The notes: a model not told the origin generated them from the sequence alone. DNA of 64,000 bases from Geosiphon pyriformis uo1 (GCA_016748015.1 JAAOMT010000749.1:1-64000), one strand, 5' to 3'; numbered from the stretch's first letter, positions 1 through 64,000 are shown. Made by a program: numbers and translations.

Positions 1-248
1 TTTGGAAACTATCGGCATTGCAAAGCGAGAAAATATATTACAAGTCTTTGTACATGTGATGAATGATTGACCTAATCAAAAAGTTCAGAAAAAAAAACAC
101 ACCAAAGAATTTAAAGTAATCGAGTTTGAAGCTATTAAGGTAGTCAAGATTTGAAAAATAAAGTGAAAATCGTCTTTTTATTACAACATTTCATTAGGTT
201 GTGGATGCTGTTTGGTCGTAAAAGATATTGAAAATCAGCCTAAACGAT

Positions 249-1586
249 TCAACATAACAAATTATTTATCGACATCGAGTCGCCATTTGTTGAGTCTGGT
301 TTATAACGATCTTCTTCAGGACTGGTTATCGTCTTTATAGAAGCTATTACTCGGTTATTAGACTCGGTGGTGGAAGCTACTTTATTGGCGTTAATTTCGC
401 AGTTTTCAGGGTGACTTAATGATATTTCTTGATTAATGCTTGGGATTTGGGTTATATCAGAACTCGTATTAATGCGCCGAAATAGAGAGTTCGATCGATG
501 GCTCAAAGATGGCACTTGTAAAAGGTTTTGGTTTATTAAGCTAAAGTTATTTTCCTCTGGTCCACCAGAAGTTATATCATGTCTAATGATGTTTGTATCT
601 GATGAAGACATGGAATTTTTCGTACTTTGGCTTTCCATTGATATTTCAAAAGTTTTTGATGATACAGGTGGTTGATAATTCTTCAATCCATCAGACTTGA
701 TTTGCCTCACAAATCGCCATTCTTCCAGCATCATAGCATCGTTTGTGCTATTCATCTCATGTTTTCGTTTTTCAGCGAGACAACTTTGTAAATATCCAAT
801 ATAATCGATGGCTCCCTGAAGAATAGTCAATTTATGAATTTGTGGCTGATTTGCACAACTGGGAACAAGTTGTTGTAGCTGTATAATCTTGTCATTGATC
901 CTCTCACGTCGACGTCTTTCGATAGCAGAATGTGACACTTTACGAGCCAACTCCCGTTTTTCAGCTAACGAAAGAGGTCGATCAGCGGGAATAGAAGAAT
1001 TTTGCTGTTGACGAGGTATTGCTGGATGGATAACCGAAGTATGATGATACATAATTGGACGAGAGTTACTTGAAGAAGTAAATGTATGTTGTTCATTTGA
1101 ATTTGTGGTGCCAAGATCAATTGGAAGTGAAAAGACATTGGTAGAGGGTTCGGATTGTATTTTGTTCAAAGCATTATTATTCTCAAAATATGTATGACTT
1201 GTACTTGAAAAATTTGGCGTTTCTTGATTTAATCCATTAGGAGGTGTTGGGGGGAGCCAAAATTGATTCTTAGATTTTGGTGGTTCTTTATTATTAAATG
1301 ATGAATCCTGAGGATGTAAAGGTGGAGGTGACGTTGGTAGCCTAAAGATTGATTGTCCCCCTGGAGACACCGGTGGAGTTTCGAAAAGGGGTAAGTTTGC
1401 TTTTGAATTTGAACCTTCTTGAGATTGTTGATTAAATTGATTAATAGCAACTGGCAAATTTAAATGTGAAGGAAAAGTTGAAGTTGATATATCCTCTGCC
1501 TCGTGTGTGTTTCTCCTTAGACTTGTTGGCTGAAAAGCAGATGAATGTTGTTTAGTAGTAGATTGAATGCTTGTTTGTTGACGCAT
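249..1586 (-). CDS. bHLH transcription factor (class B, CACGTG E-box type), intronless, 445 aa
   Basis: Basic-HLH motif RKVSHSAIERRRRERINDKIIQLQQLVP...HKLTILQGAIDYIGYLQ with the H-E-R DNA-contact triad. Pro/Ser/Gln-rich disordered flanks and a C-terminal MSINNLL motif. Confidence 0.93.
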   Translation of the reverse strand: MRQQTSIQSTTKQHSSAFQPTSLRRNTHEAEDISTSTFPSHLNLPVAINQFNQQSQEGSNSKANLPLFETPPVSPGGQSIFRLPTSPPPLHPQDSSFNNKEPPKSKNQFWLPPTPPNGLNQETPNFSSTSHTYFENNNALNKIQSEPSTNVFSLPIDLGTTNSNEQHTFTSSSNSRPIMYHHTSVIHPAIPRQQQNSSIPADRPLSLAEKRELARKVSHSAIERRRRERINDKIIQLQQLVPSCANQPQIHKLTILQGAIDYIGYLQSCLAEKRKHEMNSTNDAMMLEEWRFVRQIKSDGLKNYQPPVSSKTFEISMESQSTKNSMSSSDTNIIRHDITSGGPEENNFSLINQNLLQVPSLSHRSNSLFRRINTSSDITQIPSINQEISLSHPENCEINANKVASTTESNNRVIASIKTITSPEEDRYKPDSTNGDSMSINNLLC

Positions 1587-2045
1587 TTTCGATTACAGTT
1601 AATACGATATTATTCTTTAAACGTTTTTCTCTATTATTCATCTAAAGGCTTAAATGAAAAAACTTGAAAGAAACAAGATAGAAAAGGTTTTGGTTGGTTT
1701 TTTTTTTATCCAGAAAAATAATTGGTTCTTTTTCTTTGACTATCTCTGAGAGATAATGGGAACGAATTTAAGAAGAAATCTTGAGCCGTTATGTTTGGAT
1801 TTTTGAAGTTGTGTAAATAATTTTAATTAGAAAAATTCACAAGATGAAAAATGTAGGGCATGTAAGAGTAACAAAGGGGAACGAAAAAGAACAACGGAAT
1901 CCTCACAATCATCTAAAATAGTTATACTACTTATAAGACGGCTGATCGAATTTTGGGTGTAGCGCAGTCTTAAGAAAAAGACGATATCCTTTTTTGCAAA
2001 GATCCGCATGGCGCGAGAAAAGACGCAATTTAGGTGATTTATTGC

Positions 2046-2055
2046 CCCACGTGGG
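2046..2055. promoter_or_regulatory. Palindromic E-box CCCACGTGGG upstream of the bHLH gene
   Basis: Perfect 10-bp palindrome in a local GC-rich patch about 460 bp upstream of the bHLH ATG. CACGTT variants occur at 2292 and 2758. Confidence 0.4.
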
Positions 2056-4491
2056 TGCCATCGAAATCTTAGATTTATTCTTTTACACTACACAGGAACT
2101 TTTTTTAGACTGGGATAACCTCCAAATTACAAAGCGTATGATTGGCATGTGAGCATCTAGAAAATGGCTTGATTCTTTAAAACCTAGGATGTAACACAAA
2201 AGGACCTTTGAATCTCTTAATTATTTTTAAAAGAGACCAATCCTTCACGGTAAATTACCCATGCATTTTTTTTGGGGATTTCGCAACTCATCACGTTTCT
2301 CTTAGTTTTTTTTTTGCATTTTGATTTTCAATTCCATTTGAGGAAAAGTTTTGAGACTCACATGACTGGAAAAAATTAATATTTTGACATAATCTGAATT
2401 TATTATCGCGAAATAAAATTGAATTAAATTTAGAACAAAGTTTTTTTTATGTAGATTTCATTTAGAAATTGGTAAGCCCTCATGATCTTGCTTTTCCTTT
2501 TTGGTAGTCAAACATAAATGAAGGTCTTAAATCGAACTGAAAGTCGGTTCTGATGGCTGAAGTTTAATTGAGAAATCATAAACTTGTCACCAGTTCCCTC
2601 ATTTTATTGAAAAAAAATAAAGTTATTATTTTGCTACACAATAGCGAGCTCCATTTTAAAGCAAAAAAAAGAAGAAAATTAATAAGATTAAATTCATGGT
2701 TATAAGCTTTGATTGTTTCAAAAAACTAAAAAAAATTAATACTGTCAATGACGAAAACACGTTTCTTCCCTTTTGATAAAAATTTTTTTTTAAATTTCAG
2801 CTAAAAATTGGTTACATCTTTTTTGTTTACTATAAATTTACCAAGCAGAATAAGGAACCTTTGAAATTTTACAGTTGATAATAATAAATTTTGTTCTAGC
2901 TAGTATCAATTACCCCAAATATTTGAATTTTTGATCATAATTTCATTTTCATAATTAAAAAACTTTCAGACACAATTTTATGAATCCTGGAATTTTTAAG
3001 ACTTTGTGAGATCAAAAAAATTTCTTTTGAAAACAGAAGGGAAAAAGAAAAAAAATGACAACTAATCTTTTACGAAAACCCTGCATGATACCTTGTGTTC
3101 GAAACTATGACTTCTCCGTTCAGTTCTCGCGAAGCACATATGCACATCACACGACTTGTTTCCCATTTCGGAAAATGAATCTTAAAATAATGCACTCCTT
3201 CCCTTTTTAAATATCCAAACAAGTTGAGCGCCAATAATCAAACAAAAACTAGCCTCACAAATAGATATCACAAGATTTTTATTGAGAATGTCGTGCGACA
3301 ATATTTTAAAGTTTAAATGCATGAGGAACTTTAAAACGTCATTTCAAAGTAAAATTTTCAATGGACGTATATAAAATCAAAAGGTTTTTATTTTTGGATC
3401 CTTCAAATTTGAAAAAAAATTGTTTCAATTATGTCAAGAATTTTTTCTATCTTTTTGGGAAAACTAATTTTTTGGAATTAATTGAAATAGTCAAAAACTT
3501 GAACCAACTTTTACCCCATTAATATAATCTCTCGTTTATCTCAAGGCTAACCTTCTAGTAAGATAATTTTGTAAAAGGTAAATGTTTTTTTTATTTTCCT
3601 ACGCTTTTTAATTTACTCGGAAGCAAATATCAAATTTTAAATTGAAAGAAATTTACTTTTCTGTTTTCATACACTGACTAGATATATCTCAACTGTCATT
3701 TCTACTATTTCTTATATTCTATCCTTTGAGTTTGTCGTTCGCTTTTCTTTGGTACTTTTTTAGAGTTAAAATTAAAAAGGTTGAAAATGTTTTTTATATT
3801 CTGACCTGAGTTTTTCCTTTTGATAAAAGTATTGAAAACTTTTAAAATTAATTTTACGGATTATATATAAGTTCAACTAAAAATACTTTGAAAATTATTA
3901 AATAAAAAAATTTCAAACTTGAATAACTTTCTATAAAAGTTTTTAAATCTTAAAGGCCAGTTTCTTTCACAATCAAACCGAGATTACAAATGGTAAACAA
4001 TTAAGAAATCTGAGTTATAAAAATTAAAGCGGGCTTTATCTTGAACGATTATATTAAAAATCAAAACTTATACATTTGATGATATAAATGAGTTTCTGCA
4101 ATCTCCTGAACTCAAGCAAAAACAATTGTCTTGCATTTTGCAAAAATAATATCTTATTGTTACCAAGTAAAAAAAAAAATAAGTAGATCCATTGAAGAAT
4201 CAAATTCTAAATTACTCAAAAAAGATTTGATAATTTTATATTTGGAAACTAGTAAGGTTGCTGAATTTGGAAATTGTAGAAAATTAAAACGACTCTTTTG
4301 CAATAACTTTGATCTTGACACATTTAATATCAAAAGGTTAAGATATCAATTTCCTTAAATTTCTTGTAACTTTCTTAGGCCAAATTTTTAATCAATATAA
4401 ATTTATTTAAATGTTCCACATGTCAGGAATCTTTCTTTGAGCTTGCACCTACTTTTAAAAAGAAGAAATTATTCATAGTTACTTTAAAAAA

Positions 4492-5038
4492 ATGGGACAA
4501 CACTCTTGGATATACTCTCTTGAGCGACACGCCGATTCTAGCGCAAGAATTACAACATTTCCAAGAGCACAATTGGATGAAGCAATGAAATGTTTACAGA
4601 GAATAGAAGCCTCAGAGAGGGAGAAATTAAGAGAGGAAGTCAATGAGCCAACTGAAAGTGAGTAGTCTGAAAAAAATTGTCATGTTTCCTCTTTCTGATA
4701 TTTATTTTTCTTTCCAGTTGCAGTTCTTATAAAAATGGCCATTCAAGATATTCAAGAGGCTTCACGGTTAAATGGTAAATAAACTTCAGTGTTATGTTTG
4801 CTTGGGCTAAAAATGAAAACTTTAGAAATATTCGACTATTTCAGATCAAGTTGAAGCTGTATTTCGTGAAATGGAACAACAATGTGAAAATGATGAAACT
4901 AAAATTTTGAGAATCCAGGAAAGATTCAAGAAACGTGCTCGTAGACTTAAACGTCGGTTTCAGCGAGATGTAGATAGATTGGCCGCTGTTTGGAATGAAC
5001 ACTCTATGAACGACATTGGTCTTGAATATATGAACTAA
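4492..5038 (+). CDS. Hypothetical helical/coiled-coil protein (~138 aa, 3 exons), absent from the ORF track
   Basis: Exons 4492-4657, 4718-~4774 and 4845-5038 are joined by phase-1 GT-AG introns (gtgagt..ttccag; gtaaat..tttcag). This gives an open frame MGQHSWIYSLERHADSS...EIAVLIKMAIQD...DQVEAVFREMEQQ...IGLEYMN*. Confidence 0.75.
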
Positions 5039-7692
5039 TAATATAAACTTTAGGAAATCAAATATCGAAAGCTAGCATGATCTTGATTAAGAATGCTATA
5101 TCTCTTACAATTGACCCTGAATCGAAGAGTGGGATTTAAATGTTAGCAACTCCAAACCAAAATTACGGGGCAATTAAGAAACGGAAGGCTTATATGATCT
5201 GTTTAAGTGAATGTTTTTTTGATCTATTGAAAAAAACAGAGTTTATAAAGCACAAAATTAAAAGTACTCATTTTTGCTAGATATTTTTTAAACCCACCTA
5301 ATAGTCCTAAAATATTGATAGGTTGTGGACAGAAATTTTTCTAGCAATATATAAGGACGAATAATATCAGCTTTTCGAAAATTTATTAAATTTTGTATTT
5401 TTCATCAAAATAATCTTGGCAAGAGTGTATGTAAAATTATTATCATATTTTATAAGAGCGAACCATCAGTGAGTAAATTTTTTTTAAATTTAATGTTTCT
5501 ATTCCAAATTATAATTAATTTAAAATAATAAGTTAGATTAAACAAAGAGATTTTTACAATTTATAATTGTTAAAAAAATAACTCCCATTAAGGATAATTG
5601 AGTCTGAAAAAAATGTATTTAAAACAAAAGATTTGGTTTAAAATAATATATAGTTTTAGTTTTATTTTTATTTTTTAAGAAATTCTTGGATTTCAAGTAT
5701 TTGAATTCGTAAAAAGCTGATTAAATCATTTACAAAGCTATTTCATTTCAAAAATTTTAGGGAAACTAACCAATAATTTTTGTTTATCCAGAATTTAATT
5801 TCTAGTTTTAAAGCATTTTGATCTTCTAAAATTATTGATATCAAAAACAGAAGAAAGGGTCTTATAAAAGTGAAAATTTCACAATTTTATTTGTTCTTTT
5901 TCTGCTCTATAAATAAAATAAAATTTCTTTCAAAATTGTAAATATTTTTGAAAAATAAAAAGAAATCATCATTCAGTGAAAAAAATTTATAAAAATTTTC
6001 ACTTTTTCTGAAAGTTTATACACAAAAATAAAAATAAAAATGTTTTGAAAATCCATTTAAAAGACTTCTTTAGTAAATTAGAATTTCTCTTTTCAAATTT
6101 TGGCCAAATAAAATTTTTTGATTCAAATTTGTGAAAGTAATTTTATCATTAACACTGGTCAAAAAATAATCTAATTGAATTACTCTTTCCAGTTTTTCTA
6201 GATTTGAATGTGTCTTTTGTAAAAAGTTTATTTTATAACTACCGTGCTTAAACTTGTCAAAGATGCTTAAAGAGAGCAAAAATTAAGAATTTGAGATATT
6301 ATATTTCAACCAGATGATTTAATTTTCTCTTACAAAAATTTTTCAAGTTAATACCGAAAAATAAAGGGGCAGCTTATTACTTATTCTGCTTTAGGCAAAT
6401 AAACCAATCGAATTTGCCATCCCCAGGACTTCTCCCTTATTTAATAGTTCCTCAAGACTAAAACCTTCAATCCTGAAAGCTCAATAAAACAATAATCAAT
6501 CGTTTGCTCCTGCATTATTTGTAGAGTCCATGAATAATTGTCGGATGCAGTCATTTAACTTTTTAAGTTAAAAACAATAAATATCGCTTATAAAATCAAA
6601 CAGAGAAAAAAATTAACCATATTCACTCGCTTGTTGAATGCAACTTTTAAAATTAAATTGTGAAGCAAATTCTAAAATTGAAAGTTAGAGCAAGGAAATT
6701 ATATTAAGATAAATAACATTCGCTCTTTAGCTCTTGTTTGGGAAGCATAAGAATCTCCTTTTGTTTCTCAAATTGCCTTGCTAGAAAATTGGCATCAAAA
6801 TATTTAAATTTTTTTATTCCATATTGATTCTATTTTTGGAAAAAAGACCTGAGCCTAATTATTATAAAATTTAACACCTTTTCGCATCATAAAAGCTTTT
6901 TTAGGCACAAATGAATCAAGAATTGAAAATTTTACAAGTCATGATATTGTCCTGATTTTTAGGTAAAAAGAGCACAATTAATATCTCTTTTAAGGAAGCC
7001 ACTTGAATTTCCGGACAAAAGACTATGGCTAACTTTTTTCGGACTAAAGAATAGTAAAGCTTTGTTCTCAAGCATATATCGTAAACCAGAACAATGTCCC
7101 CTTTTCTATTCTTTATGCAGATAAAAGTGTGACTTGACGGCCAAAACCGACAAAGATTACTCGTCACACTTGCCCAAGTACGTCACACAAATGTGGTGAA
7201 AAAATAGACAAAAACTTTGTTTGTTCTTTTTCAGGTAAAAGGTATGAGATTAAAAGGCTGCAACATTTCTGCAATTCTATGCACAGCCGATTGATTATGT
7301 ATCTTCGATTGTTCAAAGTTTTAGATTTGTAACTGTTTTCACTCGGTGATTGGTATTCGGTTTTCATTCCATTCAAATTAGGTTGCTTTTAACGTTTATC
7401 GTGATTTAATTATGGCATGAGTAACTCTTAACTCAAATTCGTAAAATGAGTTTAGAATAGGAAGAAATCTTCATTGTTAGTTAAAGGGAAATCATCATAT
7501 CGTCAATAAGAATAGGGGAAAAACAATGGCAATATAACGTCATCAGCTGCCAATAACATATTTTTCATTATCAATTTTTGGGGTCCTGAAGATATAAGAA
7601 CACAATCAGTTTCTGTTTCCTTCACTATTGCGTTTCTCGCAGGTCAAAAACCTTTTTCATAGGGAATCGCACCCTTCTCTAAATCTTGCGAA

Positions 7693-8877
7693 ATGGCCGC
7701 TTTTTTGCCTGCATTGGTTTTACAACAAATTTTTCAAGAAATCGAAGAAAATCTTCCAAATAGATACCAAACCCTTTACTCCTGTATTCTTGTAAACCGC
7801 TATTGGTGTCGTAACGCAATTACATTCTTATGGCGCAGACCTTTCAATTGTAGTAGTGAAAACTTTCCCATGGTTTTAAGAACCTATTTACAATTTATCG
7901 ACAGTCAAGAATTGGAAAATTTAAATCTTGATATAAATCTTCCAGTTTTTGAAAAACCTCTCTTATTTCAATATCCTTCTTTCATCAAACACATCGACTT
8001 TGGAAATTTTATTGATGCCATCCAATCTTGGATGACAATTGACGCTGACTTCAAGAAAGGGAAAAATAGGCAAAATTGGAAACCTCAATGGTTTCATCGA
8101 GAACTTCCAATCACTCAGGAAAGGTTCTACACGATCAAACAAACTTTTTTTAATGCATTAGTCCAAAGTTTTATCCAAAATTCGGCCAGAATTCAAAGCA
8201 TTGATATGAGGTGCGATAGTCAACAGATAAAAGACAATCCTGAAGAAATCTTATGGCCTTTTGAGAAGAATGTGAGTTCCCTTGTATCCAACGTTACAAA
8301 CTTATCGGTATCTGGGATGTTTCCAAAGCAAGAGGTTTTTACAGAGCTCACCAAAGTTTGTACGAAAATTGTAAGTTTGAAATATTTTTCAAGTTAAAAA
8401 AATTTTTATATCGAAATTTTAAAGTTTTTTTTAACCTTTTTCCAAACTTAGAAAACCATGTCAATAACAATTGAAGGAAATGTTGATAATTTCGGTTTAC
8501 AAGCTGATGCCGAATATGAAAATCTTGGCTCTTTAATCGAATCCCAAAAAAGTCTTTCCAGTCTAGAACTCACATTCCGAGAAAAAAGCCGAGATTATAT
8601 CAACTTATTTCTTCCATCAATCTGGAAGAATTCAAAATCTCTTCGAAATCTTTGTTTTTACACGGCCGATTTCCGGGATATAAAATCTTTAGTAGGCTTG
8701 GCAACATGTCATCAATTGGAGTCATTGGAATTTCGATACTGTAAAGGCTTAACGCGAGAATGTGTAGTCCCATTTGCCACCGCATCGCATCCAAATCTTA
8801 AACGAGTGCGCATCTTAGGTGGGTGCTGTCAGAATCTAACGCGTTGGGCCGAAACCAAAAATAAATCGAATTATTAA
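7693..8877 (+). CDS. F-box / RNI-like leucine-rich-repeat protein (2 exons)
   Basis: N-terminal F-box-like LPALVLQQIF...LYSCILVNRYWCRNAITFLWRRPF and YPSFIKHIDF. Intron 8371-8451 (gtaagt..cttag) joins the two ORFs in frame. C-terminal LxxLxL repeats (LSSLELT, LRNLCF, LESLEFRYC). Confidence 0.88.
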
Positions 8878-10948
8878 AAGAAAACATTCAAAAACATTGT
8901 TCTGTTGAGAACTTGTAAATAAAACTTTCCCTTTTTATCCTTAAAAAATGTATTTATATATCATGCTCTGTAAATAGTCTGTTCTGTATATATTTTATAC
9001 TTTTGAATTCATCCAATACTATATTTTTTGAATAAGCTTTAATATTAGATCCAATCAAATCTATGCTTTTTCCTTTTCTAATTCTTTGAATGGCACAGCA
9101 ATGTCTACATAGTCTTAGACACTAGTTCGTCCCTTAATTTCTGTTTTTTGCTCGAGATTCTGATTTACAAATTTAGTTTTAGTGTTTCATCTTTTTTTTC
9201 CAAATTTTATTTCTGTTAAATAATCTTCTTTTCTGTTCTAATTTTCGTTCTGTTACCGTAACTTGTTCTGTTTGTTTACTCGTTAGAATTTCAATTTTCG
9301 TTTAATTCGTTCTCATTTAGTTCTATTTCTGCTCGAAGATTTAGATTTGTGAAAGTTCAATAAAATAACACTGGTTGTTTGAGTATGTTTTTTAACTTGA
9401 ATAATACATTTAAAATTTTATTACTTGTTATGCTAGCTTGTAAAAGATGCAAATTTTCATGCCTAAATGGCAATGTTTAAGTACATGTATTAGAACCATG
9501 TGAATTCATTTTAAAGTAGCCTATTCCCAAAAAGTTTTTTAAGGCTTGGCAATGCACTTTTATTTAATAGAATAAAGCGGATTCGTTTAAATTTATCTTG
9601 GTAAACATTAATCTGAAGAATTATTTCTAAAGTTATGTCTTAATAATATTTATAATTAAACCATACGGATAATTGTCTCTAATTTTTTTGACCTTAATTT
9701 TTTTAGGGATTTAAAGTTTAACAAAATATATGTAATTTAATTTAATTTATTTTAATGATTCAACAGATTTGATTTAAGACAAACCTTAAGTTGAGATAGG
9801 TACTTAGAATCGATGTGATCTGGCGTTTTAAGATTTTCACCCTGGAATTTTGTTCAAGTTTATGAGAATTGTATACCTGTTTTACAATTATAGTTATAGC
9901 ATAACCCTGAAATGTTTCTTGTCATCTGGAAACACCTGTTTTACTTTAATTGAGGAAAGTTATTCCCGACAAGCTGCACCTTCTAAGTTAATAAAAATAT
10001 AAATAGAAAAGATGATTGACACAAAGTAGCTGACAAATTACATTCATCACTTTTGTGAAATCAATTATACTATAAGTGTACTCTGAAAATTTTAGTTAAA
10101 TTAAAAATGGCCAACTTGTGTACCCTTTGTATACTAAGAGAGATAACTTTAGTCAATTCAGCGTTTCCCAAAAAATAATTAGACGTTAATAATTTTAAAA
10201 GGTAGGAAAAATAACTAGATTGTAAGAAGGAAATGAGAAATTACTTATCAAAAGCTTCTTTTAAAGAAACATCACGAAACTGGTCAGGGTCTTATGATTT
10301 TTGAAATGTTATCAAAATAGAAAATTTGATATTAGTCTCAATCTCTCACAGTTTCATCGATAAACTCACCTATCAATCAGATTTAGTGGGTTAGCAATTT
10401 GAATAATTTTAGTAATTTTAGTAACCTTTAATTTTGTATAAACTCAGTCTTTGGCTGTATTCAAATTTTGACCGTTGATTTTGGCCTTAAATAAGGTTTA
10501 AAATGTGTGGGCAAAAGCTTTGTAGATTATAGCTTAGAATCTTAGTGAATATTTATGACACATCTCTGATGTTTTAGTTGTAATGAGTTGCGTGATATAA
10601 ATTCTTTGTTAATTTGAGAAATTTTAGGTTTATCTGACGATTAAATGATGTATTATAAACCCTTGAAACGGATTCCTGAGAACTTTATCTTTAAATATAT
10701 GTATCTGAATGGTTTAATTGCTCTTACTAGTAGTGTGGTTAATGATTATGATAAACACTTTTCTAAGGTTGATTTCCTTTGGATAATTCGCAGCAGCATG
10801 CAATAAAAAGCAAAAAGTTTAGATTTTTGAACTTTGATTTTGGATCAACGCTTTTCAAATTTATTTTTTTATAAAGTACTTACTCAAAATAAGAATCTTT
10901 CTTATTTGCATTCATTACAACTTGAAAAATCGCTATATAAAATACTTT

Positions 10949-13486
10949 TTATAATTTTGAGGCATCACATACCGATTTTCGACTTATTACAAGATTTTTT
11001 TTCATTTGTTGGACTTCAGAAGGGGTGAAATTGCATTCTTGGGTTAGATATGTATCAACGCTACCGTATTTTGAATTGAAAGCTTCTAAGGTTAAGAACA
11101 TTGATTCATATCTATGGTAAAAGGTTAAGCTCATTGAACATTAATCTATTTTATCAAAGGGACTGATATGAAAATATATCACTTACTTTGAATCCATAAT
11201 TTTCCCAATAAAAAACTTATTTGAGGTATCGGCTAGCTTTTTTGGATTCATTTCTGAAAAAATATCAAGTAATCAAAGAATGGCTTGGTACTTTGTAGAG
11301 AAAATCAAAAAAATCTTCATTCAAAACTCACTACGCATATTAGACTGAGTAATTTCATATTCTCGTGCAATAGTCTCCTCATCTACACCAGCAAGTTTTA
11401 ACAGTAACATACATGCAACTCCAGTTCGATCTTTTCCCGCAGTACAATGAATTAGCAAAGGCGAGGCTGGATCGTTCAAAATATGTTCAAATACTTTTCT
11501 GAATGCATTTTTGGCTTCCAATAAGATATTCATATATGCTAGGTGGTTTAAATCAACTTATGGTTATTCTATAATTATAAATAAAGTTTTGGAAACAATA
11601 TATAATATTGGGTTCTAGATTTCACCTTTTGAAAAACCTTCAGGTCCTTCGAAGTATAGATTCCATTTTTCGAATAATGCTTCAGGCGAGTAATCCTCTT
11701 CTACAAATGCTGGGGCATGTATTCGTGTAATTCCTTCAATTTCTCTGTTTTCGAAAGAGATTAGCATCCCTAGTCTTGAAATCCAAAAAGTCAAGAGATA
11801 TCCTGTGTTGAGCTTACTTTGAACCCATCATCTTAATCTCTGGATTTGAACGAAAATCAATTATTTTCTGGATATTAAGTCGCTGTATTGTGTCAATCCC
11901 ACTATTGGAAATGCGTGAGAGGCTATCATTCCAATTTCCAAATGTGAGTTATTTGGTATCAAATTCAGAAATTAAATTCAAATAAACACCTACTTGCCAG
12001 ATCGAAACACAAATCTTTCCCGAAAATATATTTCTTCTGGTTCATCAATAAGATTCAGGCACCTCCAACCACCCAAATCACGAAAATTACGTACGCCATC
12101 TACATATATATTTCGGGGTATTTTCGAAATTAACCATCGATTTTTTCGGATAAATTGTTGCGAAAGGGATTTAGGTGCAAAGTATTCAGTTATGATTTTT
12201 ATAACTTCGTCGGAATGTTTAGTGTAATTATGGTCAGCACCAGATATGAGATGAAGGGTGTGATTTGAAATCAGATTTGCATAAATTGCCGCGTCGTTTA
12301 CCGGCACTAACTGCAGCGAGATATCAAGATTGAACATGTTTTGTTAAAATGTTTTTGGTTGGATCAATTCAATCTAAAAATTGGTATAAAAATGATTTTC
12401 CCTTACTTCATCAGTAGTGCCATGAATTGTGAAAACAGATATATTATCAGGGATATTCTCAACTAGTAGAGCAATTTACGGAAGTTATTGCAATTAATTT
12501 TTCTTTACTCCATTTACCTAAAAAACAAACTCGTAGTTTCCCAACCCCTTAAAAGGACCTCTTATCTTACCAAGATATGTAGGAATCGCCATATAATTTT
12601 GCAACTCCTCTTTCTTAATTTTCCAATCAAAAACTTTTCCTCGCAGTTTAATCTTTGAAACAATTTCCCCATTAGCTTCAATTTCTTGTAATTCTTCTTT
12701 AGAATATTTTTTCATGATTGCCGATAAATCATAGCGAGCTGATATGTTTATTATGTGTGGGATTTTTGGGCTGACTTTAGCGGCATATTGTAACGCTGTT
12801 AAAGCGCCTGGGTTTTACAGGGCGAGATGTATGGTTGGATTTTATGAGATAGTGTGAGTAGGAATTAGACCAATTTGAAAGACATATTCTAGAGTTTACT
12901 TTTAATTAAAACTGAGCTATTTGCTCACCTTTCGAATGTCCAATTATAGCATAAATCTGATATCGAAATTCTTTTTGCAAATATTCGACGACAGTAGAAA
13001 TATCGACCAAATCATCCTTTATATTTTCAAGAGCCAAAAGACAAAAAAATCACTCGATAAATTTTTTTGATCTGATATCATCGAAAATTGAAACTAAGCA
13101 ACCTGTAGACTGTAATAAAATAATTCTCCATCACTTTCTCCATTACCACGAAAATCAAATCGAAATGTGTCGAAAGATAAAGTTTTTGCCAAGTTTTCAA
13201 GAAACAGATAATTTTTGTGACCTATTGAGGGATTCTCTTTTTAGTGCATAATTTCTGTAATTAATATAGAAAAACTAAGACTCTTACCTAATAAACCATG
13301 ACAAATAATCCCAACTTTTGCACCTTTAATCGTTGTTTTCGTGGCAGTTTCATTGCGTTCTAAAATCCCTACGATATTTTGTCCCAAGGAATTTTTGATG
13401 TGCAATTCCAAAGATTTGGCAAGATCCGAAGACTGACCAAGGTAAATTTCAGGAGCAGGAAATTTAGTTTTTATTTTAGACATCAT
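10949..13486 (-). CDS. Alpha/beta-hydrolase fused to a Y_phosphatase3-type protein-tyrosine phosphatase (multi-exon)
   Basis: Spliced hydrolase motifs: ICHGLLG(H), RFDFRGNGES, nucleophile elbow IIGHSK|GA, HGTTDE, GADHNY. These continue in the same exon into VDGVRNFRDLGGW...FRSG, followed by IIDFRSNPE and the P-loop IHCTAGKDRTG, AREYEIT and YGSVDTYL. Confidence 0.88.
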
Positions 13487-14289
13487 CTAAATGAGGAAGA
13501 GGATTATAAAAAGGTTTAGGGTAATTGGGTGGTAAATAACAGAATCCAGTTTTATAAATGATGATCCGAAAAGGGACTCGTGATCGAGAACAGTATAAAG
13601 ATGCGTCCCTTAATCTCGAGATGACCACAATAATTGGGGAAAGATTGGATACATTATTAAAGATATTTATCGTTTTGGAATTCATTTTGGAAATTTGGGA
13701 TTAATTTAAATTATTAATCAAAAATGCAAATTAGGAAAAACATCCTGATGGCTCTATTCTATGCTTGTCCCAAAATGTGAGTTGAGATAATTTCTGAAAA
13801 TGTCCTATACTTCAAACAAAATACAAAGCTTTTGGACTGAAACGGGTTCAAATCATGAATAAGATTTTCTTCTGAAAAATTTGTCAAATATCTGTTATTA
13901 AAATATATCTCTTATATTGTCTCAAAACCTGTATTTATTTTTAATTTCACGAGATGCCTAAGAACTAAATTTCAAAATTTACAACTTTTTAATAGATTAA
14001 AGCTTTGCACTCAAATCAACGTTGGATGATTCGAAGAATTTCGTAATTAGATAGAAGGTGCCTTGCATATTGTTTAATTATTTCACAGGGCAACAGGGAT
14101 AGGAGAATTATCGTTTGCCTAAAAAACGAATACTCACTAAATTGAAAAATTAAAATTTTCTTCATCACTCACTCATGTATCATTGTTTATTAAAAGTGAG
14201 CATCCAAATAATTCGAATCCTTGGAAGGGAGTTAACACCTGAGTTGACCAGGAACTCACGAGCGGTGTTCTAGATCAGTTTTCAATTGA

Positions 14290-14860
14290 TTGATCCGTCC
14301 AAACCCTTTAGCTCTCCATCAAAAAGCCTCATTCACATCTTTTTCCACGCCAGTTACAAAATTTTTAAGATTGGTCTATTTCCACATCGCATCCGAGAAC
14401 TCCAATTCACCAGCTTTGAGTGATAACAGAGATGCTTTTCGTTTATTTTTGAGTAAATCAAAATATCCACAATTATACTTTGATGTCAAATTGATTTAAC
14501 TGTGTACATGGCCCAAAGAGCGGATTTCATGTAAAATTCAATAGCTTTTTTGTTATTTCTGTAAAGTCCATAGATCCGGCCGACTTGATTTGCCGCAAAA
14601 GTATCACCAGCAGTGGCTGCAATTTGATAAAATTTGAACTTTGATTCTTAATTGTGAGGATCTATTGCGTATTGATGAAAGAAACCACGCAGACAAACTC
14701 AGTCTGCAATATGTATAATGAGTGTTGCATGGATATCTTGGGTCGATTTTTCGATAGATTTACAATATTCAGAGATTCTATTGACCTTGACAAAAATTTG
14801 CTTTTGAGATTCCAAGTTTGGAGATATTAATAATTGGATAGATGAAATTCCAGCTTTCGA
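14290..14860 (-). pseudogene. Degenerate SEL1-repeat gene
   Basis: Minus-strand fragments FKFYQIAATAGDTFAANQVGRIYG...NNKKAIEFYMKSA...TGVEKDVNEAF, interrupted by stops and frameshifts. Boundaries are approximate. Confidence 0.7.
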
Positions 14861-17229
14861 AAAATATATCTTTTATTATTATTTAAAAAACTCATTTCAG
14901 CACATAAGCGTTGGTTTTAAGGCTCGACGCTAGTCTCGATTGTACAAACCAAATGATACAAAAGAATACTTTACTATTAAGCTTTTTGAATGGGTATATT
15001 AATTAATATTCTTTTAATCAGTCTTCTTTAATTCAGTCAATATTAATTGAATGAAATTTAACAGTTATTTTCGTTTCTTTTTCTTGATTTGATGGTTCGG
15101 GAACTTTTTTGATTTTATGGTAAAAACATTGAAGTTTTCAAAAATTTTGGATTGTTTATTGAATTTAATGGTCTAGCTCTTCGGACACCTTGTTTATGAC
15201 AAGAGAGAAAAATACTGATTTCCCCACTCATCAAAAACTAATCAAAAGGCTAAGAATATATATTTTGAATTTAAAAGTTGCATTGTTATGTGATTGGCAG
15301 CTTGTTTTTTTTTGTTTCTGTCATATTCACTTGAAAACTCCCGACTTGCATCAGCCAAGTCAAAAAATCTTTTTAAGAAACTAAGTGGAAACCTTTTATT
15401 GTAATTCTTATAGAAAATCTTAACTTATTGGTGCTTGAAGTTCTTGCAGTTTATATCGTGGTAATTTAATTATCTTTTATGCAGCATCATAAAAACTTTT
15501 GCTTGACAATCCCTATTATTACTTATTATTTGCTGTCGCAGTTTCCAGACTGTTGTCCTAAAATGGTAAGTAATAAAAGCATTTCTCTTTTTTGTTCGCT
15601 TTATTATTCTCTTCCATCAATGTTGTTTTGATTAAAATGGTAAGTAATAAAATTGCTAATTTTTTCTTGTTCTTTTTTTTTTACTTTTCCCATTCCATCT
15701 TTCTTTTTTTGTTGTTATCACTGTATTTATCATCTTCATTGTCTTTATCATCATTATCTTTTGCCACCATCCTCTTTTCAATCAGTGCCTTGATTAATAC
15801 AATCTGGATCATAAAAGTTACTCTTTACTGTCATCATTATTTTGATTGCTGCCTTGATCTGAAAGAATTAGAAAAAAAAAGTACTCATTGCCATTACCAT
15901 TTTTTTGTTCTTATTTTTTATTGTTATTATCACCATTATTTTGCTATCACCTTGGTCTGGAATTAAAAATTTAATATTTTTGATTACATTTTTTTCTTGA
16001 CTTTCTATCTCATTTTTTTTCTTTCTTTCTCTACTTGTCATTATTTTTATTTTTTAAAAATCTTGTAATTACTTACTTTATTGCTTCTTGTACCAAATTT
16101 CCAATAAATTGTAATAGATTGATTAAGAATTAATTTAGTCACTTTTTTTAATGTATTTATCTACACATTAGACAACCAAAAAATTTAGCATATTATTACA
16201 TCATTAGCTGAAACAAGAAAATATCATTGTTAAAATATCTCTATTTGGCATTTATCTTCATGATATTTCCACTTTTTTTTAAATTTTCAACCTATAAGCT
16301 TTTTAGTAATATTGAATTAGGCATTAATTTTAAATGTTCTGAATCTGAATAAACAAGTTGTAATTATTAATTATGATTATTTTTGTTGTTTTCTTTTATT
16401 TTGATAAGTTAATCTTAATGAACCTAAATTGGCTAAGAATATTTTTTAATATTGTTTTTACTTGTGGAATACAAGAATAGAAAACAGTCAAAAGCATTAA
16501 ATTAAAAAAACAAAATAATATTATAGAAAAAGTTGGTTAAAGCCTATAATTATTTAACAAAACCGTGGTTTTAATTATTTTAAGTAAATAAAAGTTTTAT
16601 GAAACTGTTATTTTTTTAAACATGTTTTTATAAAGTTGCTTTAGCTCAGTTTTTATTAATATTATAAATAAAAAAAATAAAGTACTAAATACACAAAATA
16701 AAGTTAATAAACATAATATAAATTATTTTTTCTTTTGTTTTTATAATACATCACATTACATTATTGTAATTTATGTTTATATTTTTACATTTTATTAATA
16801 TATAAATATGTATATTGGTATAAACTCATTTTCAGTTTAATAATAATAAACATCTATTATAATTTTTTTATTTTAAAACAAAAAATAATTTTATTTGTAT
16901 AAAATTAAATCTGATAGCAAACTTCTTTGAATTTATAGTATGCAAAAATAAGTTCACAAAACCCAAGCAAATAGTTTATTTATGTAGTTTTTATAAAAAA
17001 AATAAGCAAAATTGATTAGCAAAATATTAAATATATTGTTCATATTTTTATTTACATGAACAATTAAAATTTTACAAAAAAACAAATTGGTACAATCAAC
17101 TTTCAGATGCAAAAAGAATAAGACTAAAAGTCTTGATGAAAAATATTTACAAAATATGTTCATAAAAAGATTATTGCTTTTTTTACTTACAAATTTGATG
17201 CTATTATTATTTTTCTTTTTAAGATATCA

Positions 17230-17720
17230 AATATAATGAACCGAAAAACAATGAAAATTATGCAAAAGATGCTTGGCTGAGCACATTATTAATTTTCACA
17301 ATGTTTAATAGCCAAAGCAGAGAAATTGGAAGTTTGTGTTATTATCTGAAATGAAGCTTATATGTTCAAAACTTGTATCTGGTCTTTGACAGTCCCAATT
17401 CCATAATTATAACACCACGTCTGAAAAATCAAAAGCTCAAAAAGTTTGAGCCAATCTACCCAAATAATTTCCCAAATTAAAAATAAAATACGTGAGCTTA
17501 CAAGTTGGTTTTGTCCAAAAGAATCATTATCATCAGCTGATATTTTATACCAAGCCAATGCTTCTTTTTGATTAAGCAGTAGACTGGCGCATATTGCTAT
17601 GTAACGTTGAATTATTAAAAGATCAAAAATGACTTCTAATAATGAATTTATTTTTTGAAGCTAATCAGACATCCATTGGATTACTTTGAAATCATCCCCC
17701 GTTTTATAAACACAGTCACT
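17230..17720 (-). pseudogene. Degenerate SEL1-repeat gene
   Basis: Fragments KKEALAWYKISADDNDSFGQNQL and WCYNYGIGTVKD match the SEL1 consensus. The frame is broken by stops and indels. Boundaries are approximate. Confidence 0.65.
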
Positions 17721-17803
17721 ATAAATTCATAAAACTAATACTAGCAAGAGACGGCTAACTAAAAAGCACCTAATAAAACAGTAAATTAGCAATTTGATTT
17801 TTC

Positions 17804-18439
17804 CTAAACTATTACCAAAGTCAATAGCTCCCAAGTTAAGGCTCTATATTCTTGGGGTTTGCTATCTATTAGTCTCTTTGCTTCATCAATTCTCGACGCA
17901 ACGGTTTTTTCTAGCGCTCCCAATATATCGAAATCAATCAACAACAATTTTATTTCTGGGTCACCTCTAAAATTAACCTTGTATGTACTACGATCCGGTC
18001 TTTCATCGGTGACTGTTACCCAGCCAAGACAAGCCCAAACTACATAAAAAGAACCCGATTGATAGGAACCGTAAGTATTTAGTTGAATACGCTCCACATT
18101 TCTGCCACCAACGCTAGGCCAGTATGGAAGTTTTTGATAATATTTCTCGTGCACATGGTTAGCTAAGTCCTTTCTTGCATCTCTTAATACTTCACGGAAA
18201 TCTCCTCGATCGCGACTTTTTAGTTTCGCACAAAGTTCCTCAACGTAAGCTTCAATTTTATCGTGATATTGTTTCCAAACTTTAACGCCATCATCGTGTC
18301 CTGTGTGAGGAACATTGAACTCATAATTAAAATGGTAGCCGCTTAAAGCACCTGTCACTTTTAGATATGCTACGGTTCCACTCCTATTGTAGTCAAAAAG
18401 TTCCGCAATAGATGGATATCGACTGCGTAATGCCGCCAT
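17804..18439 (-). CDS. Hypothetical intronless protein, 211 aa
   Basis: 633-nt ATG-initiated ORF, more GC-rich than its flanks, with globular-protein-like composition. No family recognised. Confidence 0.7.
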   Translation of the reverse strand: MAALRSRYPSIAELFDYNRSGTVAYLKVTGALSGYHFNYEFNVPHTGHDDGVKVWKQYHDKIEAYVEELCAKLKSRDRGDFREVLRDARKDLANHVHEKYYQKLPYWPSVGGRNVERIQLNTYGSYQSGSFYVVWACLGWVTVTDERPDRSTYKVNFRGDPEIKLLLIDFDILGALEKTVASRIDEAKRLIDSKPQEYRALTWELLTLVIV

Positions 18440-20451
18440 TTATTTGAGCAGACCGAGCAACCATCAATGCTGAGTCATCAACTACGGAGATGTATCTCTT
18501 CTTAGTTGAAATTATCTTAATTGAATCAAAGTGACGAAGAAGTTTGTATTTCGAATGGATAAATTTTATTATTAAAAAAATTCAAAGTTAAATAACTTTT
18601 TCCAAACATTAGCCTTATAAATTTACTTTATAAAGATGTGCTAGCATCAACAAGTAAAGCAGGTAAGTGTGGATTTGTAAAAAAAAGATATCATCAACAG
18701 CTTTAATTGATTTGCTTTTGATTTTTTTTAGACAAAATCTGTAATTTTCATTTTTAAAATATTTTATTATTTTCATAAATCTCTGTTTAATAGAGAACCC
18801 AGTTTGAGACAAAGCAATCGTATATGCTCTTAAGATTTGCCAAAGTGTCTGTCTATTCTTCATGTTATAACCAAAGTTTATTTGAGAGTTGAGCGTTTTT
18901 AAAAGATACTTTGATAACTTTATAAAAAACCGTCTCTCTCTTTCGATTTTAAAAAAAATGACTTCTTTAAATTGAACGAAAGAATTTCTACTTTTATTGT
19001 TCTCCTATTTATTGTAGCTCTTGGACATTTATAGTTTAATATTGAAATACTTAAAAATTTTCTCGACCCAAAGAAGTTTCATAAATATTTTAAGATTTTG
19101 AATTTTTTGCTGGTTGCAAATGTTCCTTTCCGGATGAGATTTTCCAACGTTATTATTTTAAAAAGTTACTTCAAAGCTTTTTGTTTATCAACCGAAATCT
19201 AATTTCTCAATGGAAATAATTGATAATTTTACACAATATTTAGTTTTAGAACCTGTTTTTTTCAAAGTTATTTTCTTTTCTTTGAAGTTAATGAGAGTGA
19301 CTATTAATCATCAAAAAATTTTATAGAAGCCTTTTAAAAAATTTCAAAATACTTTTTTGACAGAACAGAATTTTTCCGAGGTTAGAAAATATTGTTGAAA
19401 GTTTGATAAATATGCTCCGAAGTGTGTTGAATTTGTGGGAGGAAATTCAAAGATAAAAATTTTTTAACTAATTTCTGTAGAGCTTGAAATGTTAATTCTT
19501 AGGTCGAGAGAATAATGAGTTGAGTTGGTACTTTAATAACTAAAATTAAATTTCTGTCATAGAAAAAAACAACGAAAGAAACACTTTGTTTATTGATATG
19601 ACAAAAAGATGTAAACAATTATTCATCACCACCAAACGATCCAAATTCTTAATTTGAGATTTACCAAATTTATTATTGAACCTAGTAATTGAGTTGATTT
19701 CGGAGATCCGTTTTGAATATATCAGATATAACGGTGATATATTGATGATCATTCACTTTCAAGGCTTCTTTGTACAAATACATCAAGATTCACTTACTTT
19801 TTTGTTAAATTTAATTCGATTTTATTGAAAAAACAAAAAGCAGGATATTGAGGCCTTTTTAATTCAATTTTTTGAGATTCTCAATTTATAACTTTCGTTA
19901 CATTACCAAGAGCTCTCTATTTATGATAATAATTTTATAAAATTTTTGTTATAATAATATTTAATGCAAGCCAAATCAAGAAATTTAAAAAATGGTTCAA
20001 TTTTTTTTTAATGGAAATTCTTAAAAACTTTTAATCTTATGCACATAAATAATATTCTTAAATTAAAGCTCAAAAAATTAATATATTTTCAGCATTTAAT
20101 TTACGAAAAAATTTAATTTTAAAAAAACATTTTGAAATACTGTGTTAGGCAATTTTTTTTATTCAACGACAAGTTCGAAATGCCAAGAGATTTTATTAAA
20201 AAACTATATTTTTGATTCTGTACATCCTCAACACTCAAATTATGCTTTTTCCGAACACAATGGTAACTTTTTGATAACAAGTATGATAAAATATACGTCA
20301 CACATTGAATGTTAATTTAGAAATTTCTATTTTAGTAATGTTTTGTATGCGTTAAACTTATAGCTTGCAGATTTCAATGACATTGTTATGAAGTCATGAA
20401 AAACTCACTAGAGCTTGACTCAAACCCTTCATTACGGGTGTTCCTTTTTCT

Positions 20452-20557
20452 ATTTTATTTTATTTTACTTTATTTTATTTTATTTTACTTTATTTTATTT
20501 TATTTTACTTTATTTTACTTTATTTTATTTTAGTTTACTTTATTTTATTTTAGTTAT
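20452..20557. repeat. (TTTTA/TTTAC)n pentanucleotide microsatellite
   Basis: About 20 tandem TTTTA units with TTTAC and TTTAG variants. Confidence 0.9.
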
Positions 20558-21181
20558 TTAACAGTTACTAAACCAATATGCAGGTTAAATATTGCATTTT
20601 TCCAAAAACGCTTGAGCAGAGCAATGAAACTTCTTGAGAAAATCCTAGCAATCGTTTTAGTTCAAGGAACCTTAAAATGCCAATCCTCTCCATATATTCA
20701 ATGTGTGAAAATGCAAGGCAAGTTGGCTAAGATTGTGAATCAGAATACAGGTCAAATTAAGTGCTTTAGACCACCCTATTATTGAATCTACACATTTTAC
20801 TCAGTTATCAGAATAGAAAGTTTGAATATATAAAAATTTTTAACTCTATTTTATCTCTATAACCGGAAAAGCACGCTCAAAGTAATTCCGACATCATGTA
20901 ACTTCAAAACCTTATATCAGGAATTGGGTATGAATTAACTAACAATTTTTCTATCTAAATTAATATCATCAAGATTAATCTTTAATGAATTTCCCAGCAT
21001 TGGCGTTGTTCCCCTTTTTCTCAAAAATTAATTGCAAAAATAGGTTCATTCTTTTCATTAATAATCATCTTACACAATTGATTAAGGTGGGACAATAAAC
21101 CCCCTCTCAAGTACTTACCTATGAAATCGTGGAACCTATTGTATCACCTCATTCTATTAAACATCAGAGCCAAAAAAAAAT

Positions 21182-24100
21182 ATGTCTGGACGTTGTCAAC
21201 TCTTTCAACCTTTTACGAACATTATGAAAAATCTTGGAGTTTTGCCTAAACAAAATAGTAATAATTCTTTCGTTACTCAGGGTAATGATTTTGAAGGCCA
21301 ACAAAACCCAAATACCGTGAGTTCATTGACTAAAACGATACCAGATGTTGGAGGTAAGGTTTTGATTGCTCAGTGCAGGATTTTTGATAATCGAGATTTT
21401 TCAATATTATGTACATGTAATAATAAATTTTATGAGATAATGAAAATATTTTGAATGTTTTAAACATTCTAGTGATGGTCCGCGGTCGATACAAAATAAT
21501 AAGAAAATGCGGTTTTGGCGCATCACATGATGTGTGGAAAGCAACCGATAATGGCAAAAAATTTGCCCTAAAATTTTATCTTGATGAAAAACCTTTTGAA
21601 ACAGAATCTCATATGTTGAAAGAATTAAAGGATCAGGGTGCAAAGGTGAAATTCTAATCTTAAATTAATTCCAAAAATTCGATAAAATTATTAATTAAAA
21701 TTATTCCTATGTGTATATAGAACATAGTCAAAATTAAAGAAACCTTTGTACCAGAACTGATTGTTTCCTTTAAATTTGCTCTGGTATGTGAAATAAAATA
21801 TTACAAAAATATTTCTCAAGTATTTAAGATCTCAGCATATGTTGACTATTTTTATGTTTAGTATGATCTGGAAACCTTTGTACGGTACTTGACTTACAAT
21901 GAATGCCAACAAGAAAAATTTACAATTATTGAGGTAACTCTGTAGATTTGATTTCTGATTCATTGAAACATCTCTCAACCCCCTACTTTTTATAGAGCAT
22001 AGCTGCAGGTTTAGAAGAATGCCATCGAGCTGGAATTGGTAAGTAGATAATAAGTTGATTTTTGATTAAATTTTTATCCTAGACCCTAAATCTTGAGGCA
22101 TGAAAATTCTTAGTGCATACGAATTTGACGCCTAAGAATGTAATGCTTTTCAAAAAGAAAAATCGAAAAATTTGGAGGTTAATCGATTTTGATAGTGCTT
22201 GCCACGTTGATGATGATGTAGAAATTGGTGCCCGTTCCATTCATTATTGCTGGTAAACATAAGATGATTTTTAAATAGCGGCCCTTTCATTTATTTGATG
22301 AATATATTCCTTTCAAATTTCATAAAGTCCGGAATTGATTCGAGCAGAATACGATCAAAATGGAAAGCCGCTTAAGGCTCATCAAGCAATGGACATGTTC
22401 TCCTTTGGACTCTTGTTATTTTTCCTTGAAGCAGGTTGCCATTATTTTAATTGTGTTACAGACGAAACGATTGAATTATTAAAGTCACCCGAACCACTAC
22501 CGGAACGTCATGAAGTTATTGATGAAAAAACACGTAACCTAATCCAGAAGTTATTAGAGAAAAAGAAAGAAAACCGAATGACCATCAAACAATTCAAGGT
22601 GAGAAACTTTAATACTTTTTAATTTATATTAATCATAATTTGATTCCTTTAATCATTTACACAAATACTCCCAAGGAATCTGGATTCTTGACACAAAACT
22701 CAAATAAGGACCATCATTGTAAGTTCTTATAAATAATTATCGCTTGTCTCGACTAGGTATTCGACTTTGGGGAGTTTCTACTGGATAAATGAATACTACT
22801 AAATAGATTTGTAAAAATAGGTTGTAGCTTAACAGGAACGCAAAGCCATTCTGCTGTTGACCAACTAGCGCAAGAAAGCCGGCCCCATATTTCTGTTGAG
22901 GACATGGAGGAATATAAAGTAATTTAAATATGTTATGACCTCTACTTAAGCTTCCTGACCCTTTTGCCTTCGAATTTTTTAATTTAATCTTTTTTTTTAA
23001 TTAGCGAGTTCTAATGGAAACGTTGAAAAAATACCAAGAGGACAGAATGGATCGGTTAAATTCAATCGATGAAAAAATAGGGGAAATCCTTAATGTTTGT
23101 AAAGAATTAAAACAATTAATTCCAAAATGGGTAAATCATTACTTGAATTCTAAGACTTCCACATATTTGACATGTTTTTTTTTACGCTCAAGAATGATTA
23201 TATACTTAGTTGTCGAAATTAAAAAACGAAAAAATGCCACGCATTTTTCTCCTTATACCTAGTCACCCTAACTGGAAAAATCCTGCGTAAATTTTAAAAC
23301 CATCCTTTTTGAGTTTCTTTTTTCTGCTGTGAGAAGTTCTAATCATATACCTTTCATTTCTGAAAAGGAATTGGCGAAGTAAAACTTTTACGCTATACTT
23401 CGTTTGTGAGCATAGTCAACAAATGCATGTTCCAAAGCATGACGGTTATTCAGTTAAACAGATACCAGAGTTTATCAAAAAGTATGGGCCTTGGATCAAA
23501 ATAGGGTATGTTTGTCATTTTACTTGAAATTTTAAATTTTTTAATCTAATAATTATTCTCATGTCACACTCTTGAAGTCTCCAAACACTATCAGGTGTCT
23601 CTCGAGTACTGACTTCCAATATCTTTCCGGGAGGCGTTTTTGAAATGTTGGACTCAGTCTTTAATATCCGCACAGATTCTGACATGGTAAACTATATACA
23701 GCAAATTGCCGACGCTATGGACGCCTGGAATGAATTTATGCCTGATACAAATCCATTGTTAAAAGCTTCGGAATTTGATAACGCTTCAAAGTATCAGACT
23801 CTTAGCATTCAAGGGTTAAAGGCACTGAAAGGTGAGTATTCATTCACTTTCTGTAAAAAAGAATTTTCAATTGTCTAAATCTTAAAATATTTGTAAAGGG
23901 TACATTGACCAAATGGATAGCGATCATTCTTATGGTGGACTCGTCCAAAAAATTCATAAAGAAAGCAACGAAGTTGTGTGGGTGTGTGAAGAACACGCCC
24001 ATGAATACTATGGACAATCACAAAAAGAAGTTTCTATAGAAGATCAGCGAAGCTTGCCATATTCTCCAAATGGTATTACAGCTGGAAAACATGAACAATG

Positions 24101-26327
24101 CGGTCAGCATGAAGGAAATGGGCCTACACCAGAGGGCTTAAATACCGATTGGCCCCAAAATCAATTCAATGAAGTTATTGAACGTGCAAACTCATATAAT
24201 TCTAGCACGACGGATGAATATATTCCGTGTACGCATACTTCAAGATATTCTTTTAATAATGTTTGTCCTTCCGTCGGCACAGATTTCGGTTTTTCCACCA
24301 TTACATGTATGGATCTTTTGAAAATGGTTGAATTTCTCATAATTGACATTCAGAAAAGTGCAAATAACACACAACACCGAAAACGATATCGCCAACGAAT
24401 CAATAAATTTTTGGAAACAGCTGGTAATAATGCATCGAATCTTCAGGCGAGGCTCGTAAAACTAACGGAATGCGAAAACCAACATAAACTTTTAACAATC
24501 TTGAAACGCTATGTCGCCTTGCTACTCTACCTTTTACGATTCATAGTCCGTTGTAATTTCGGTTATGCATCATTCAACGTTTTCAATGCTCATTATGTAT
24601 TCCATGAGTAAGTAATTTTTCGTTTGAAAATTTTCTGACAATCGATAATATATTTGACACAGCGCTCTATATGATTTAGGTTACATGACAATGGGCTCAA
24701 TTTCCACAATTCTTTTGAGAGATTAGTGAAATGCTTGGATGCCTACCAGCATTCTCCAACCTTTGGAGACGACATTTCAAACGAAGTAAATTTATTTTTT
24801 GAATGGGCAGAAAAACTGAAATGGTTGGATCCCCGATCGCTTCCTGAAGAGTTCATGATTAACAATTATATAAGCATAAATAAAATTACGACACCTGATG
24901 CAAGTTACTCTCGAGATCGTGATGGGGAGTCAACTTTTCAAATTATCAAAAAGACTCTGGATAAGAAGATTACAGTTGCCGAAATGTCTTTAAAAAAAGC
25001 AACTGATATTGAAGAATTGCATATGCTAGAGAAAATTGTCTATATGTACACAAAGTATGAGTTTAACAAATGTTCAAATATTATCCAGGTAATTAAAAAT
25101 GTTGTTTGTAAAACTTAAAAGTAAATTTATTGTTTTTCTCATAATTTACCGTCTCTAAAGTTCCATGGATATTCTGTGAGAGATCCAGCATATTTCTGTT
25201 TATTATTTGACTGGGCTGAAAGCGGAGATCTCTGGACTCATATGAGAAAGTTTAGCAAAATGGAATCCCTCGATTCTCCTGCACTGAAGTGGGATGAAAG
25301 GATTAGGCTTTCATGTGAAATTGCTCAGGCTGTTAATTATTTACATGAGGTTTGTTTTAATTTTTATAGATTTTTAAATCGTAGGGTAAATAATAATATT
25401 AAATTTATCCAATCTTCACAGAAAGCAGTAGTACATCTTGATTTACGTGCCAGCAATATTCTTCTCGTTCCAGACAAAGAATCAAACACAATGAAAGCGA
25501 AGTTGACTAATTTTATTTTCAGTGAGCGTTTAATCGGTGAAAGAACAAATGTAAGATGTCAGATTAATAAAAAACTTCGAAAACGTTGGTATGACCCACA
25601 ACGTCTCGTCCAAGCTCAATTTATCCCAGAAAAACCTTCGGATGTATACAGTCTATCGATTTTATTCTGGGAAATCCTGAATGGGACTGGCGAAATACCC
25701 TATGCAGATGTTAAAGATGATCAACTCAAAGACCATGTATCGCGTGGTCAACGAAATAAGATTCCTGAGGTTCCAGAATGGGCCCAAGAAATGGAGGTTT
25801 TGATGAACCAGATGTGGCGACATGACGCTAACGAAAGGCCCGACATAGAAGAGGTTGTCGGTATCCTTGAGAAGATAATTGAAACCATTGGAGAATCAAC
25901 GATACAAAAAATCCTTCAGGATGTACCTCAAAGTTCAAACCCTATAGCAATTACTTCATTGCCGGAATCACAAGAAACTAAAACTATATTACCAATTGAA
26001 GAAGCAATCAACTTATTTGAAGGTAAAACCTACGAAGAAGCCTTCCCATCACTTTTATATCATGCTGATCGTGGAAACATTCTGGCATGCGATTACATTG
26101 GAGAATCCTATCAATCAGGACTTGGCACGTCGCCCGACATTGAAAAAGCCATTGAGTATTTTATCAAATGTTCTCGACTCAAGCAGCAGGCAAAAGCGAT
26201 CCCATTGACACTTCCAATGCCAAAGACTTTTAACATTGATTCAGCTAAGTTAGACGTTAATGCTGCCGAACGTCAATCAAGAACTGGACGAATTGATTCG
26301 GCAATCGGGTCACCTCTTTTTGAATAG
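21182..26327 (+). CDS. Multidomain protein: kinase-like - COR-tail-like module - MLKL-like helical bundle - TKL kinase-like - SEL1 (~17 exons)
   Basis: Kinase 1: CGFGASHDVWKA..FALKF, VHTNLTPKNVML, LIDFDSA, SPE, DMFSFG. Middle: MPRIFLLIP, TLYFVCEH, HDGYSV..PEFIKKYGPWI, YGGLVQK..VVWVCEEH. Helical bundle at ~24300-24750. Kinase 2: LLFDWAESGDL, VHLDLRASNILL, RWYDPQRL, SDVYSLSILFWEI, RPDI. SEL1: YIGESYQSGLGTSPDIEKAIEYF. Canonical GT-AG introns throughout, including an in-frame ~72-nt intron at ~25350-25421. A single-gene model is my reconstruction. Confidence 0.8.
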
Positions 26328-26885
26328 GATTTATAAACCACTTATCATTGTTGATATGTTTTAATAGGTTTCAAGCTGAAGGAATAATAGACTTTCTTTA
26401 ATGTATCTTGGAGGTATCAGTTATTTATTCATGCTAAAAGCATGAGCTTAAAAATTAGGAAACGAAACTTTTACTATACTTTTCATAATTAGTAAAATTC
26501 GACCACTTTGTATTATTAATTTATTATTATTTTAATTATTTGCTTGTTAACTACTCTAACAAGAAATTAATTTAACATGAGGTTTTTAGCTGTATTCAAA
26601 GGTCTTATTAAATTTCTTTTTCAGCTAGATTTGAACACAGATTTCATTTACCCATAGACCACCAAAAATTTTTGTTAAATATATGATATCAAAAACTCTT
26701 TGTTAAATCATTTTTTAACTTTGGATCGAAATTATTATTTGAATGAAATTTTTAAAAAGGTTATAATAAAGTTGATGCACTGCACATGCATATCACATGT
26801 TTCAAGGAGGTACTAACAGTTTTTTAAAGAGATTACTCACTTTTTGTCAGTAAAAATAAATAAATTAAACTTTGGGACTTTCCAA

Positions 26886-27617
26886 TCAAAAATTTGATAA
26901 TAAGAAAATTAAACAAGTGAGAGTTCCAACAAAAATCAAATTCCATAAGCTCACGTAAACATTAGATGAGATATTAAATATAGTGCTAGTTTGAGTAGGA
27001 GAATAGGTTTGGGTTGGAGTCACCTTGTACTGTTTGGGGTTTGAGGCAGCACATTGTTTTTGACAGCTATTGTTACAAAGTTGATTACCTGCCGGACATT
27101 TTCGAACACATTCCTCTACCTCTTGTATACATATGAAGTAAGGAATAGTCTGGGTATATTCTATTTTTAGAGAAATGAAAATTCATTCGAAATTTTTAAA
27201 AGAATTGAGTTAGAAATCTTAAAATTTTGAAAGGAATTGGGTTGGGGGAATCATAAATTTTAAAAAATAACCTGTAGCATTTGGAGCCAGTCCGTTATTA
27301 CATATACATTCCCATTTTAAAGTCTGTGGATCACAAAAATTTGTTTGCACGTCATTTGAATTGTCATTGCAAATATTTTGACAAGTTGCTTGTTGATCTT
27401 GGCACCAAATTTCTCGTTCTTCAATGGGAATATCGGTAGCTAAAAAAAATTGTAATTGTACGATTTTCATTTAGTGAAAATTTTTTGATAAAAGGACTGG
27501 TCAATTTATAAGTTAGAAAAAGATGTTAAAAATACCATTGAATGATTGAACAACTTGAAAAAGGCTGATTATGCTGGCCAAAAACATGAGCGTAAAAAGG
27601 GGAGATAAACGTGTCAT
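26886..27617 (-). CDS. Secreted Cys-rich, probably GPI-anchored or membrane-tethered protein (3 exons)
   Basis: Signal peptide MTRLSPLFTLMFLASIISLFQVVQS. Cys pattern WCQDQQATCQNIC..NFCDPQTLKWECIC..PNATEYTQTIPYFICIQEVEECVRKC..CNNSCQKQCAASNP, then a Thr/Ser stalk and hydrophobic C-terminus (LWNLIFVGTLTCLIFLLSNF*). Confidence 0.85.
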
Positions 27618-29169
27618 TTTTTCTTTTTTTTTGCTATACAGTTGAGATATGATTTGTTATCAAGTATCTTTTGGTTGAAATTTGAAAATTTGTTTAGCAA
27701 AGATTTTGTTCTTTATATCTGTGAGGCACGTTCACTGTGATGAATATAAGGAAAAATATTTTCTGAATCAAGTGTTTTTATTAAATTAATGACGAGCTAT
27801 ATATATTTCATTTCGGGTAGTAATTCTGAAAGGCAACTCTTATATTAATTTGATTTTCATTAAGATCCCTTCACAAAACCCAATCATTATCAAATTCATT
27901 TCTATGGAACCAGTTTCAAAAAAACAGTTATTACAGATAGGCAAAATGATGAAAATATTTGGAAGAGTTGGGTTTCAACATGTTTTATCGTGAAATCCTG
28001 ATTGATAATAAAATTCCAGCTCGGGAAAACTTATTTCGTCAATTATGAATTTCTAATTTCGGGATTTAGGGTTCAATTTCCGAGGTCCGGCTACCATAAT
28101 TGAAAGGTTGAAATGCTTCATTTTATCTATTTGGTAAATTTTCTCTATTACATGTACAGAACAATATGGAACCGTTTCAGAAATTCCGAAAAATTCAAGA
28201 CAAATGTAAACAGTCTTCTTATGTCAAAATTATCGACCGCAAAAATACAAGGTTTATAATAATTCAAAAAAAAAAACAATAAATTAATTCGGCTGAAAAA
28301 ACTCGAGACATTTTAAGAAAAAATTGGTAGATCACAAATTCATTCTCTTGCCAAAAGTTTAAAGATTGAAATTGAATTTTAATAGGGTTCGCCAGTAAAA
28401 TGTGTTTTCCCAAATTATTTTAAAAAAGCAAAGTTTCAATAGTTTTGGTGACTCACTTTGGCAAACAATGATTTTAGGTTCCTTTTTGTTTATCTTTGAA
28501 AAATAAAAGTACCATTCTTTCTCAACTATTTTAATAGTAAAATTTAAAAATGGTTAGAAGTGGTTTAAAACTTTAAATTGGACCTGCAAGAAAGCTAATT
28601 TTCTTGAACTTTAAAATTTTTTTTTGAAACATTCTTTCTTTACAATAAATCACATGATTGAAAAAGGCCTTTAGAATTGCTTGAATTCATTGGAAGGACT
28701 TCTCAATAGCTAGGCAACCATCTTTGATTCTATAAAGAAGATTTTTTAATTATCTACTCAATTAGCAAACTCATCCCAAGATTCAGATTACTATATCTCT
28801 TTCCCCGCAGTAATCGTTTTGATAACACAAACTAAGAATACAACGAAAAGCCATATTTGTTTCGTCAGATAAAATATGGTTTTAAAAGGCCCTTGAAGAC
28901 TTTTTATGCATAATAATGTTTGAAAATCTCCTTGGTGTCTATTGAAACAAGGCTGGTTCCCTCTTAATATTCCTATTTGGGTTTTAAGCAATTATTGCAA
29001 ATGATATGACTATGGTGTAACTCTACCTGAAAAAAGCTGTACATTTTTTTATAAAAATTTAGCCTCTAGAGTTATGATAATTGACAAAGACCAAAAAAGG
29101 GGCTAAAAAAAAGTTTCTAAATTGTATATTCCAAAATTAATTATATTGTCCAATAAATCCCCTGATTCG

Positions 29170-29262
29170 TTCAGAGTTAAATAAAAATTTTAAGCACAAT
29201 TGAGAATGTGTGTGTTCTTTCAGAGTTATATGAAAAGTTTAAGCACAATTCAAATGTGTGTG
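29170..29262. repeat. Imperfect ~49-bp tandem duplication in the arrestin promoter
   Basis: ttcagagttaaataaaaattttaagcacaattgagaatgtgtgtg is repeated as ttcagagttatatgaaaagtttaagcacaattcaaatgtgtgtg. Confidence 0.75.
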
Positions 29263-29490
29263 ACATTAAATTTTTCAAAATATGTCAATGTGGAATGGCA
29301 AAACCTGTTGTCTTTATAAACTTTCTTCATGGAATTTACTGTGAAATATTTAGATTTTTTAGGATTCGTAAATATATTTAAAGCTGTAAGTGAGACGATA
29401 AAATTATAAACCCAACTCTTTCCAATAACAACTTTTTTTTTTCTAACAAAAACCCTACTTTCTCCAATACCAAATTTTATTTTCTAACAA

Positions 29491-30579
29491 ATGACCACAG
29501 TATACGCTATTGGTAGCCGAACTACAGGTCATGTCACTCCTTATAAACAGAATTGCCCTGCTGTTGCAACATCAGAAGTTCCTAAAGATTCAAAGAAAAA
29601 TATTTTTTTTACATATTCTGGAGATAACCAAACTTTTCAGTCCGGTTATCTAGGAATAACAGAATCAAGTATTCGAGGCACTTTACACATACGTTTCAAA
29701 AAAAACAATCCATTCTACGCTAAAAATATTAGTATTATTTTGACATGCGTTGAAAGAGGAAATTTGTCGTTAGGTGGGAAACGTAACAAGAAAACTTATA
29801 CCTGCTTTTTAACGACTGTTGATCAAAGAAAAGAAGTTTGGCGTAGTGAAACCCCTGATGGATTTCAGTTAATCGATGAAATGGATATTCCTTTTGAATT
29901 TAAATTACCGAACAATGTCAACGGTTCACTAGTCACCTCTTCTTCTCATATTAAATATAATCTGAAAGCTATAGTTTATCGAAAAGCTAAATGGTATCAA
30001 TCTTCGGAAAAGTCGGTATCCATAGATTTTCCGGTTTACCGCTACATTTTTCCAATGCCGGACCTTTTGCAGCCTGGTTGTTTCAAAGTTGAACCAAATG
30101 ACAATAAAACAAAAACTAAAATAGACTGTTCATTGTTATTGCCAAAAATTTATTTTTCACCAAATGAAGAAATTCCGTTTCAACTAAAAGTTAAATTCCC
30201 AGATCCTCGCGTCTCAATTAAATCGATTCAGTTTGGATTAAAAACTTGTGCCGACATAACATTTTCGACTACTCGCAGTCCATTTTTTGCTACCTATTAC
30301 TCTTCGAAGAAGAGAGTAAAAGTCAATGAAATACGTATGCTACCAGACAGCAACAACACTGATGTTACAATAGAATTGAAAATACCAGTTAACGAGGATG
30401 TAATATCCACTACAAATTCTTCAATAACAAAAATTTCACATAAGGTGAGAGCAAAGGTTGCATTGAGTGGTGATAAGGATTTTGAAATTGAGGTCCCAGT
30501 GATAATTAGCAGGAGAACCTCTCCTGAAGTACACGATCAAATTTTGAGGATTCAAAGCTTGATGAATGTTTTGCAATAG
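29491..30579 (+). CDS. Arrestin-fold (alpha-arrestin-like N and C domain) protein, intronless, 362 aa
   Basis: IRGTLHIR, IPFEFKLP..SL..SHIKYNLKAIVYR, KIYFSPNEEIPFQLKV, and SSITKISHKVRAKV..IEVPVII match arrestin beta-sandwich motifs. Confidence 0.8.
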   Translation: MTTVYAIGSRTTGHVTPYKQNCPAVATSEVPKDSKKNIFFTYSGDNQTFQSGYLGITESSIRGTLHIRFKKNNPFYAKNISIILTCVERGNLSLGGKRNKKTYTCFLTTVDQRKEVWRSETPDGFQLIDEMDIPFEFKLPNNVNGSLVTSSSHIKYNLKAIVYRKAKWYQSSEKSVSIDFPVYRYIFPMPDLLQPGCFKVEPNDNKTKTKIDCSLLLPKIYFSPNEEIPFQLKVKFPDPRVSIKSIQFGLKTCADITFSTTRSPFFATYYSSKKRVKVNEIRMLPDSNNTDVTIELKIPVNEDVISTTNSSITKISHKVRAKVALSGDKDFEIEVPVIISRRTSPEVHDQILRIQSLMNVLQ

Positions 30580-31272
30580 TTTCATGGATTATAACCTAGC
30601 TTTATAGATTTACAATTATTTAAAAAAATATCTGACTATTGAGAATTTGATATAAGATTTGTCATCATAATAATATTATATATTTAAATTAAATATTTGA
30701 ATTTATCCTAATTTCTCAAATTTATTCATGGATTATTACATTTGAATTTTGGTTTTTGTGTAATTCAACTTGGAAATTTTTTTTAAAATTCGAGTTTTTT
30801 TAAAAGAAATAAAAACTAAAAAACACGGGAAAATATTTTTGTAAAGGTATTATATTGAAAAAAGTTTCACGCTTACTCATCATGGAAAGAATTTCTGTTT
30901 GTCAAAAAAAAAAAAAAAATGAACAGTAAATCTTGGGGCCTATATTATCCCTTGGAATCTCTCTGTTTACAGCAAGTCATGGATAAATTTCGGCAAGAGG
31001 AATTTTGGGTAAATTGATTAACTGCAGAAACAATGACAAACACATGTACGACAATAGATAATGAAGAAAATATAAACATTTCCATAGTAGTTTGAATTAT
31101 TAAGGGTTTTATTCGAAATTTTTAGTAATACACCCAAAACGTTTTTATCGAGAAAATTCCATGGTTGAGGTGTTTACTGATAAAAAAACGTATATATACA
31201 CTCTGAATAATTATGAAGTCGTAGAGAAAAATTACCTTCTACAATTCAATCAAAATTAATTTCATTAACAAA

Positions 31273-32285
31273 ATGGCTTTGGTTAAACAAACAATTCTAA
31301 TTACCGGAGCTACTGGCAATGTCGGGTCTAGTGCTGTAAAAGCATTCCTTGAACAAGGCAAGTGCTTGGATAAGTTTAATCTATTTCTTTTTTCAATAAG
31401 TCAATTAACTTGAAACTCAATTAAAAATTTTTTATTTATTCAGGTGCCACTGTAATTGCAATTTCCCGCTCTCAATCTTCCTTGGACAAGCTCATCGCAA
31501 ATCTTAAATCCAGTAATGTCAGTTTGAATGAAAAAAACTTTCATGGAGTTTTAAGCGACGTTAGTGAAGATAAAAATTTGGAAAAGGTGGCTAATGATAT
31601 TCGTGAAGGAAGACTTCCAGAGCCTAATCACATAGTTTCTAGCTCCGGTCCTTGGTGGTTTTTGCCTGCTTTGCACGAGGTCACTTTTGAAAAGTGGGGG
31701 GAAGCAATGAAGTCAAATTTTAATGCTCATTTTGGTAAGTCAAAATGATGAGATGAACTTTTAGAATTCTATTCTTTGGCTCACAATTAAATTTTAAATC
31801 TTTAAAATTTTAAAAGTTATTTATAGAAATTTTGTACCATTCGTTCTCAACAAACCTAATACCAGTTACACTTTAGTAACTGGATCTGCTGGACTAAGTG
31901 AGGTATTTTTTGGTTCAAAAATAAAAAATAAAAAGATCATTTGAAATTTTACTAATACTGCTGATATTAACCACAATATTAGAAAACTGGTGTTACTGGG
32001 ATTACGCAAAACTGTCTTTATGGCCTATCCAAAGTTGTAATTCATGAAACCTCTGAAAAACCTATCAGGTTCAATGAACTGCGTATCTCTCTACGAATTG
32101 AAGATGACGCAACTTTCGACAAATCTGTCGCAGCTGGTCAGATTCAAGTAAACGCCGAACAGAATTTTGCTTCAAGAGAGTTTGGAAAAATATTCACAGC
32201 ATTGGCTCAGAGTAATTTAAAAGGTCAAATTGTTGAAGTTAATTCTCGTGCCCAGTTTAACGAATTTGTCAAAAAATGGTCATAA
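31273..32285 (+). CDS. Short-chain dehydrogenase/reductase (atypical SDR, 4 exons)
   Basis: MALVKQTILITGATGNVGSSAVKAFLEQG|ATVIAISRS (Rossmann TGxxGxxG), HIVSSSGPWW, NFNAHF, SYTLVTGSAG, IRFNELRI. Three GT-AG introns; stop at 32283-32285. Confidence 0.88.
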
Positions 32286-33341
32286 GCTCTTTGATTAGGA
32301 AAGACAGATTTTGGAAAAATTATGAAATTGATTTAATCATAAAGGCATAAAATTATCTTAAAAGATATTTTTAATGATTAAAGATTAAGTTTTTGATTAA
32401 GTTTGTGAAATGATCTAAATTTTATTTTACTGATATTATATTTAACCCAATGAAAAAGATTTTAAAAATAGCTCATAAAAATTTTCGGATTTTTTTCCCC
32501 AGTATTCTTTTTGGATTCAACTTGAGATTGTGAAAGTTGGGTAACGTAACCTTGGCAATAACAATAGTTTTAATGATCTTTATAAATTAGAACCCAAATT
32601 ATCAAATATTCATTTAAGCGACAAGGATTACTTATAACCTTTGTCAAACGAACTCATTTATATTTAGAAAACTCAAAAAAGTGCGAAATTGTTTCAATAC
32701 ACTATCCCACAGAAACTACTTCATTGAGAGAAGCAAATCTGATATTTCATAAACATCAAATTTTAATAATGTCAAATCTGCAAATTTAATTTGTATTTTA
32801 ATAAAAGTATCAAAATTAATTTATATTTCACTGGTTTCAAAATGATTTTCTTGAACAATATGAACAAGTAGAGGGAATGGGGCTTCATAGGCTCAATCAT
32901 CAGGGTCAAAGGCTGGTATTTAAAATCGATGATAAACTTTTCATTGATTAAGTTATCAACGATCTCTTCTTCATTGAAAAACCTGTTTCCATATTATTTT
33001 TAAAGATTCATATATATATATTTCTTCTCAAAAAAAATCCATTTATTAAGAATTTTGTCGATTATTCCAAAATTATAATCGTTAAAGATGAATTCAAATA
33101 TCTCGTCAAACCATACTTTAATTAAAATGGGTATGCTGCAGAAAGTACAATGTATAACCTAAACTTCGATCTTGTCACAAAATAATTAATAATATTTCCC
33201 ATTGTTTAACAAAAATTGCGCCATCTCTGGTCATACTGTGATTGATCGTCGGTTATATAGAAAATTTTTTATATAAATTTAGGTATTCAATTTCCATTAC
33301 GAGGGATAAACCATCTTTTCAAAATTCGATAAATTGACAAG

Positions 33342-33603
33342 ATGTCAAATGACCCGATTGCAGCAGCGTCAGCTTTAAATATAGAATTCATTGAACCCGA
33401 TCATGTTGTTGAATTGGTAAAGAATAAATCAAAAGTACCCGGTAAAGACTATTTGTTGGTAGACGTGCGAGATGAAGATTTTGAGGTGAGAAACTTTATA
33501 AAATTCAAATTTAACTTAAAATTCAATTCTATAAATAATTATGAGAGATTTTTTATCGTTGGTTTTTTTTTTGAAAAAAAAAANNNNNNNNNNNNNNNNN
33601 NNN

Positions 33604-33634
<31 letters not shown>

Positions 33635-33996
33635 AATTTCATGTTCCAAATTCTGTCAACTTTCCATCCGCTGGGCTTTCGAATTCCGTCCAAAATTTGA
33701 TAGCTGAGTATAATCAAGGTTAACAAGCTAGTAATTTTTTTTTCTCCTTTGGAAAATTATGTTTTGAAAACTTAATCTCATTTCCCTTAAAAGTTCCAGA
33801 ATTGATCTTTTACTGTGCTCTATCTCAAAAACGAGGTCCAAACTCTGCTCGAATTTACAAAGAGTCAATAAATCAAAGTGAAGTTAAAACAGATCAAAAG
33901 GTGAAAGTTATGAAAGGTGGATTCGTTGGTTGGAATGAGAAATTCGAAAATGAGAAATTCGAAAATGATACACAATTGGTAGAAAAACCTAATTAG
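33342..33996 (+). CDS. Cdc25-like rhodanese phosphatase / arsenate reductase (Acr2/Ych1/Ibp1 family), 3 exons
   Basis: DYLLVDVRDEDF, HVPNSVNFPS, active-site loop LIFYCALSQKRGP (CX5R; compare HCALSQVRGP of plant ACR2/CDC25), and VKVMKGGFVGW. The first intron spans the assembly gap. Confidence 0.88.
33584..33603. other. Assembly gap (20 N) flanked by poly(A)
   Basis: Run of N between two A homopolymers inside intron 1 of the rhodanese gene. Confidence 0.99.
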
Positions 33997-36845
33997 CTTT
34001 ACCTATCGAAGAAAATAAAATATTTCTTTTTTTTGATATGATTGATGAGTAATAAATCAAAAATGAAATCCCTTCAAACCACGTTACTAAGCATTGAGAT
34101 CACACTCTGGAAAAGAGACAATTATAAAAATTTATGAGCTAAACCAAGTGTTTTTTTACTGCTAAGAAAATCCAAATAAAATTAGGAGAAAGCTATAAAA
34201 AATAGGAATGAATTTCCTAATCCAGAGAACAATTTAGAGCTTTTAAAAATTTAATTTTTAATAAATAAAAAATTTTAAAACCTTTAATTTTGATCCAAGG
34301 AATACAAAAAGAACCATTTCTTAACCTTTAAACGCTATTGAGTTTGATTTTATATCTTGATTAAATAAATGAATTAATAAAAGTCTTGATATTAATATAA
34401 CAAGTGATACAAATAACCATTTGAAAATTTGAGTTTTGATTTACATGAGAAATTTGTAAACTATATAAAAAAGTAAATGGAAACACTTTCCTAAGTTTCA
34501 CAAAAAATCAAAAATACATGTATCAAGTTTTGTTTATCATTGTAAAAAAAAAACATTACCAGTTTTTTGTTTACCAATATATATATATATATATATATAT
34601 GTAAATTTTACAAAGATAAATATAGTTTTTAATTTGGAAATTTACCTAATATTCGAAAAATTGGTTTCATTGGAAAAAAGGAATCATCACACTCAAAAGT
34701 TAAACATGACCATTTTTATTCAAGGAAAAAATTTGTCGAATTCACTAACATCAAAAATATCAAAACTATAATTGAAATTGAGTCAGAGAAGGAAAAATTT
34801 CTAATCTTCAAGATAAAACAACAACAACAACAACAGCAACAATAAAAACAGAAAAAAAGAATTCTCATCAAAAAATTTTTATCAGCTTATAGTTCAAAAG
34901 AAATGACTTTAAGTTTTGCTCTACCTGACACAAGAATAATAATAGTGATATATGGTAAAAAGATTAAAAAAAAGTTTCCCAAATCAAAAGTTACACAAGC
35001 ATTTCAGCATGCCTTTCTTCTAGAATACTCTGTTCTAATTATCTATTTACCAGAAAATAATTTTTTATATTTGATATTAAAGATTAATTTGACTTCATTT
35101 GACCTCCTGACAAAATTTCATATAACTCTATGTACTTTTTGTGTTTTTTAATGAATCTTAAGTAGATGATATGAACTGATTACCGTATCTTACTAGGAGA
35201 TGAGTAATATTTTCAAAGATTAAAACACATGTTTAGAAATTCTCTATTGATATAATGTTTAGCATTTTTTTACCAGAATATTTCAACAGATATTTTTGAT
35301 AAGCTTCATAGCAAAAAAAAAAAAAAAAGGGCAAAATTCTCGTCTATCAAGTTATCAACGAGGATATGATATGAAGTTTAAGAAATAATATCGTTCCCAC
35401 TTTTTAATGGGGAATAAAGTTTCATACATGAGGTTAAAAATTGCGTTTTAAATACAAATAAGGATTGGTAAGGTCCATTTTGAGATTTGAGTAAATAATT
35501 TTCAGGGGAAATAAATATTAGACTTTTTTTTTGTTATCTTATATAATCTGAAGCATTACTTTGCTGCAAATTTAATGAATTCAATTCTTTCGCTTCTTAG
35601 AACGTTTTATCTCGGATCAAAAAATTGAAACACAAACTGAGTACAAGGAACCTTTTAATTGAGCTAAATCCAGTACATCCAAGAAATCTTGTTTGTATTC
35701 AAGATTTTCAATAACTTTCGAACGACAAATTGCTAAAAAATTTTCCTCATATACAAAATGAAAAATGTTTGTTGAAAGATTTACTAATAAAATATCAAGA
35801 ATATGTTCTCTTTGGTTTGAGGCTGATTGAAAATTTGAAACTCAAATGCCTGATTTCATAAATAATTTGCTGGAAAGGTATTTTTATTAATTAATATGAA
35901 AGATTTTATCATATTTTAAAGTTACTAAATTTCTTTTATTTTGAATTTTTCTTCTTATTTCTCAATTTTTAACCTAAAAGAGCTAAAAAGACCTGAAAGA
36001 ATGAAACACTACATTGATCATTATGCCTGGACCCTATAGTAATTTGTGCTAAGAAAATATTTAGCATGATAAATTCTGACGCATTTATATGAACGAAGGA
36101 ATGTGTTTCATTTCTCAGGTAGGTATCTATGACCAATATATTTTTGTTTTTGGAAATATTATTGACATTGTTCTTTTATATTTTAATGATTAGGAAACTT
36201 TAAAAATTGACAGTTTTGAATTCACGCTACTTAATCGGATCTTCGTTTGCTAAATATTGACATTAAGTGAAATTATTGCACAGACTCCTCCAGGAAAAAT
36301 CTATAATTGGCCAATTCTTCCAAATCCCGTGCTGAATCACCTGACAAATTTAAATAACAAAGTTTCACATTAAATACTTGAATTATCAACCAAATGCATA
36401 AACTTCATTATCAAAGCGGGGATGATATTTTGGTCTTGGTTCATAATTTTCTAAATCCAAACAAATAAATACGAACTATTTGTACGAGAGATATCGCACA
36501 TTTCCCTAAGAATGGATAATCAAAGATTGAACATCTCCGAAGTTTGATCGCAAATTGGAATTCCCCATAGGAATTGAGTAAACAATAAAATGGTATTTAT
36601 CAAGAGTCTTCTTTGTCATGTTCGGTTCACAGAATTTGACTTTTGTTAAAAAGGTTTCTCACAACCGGTGAAAGTTGAAATTAGCTTTCTCTTGGCGTAT
36701 TTTTGGATTTGCTTGAATTGATATCAATACCATCTAAATTTAAGAAATCAAAGGGACAGCTTAAAATTCGAGAAATAAAAGAGTTTCAAAGTAAAACTAG
36801 AATACTCAAAAGGTCATTGTTAAGCTTGAAAGTTGAAAAAAGAAT

Positions 36846-37235
36846 ATGACTTCAAAAAATACTCCCACTAAAACTAAGTCACTGTCAAAATCAACAAAAA
36901 AAGCAAATCCAACCGAACGGATCGAATTCTCATCACTGACCTCTAGCCCCTCAGACATAACACCAAAACCCACCTATACAAAAATGGCAGAAATTCAAGC
37001 AGCCCCATTAAAAAACAATATAGAAAAAGGTCTAGCAAGTGTGTTTTTGATTATTTTCATACTACTTGTATTGGTTGGAATAACGTGGGTTTATGGAAGT
37101 TGGAGACGTCGGGCTGAAGAACGTCAACGACGGATACAAATTTTAAAAGAAATCGAAGAAGAAGCTGCCTGGCACAAGCCTGGTGCTGCTATGGCAGAAA
37201 TTTTAATCGATTATTCCGACCCGGAAAGAAAATGA
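36846..37235 (+). CDS. Small single-pass membrane protein, 129 aa
   Basis: Ser/Thr/Lys-rich N-terminus, one transmembrane helix (LASVFLIIFILLVLVGITWVYGSW), then a basic stop-transfer RRR and a charged helix. Confidence 0.7.
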   Translation: MTSKNTPTKTKSLSKSTKKANPTERIEFSSLTSSPSDITPKPTYTKMAEIQAAPLKNNIEKGLASVFLIIFILLVLVGITWVYGSWRRRAEERQRRIQILKEIEEEAAWHKPGAAMAEILIDYSDPERK

Positions 37236-37490
37236 AATGTGGAACAAAAGAATTAAGAGTTTTAGCGAGAAATATTGAAATGATAAGAGATTGAGTGATT
37301 TAAATTTGTAAATAATATCAAATCATTCATATTATCATAATCTCTTAAGACTCGAGTTCTTAATTTTGGTCATATTGTAATAATAGCTTGAAATTCTGTC
37401 TCGCTTAGTTTTTCTATTCACACAGCAAGGCCGAAATATTCATTTGAATTGAAGTTTATAGAGCGTTAACTTCCCATCAAAATAGCTGAA

Positions 37491-37492
<2 letters not shown>

Positions 37493-37534
<42 letters not shown>

Positions 37535-37539
37535 TTTTT

Positions 37540-37576
<37 letters not shown>
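37493..37576. repeat. ~84-nt poly(T) tract
   Basis: Near-pure T homopolymer with two interrupting A residues. Confidence 0.95.
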
Positions 37577-37578
<2 letters not shown>

Positions 37579-37890
37579 CTTTGTAAACCTCAAACTCCAA
37601 AAAAAAAAAAACAGATTATAAAACTAAATATGTAACAATAAAATTATCCAAAGTTCATTTTAATAGTTTGAAAACAAACCAATCCATTTAATCTTACCAA
37701 TCAGGCTATATTGTTATAATTTGATTTTAGAAATATTCTAGATATTTTTAAATTTACAATTTAAGAAATTAATTTTCTGAACGATAAATTTAGGGACGAG
37801 AAGACCAAACAAGTTTTTAAAAATTTTTTAAAGTATTAAATTTTTTTATTAAAAAGAAGGGAAATAAATTTTATTTATAAATATATTTAA

Positions 37891-39466
37891 TCATATGATC
37901 TCCTCCTCGGGAATGGGTCCCAAGAACCATGAGATAACACTGCAGGCCAATAAAGCACCAGCACTAGTCCATAAACACGCATACAAGCCAACGTATTGGT
38001 ATAATAATCCACCCAAAACTAACCCAATTAATCTCCCAATCGCATTTGCCATATAGTAAAAACCAACATTCATAGCTACTTTATCGCGATGACAATAAGC
38101 TAAAATTAAAAAAGAATGAACCGAAGAATTAATGGCAAAAATGAAAGCAAAAAGAAATAAGCCTGCGATTAATAAAGCAACCAGAAGAGTGTGATCAGAG
38201 GTAATCGAGAGGAAGGTCAGTACAAATGAAACTAAAATAGTGATGATTAATAGGATCAAAGTAAAGGGAACAAGTATACGACCTGTCGTAATTGGGTATA
38301 AATGAATAGGTTTTAAAATGAGTTGTGGAGTGCTTGATTGTACAAAACCATAGAAGATTACCCAACAAGCTAAAAAAGCTCCTGTACTTATGTACGACCT
38401 AATGAAAGTGGAAAGGTAAACTTTTGAATCAAAAAAGATCAATTGTATAATAAAGATATTAGCTTACCATCCGATTGGACCTCGTAGAAATACAGGTACT
38501 GGAACTTCAAACCATAAATCGCGAGCTCCAAATAAAAACATTCTGGCCAAGGATAATATATTAACATTTCGTCCTTTGTTAAAAATTTCACGAAATGATA
38601 ATGGTTTCTTCCTTTTGCTAACAGCCAAATTTCTATCAAGAAAATACCAAGCAAAAGGAACAACAACCAAATTCATAGCCAAAAGGACTGCTAAACCGGG
38701 AATATATTTTAAATAGTTCAATAGAAATGCTCCCAAAAAAAATCCAGCTCCTTTAACGGAATTTTTTGCTCCAGTTAACCAAGCCACAGTTTTAAAAAGT
38801 GCTGTTTGGTGATCATTCTTAGATTCATCATGTGGGACAAGCTTAGTAACTGATTTACCGCCAAGTTTGATCATGTCTTTGGCCACTCCACTAAAGCCTT
38901 GAGCAATTACGATGTATATGATTGTAAGTAATCTTGACCATTCACGTTGTAGTCCACAAAGAATTGAAATCCCTATTATTTGTGCCACGAGCCCGAACAA
39001 AAGACAAAAACGAAGACCAAGACGTGATCCTAGAATCCCTCCAACCAGGTTTGTTATCACTCCCAAAAATTCGTATAAAGTAAACATCAAAGATATTTGA
39101 AGAGCCTGAAAATAAGATAATTGTTAATTATAATTTACAAAATATTAATAATAATAATTGCCATAAATTTAAATCTTTTTATGTTACATTGAAATGTCGC
39201 GTATATAACTCTAGCAAAACAATCATTCGTAGTCCAGAGTCAGTGAGGGTAAATAATAGGTATCCTCCAGCAATGATGTAAAAATTTCGCATTGACATTT
39301 TAGGATTGTGATCTTCAATCTCTAACGTTGCCACTTCTATGTGAGGATTTTGGTTAATTATTTCATAATCATTATTTGGAGATTTATCCGGAATTTGAGA
39401 AACTGATTTTTCCTTATTTTTGGGTGTTGTAGTTTGTAAAATTTTAGAAGAATCAATATTTGACAT
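37891..39466 (-). CDS. arsJ: Organoarsenical efflux MFS transporter ArsJ homologue (3 exons)
   Basis: Exons 39466-39188, 39105-38468 and 38398-37891. ArsJ family motifs in order: YLLFTLTDSGLRMIVLL, LYEFLGVITNLVGGILGSRLGL, AQGFSGVAKDMIKLGGKS, VAWLTGAKNSVKGAGFFLG, NVNILSLARMFLFGARDLWFEVPVPVFL, GAFLACWVIFYGFVQ, FAINSSVHSFLILAY, VGFYYMANAIGRLIG, GLYACLWTS. Confidence 0.92.
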
Positions 39467-40606
39467 GATGAAAGAAATCAATTTCCCTTTCTTTCTTTTT
39501 CTTTTTTTTTTTTTGAAAATGTCCAGGTAATTCGATACGTTTTATACCGAATTAATTGAAGTTTTGTTTACTTTTGTTAAATTGAGACAACAAACAAACT
39601 ATGCGCCAATGCCAGTAACTTTTGACTAGAAAATAAGTATTTTGACCGTTCATAAAATTTTTTGAATTAAAAATTCCTTTAAAGATCCAATCACATTTGC
39701 AGGAAGTTCGCTGTACGAATTAAAAATTTGTAATTTTTTACAGCAAATCATACCGTCATTCTCTTATCCTAAATGGTTTGCTAATTAAAAATTCAAAAGT
39801 CATTTTCACCCAATCGGAAATATTGGTTTCTTTTTGTCATTATCCAAAAAAAAAAGGGGAATATTAAAGGGTTTATATGATCATTTGGTATGAATCTTTT
39901 TGATTGAGGCTCATAATTTGTAATATTATTTGAGAATTTTAAAAGAGTAAAGTTAAACTTTCATCAGGAGGCTGAAAATCTTTAAATCAGTAAAAAAGGG
40001 TTTATTACAAATTAGTCTTGTGACAATTAAAAATTCAAGCACCAAGCCCTTTTAAGCCTCGATAATTTTGGTCTATTTAAAAGAGCCTCAAAAATTTTTC
40101 GTATTAGAAAGGATAAGGCTGCGGAAAAATCAAGTGATAATTCACATCTCGTAAAGCTTTCTACGCTTTTGGCGTAACTCTTGATACCATTTGCTTCCGT
40201 CAGAACAAACCCTCTCAAATATTTTCAAGGTATTTATTTCATATGATAACATAGTAATTGTCACAAATTCTAACCCTTTATTGGCGTTGACACATTTTCT
40301 AAAAGAGGCCAAAAATCTGAATATGTTTATTATCTTTATTTTTTTTTCAAGATCTGTTAATGGAACTGAATTCAACAGTATTCTTATATCAGAAATTTCT
40401 CACTATTTCCAAATCTCTGGGAGCTTAATTACCCAGTGGTGGGAATTCGTCGGAAATCATTTTTTTTAAAAAAAACTAGCAATTTTTATTTTCACTTGGA
40501 TTTGAGACACGGAAATGTTGCCGAATCATTAACTAATTTAAATGTGACACATTTTTTAAAAAAAGGCTGATAATCCTATTGAAAAATCTCATATAGCTTT
40601 AATCTA

Positions 40607-42294
40607 CAGTCAGACCTCCATAAAAGAGCCCTCGATAAAAGAACAACCTCTTACAAAAGAACATTTTTTTATAGAACCAATTGATTAATTAACAATTTTC
40701 CCTTTATATAAGAAAAATCTATAAAGGAACAAGAACATAATTTTATCAAACGTTTATTCGAAATTTACCTTCATATAAGAATAAAAACAAAAACGAGTAG
40801 CAGTTAATAATGCTCTTCGTAAAGAAATTTGTCAATATTCCAAAAATCACTATGGCATGAAACATGATAATATTGTAGCTTACTTCAATAATAAATATCC
40901 AGAACTTCATATTTCTCGTCCAACTGTCTCCAAGATAATCAAAGAGCATGCAAAGTGGTTGAATATTGAAATTGATGAAATCTCAGAAAGATCTATTCGA
41001 CACAAAAGCGTTAAATTACCATTATTAGACCAAGCTTTAAGTTATTGGATAGAACAAGTAACTGCAGCCACTATCAAATTCAATGATCAACTAATTAAAG
41101 AGAAAGGAAAAGAATTTGCCAAACTTCTTGGTATGCACGAAAATGAAATACAATTCTCAAATGGATGGGTTCAAAAATTCAAAAAACAAAACCAGTTACG
41201 TGTTTACTGATTTCATGGTGAAGCAGGAAGTGTATCAACTGAAAGTTTACTAAAAGAACGAAGAAAATTAAAAACCATTATATCCGAATTTGATCCTGCT
41301 GACATATATAATGCTGATGAAACAGAATTATTTTTTCATATGGGACCAAATCAAACATTTGCAAATGCAGGAAAAAAATTGGTATATTATATTTACCAAT
41401 TGTTATCGTTATATATTATTGTTATATTAAATTAATTGGGTTTTTTATAGGATAAATCTCAGATTACAATTCTTGCTACAAATTCAACTGGATCTCACAA
41501 ATTGCAACCTTTAGTAATTGGACATGCAAAAAATCCAAGATGCTTTAAAGGAATTAATACTTCCAACCTACCTGTAATTTACAAATTCAATTTCAAAGCA
41601 TAGATGCACTCAGATATATGGAAAACATGACTCAAATATATAAATAAAGACTTTCGAATTCAAAATCAGCATATATTACTTTTGATTAATAATACAACTT
41701 TTCATCATACTCAAATCGAGGAAGATTTATTTCAATTGACCAATATTACTTTGCACTATTTTTCTCCAAAATAAATTAAACATAAAACAAACAATTGATT
41801 ATATTGTTCAATTATGGTTTCAAGTAACACCTGTTACAATTCAAAACTGTTGGCAAAAAATGGATATTCTTTTCTATAATCAAGAATTAGAAATTCAAGA
41901 ATCCGAAACATCAATTGCTATAGATATATTCAACAATTTACCATCAAATGCACAACAATTGGTCAAAAATCTCGAAGATTATACTGTAGCAGTTGATAAA
42001 TTATTGGCAACTGAAAATATTCTTGATGATAATGAAATTGTAGATATGGTTTTACCCGATGCTCAAATTGAAACCAATACAATTAATGACTCGGAAGAAG
42101 AATTAGAAGAATCTTCACCTGCTATAATTACAATTACAGAGCATATGAAGCATTAAAAAAGGTAATTAGATTTGAAGAGCAATTAGCAGAAGAAAATTTT
42201 AGTATAGAAAACCAAAATTTACTTAGAAAAAAATTATATGAATACGAAAAAATGAAGGAAAATTCTAAAAAACAGGTAACAATTAATCAATATT

Positions 42295-42332
<38 letters not shown>

Positions 42333-42455
42333 TGATTGATTTAATAAATAAATATAGTTTATTTGATAATAATTATAAAACTCTATAATAGAACACCTCT
42401 AAAATGGAACATAATTTGCATGTCCCAACTGTGTTCTTTTATAGAGGTCTGACTG
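40607..42455 (+). mobile_element. pogo/Tigger (CENP-B-related DDE_1) DNA transposon, full length, transposase inactivated
   Basis: 21-bp TIRs CAGTCAGACCTC(C/T)ATAAAAGA with 1 mismatch; TA on both sides (40605-40606, 42456-42457). Transposase motifs ISRPTVSKIIK, FSNGWVQKFKK, HGEAGS, YNADET, PLVIGHAKNPRCFKG. One intron (~41382-41450) and several premature stops. Confidence 0.93.
42296..42332. repeat. (AAT)n microsatellite within the pogo element
   Basis: About 12 tandem AAT units. Confidence 0.9.
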
Positions 42456-43245
42456 TACTATGAAATTTACCATAACTGAGAGACTAGGAGCTGCGTAACA
42501 TGGCAATTTTTGAAAAAATGAGCATGTTTGAAAATCCTCATCATTTTGTGTCACCCTTTATTCATGCTGTTGTAAAGGAAAGAATATTTCTCGCAATTAA
42601 ACCAATGCATCAAAGGTAGTTTAGAAGTTTTGACTTTATTTTGAGTGTAAAAAAGCTCAATTTTAATTTCAAAATTATTGTCTAATAAGGTAGCAAAAAT
42701 ATTAATATTTGATAAAAAAAGGAAAAATAATTGATGTTTCTTTAAATATATTTCCAAGTCGATAAAATTCAAAAGTCTTTCTTTTTTGGACTCTGAATAG
42801 TTGTCCCGAGATTATTATCATAGCTGAAAATGTGAGATAAATTGAAAATACGTCATCCGAAATTTTTATTAAAACAATCGTTTGTTGACCTTTTATTTTG
42901 ATCCTAAAGAAGATTTGAGCTAATATCACATTGATTTTAAATAAACTGACTACAGATCAATCGTGAGACATTTTATAGAGTGGATATGAGATTATGTGGA
43001 ATTTCAAGAATAATTTTTTTAGACTAAAAGAGGTGATATCATGAATTAACAAATTATTTTTTTGTTAATAAATACGAGGAAAGACTTTTAAACATATATA
43101 ATTAATGAATAATTTTTAATTTAGGAATTTTTTAGTTTATTTTTAATGAATTTTGGTGCCCGAAATTTCTAAAACCAATACTCCAATTTTGAGCCTATTA
43201 ACCTCTAGGAGCTTTTTAGACATAATATTGCGAATAAAAGAAAAT

Positions 43246-44580
43246 TCAGGAATTAGAACGTAAACATAGACCCATAAATTTTCCAAAATAAGGCCCAAAA
43301 TGTGAATCAGGTTCATTTGGATATCTCCTTTGAGGTTTTTGATTGCAATACTGAAAAATTTAAATGTTATTATTGAAGTCAAAAAAAGCAAATAAAATAA
43401 TGTATACGATCTAAATATAGTTGTTACCGGATTCTCTTCTAAATATTCATTAGTCATTATTGAAAAACATTCGTAAACTGTTTGTCCTAAAGTGTTACAA
43501 TCGCAAGAAGCAGAGTTTGATATCCAAAATTCTCGTTGATGATGAAGATAACCATCTTTTCTGGAAGGAAGCTGTGGGATTAAGTCATCACTATGGGTAA
43601 ATCGAAATGTTTTTGGAATAATTTGGTTGACATGATCAGCAAATTGAATATTTCCAAGTCTTGGTTGGCCAAAAGTCACTGTCCTTACATCTGCCTTTGT
43701 AATATCGAACTTGAAGGCAAGAGCAGCGAAAATCGCCCATACTATAAAAAAATATTTGTTATTTTAGGCATCAAGGTGAGAATTATAAAGTGAAAACTTA
43801 CCAGCACCTTCACCATGACCTGTGAAATAAAACCAATATTTTTCAAATCTATTATCTGATACCAGATCCGCAATTGTTCGAACTAGTGAACGTTGAGCAG
43901 ATAAAAACCGATAATAAAAATGTGCATTAACAGAAGCACCTTCCACATCTTCAAACTGAGTAAGCCGTGTTTTAGCAGGGCTCCAGTCTTCTATGCTGAT
44001 TTTATTCCCTTTGAAATAAATAATAATAATGTTTGGTTTTAACCAAAATATTTCTTTAGATTCCGGCTTGATAACTGCATGGGCTGTTAGCATTCAAACA
44101 AAGATCACATGAGAAGTCTTGAAGTGAGAAGTTGAATTGATTCGTAGTCATAAAATTTTTACCATATATTCCGTCACCAAATTTGAAACTTTCATCAAGA
44201 CAATAGGCTTTTTGTGCAAATCCTGCATGTTCTTCGAAGAAATTGAGCAAATCCTGATCAGTTATTGCCACTTTTTTTTCAGAGTTTTCTTCTGTAGAAC
44301 GTGGCATCATCATAAACATATTTGATCGATTGAAAAATTTATTGGACGTTCTGAATTTTCGCTGATCTTTGAGTTTCACCTCATCACGAAAATGAATCGT
44401 TCTTGTTTTGTTTTCTGAAATTTTTGTTGCAGTATTTTTTTTGGTCCCAGGGCAGTTGTGGGGCATAGTGTTGTATAAAAAATTTGTAAATTTTATCAAA
44501 TGATTCAAAATTTTTAATAATATCAATATTAAAAAGAAGTAAAATATAAATCTAAACTTGGAGATTGTGAATGGAAACAT
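43246..44580 (-). CDS. Class-3 lipase-like protein, nucleophile Ser replaced (GHGEG), 4 exons
   Basis: N-terminal hydrophobic signal/anchor; FAQKAYC, IIIYFKG, VNAHFY, YFTGHGEGAG, TFGQPRLGN..FA, RFTHSDDLIPQLP, YLHHQREFWI, and last exon YCNQK..SHFGPYFG. Confidence 0.85.
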
Positions 44581-45943
44581 ATCTAAAAGGCAAAATGAAA
44601 ATAGGTAACCAGGTTACCTATAATAAATTTTAATGAATCTTTATTTCAACTAAACAAGCAAAGATCCCGGAAAAAATTTATCGATCGCAGCAAGAAATAA
44701 AATGTCGATTCTGTTATTTACAACTTTATTTCCCACACTCCAAAGCCAATGAATTTTTAACCCGCCCGAGAGAATCTTTAATTTGAAAAGCAAGTCAATA
44801 TCTGATCACAATGAAATTTACCATCAGTAACATGAGAGATCAAAATAATTCCTGCCTGTAAATTCTCAAATACCCTAACTTGGTTTTTATGACTTTTTAC
44901 ATTATACTTATAATTTCAAAATAATTCACAGTAACTGCGAAAAAGGACAATTAAGCCGAGAAGATTTTTTACGGGGAATCTGTAGAATTATAGAAAATTA
45001 GAAAATAACATCAACAGTTTGACCTTACAAAAATAAACTAACCAACTCCCTATTCGGATGATTTTTATTTGAGACGTCAATATTATTTGTTTTAGCATTT
45101 ATTGAAGGTTTGAAAGGTGACGATTCCCCAGTTGGCCAATTTGTTTTTATACCCTGGGGGGGGGGGGGGGGAATTCAGAAGTTACAGCCAATTTTTCATG
45201 AGCTTAAAGAATTTCCGCAACATATAATGACTAATAGATTGCATGCTTGCCTTTAATAATTAATTCACATTTAATTATCCCAATAATTCCAAATATCCTC
45301 CCCAGTTGCGTGACTTTCAAATTTTCTTTCATGACATTTTTCCAGTCATTAGGTGTAATCTGTAATATTTGAAGTTCATAAATTTCGGAAATATCAGGCA
45401 GAATACCAAGTCCATGATTTCGGATCTATGACTTTAGGGCTATCACAAGACATTAAAAGAATTAAGTCCTCTTTATTAATAAAACTTTCCCCCTTCAATA
45501 AAGCGAAAAGCCTCAAATATATTTTCTTCATCAAAAAGTGTTTTTGTGATATTGCAGTTAGCAAATATGATGAATTAAAGTTTTAAAGTATTTTAATTAG
45601 TTTAGCTACTTACGTAACAATTATGAATCTCATGTACTTGTATACAATTATAAGGTTCATTCTAAATTTAGGCAATTACTAATAACAGATTCAAAAGTGA
45701 TATCAAACTAGAGATGTATTAATCATTTTAATATTAAATCAAAATAATACTAAATAAACAGTTTCAATTCTCACAATCTGTGGAGAATCCTTGTTCAAAG
45801 CGACATATTTCTAGGTAAGCGGAGTTCAAATTTAGGTACAACTCTTCTAATGAAATCTTTTAAAAAGGAACACGATGAATTTAAATACGAAATCAGAGTG
45901 AGAAAATGATTTAAGTCATAAAGTCGAATCAGCTGTACAAATA

Positions 45944-46900
45944 CAGTGCACCGCGAAAGTATTCGACCCCCCTCCGATAAAGTTATAAGAAATGAATTTT
46001 ATTTTATTTGTAATTTTACAAAATATTCTGATCATTAATACATTTTATAATAACTTCAATTAATGCATCAATTCGATTTTTCATACTACAGACAAGATTT
46101 GCAGCAAGTTCATCAGGTAAGCGGATTCCACTCTTTTGCTAATTGTGCTTTTAATCCTGCAAAGAGTTTCAATTTTTTTGTGATGTTAATAAATAGATTT
46201 TGGTCAGGTGACATTGATGGCAATGGGATGACATTTCTTCAACAATGTTTTGAATCGTTATCCTCTTGCAAGATCTAATTTATAGTCCCGAAAAACACAT
46301 CAACAAATGGAAGAAGAACCTGTTTGTCTATTGTAATCATAAGATCAGCATTGAAATTGTGTTGGGAGCTAACCAACTCATCAAAACCGAAAGCTTTAAA
46401 ACAGCCCAATATACATTGACCTTTAACGGATGTTTCACAGACCGGAATAATTTTCTTCGTCCAGGAAACTGTAAAACTTTTTAATGTTGGTCGTGGTTAA
46501 AGGAATTGTGCTTTCGTCTGAAAATACAATTCAAAAACTTTATAATTTTTAGCCTACTATAAACTTTTTTTTTATGTTTGTCAATGAGTAACGGTTTGGA
46601 AATTTAGCCATATATATTACCTTCATCTTCACCTTTACGTAAACGTCGTTGAATAGTGCCCCCGTTGTATATTAGTGGCGGTTATATTAATTTCCTTTTT
46701 TTCAAAGTTGTACAATTTCGGCAATTTGTTTTGATATCGTGATTCGACTTTGGTTGATCACTCAAGTCTTTTTGTTTCCTCCCACTTTTTAACCCAATAA
46801 AGTGCAAGTCCAAGTTTCAGGCCTTTGGAATTTTCATTAAAAAATTATTAGCATTTATGAGATTTTTTGTCTTTGGAAAATCTTTACACTCAATTATGAA
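45944..46900 (-). mobile_element. Tc1-family transposon relic
   Basis: Tc1-type end TA|CAGTGCACCGCGAAAGTATTCGACCCCC at 45942. Minus-strand transposase fragments TIQRRL, KPLL, VFSDES, VKHPLKVNV, ILQEDNDSKH, PSMSPDQN, with stops, frameshifts and a deletion. The second TIR was not found. Confidence 0.85.
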
Positions 46901-47857
46901 ACATTATTCGAAATAAAATCAGCATTCAAGATTGTGAATTAAAAGTAAATAAGGGCGGAATCTATTGATGAATATCTAAGAAAATTTATTATAGCCAAGT
47001 GGGTAACAAAGATTTGGTCAACGCAAATATCTTTTTTTCTTTGTGTATTAATGGAAAAAAAAAGCATTTCTAAAATTCTCGACTTGGCACCAAGTCATTA
47101 TCAAAAAATTCATTTGATGAAAGTCCAATTTTGAGTACTGCTTCTGATTATCACATTTAATTGAAAGAAACTTACCAACAAAAGCAGCAACGTGTTAAAG
47201 TGATTGTGACATTTGATATTCAGCCTTTTTATGAATGAAAATTTATTTTAGTGGTTTCATTATATTTAATTATGTTCGGAAAAAAATTGAACGGCAAAGA
47301 AAATTTTACAAATTAAAGATATTCAAAATATTTTGTTTTAAGAATAAATTTTATTGGGTTAAAAAAGATTTTTCTTGTCTGATAATTAATTATAAAAAGA
47401 TAAATATCCTGTTTTTGAATTTGCTCTGAAAGGCTAAACATTTTGAAAAGTGAAGTGAATCAATGATTTCTTTAAAACTTTTTTCGAAGTTTGATAAATG
47501 AAGTCGTAAGATTATAGTATTCAAAAGGTTTCTTGAGTTTTCATAGCGTTTTTCGTAGCTTAGTACAACACTAGAAAATTGAGATCGTTTTGTCTTTTAT
47601 AGAATTATATTTATGAGTTTGTTTATAAATAGAGCTAGCTTACCTAACGAGAAAAATTATAAGTTCTTTCAACAGGTTTTCAAAATATCTTATATATAAG
47701 CAGATTTACTCTGTCTTCTCGTATTAAAAAATATTTTTTTGTAATTTTATGCTTTCTAACTTAAATAGATTCAAAAATTATACACAAAATATTATAAAAA
47801 ACATTTTTCTATCTGACCCTCCCTTTTAACGCCCTTAAATTTGGCCTTTCCACTTCA

Positions 47858-48268
47858 GCGATTACTTTGGTCAACAGACATCAAGGCGACTTCAACGGAA
47901 ACGGCAATTGCAATGGAAATGTTGGAGATGGTAACGGTAATCTTAATGGAAATCTTAACAATGGATCCTTTAACGGCAATGGTAATGGAAACTTGAACGG
48001 GCGTAGCTTCAATGACAGCAAAAATGGAAATGGAAACGTTGGTAATGCGAATGGAAATGATAACGGTAATTTTTAACAGTGGTTCTGCCAATGGAAATAG
48101 TATAATGGCAACAATAACTATGGTTCATTGAACGGTAACAACAATGAAAATGGAAATTTTAGTTACTGGCGATAGGGCGGTTATTATTATACTTATCCTG
48201 CTACTCGTTACTATAAAAATGGAAGTTTTAATGGAAATAATAATGCTATTGAAAATATAAGTGGTTAA
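47858..48268 (+). pseudogene. Gly/Asn-rich (NGNxNGN) repeat protein gene, frameshifted
   Basis: GDFNGNGNCNGNVGDGNGNLNGNLNNGSFNGNGNG... continues after the stop at 48076 in other frames (SGSANGN, NGNNNYGSLNGNNNENGNF, NGSFNGNNN). Codons are diverse, so this is a protein-level repeat. No intact start found. Confidence 0.6.
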
Positions 48269-51200
48269 ACTAATTTTTTAATGAGACATTACGAAAAAAA
48301 TAATTGATTTGGCGTGTAGCACATTAAAATTAGTAAATTTGCAATAAAAAAAAGGCTAAATAGAAAGATGAATCACAACTTATACTTTTTCCAAACCGAT
48401 CCAAAAAAAGGATTAGGTCGATGGTCAGAGATTGACCCACCATATTTATATATTGAAAATTTAAAAATGATCCTGACTTAATGAAAGAAGGTATTCTTTT
48501 CGAGATGACAATGTTCTTGTTCACATTTGCCAAAGATGTTCAAGGTTGGATCAAACAAGAGAAGATTAATATAAATAGCGGTATGAAGACAGATTTTGAT
48601 TTTTATAGTTAGACATCAGGATTTTTTGCATAAAAAACTGATTAAAACAACTGATAATTACTAACTGTTAATATTACATTCATTCATTCATTTAAATGAT
48701 CTTAGAAAAGGCACAAACCCTAATAACCTCACAAAAATTGTAGAATATTGATTTGTATAGGTAACTGCAGAAGTTATGACCGATTCTTTTTTTAATGGTT
48801 TTTCAAGATCGTCAGATCTCTTTGATGTAAAGTTCCATTGCGAGTTCTTCTTCCAAGACTATTTCACAAGTCTTGAATAAAATTCAAGTCTGAAGATTGA
48901 GAAAAACATTTTCCTCAAATCTTTATTATTTATTAAGAAATCTAACATTCAAGATATTATTATCTTTGCCAATTATTTAAGATTTATTATTATTTGATGC
49001 AAATTTCAAATATTACACAACTGCAAGGTTTCTGTTTAAATTTATAAATTTGCATCTCATCAAAGGACACCATTTGATGAATTTCGCGATAATTAATCAA
49101 TATAGAAGATCATTATTTTCCATAATTGGTTGAATGTGGTAAGCTTTTTTAACCAATAATTTTAGTTATTAACAGTTTGAAAGTTCAGTTATGATTTTTT
49201 ATAAACTATACTTTGCAAACTGCTGACGTTAATTACCATCATTAAGGATATTTGAAACATCAAATCTTTTTTGAAAATAAAACCCTGTTTGGGAACATTT
49301 GTTTGTTTGCATGTTTGTTTTTAATAAGGAATAAGAGAGAGTTAAAATTTTAATATATACAAATGGCTAAATTCTTATTAAAGCTGCCAAATTTTAAACT
49401 AGTTTATTTTGATTCTACTCTTTACCTTAATCGTTTATTTAGGAGCTCAAAACATATTCCTTGATGAATAGTTTAGCAAATATTTTTAAATTTAGGACAT
49501 CCATCGTGCCATATAGCATTAAAGTGCGATAAATGGATAAATTTTTTAATTTCCCAGGATATTATTCTTCGATATAGATGTAAGTTCGCAATTCAAATCT
49601 CGAAAAGAATCTTATCAAGAAAATATTTGGAGCACATACTGTACTTGTTTAAAATTTACAGAATTTTTCGCAATTAATCGCAGAAATTTTCTGTCATTGT
49701 CAATTTTTTGACTTTTTCAAAATTTCATGAATCTCTACTTTGTTATTTTACAATTTAAAATTTTTTTGATACGCCAAAAATTGCATCATGGGCTTCCAAA
49801 AAAATTTGAGTTGACTCCATAATTCTGATTTCCAAACCCTATATCTTGCTTCTCCAATGACCATCTGGCCTTTTTTTATTGGTTACAATTTTTTTCAATT
49901 CTAGGATTTTATAATTTTTACAAAAAATAAAAGTTTGAATCTAAACTGCCTTCATTTTGGCTTAAAAAAATCTGCATTGAAATATCTTTTATAAAGAAAT
50001 TTATTTAATTGGTTTCAAATTTCTGAGCTCAATTATTAAATATGTCAAAATAAAATAATTATTGCTAGAATGTATCTAAAACCTTTGTATAACAAAGTAT
50101 TTAGATGGAAATCCCCTTCCAAACACTTTGATCTATTATCCAAGTTAATTAGAAATATAAATAACTATGTTATGTATTTAAGAACTTTACTTTTGATTAT
50201 ATTTTAGTATCTTGTGTAAATAGTTGCCATTCTATTACAAGGAGAAGATTTTTATCGTCATTTTTTAATTTGACCATTACAGCAAAAATATACATTAAAT
50301 GCTCTAGTTAATTTTAAAGTTAGAGAGCAGATTCCTGGATAATATATAGGATTACAGAAACTACTCTTTGAAAAAGAAAAGAAATTTAAAGACTTTTTAA
50401 TAGTATTGGTGGTAAGAAAAGGATAACTCAACTATTTTGAATCTATCTCATGATATTAATTATGTGATTGCAACTCTAATAAAAATTCTTCAATTGATTA
50501 CAATTTTTTTTGATTATTAATTGTTTAACCCAAAATTTTCTTGCAGCTATAGGTAAATTCCTCTCTCTTTATGTACAATGTATTACCTTTTTTTCAAAGT
50601 TACTATTTAGGGAAAATTGCTTACATTTTTATTATTTTTTAAAAAAAAACAATTTAAATCGTTGCCGGGTTCATGATTTGTTTGTTTGAGTGCCAAGTGA
50701 TTGTATCAGAATACTTAAAATAGGTTCTCGAAGGACCCCTTAATTCCACTACTTTGGGATTAGATGACTATTTATTATTATTTCATTAATTTAACTAGTC
50801 CCTTGAAATTATTAATTCAAGAAATTTTCTGCAAACTCTTCGTATTTGGTATTTCTGAAAGTATATCTAGCACAAAGTTTCATATATTGAAATTTCTTGT
50901 TTTCTGAATGGCAATTACGAAAACTTGAACCCGGTAAATGATTTGATTCCTTTAAAAATTAGTTGCTTTCTCATTTCATTTGATATAAACTTATAAATAA
51001 GTGTCTATTTGTGACATTATTTCAATAGAAAGACTCTCTCCTACAACAAAAGCATTGTCATCATGGGATTTGACTGATTTCTAAATGCCAATATTAAATA
51101 TTCTCATCGAGCTACTTTCAAGCTCAGAAAAAATTAATGGCTGACAAATTTAAGATTTAATTTGTTCCAAGGCATATTCGTATTGATAATGCTTTTTAGA

Positions 51201-51387
51201 TATACTTAAGATTTCTCTGGAAATAAGATTGCCCTCGAACAAGTCCTAATTTTTTTTAGCAGAAAGAATTTGATAAAATAACTAGAGTAAAACAGATACA
51301 CCTATCGTTTTTAAGATCTTGGCTAATTGAGCAAAAGAAAGTTTTATGAACATATACCGTTGAAAAGGTTCCCTTTCCTGCTAAATT

Positions 51388-52956
51388 TTAAATGGAACGA
51401 TCTCTACAACTTTTCATTTTTACTCCAAAGTATGGTCCGTCATGAGCCCATCGAGTGAAACTTTTCATCGAGTTAATGCATTCCTATAAATTGAAAAAAA
51501 GCTCGAAAAAAGATTGGACTCAGCAGATTTCAAAACGTCCAAAGTGAAAGATTTGACACCTGATTTTCTGACATTGTTTCCGTGTTCAATTGATTAGGAA
51601 CATTACATATGTATGTTTCCCCATCCAGCTTATTAATCCAAATCTCTATTCCACCATGGGCATATAGTGTACGATTTCTGGGCGTTGTTGGCACATCATC
51701 GTTGTAGTGATTTATCCTCCAAATATTCAAAAAAAGTGATGCATATCTGGCAAATGCACTATTTCCAATACGAGGGACCCCATATGCATCAACCTGTATA
51801 AAAATAGCATATCTTTCTCCAAATTTTTTTCTGAATTCTTTGTTAATGTCCAAGGCTCCAAGTATCGCATAAACTTTTGAAGAGATGAGAAGATATTAGA
51901 TGCCAAAGGCTTGTTTTACAACTCAAACGTAATTGTATTGAGATACATACCAGCCCCGAGGCTATGTCCAATTAGTAAAACCTGGATTCCAACGTGTTTT
52001 GGACCATGCATCATTGGATCAGGGTCGAAAATTTGTTCTATTAAAGGGTTAACTTTCAAGAGAAAATTATTCCTCACAGCAAGAAAATTCTTATAAAATT
52101 GTTTGTGAACCCTAGCATTCTGCACATCGGAATAAGGTACCAAGGTTATTTGATCTTTTTTATCAATAACGTATCTGTCCAAATTTTGCTCATCCCCTTT
52201 CATGGTAATAATAATCAAATTCCCTTGCAATTCGAATTGGGCTAGAGAAAGTATTCAGCCAAGATTTAAAAGCTCTGATTAATTTGAAGCTTGTGTTCAA
52301 ATTCATATAATGGAATTACCTTGGATTTTATCAGAAAGTTTAAAAGCTGTCCCGTTAAATGAACAATAAGCACGATTTGCTTTATGAGCAAACTTTTTAA
52401 AGCTAGCCATTGCAGAAGCTTTTATTAGGTATTTAGTCGGAGGATTGAGATTCCGAATTATTGCGTCGGGTTCTGCATAAGATATTCCATGATTCTGATC
52501 GATATCTTGACTTAATTTTATTTCTTGCTCTATCAATCGAGGAAGCTCGGAAAATCCTTGTAGATTATGGTACATGTTTTCCCAATTTTTGCTTTTTGTC
52601 TGCGTGCCTTCAGTAATTATAAAGTTTTCAGATGGAAGGATGCTTTGAACAGGATCTTGGTACTCATTAACCGCAATTTGATTTTTTGGCAATGGACTTT
52701 CAATATTTAAATCTATATTTTGTGGTACTTCAATTATATTTGGTAATGAATTTTCAAAGAAATTCAAGTCCTTTTCACTGTTAAGATATTCTTCAGTCAT
52801 ATATGGTGTAGAATCTTTGCTCAAGTAATTTGCTTGAACTTTTACATTATTCGAAAATCTAGCCATCAGCAAAATTATTGCAAAGGTCAATACGATAATT
52901 GAGTGGCTCTGTATTTTTTGCCATTCACACAGACCACGATTGCTGATTTTAAACAT
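51388..52956 (-). CDS. Secreted class-3 lipase with intact GHSLG nucleophile (4 exons)
   Basis: Signal/anchor helix and long propeptide; ANRAYC, LIIITMKG, VHKQFY, LLIGHSLGAG, AYGVPRIGNSAFA, HYNDDVPTTP, YAHGGIEIWI, and last exon ECINS..AHDGPYFG. Confidence 0.9.
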
Positions 52957-53663
52957 TGTTTTTTTGATGGTAAGCTATTTAGAGGAAAATACGAGTATAA
53001 ATAGGGAACTTTAAGATTTTCAATAAATTTACAAACTCAACAATCAATGTGATAATATTTTTTTATCGGCATTTCGGAAAGCTTTTGACAGGAAGATTTT
53101 CAGTTTTTTAAGGATTTTGTTATTTGTATATATTAGCTCAGACACAGCACCTGATATTTCGAATTGATTTGAATGAATTAAAATCACGATTAAATATAAA
53201 GACAAAACTCATCTTGCTCTTTTCAATGCATTGCATAGGTTTTAAATTTTTAAAATTTCCTTTTCTTATTACATGTACTAGAAAATATTGTAAGCCAAAT
53301 TTAATCTACTAGTGATTTCCTTAAAAAATACAAGATTTTTACTTTATAATCATTAAAAAAAAAATTTAATGAGAAATTTTTATGTTTCTATGTTTTTGTT
53401 TTACCCAGGATTGTCATTTAGCAAAGATTCGGAAACGCAATTTTAATCTTTGTTTCTATTTGGAAGTATGCCTCTCACGATTTAAATTTTTTAAAAAAAT
53501 TTATTCAGATATTATTATAACGAAAACACAATCTTTATCTATTTAAAAGATTTTCCCCAAATTCATTTTCCCCGAACATTAATTAGAAATCAAATATATA
53601 AGTAGCATGTCCCTTTTTCATTTATTCATTTATCTTATCTTTAAAATACAAAACATCTCATCA

Positions 53664-54041
53664 ATGGCTTACTTCTTTCCAAGAATATTTTTAATCCTGT
53701 TTCTCCTTCATTTTCTTTTTTTCAATCAATTGTCAGCTATACCCATTGACTTATTCAATTATCAAGACGATTTGGACCCATTTCAAGTAGATTACCTAGG
53801 TTTTGATGATCCCATTTATTTCATCAGTGATACTTCAGTTGGATCTCAAGAAATCCCTCCTCAAAGTGTCAACAAAAAGAATTCTCAACCAGTTAATGAT
53901 GAACCAAAGTATCCTCAGGTTCTAAAAAAACCACAATCTTATTCTATAAATGATTCAAGGTGCTTTAATACAGCAGACCTTTCTATAATTGAATTGTGCA
54001 CTAAGCCAGATCCAAATGTTAAAGAACCTATCGTTGAATGA
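53664..54041 (+). CDS. Small secreted protein (~125 aa)
   Basis: Signal peptide MAYFFPRIFLILFLLHFLFFNQLSA|IP, acidic mature N-terminus, two Cys near the C-terminus. An alternative upstream ATG lies at 53607. Confidence 0.7.
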   Translation: MAYFFPRIFLILFLLHFLFFNQLSAIPIDLFNYQDDLDPFQVDYLGFDDPIYFISDTSVGSQEIPPQSVNKKNSQPVNDEPKYPQVLKKPQSYSINDSRCFNTADLSIIELCTKPDPNVKEPIVE

Positions 54042-54559
54042 AAAAAAGCTTTAAAAATGTTTTTTTGAAAAGTGCGTTATTTCAAAGACAAACAATTAAG
54101 GTTGCTTTAAATATACTTTGTTATTTATCGAATGATAAAAGGCTTTGTAGTTAATTGATGGATTTGTTTTCCAGAATCTAGTTTTTGAAGGCTATAAAAT
54201 CTAGTAAGGTTTATAACAATCTTGGGCTAAAAATTTTAAATTGTCAATAAGGAATTAACTTGAAATTTTTTAATTTATCAAAGATCACTGATATCACTTT
54301 TATATTGATTATTGAAAAATTTAAAATAATATATAATCAAAGATTCAAAGTTCAAAAACTTTAGCTTTTAGGTTTTTTAATTATCAATGATAGTATTTAG
54401 GGACTTTTTACTTCAAATTTTAAAAGTCATTTATAATATTGTATTTGAAAAAATCATTACAATTAAATTTATTCACATTAGTTTTTTTGATCTTAATAAG
54501 CTTATAAAATTTATTTCAAAAATATCAGTTGGGATAATAGGCAAGAGCAACCATTTTAT

Positions 54560-55250
54560 GATGCTTACTAATTAGCGTAGCTTCAAATAGGATTCTTCGA
54601 AAGGTTAGCAGCAAATTTATTTGAAAACAGTTTAGGAGCCCTTATGTGACAATTGATATACAATAAAAAAAATGACAATTAGCAAGATTAATACTCACAG
54701 GTTTGCATAAGCAGAAGCGTGTAGTAATATGGATAAAATCACTTTAAAGACTATCGGGAACGAATATTTTTTTCTGACAAAGCAACTTTTCAATTATTCA
54801 GCACTGTAAATATCGATACAAAAGTTGAAATCTATGTTCATGTTCACGGCTGCGACCAGATGGTCGTATTCCAAAAGACCGGAGAAAATTTTGAGCTTGG
54901 AGATTTTCCGTACAAGGTAAAACGAGATTTTTTTGCTTAAAAGAGAGGATTGATGGTCCTTTTTACGTTTGATATTCTAAGGAAACACCTTCCGAAGATT
55001 AAAAAGATGTTGAGTAATAATTAGTGGTTCCAACAAAACAATGATCCGAAGTACACCAAAGAAATTTTCGAGAACTTTCTGACAATTATCGATTGCCATC
55101 CACCACTCCTGGCCTAAAACCTATCAAATCATTATTAAGAAGAATATAAAGGAGTGGGAGCCAAAAATATTTTGAAATTGAAGCAATGGTAAAAGATTCC
55201 ACCTTATAAATAACTTAGTAGGGTCAATGAAGGAGCGATGTCAATTTGTG
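54560..55250 (+). mobile_element. Tc1-family transposase relic (highly degenerate)
   Basis: Fragments NIFFSDKATFQLF (~54765), IPKDRRK, FSVQGKT, IDGPFYV, WFQQNNDPKYT (~55025) and LPSTTPGLKPIK correspond to the Tc1 motifs FSDE, FQQDNDPKHT and WPSxSPDLNPIE. No TIRs found. Confidence 0.75.
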
Positions 55251-55407
55251 TTTGAAAATAATGGCAAACGTTTTACTAATATTTTTATACATGGTTTAGT
55301 CGAATGGTTATAGATAAATTATCAAATAATTTCTTCAAAAGATTTTTGTAATAGACTATATATACAAATAGAATATTGAAATTTACAAATTTAAAGAGTG
55401 CAGTCCC

Positions 55408-56747
55408 TTAATAAGGTCTGTCTTGATCCAGACAACTTCCCATCTTTATAGTAAAGTAAGGACCATTGTTCGACTTGGATTCTAATCTGGAAAACTTCTG
55501 ATTACAATGCTAAGGTAAAGTAGTAAAAATAATTTATGATGAAAACGTCTTTATGGCTGAGGAAAAACTCAAATAAAGTAGTTCTTACCTGGCTTTCTTT
55601 CATAAAATATTCATTATTAGGCATTTGTATTTCAGGTCCTGGACACCAAAAAACTTCCTCTTGATCGCAATCACAATTTTTATTAATAAACATCTCTAGC
55701 TTGTTGTGTTCATAGATGTTTGAAATAGTGCTCGGAGGCATTGTTGGGACAAAATCGTCACTATGCGTTACTCGTATTACATTCAAATTTATTATATTGT
55801 CATTGATATATTTTGCAAAAAGTTGGTTGCCAATGCGTGGTTGACCGAATGTCACTGCTGAAAGATATAAACCTTTTTGTAGATTCATCAATTCGAGTAA
55901 AGCGAAGATAGCGTAGACTTTAAAAATTTCGATTTGGAGAAAAAAAATGAATAACGTGATAGTGTCGATATTAAATTTTGAAAGATTCTGTACCTACCAC
56001 CACCTACTCCATGACCAAAAGCAAAAACTTTTTTTATTCCACTTGCTTGAATAAGTTTTATGATCCGTTTTGATATTCTGAGCCCTGTTCCTAGAAAATC
56101 CTCATAAAAATTTTTATTTACTTTGGCTCCCTTGACTCGGCGATAGGGAATCATTTGTAACGGAAAAGAGCTCCATTGTAATTGGTTCAATTTGACTGAC
56201 GAACGAATTGTTAACACTATACCTTCATTTTTTATTTTTATAGAAGCTGAAAGGATGATAAAACCGGCAAATTTCATTTGAAAAATTTTTAAAATATGTC
56301 ATATTCTGATTAAAATGCCTTGATTGATTTACCATGGATCCCTGGTCCTATTTTATCCAATTCAGGAATGCAATAGGCTTTCATTGCGTAATAGGCGTAC
56401 CTTTTATACTTTTCTAAAACTTCGATTTGATTGACGGGTATTTTGAAATCGTCATTTCCGTTCCTGGCAAGTAGTACATTTGGGGATTCTTTCCTTCTTT
56501 TGGTTAATTCAAAACTTTTGCTTGAAGAAATTGTTTGAACTATTTTGTTACTAATGTTCAAGTGTCGTTCAGTATTTGTTATAGTAGTTGCAGTATGGTT
56601 AATATTGTTCATCCCTGATTGTCTAGATATATATTTAAGGTCTCCTTGAAAAAAAAATTTCAATAATGTACATTCTGGAGAAAGGAAAATAAAAAAAGTC
56701 CTTAATACGAAACTAAAGAATAATGTAAACAGATATAGCGAATTCAT
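55408..56747 (-). CDS. Class-3 lipase-like protein lacking catalytic Ser (GHGVG) and His (4 exons)
   Basis: MNSLYLFTLFFSF signal/anchor; YAMKAYC, VNKNFY, FAFGHGVGGG, VTFGQPRIGNQLFA, RVTHSDDFVPTMP, YEHNKLEMFI, and last exon HCNQK..SNNGPYF. Confidence 0.85.
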
Positions 56748-59179
56748 TGATAATTTTATCAAAAAAACTGTATCTGAAGAAATTATTATCAAATCGGGGG
56801 ATCCGTTGGTTTTATGAAAAATTAAACAAAAAAAATGCAAAAGATCAAATTAAATCTTTGCAAGTATTTATCGTTATTTTCATTTTAAACCATTGAGATT
56901 GAATATAAATATATATTTGATTTATAACATCAAATGACTTGTAAAAGGAATGAATGAATACAATGAAATTTAGAGTAAAATACACGAAAAAACGTGATAT
57001 ATAGCATTTCATATCTTTTAAATAATTCGATTCAATGTGATTATTATTTGGGGAAACCTACAATTTGACGCCCCCGAAAATCACAACAAATAAATCGGAG
57101 AAAAGAAACATAATAAATATTTAATGGAATTTTTTTATTTCGTCAGATCTCATAAAAATTATGCGACGAAGGATTTTTTAAACGGAAAAACTCTTTAAAT
57201 ATAAATGAAATAACTTGATGAAAGAGTCTTGAGACCCAAAAAATGATCACTTGCTTATTTTATTTTAATTATATGTTTATAAAAACTCATTTATAGTAAT
57301 AATATTTGTAAGTAAATTATAATGTAAACATGTGTCCAAGAATATATATTAATATTGTACTTAACCGAATTAAGGTTATTATGAATTAACTGATTTAAAA
57401 AATTTTTAATCTAGACAAAGAAAGACTCAAATTAACACATTACTTCTCATCTGATTTTTTTTAAAAAGACAGATGACAGCTTTCAATTGCATGATACTTT
57501 TAAAGTTTATCAAAACTTGATTTTATTCGATTTTAATGATTTTCAAAAAATAAAATTTGTGCAAACATAAACATTGAATTGAGAATTTGTATTCCAAAAA
57601 CTTTTTAAATCAAAAATTATTAACATATCAACGTTCATAAATTTTTATACATAAAAATTGCTTTTTACATTTTTTTTCTCAAAGTAATTAAGATTATATT
57701 TAAAATTTGATGAAATTCTTAAAATTCTATTTACAGTTTATTTTTTAATTAAACATTAATAAAAATAAAAAATAATTTTAAATTTCTCAATATTTTAGAA
57801 TTTTAATTCATACAAAAAATTTATTTAAAATCATATTTAAAGGACAAAAATTAATATATATAAACATTATTTGTCTTTTAAAATCTTTGTAATAATTTTG
57901 ATTCAATATTGAATTTTTAAAATATATTTATATCATTCTTTGATTATTTAAACCATCAAAATAAAAGAATAAAAATTTGTTTAAAAAATAACATTTATAA
58001 TTTATTAATAGCTATATATATGATTACTTTCTTATTCTTGTTTTTAATCCAGTTTTTTTTAATAAAATTTTCATTTCTTTAAAATTAGCATTTTAATTAA
58101 TAATTTTGAATTTATTTATTATTAAGGTATTTATTATAAATTTAAAATCTATTTCTAATTAACTATGATTAATATCTTGTTTAAATTTTATTATAAAAAA
58201 TAATAATTAATATTCATTCATTTTTAACTAATTAAATTTGTATTGTAAAAGAGCAAAATATCTTAAAAATTTCAGGATTTAATTATATAGTCTGGTATAA
58301 AGCTTTTGTTAAGATTTAAAATCAGTTCTAAAAAGTCAAAAGTTCAACCAATTATCCATTCTGAATTTTAAATTGCTTAAAGTTATTTCTGCAAAATAAA
58401 GACATTGATCTTTGTTTCTTAAACAATTAATTACCGAAAATTGTTTCATCCAAATTAATTTTTTATAAAATAAAACTAGGAACTTTTCTTGGCATCTAAA
58501 AAAAAACCTTTATTTTACGAATAAATTTGGAAGATTATTGTAAACCAAATTAATAAAGTAATAATAAATGTTTGGCAAAGAAAATTAATGTGCACGAGAA
58601 AGACAAAACTAGCTGAATGTAGAATTTTTTGAATTTTCAAATCAAACAATTGTAAAATATTAATGGCATACAATAATATTACAAAAAAAATTTTGAACAC
58701 AAAACAAAAAAATATTTACATTCTATCCCTATTATATATTCTATACTTGGGAATTTAGTCTAGAAGCTGGTATCATTTTAATGTCACGTCTCTTATTTCT
58801 GCATAGACTCAAAAAAATTGGCTATTCAACATCTTTTTGAGTTTCGTTGCATGGGGAATTATATCAAATTGAGAAAAACCTTTTTTCAAAGAACAATAAA
58901 ATCAACGGAGATTTTCGTAAAACAAGAAAATATTATGTAGATTAATTTAATAGAAAAATGGGAATGTTGCAGTTCTCCCACAAAGTGAATTTAAAGCCGA
59001 ATCGAATTAAGAATTCATAAAGAACATTCATGCTGTATGACATAAGGCATTGTCTCACAAATAGCTGATCAATAATATTACCAGATCTTGAGTATTTAAA
59101 TTAAACGATCTCGGTATACAGGAAAATTAAATCATTTCGTTGTTACAAAGTTTAACCACTGGGACAAACAAATTATTTG

Positions 59180-59962
59180 ATGATGAAAAAGTGTTTATCA
59201 TGTTCCACTGAAAAATTTACTATGTTGGCAAATGAGATTTTAGGTGTTTGTCGAGAAGGAAATGATTATTGGAGCACTTCTGCACCGAAAATTCAACAAA
59301 TCAAAAAAAGACTTTTGGCGAGTGACCAATCACCTGAAGAAATTTTCGCATTAGTACACGATCATTATTTTCAACCATTATACACCTCATTAATTGGGTT
59401 CTTACATTTTCATGGATTTGGAACCGAGGCTGATAAAAAGGTTGCATTTAAATGGTTTCAGATTGCGGCCGAAACAAGTGACCCAGCAACACTCTACGAG
59501 CTAGGATTCTGCTATTGGGGTGGTACAGGTACCAATTCTGATTTATCAATAGCACTTTCGCTGTACGAACAAGCTGCCTTGGGTGGTTTTAAGCTCGCAC
59601 AATTCAGCCTTGGTTATGCCTATTTTCACGGTTATGGCTTTGAAGTTAATTTTCAACTGGCGTTTCAATGGTTTGAAAAGAGTGCACAAGCCGGGTACCC
59701 AATTGGACAGTATTACCTCGCACGTTGCTATCGACACGGACTTGGAACGAGAAGAAATACAACTAAAACACTTTTTTGGTTTATGAAATCAGCTGAAGGT
59801 GGATATATCCATGCTCGTCTAAAACTGGCAAAGCGAATTTACAAAGGCGAAGGAATTCAACGTGACATACATCATTCTCTAAGATATCTCGTCGCATCCT
59901 TGAAAAGTGATGGATCTATTCCAATAGTAGAACTCGAGCAAATATTACTCAATGAGCCTTAA
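59180..59962 (+). CDS. SEL1-repeat (HCP-like) protein, intronless
   Basis: About five SEL1 repeats, for example LIGFLHFHGFGTEADKKVAFKWFQIAA, AQFSLGYAYFHGYGFEVNFQLAFQWFEKSA and GQYYLARCYRHGLGTRRN. Confidence 0.93.
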   Translation: MMKKCLSCSTEKFTMLANEILGVCREGNDYWSTSAPKIQQIKKRLLASDQSPEEIFALVHDHYFQPLYTSLIGFLHFHGFGTEADKKVAFKWFQIAAETSDPATLYELGFCYWGGTGTNSDLSIALSLYEQAALGGFKLAQFSLGYAYFHGYGFEVNFQLAFQWFEKSAQAGYPIGQYYLARCYRHGLGTRRNTTKTLFWFMKSAEGGYIHARLKLAKRIYKGEGIQRDIHHSLRYLVASLKSDGSIPIVELEQILLNEP

Positions 59963-61644
59963 GAATTATTTTCCCATTTCCAAAATTTTTGGAATTGCCA
60001 GGGTTTCAGTGAAAATGCTTTAAAACAATAAATTTTCGGCAAAACAATGCTTTGACTGACAGTACTCAGAATTTCATAGGCATCTCTGGGCCAATTGAAA
60101 GCGGGTCTCAGATCAGTTTAGTCATTTTATTTGAAATCTAATAGACACTTAATGAAGCCTGGAGTAAAAGAAAAGCTTTTATTTACCCAAATATACATTT
60201 TTGCAGAAAAAAGTGAGATCACGATCTTGATTCAAGATGAGATACTGTAATCAAAGCATTCCAGTGATCAGTTTGGTCATAGGCAGTTTTACAAAAAACA
60301 TTGAAGAGTCCATAGCAGTTAAGGTTCGATGATAGTAAAGAATATTTTGATCCCTCCTTTTTTTTAATCAAAACCATGAAAAGTAGTGCCAAGATTTGAA
60401 AGATATATTTCAAGAAAGTAGAATCTTATATTCTGCCCAAGAACCTCAAAGGTTTTAAGAAATCCTAGTATTTAATAGTTTAACTTTGGCATATGGAAAG
60501 TTGTTATTTGAACGATCAGCTACCTAATCTAACCAATCAGTAGCCTTTAGGCTGCCAAAAAAAAGTCATAACATCTTGAAATCTGGAATCGGACGATGCC
60601 CAAAACAATGGTACTCTTTTTGAGAGAAAGTCAATATTAGTTCTGGTTCAAACATTTAACCTTTTATGGGAAACTCCCTCCAGTTTGCAAATTTATTTTT
60701 TGTCATATTAAGTGTCATTTCAAAGAAAAATGGTAAAATATTTGGTTAAAAATTTAAACACAAATATTTCAAAGGAAAATAACTTGAAGAGTATCATAAA
60801 ATTAAGAATCGCTTGCAAGTATGAAGTAAATGTGCAATTCTTTTTTCAAAATTGAGGCTTAAAATTTTGGAGGTATAGTAATTTTTTTATTTTAAAAAAT
60901 CTACAAATGCATTTATTTCTGATGAATCTAACACAACTTTTCATTTGTATATAAATGTAAATCTTTTTTGGCTTGAATTTGAAAATTCTATTGCATTAAT
61001 ATTTTTATATAATTTAAACTGAAAGATTTTTTATGTAAATTTTGATCTTTGGTGTTTTTTTTTTCAAGTGCAAAATCAGAATTATAATGATTGAAATTGA
61101 AATTATAAAAATCCAAATCAATATTTAAATTCAACTATTTCTTATTAATTTATTTTACTTTTTCATGAAACTTTGATTTTTGATAACATATTTGGAAAAT
61201 TCTTTTGACAGTGTTAAAATTTTCATAAAGGATTGTGAAAGAAACCATTTATCCAGTTTGATATAAACACATGTACTTGCATATTAATGAGTATTTGTTT
61301 GATGATTTCAATTCCAATTAAGTTAACATTTATTATAATTCATTTTATTAAGAATTCGAAATGCAGAGTAAAAATTTGCGTCATATGATTTTAACAGCCA
61401 ATTCCTTCTGCATATCCAGGAATTAACAGACTCTTTTGTTTATTTAACGCGTATCATCTTTGACTCTCTTACTGAATCATTAATATGAAGAGCTAAATGT
61501 TCTGGAATATTCATAAATGTATTTGCAGAAAGAGTTTCAAAGCTGGGCTAATATTTTAATTTTTTTTAGACGCTAAAAACCCTTCGCTAAAATTTAGTAT
61601 AGTATATTATATTACATTGACATTAATTAAATAATAAGTTAATA

Positions 61645-62934
61645 TTAGTATTGGGTATGTGGATGAGGTTGATTATAACCGTAATTCTGTGGTTGAGTAT
61701 TGTTATGCGGTATAAATTGTGAGGGTGTTTCATGATATTGAGGTGCAATTACAGGTTGCATGTGTTGTATTTGTTGTCCCGACGCATTTTGAAAATGAAC
61801 AGGAGGCAGATAATATTCTTGACCTGGGAGTGGATGATTTCCTTGATTTGGGAATGGATGATTTCCTTGATTTGGGAATGGATGATTTCCTTGACCTGGG
61901 AATGGATGATTTCCTTGATTTGGGAATGGATGATTTCCTTGATTTGGGAATGGATGATTTCCTTGATTTGGGAATGGATGATTTCCTTGACCTGGGAATG
62001 GATGATATCCCGGACCTGGGATCGGATAGCTTCCTTTAAAAGGAGCAGGTGGCGGATTATGTTCTGGTCCTGAGATCGGATTATTTACTTGGATTGGGAT
62101 TGTAGTTGATCCACTTGTAATTGGGGTCTCGGTTGCCACTTGGAGTGGCTCCTCTTCTTTGCTACCAAACGCATTTTTGACCGCTTCAACCACAAACCTC
62201 CCAAACATAATAAATCCAGTGACTAGAGCAGCCAAGACAAGGTTACGCATTTTACTTTGTGCGTCGTCACTGTCGCTTATACCTCCATAATTGGAGGCAA
62301 GAGCCCAAGCCATAAACACAGGGTATGCAAAACATATTAAATCAGAAACAAGTGAAAGACGATTAACTTGTTTTTGTGTTATATTCTTATGACCAAATAA
62401 AAGATATCCTTCTTTTCTGCCTGTATTTCAAGCAAATTCAAATAGATTAGACATATGTCATTTTCTAAAATAAGAAAAATTTCTTTAGACTTACAGAAAA
62501 TGACTCCCATTATTTCAACAAATTTTAATCGACCTCCCGTATAATGATAAATTTGAAAGAGATTAGCAATTCTTGGTAAACATTCGAATATTACAATTGC
62601 ATTATAGACGCCTTTAGCAATACTTCCTTGTTCTACCTTTTGTATATTAAACAAAAAATTTAAAACTTTGAGTGGAATGAACTAATTTCAAGACCATTAA
62701 ACAAAGCCCACATAAAAAAATGTTTACATTTTCATTAAATTTTCCTATTAAGATGAGACTTGTTCCCAATGTAAAACAATTTGCAAGAGCAAAAAGACTC
62801 CAATAAATTTTTTTCCAAAATGGAGGATTTTCCATCGGTGATTGTTTTTTTTTTGATATTTTTTCATTTTCTGGTACTTTTTGATTGCTATCAGCAATTT
62901 GACTCATTTCTTGGATGTGAATTGGCTGAGCCAT
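61645..62934 (-). CDS. Multi-pass membrane protein with Pro/His/Gln-rich repeat tail (3 exons)
   Basis: The three ORFs join in frame via two introns (GKFNEN|gtaaac..aaaag|VEQG and GVIF-C|gtaagt..acag|RKEG). About four hydrophobic segments, then octapeptide repeats. Confidence 0.8.
61810..62025 (-). repeat. 24-bp coding minisatellite encoding (PFP[N/G]QGNH)7 plus two degenerate units
   Basis: Unit atgatttccttga(ttt/cct)gggaatgg is repeated 7 times at 61834-62001, with diverged flanking units. Confidence 0.95.
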
Positions 62935-64000
62935 GAATTTTTTTGATTCGAAGAGTTTTTTCAGGGAAAGTTTTTGACCAAATAAAATTGAAGAGAAGTG
63001 GAAATTATCTCTTTAAAAATCTTTTAATACTTATTTATATATAAAATTATCTGCATCAATTTTAAATATCTTGGAAAAAGAGTTTCAACAATTCAAATTA
63101 TGGGATTATGCTGAAAATCAATTATTAACTTAATTCCACCAATCATTAATTTTTAAACTTGAATAAAGTCAAGTAACTTTCGAATTCATGGTAAGAATTC
63201 CTTACAGTTGTCTCCTGTAGCACAATGCACAAGCAAATTAACAATTTACAAGTTGCACTAATGATCTTTAGTGTTCAACACAAATAAAACTCAATTACTT
63301 GGAAAGAATTTCTTTTTAAAATTCATCTGCAATGTCTGAAACATTGCTATATATTTTTAGAAAATCCTTTATATACTGTACAACGTTTTTCTTATTTTGG
63401 TTGGCGTAAATGTACGAGAATGAAGTTTTTTTTCCTGTTTCCACCTGATTTTTAAAAAGGTTTTGGTATGTAAGACAGTTTTCTGATATCAAAATTTAAA
63501 CAAAGGATTTTAGCAAGTGTGAAGCCTTTTATAATTCAAATCTTTTACTTTAACTCTTTCCTGGAAAACTTCAATCGTCGAAAGAGCATTCAAAATTTAT
63601 TATTTAGGAAAAAACAAGGTACACTAAGTTTAAGAAATTCTGTGGTTATCATTCTCTGATTTTCTCATCTCAATTAATTACATCCGAGTTTTTGAGAAAA
63701 TTCAAAATTATTTGAGCTTTGAGTAATGTCACCAATGACAATTAAAAATTTGGCTCTTTCACAGATAGTTTAAATGACCAAAATTTCTTGATTTATTTCA
63801 ATTGATCTTAACGATTCTTGTGAAATGATCAGAGATTTTATTTTAAAACTAGCAATTCCCTTTCCTATCATAAAAATTTTGTTTTCATAAGAAATTTAAA
63901 AATTTGGCTTTTTTAATGAGATTTATATTAGTTAACAAGCTCTGAAATTTATTATTTCTGTGAAAATTGTATATACTAAAATTCAAAAGCTTTTAATTCT

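What the first reader, a model, noticed from the sequence alone, without database searches (positions are those of the whole stretch)
33342..39466. Candidate fungal arsenate-detoxification locus: intron-containing ArsJ next to an Acr2-type arsenate reductase
Seen: a spliced ArsJ-family MFS gene and a Cdc25/rhodanese gene with an Acr2-family active site (CALSQKR) lie convergently about 3.9 kb apart, with only one small membrane-protein gene between them. Established: bacterial ArsJ exports 1-arseno-3-phosphoglycerate made by GAPDH, a route for As(V) extrusion. Known fungal clusters instead pair Acr2 (As(V) to As(III)) with the Acr3 arsenite pump. Inference: this locus combines a bacterial-type As(V)-ester efflux route with a eukaryotic reductase. 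That would suit a fungus that scavenges phosphate and so takes up arsenate. No GAPDH or Acr3 gene is in the window, so housekeeping GAPDH would have to supply the substrate. I do not know of this pairing being described in fungi, but I cannot search to confirm.
Basis: partly seen in the sequence, partly recalled or inferred. Interest (0 to 1): 0.88.

Follow-up and report, generated by a model that had tools for sequence, protein, structure and literature searches.

The report
Fungal ArsJ gene beside Cdc25-like rhodanese
Both genes are real: a fungal version of the bacterial arsenate-ester exporter ArsJ, and a small Cdc25/Acr2-like enzyme gene 3.9 kb away. ArsJ is an old gene shared by all arbuscular-mycorrhizal-type fungi sampled, but no sampled relative has the two genes side by side, so a dedicated arsenic locus is not supported.

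Summary
The window matches Geosiphon pyriformis: public proteins G9A89_002126 and G9A89_002128 equal the exon translations.

- **ArsJ-like gene:** three exons on the minus strand (37891-39466). It encodes a 474-aa MFS protein that scores 412.8 bits on NCBIfam ArsJ (cut-off 400).
- **Rhodanese gene:** three exons on the plus strand (33342-33996). It encodes a 143-aa Cdc25/Ych1/Acr2-like protein.
- **Assembly gap:** it lies inside intron 1 and removes no coding sequence.

- ArsJ is vertically inherited. It occurs in 15 Glomeromycotina, chytrids and Blastocladiales, and groups apart from bacteria.
- No rhodanese lies within the DNA held around ArsJ (2-10 kb a side) in seven other Glomeromycotina species. 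This includes Ambispora, whose rhodanese orthologue sits on another contig.
- The two genes converge, with a gene between them, and their upstream regions share no word beyond chance.
- The active site reads YC(X5)R, not the defining HC(X5)R. A second, more Ych1-like copy lies on another contig.
- No Acr3, ArsB or dedicated GAPDH was detected in this genome.

Most likely these are two independent neighbours. ArsJ probably exports the arsenate ester made by housekeeping GAPDH. I rate this a new member of a known kind, of modest interest.

The parts
33342..33485 (+). Rhodanese gene, exon 1 (48 codons, phase 0 end, donor GT at 33486)
   Evidence: Identical to residues 1-48 of P0267.
33486..33633 (+). 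Rhodanese intron 1, which holds the assembly gap 33584-33603 inside an A-run. True length unknown.
   Evidence: The Ambispora orthologue aligns ungapped over the junction. The paralogue has the same exon structure.
33634..33718 (+). Rhodanese gene, exon 2 (85 nt, 28 codons plus 1 nt)
   Evidence: Residues 49-76 of P0267. The paralogue on C531 has an exon of the same length.
33794..33996 (+). Rhodanese gene, exon 3 with the stop codon. It carries the active-site loop Y-C-A-L-S-Q-K-R-G.
   Evidence: Pfam Rhodanese. P0267.
36846..37235 (+). Intervening 129-aa ORF with one predicted membrane span. No recognisable family.
   Evidence: No Pfam or NCBIfam family. Atlas recognition is below threshold. 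The public locus tags 002126 and 002128 leave room for one gene.
37891..38398 (-). ArsJ-like gene, exon 3 with the stop codon (matches ArsJ profile positions 240-390)
   Evidence: P0154.
38468..39105 (-). ArsJ-like gene, exon 2 (638 nt, matches ArsJ profile positions 35-238)
   Evidence: 213 of 214 residues identical to P0154.
39188..39466 (-). ArsJ-like gene, exon 1 (93 codons). It has a roughly 59-residue N-terminal extension that lies outside the match to the bacterial-derived ArsJ profile, then the first membrane span.
   Evidence: In P0154 the profile match starts at residue 60.
39664..40035 (-). Four copies of AATTTTTAATTC (read in the gene's sense) upstream of the ArsJ start codon. Two are exact (39664-39675, 39717-39728). 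Two have one mismatch (39782-39793, 40024-40035). This is a candidate cis-element.
   Evidence: The word is enriched upstream of ArsJ in other Glomeromycotina. No copy lies within 1.3 kb upstream of the rhodanese.

Best explanation
These are two genuine, independently evolving fungal genes that happen to be neighbours in the Geosiphon lineage.

Gene 1 (37891-39466, minus strand) is the Geosiphon orthologue of a fungal ArsJ lineage. That lineage has been inherited vertically in Glomeromycotina, Chytridiomycota and Blastocladiomycota. Inferred mechanism: arsenate enters through phosphate transporters. Housekeeping GAPDH (single locus on contig C645) arsenylates glyceraldehyde-3-phosphate to 1-arseno-3-phosphoglycerate. 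The MFS permease exports that ester, which then hydrolyses outside the cell. This route needs no reduction step. It would be the only dedicated arsenic exporter detectable in this genome.

Gene 2 (33342-33996, plus strand) is the more divergent of two Cdc25/Ych1-like single-domain rhodanese paralogues. It has a YC(X5)R loop. So far I have seen it only in Archaeosporales (Geosiphon and Ambispora). Whether its substrate is a phosphoprotein or phosphoester, or arsenate, is unknown.

What is shown: gene structures, family membership, phylogeny, lack of conserved linkage, and absence of Acr3 and ArsB matches. What is inferred: the transport substrate, the use of housekeeping GAPDH, and the lack of co-regulation.
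For: - **ArsJ identity:** 412.8 bits against a cut-off of 400, covering profile positions 1-390 of 392. The exons are colinear on the profile.
- **Single copy** in the 128-Mb assembly.
- **Orthologues** in 15 Glomeromycotina species, eight Spizellomycetales/Rhizophlyctidales chytrids, Gonapodya, Blastocladiella and Allomyces.
- **Tree:** bacteria are split from eukaryotes (SH-aLRT 100). Fungi form one group (95), Glomeromycotina one group (99), and Geosiphon groups with Ambispora (99).
- **Intron positions** are shared with other Glomeromycotina.
- **Function in a eukaryote:** the Chlamydomonas arsJ mutant is arsenate-sensitive (PMC7826186).
- **No conserved linkage** to a rhodanese in seven other Glomeromycotina species. 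The positive control (paralogue L006) was found by the same tblastn.
- **No flanking gene of any relative's locus** recurs in the 64-kb window.
- **Layout:** convergent, with an intervening ORF.
- **Promoters** share no word beyond chance.
- **The ArsJ-upstream 12-mer** is absent upstream of the rhodanese.
- **The C531 paralogue** matches Ych1 better than the window gene does (E 6.5e-9 against 2e-5).
- **Weak link between motif and function:** HCX5R plant ACR2 proteins do not affect arsenic metabolism in planta (PMC3412857, PMC4251824). The reference list of PMC3422283 cites arsenate-reductase activity of human Cdc25 as 'adventitious'.
Against: - A priori the adjacency is improbable (about 1.6e-4 for a rhodanese within 5 kb of ArsJ).
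- Arsenic genes are one of the few non-metabolite gene sets known to cluster in fungi (yeast ARR1-3).
- Bacterial gapdh-arsJ pairs sit inside ars operons (PMC6205960), so a reductase near ArsJ has precedent.
- Yeast Acr2 is, from my own knowledge, itself a diverged duplicate of Ych1. That parallels the diverged YC(X5)R copy here.
- The Ambispora contigs are short (9-14 kb), so looser linkage there is not excluded.
- No expression data could be obtained.
Confidence: 0.6

Rival explanations
1. One reading: a lineage-specific two-route arsenate island. The diverged rhodanese copy has become an arsenate reductase, as yeast Acr2 did. It was brought next to ArsJ so that As(V) is both exported as the GAPDH-made ester and reduced. 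The As(III) would leave through aquaglyceroporins or be sequestered.
For: - Low chance probability of the adjacency (my arithmetic).
- C(X5)R loop nearly identical to that of Arabidopsis ACR2/CDC25.
- Sequence match to the Leishmania Sb(V)-As(V) reductase 2j6p.
- The window copy is the diverged paralogue, while a canonical HC(X5)R copy exists elsewhere.
- No Acr3 or ArsB was detected, but MIP channels are present at five places on four other contigs.
Against: - The pair is not conserved in any of seven other Glomeromycotina species, including the orthologue pair in Ambispora.
- Convergent layout with an intervening gene.
- No shared upstream word, and the ArsJ-upstream element is missing from the rhodanese.
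- The His of HC(X)5R is replaced by Tyr.
- The two routes are parallel, not sequential, so there is no toxic intermediate to select for linkage.
- The motif alone does not predict an in-vivo reductase role (PMC3412857, PMC4251824).
Confidence: 0.2
2. The fungal ArsJ-like permease has a native substrate other than the arsenate ester, for example a phosphorylated three-carbon acid or another organic anion. In that case neither gene is an arsenic gene in this organism.
For: - No dedicated GAPDH or PGK lies next to it in any of nine fungal loci inspected, unlike in bacteria and green algae (PMC7826186).
- Several fungal and algal orthologues score below the NCBIfam equivalog cut-off: R. irregularis 368.6, R. 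clarus 364.3 and Chlamydomonas 380.
- The gene is kept across fungi of many habitats.
Against: - The Geosiphon and Powellomyces proteins pass the equivalog cut-off.
- The Chlamydomonas orthologue scores lower, yet its mutant is arsenate-sensitive (PMC7826186).
- Any GAPDH can arsenylate its substrate (established enzymology, from my own knowledge).
Confidence: 0.15
3. Artefact: a misjoin at the assembly gap, or contamination from the cyanobacterial or bacterial partners of Geosiphon.
For: A 20-N gap lies inside the rhodanese gene region.
Against: - Both genes have GT-AG introns at positions shared with fungal relatives.
- The G+C content is about 30%, like the flanks.
- The exons on both sides of the gap make one protein colinear with the Ambispora orthologue.
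- The ArsJ protein groups inside Glomeromycotina, far from bacteria.
Confidence: 0.02

Closest known systems
Bacterial gapdh-arsJ pair (Pseudomonas aeruginosa DK2 ars operon; Chen et al. 2016, as described in PMC6205960 and PMC12860867)
   Same: Same protein family at equivalog level: 412.8 bits, with full-length colinear coverage. The presumed export of 1-arseno-3-phosphoglycerate is also the same. It is the only known route that extrudes pentavalent arsenic.
   Different: - The fungal gene has two spliceosomal introns and an N-terminal extension of about 59 residues.
- It has no adjacent dedicated GAPDH and no ArsR-type operon context.
- It groups with eukaryotic sequences, apart from bacteria.
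Green-algal ArsJ-GAPDH3-PGK3/4 neighbourhood (Foflonker and Blaby-Haas, PMC7826186)
   Same: A eukaryotic, intron-bearing ArsJ orthologue. The Chlamydomonas protein is in the same eukaryotic part of the tree, and its mutant is arsenate-sensitive.
   Different: In algae the transporter is conserved next to a bacterial-like GAPDH and a PGK-like gene. In nine fungal loci neither is adjacent, and Geosiphon has one GAPDH locus on another contig.
Yeast ARR1-ARR2(ACR2)-ARR3(ACR3) arsenic cluster
   Same: A Cdc25-like rhodanese sits near an arsenic exporter, and the rhodanese is a diverged copy beside a more canonical Ych1-like paralogue.
   Different: - From my own knowledge, the yeast ARR genes lie directly side by side under the bZIP regulator encoded by ARR1.
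- The yeast partner is the As(III) pump Acr3. Here the partner is an As(V)-ester exporter.
- Here the genes converge with a gene between them, and no Acr3 exists in the genome.
- The His of HC(X)5R is Tyr.
- The linkage is not conserved in relatives.
Ych1 (YGR203W) / Arabidopsis CDC25-ACR2 / Leishmania LmACR2 small Cdc25-like rhodanese proteins
   Same: Single rhodanese domain of about 140 residues with a seven-residue C(X5)R loop followed by G-P. Direct sequence matches to 1t3k, 3f4a and 2j6p.
   Different: - Tyr replaces the conserved His before the catalytic Cys, in both Geosiphon and Ambispora.
- It matches Ych1 less well than the second Geosiphon paralogue does.
- Its activity is untested.

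Membership tests
ArsJ (NCBIfam NF033734, organoarsenical efflux MFS transporter) | Whole-protein score above the curated equivalog cut-off, with full-length colinear match | tested here: met
   P0154 scores 412.8 bits against a cut-off of 400, with residues 60-463 on profile positions 1-390 of 392. The three exons match positions 1-32, 35-238 and 240-390.
ArsJ (NCBIfam NF033734, organoarsenical efflux MFS transporter) | Major facilitator superfamily architecture | tested here: met
   Exons 2 and 3 match Pfam MFS_1 (30.4 bits, just under the 33.4-bit whole-protein cut-off, and 35.0 bits). PF07690 is precomputed for the whole protein and all its orthologues.
ArsJ (NCBIfam NF033734, organoarsenical efflux MFS transporter) | Genomic pairing with a dedicated GAPDH gene (bacteria, green algae) | tested here: not met
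   There is no GAPDH in the window. The only GAPDH locus of the assembly is on contig C645. No GAPDH or PGK gene is called within the flanks held (up to 10 kb a side) in nine fungal ArsJ loci. This is a contextual feature, not a requirement of the protein family.
ArsJ (NCBIfam NF033734, organoarsenical efflux MFS transporter) | Confers As(V) but not As(III) resistance by exporting 1-arseno-3-phosphoglycerate | not testable with these tools
   This needs expression in ars-deleted E. coli or yeast, with transport assays. The only eukaryotic evidence is the Chlamydomonas mutant (PMC7826186).
Acr2-type arsenate reductase (Cdc25/rhodanese fold) | Single rhodanese/Cdc25-like domain | tested here: met
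   Pfam Rhodanese scores 46.5 bits. Sequence matches are 1t3k (1.7e-8), 3f4a (1.4e-6), 2j6p (1.9e-5) and Cdc25B (3.5e-4).
Acr2-type arsenate reductase (Cdc25/rhodanese fold) | HC(X)5R active-site motif (PMC4251824) | tested here: not met
   Cys, the five-residue spacer and Arg are present (C-A-L-S-Q-K-R). The His is Tyr in Geosiphon (F-Y-C) and in the Ambispora orthologue. The paralogue on C531 keeps F-H-C.
Acr2-type arsenate reductase (Cdc25/rhodanese fold) | Orthology to S. cerevisiae Acr2 rather than to Ych1/Ibp1-like phosphatases | not tested
The word-index searches returned only Ambispora. By my own knowledge Acr2 and Ych1 are a yeast-lineage duplication, so one-to-one orthology is not expected.
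Acr2-type arsenate reductase (Cdc25/rhodanese fold) | Functional and genomic partnership with an arsenite pump (Acr3) | tested here: not met
   No match to TIGR00832 (acr3), PF01758 (SBF) or PF02040 (ArsB) in the 128-Mb assembly. A missing match in a draft assembly is not proof of absence.
Acr2-type arsenate reductase (Cdc25/rhodanese fold) | Glutathione/glutaredoxin-dependent arsenate reduction | not testable with these tools
   This needs an enzyme assay.
Conserved fungal arsenic gene cluster | Linkage of the member genes kept in related species | tested here: not met
   tblastn of the three rhodanese exons and tblastx of whole loci found no rhodanese in the DNA held around ArsJ (2-10 kb a side, limited by contig ends) in seven other Glomeromycotina species. 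The Ambispora orthologue lies on another contig.

The most novel reading that the evidence does not exclude
In the Geosiphon lineage a diverged YC(X5)R copy of the Ych1-like rhodanese has been recruited as an arsenate reductase and placed next to ArsJ. This would be an independent replay of how yeast built its ACR2 cluster. It would give a fungus without Acr3 or ArsB a combined system: As(V)-ester export plus reduction. More broadly, ArsJ would be the main arsenic exporter of arbuscular-mycorrhizal-type fungi, under a conserved upstream element (AATTTTTAATTC).
Probability: 0.12. Interest if true: 0.6.

Novelty: new member of a known kind. Interest (0 to 1): 0.3.

Why it matters
Arbuscular-mycorrhizal-type fungi take up arsenate through their phosphate transporters, and they change how much arsenic their plant partners tolerate. 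The current textbook model for them is reduction, then arsenite efflux (ArsB/ArsA-like), plus methylation (PMC8879560). That model does not mention ArsJ.

This work shows that every sampled Glomeromycotina genome carries one vertically inherited ArsJ orthologue. It also shows that Geosiphon has no detectable Acr3 or ArsB. Together these give a concrete, testable candidate for direct As(V) export in these fungi. That is the useful residue of the finding.

The specific claim of a new ArsJ plus Acr2 locus would only matter if co-induction and reductase activity were shown. The comparative evidence here speaks against it.

Tried and rejected
- **RNA evidence.** The look-up of sequencing runs found no RNA run. 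So there is no read support for splicing, for expression or for the gap. I sent those places to no search tool afterwards, and I masked them in the local comparison.
- **Joining exons.** Searches were made exon by exon, by reference. The full-length steps used the public proteins P0154 and P0267, which the searches returned and which equal the exon translations.
- **Homology searches for the rhodanese.** The word index returned only the gene's own product and one Ambispora orthologue. The wider spread of the YC(X5)R copy therefore remains unknown.
- **Metagenome scan with the ArsJ protein.** Nearly all 80 loci are relatives at about 40-50% identity, probably bacterial or algal. The one close relative (L017, 72%) is only 1.6 kb long and has no context.
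- **ArsM lead.** The methyltransferase 7 kb downstream of ArsJ in R. irregularis and G. cerebriforme looks LaeA/UMTA-like by eye, not ArsM-like. I dropped this lead without a family scan.
- **Aquaporin lead.** An MIP gene lies next to ArsJ in both Ambispora species. In Geosiphon the MIP genes lie on other contigs.
- **Shared promoter words** between the two genes: none beyond shuffled controls.
- **Careful tree.** The careful maximum-likelihood tree did not finish in two runs. I report the quick IQ-TREE tree (SH-aLRT only). It holds 42 named eukaryotic rows and 10 short (399-426 aa) rows taken as bacterial, of which only two carry a bacterial name in their cluster. Unnamed metagenomic rows were left out.
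- **Paper not held.** PMC4992400 (Chen et al. 2016) is not held, so ArsJ biochemistry is cited through PMC6205960, PMC7826186 and PMC12860867.

Full report
**What is there**

The window is AT-rich, at about 30% G+C. It is part of contig C412 of a 128.3-Mb assembly in 792 contigs. Two public proteins named Geosiphon pyriformis equal the exon translations of the two genes in question. They are G9A89_002128 (P0154, 474 aa) and G9A89_002126 (P0267, 143 aa). The window therefore comes from that fungus or from a near-identical assembly.

**The ArsJ-like gene**

- It lies on the minus strand, with CDS exons 39188-39466, 38468-39105 and 37891-38398.
- The introns are GT-AG, 82 and 69 nt long. The exons sum to 474 codons plus a stop.
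- Exon by exon, they match NCBIfam NF033734 (MFS_ArsJ) colinearly, at profile positions 1-32, 35-238 and 240-390 of 392.
- The whole public protein scores 412.8 bits against a curated equivalog cut-off of 400.
- It is the only such gene in the assembly.

The full-length steps used the public proteins that the searches returned.

**The rhodanese gene and the gap**

- The gene lies on the plus strand, with exons 33342-33485, 33634-33718 and 33794-33996. These sum to 143 codons plus a stop.
- The 20-N gap (33584-33603) sits in an A-run inside intron 1.

Three results show that no coding sequence is lost.
- The exon translations equal P0267.
- The Ambispora gerdemannii orthologue P0268 (68% identity) aligns without a gap across both junctions.
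- The paralogue on contig C531 has the same 85-nt second exon and the same intron phases.

The protein is a single rhodanese domain (Pfam, 46.5 bits). By sequence it is closest to four solved structures:
- Arabidopsis CDC25/ACR2 (1t3k, E 1.7e-8)
- yeast Ych1 (3f4a, E 1.4e-6)
- the Leishmania Sb(V)-As(V) reductase (2j6p, E 1.9e-5)
- human Cdc25B

The loop is C-A-L-S-Q-K-R, followed by G-P. The residue before the Cys is Tyr, not the His of the defining HC(X)5R motif (PMC4251824). Ambispora also has Tyr there. The second Geosiphon copy keeps His and matches Ych1 more strongly (E 6.5e-9 against 2e-5 for the same exon). The window gene is therefore the more diverged of two paralogues.

**Layout**

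- The two stop codons face each other across 3894 bp.
- A 129-aa single-span ORF without any family (36846-37235) lies between them.
- The other neighbours are a kinase with a Sel1 repeat, an arrestin-domain gene, a Tc5-type transposase remnant and a class-3 lipase. None is arsenic-related.

**Where ArsJ comes from**

An exhaustive profile search with exon 2 found 967 representative proteins. The closest named ones are from Acaulospora, a dictyostelid, Gonapodya, a pedinophyte alga, a hemichordate and Allomyces.

A profile search then listed full-length orthologues in the following groups:
- 15 Glomeromycotina species. The one from R. clarus is already named ArsJ by NCBI.
- Many Spizellomycetales chytrids, and Blastocladiella.
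- Hemichordates.
- Green, red and brown algae, a haptophyte and a diatom.

In a quick maximum-likelihood tree:
- the ten short rows taken as bacterial (two of them named) are split from all eukaryotes (SH-aLRT 100);
- the 26 fungal rows form one group (95);
- Glomeromycotina form one group (99);
- Geosiphon joins the two Ambispora species (99), as in the species tree.

Exon boundaries coincide across Glomeromycotina loci. The gene is an old, vertically inherited fungal gene. It is not a recent bacterial import and not contamination.

**Is the pairing meaningful?**

For the pairing:
- By chance, one of the two rhodanese genes would fall within 5 kb of the single ArsJ gene with probability of about 1.6e-4.
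- Arsenic genes do cluster in yeast.
- Bacterial gapdh-arsJ pairs lie in ars operons (PMC6205960).

Against the pairing:
- I fetched the ArsJ locus with up to 10 kb on each side from R. irregularis (two strains), G. cerebriforme, D. epigaea, P. brasilianum, G. margarita, A. gerdemannii and A. leptoticha, and from the chytrid Powellomyces.
- Neither the gene calls nor tblastn with the three rhodanese exons nor tblastx of whole loci found a rhodanese there. The same search did find the Geosiphon paralogue, used as a control.
- In A. gerdemannii the orthologue of the window's rhodanese lies beside an Argonaute gene on a different contig. Given the contig ends, any linkage there would exceed about 14 kb.
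- No flanking gene of any relative's locus recurs in the 64-kb window, so local gene order has been scrambled throughout.
- The two genes converge with a gene between them, so they share no promoter.
- Their upstream regions share no word longer than shuffled controls give.

**A possible control element for ArsJ**

While comparing promoters I found the word AATTTTTAATTC.
- In Geosiphon it occurs four times between -209 and -569 of the ArsJ start (two exact copies, two with one mismatch).
- It recurs upstream of ArsJ in both Ambispora species, R. irregularis and G. cerebriforme. With one mismatch it also recurs in D. epigaea and G. margarita.
- Eight of 11 exact matches in about 199 kb of Glomeromycotina sequence fall in the 5.2% that lies within 1.3 kb upstream of ArsJ (binomial p 8e-9).
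- The word was found from the Archaeosporales loci, so only the Glomeraceae hits are independent. They are three exact copies in 2.6 kb.
- No copy, even with one mismatch, lies within 1.3 kb upstream of the Geosiphon rhodanese.

**Rest of the pathway**

- The assembly has no match to Acr3 (TIGR00832), SBF (PF01758) or ArsB (PF02040).
- It has one GAPDH locus, on contig C645.
- It has MIP channel matches at five places on four other contigs.

ArsJ is thus the only dedicated arsenic exporter I can detect, and it would have to use housekeeping GAPDH. Reduction is not a step of the ArsJ route. The two activities would run in parallel, so no toxic intermediate would favour linkage.

The HCX5R motif is also a poor predictor of an in-vivo reductase role. 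Plant ACR2 knock-outs show unchanged arsenic speciation (PMC3412857, PMC4251824). Cdc25 catalytic domains reduce arsenate 'adventitiously', according to a title cited in PMC3422283.

**Literature**

- Eukaryotic ArsJ has been described in green algae, next to GAPDH3 and PGK3/4, and the Chlamydomonas mutant is arsenate-sensitive (PMC7826186).
- I found no paper that mentions ArsJ in Glomeromycota or other fungi.
- A recent fungal arsenic paper still calls ArsJ a bacterial family (PMC12860867).
- The current model for mycorrhizal fungi omits ArsJ (PMC8879560).

**Verdict**

The proposed ArsJ plus Acr2 detoxification locus is not supported by comparative evidence. It is most likely a lineage-specific coincidence (0.6). 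The functional-island reading keeps about 0.2.

The finding is a new member of a known kind. Two by-products are worth a follow-up: the conservation of ArsJ throughout Glomeromycotina, and its candidate upstream element.

An earlier first-stage note of this scan (s1-505780) had already flagged the same ArsJ gene on this same stretch.

Noticed in passing
window 39664-40035 (upstream of ArsJ); also L011 1506-1517 and 2385-2396, L012 5099-5110, L007 8898-8909 and 9034-9045, L016 9711-9722: The 12-mer AATTTTTAATTC (read in the gene's sense; in R. irregularis both copies are inverted) recurs upstream of ArsJ in Geosiphon (four copies, counting one-mismatch forms), both Ambispora species, R. irregularis and G. 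cerebriforme. Eight of 11 exact matches lie in 5.2% of the sequence (p 8e-9). This is a candidate conserved cis-element. The word was discovered on part of the same data.
   Followed up: partly
L011 79-410 and 2805-4369; L012 1350-3033 and 5272-6890: In both Ambispora species ArsJ is divergently adjacent to an MIP (aquaporin-family) gene. In A. gerdemannii a bZIP gene lies downstream (6351-8258). Aquaglyceroporins conduct arsenite in other systems. In Geosiphon the MIP genes are on other contigs.
   Followed up: partly
L007 and L016, about 7-9 kb downstream of ArsJ: Glomeraceae keep the order Mrp51, zinc-finger gene, ArsJ, methyltransferase (Methyltransf_23/31/11). The methyltransferase looks LaeA/UMTA-like by eye rather than ArsM-like. 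This was not scanned against families.
   Followed up: no
G000 contig C531, 335.3-335.96 kb (L006 1078-1683): This is a second Cdc25/Ych1-like rhodanese gene with a canonical F-H-C-T-F-S-Q-V-R-G loop and the same three-exon structure. It matches yeast Ych1 better than the window's copy does.
   Followed up: partly
tree (P0183, P0184, P0009): ArsJ homologues of three hemichordates (Saccoglossus, Glandiceps, Ptychodera) form a tight group inside the algal part of the tree. This may reflect an old transfer into that animal lineage, or patchy retention.
   Followed up: no
window 40857-41210: A Tc5/pogo-type transposase DNA-binding domain remnant (HTH_Tnp_Tc5, 44.6 bits) lies 1.4 kb upstream of ArsJ. 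This fits local rearrangement.
   Followed up: no
window 37495-37578, 34575-34602 and 34820-34843: Three simple repeats lie in the spacer between the two genes: a T-run of about 80 nt with a few interruptions, a (TA)n tract and a (CAA)n tract. The spacer is only about 24% G+C between 34 and 36 kb.
   Followed up: no
Nothing was laid. I sent these letters to no search tool afterwards.
   Followed up: no
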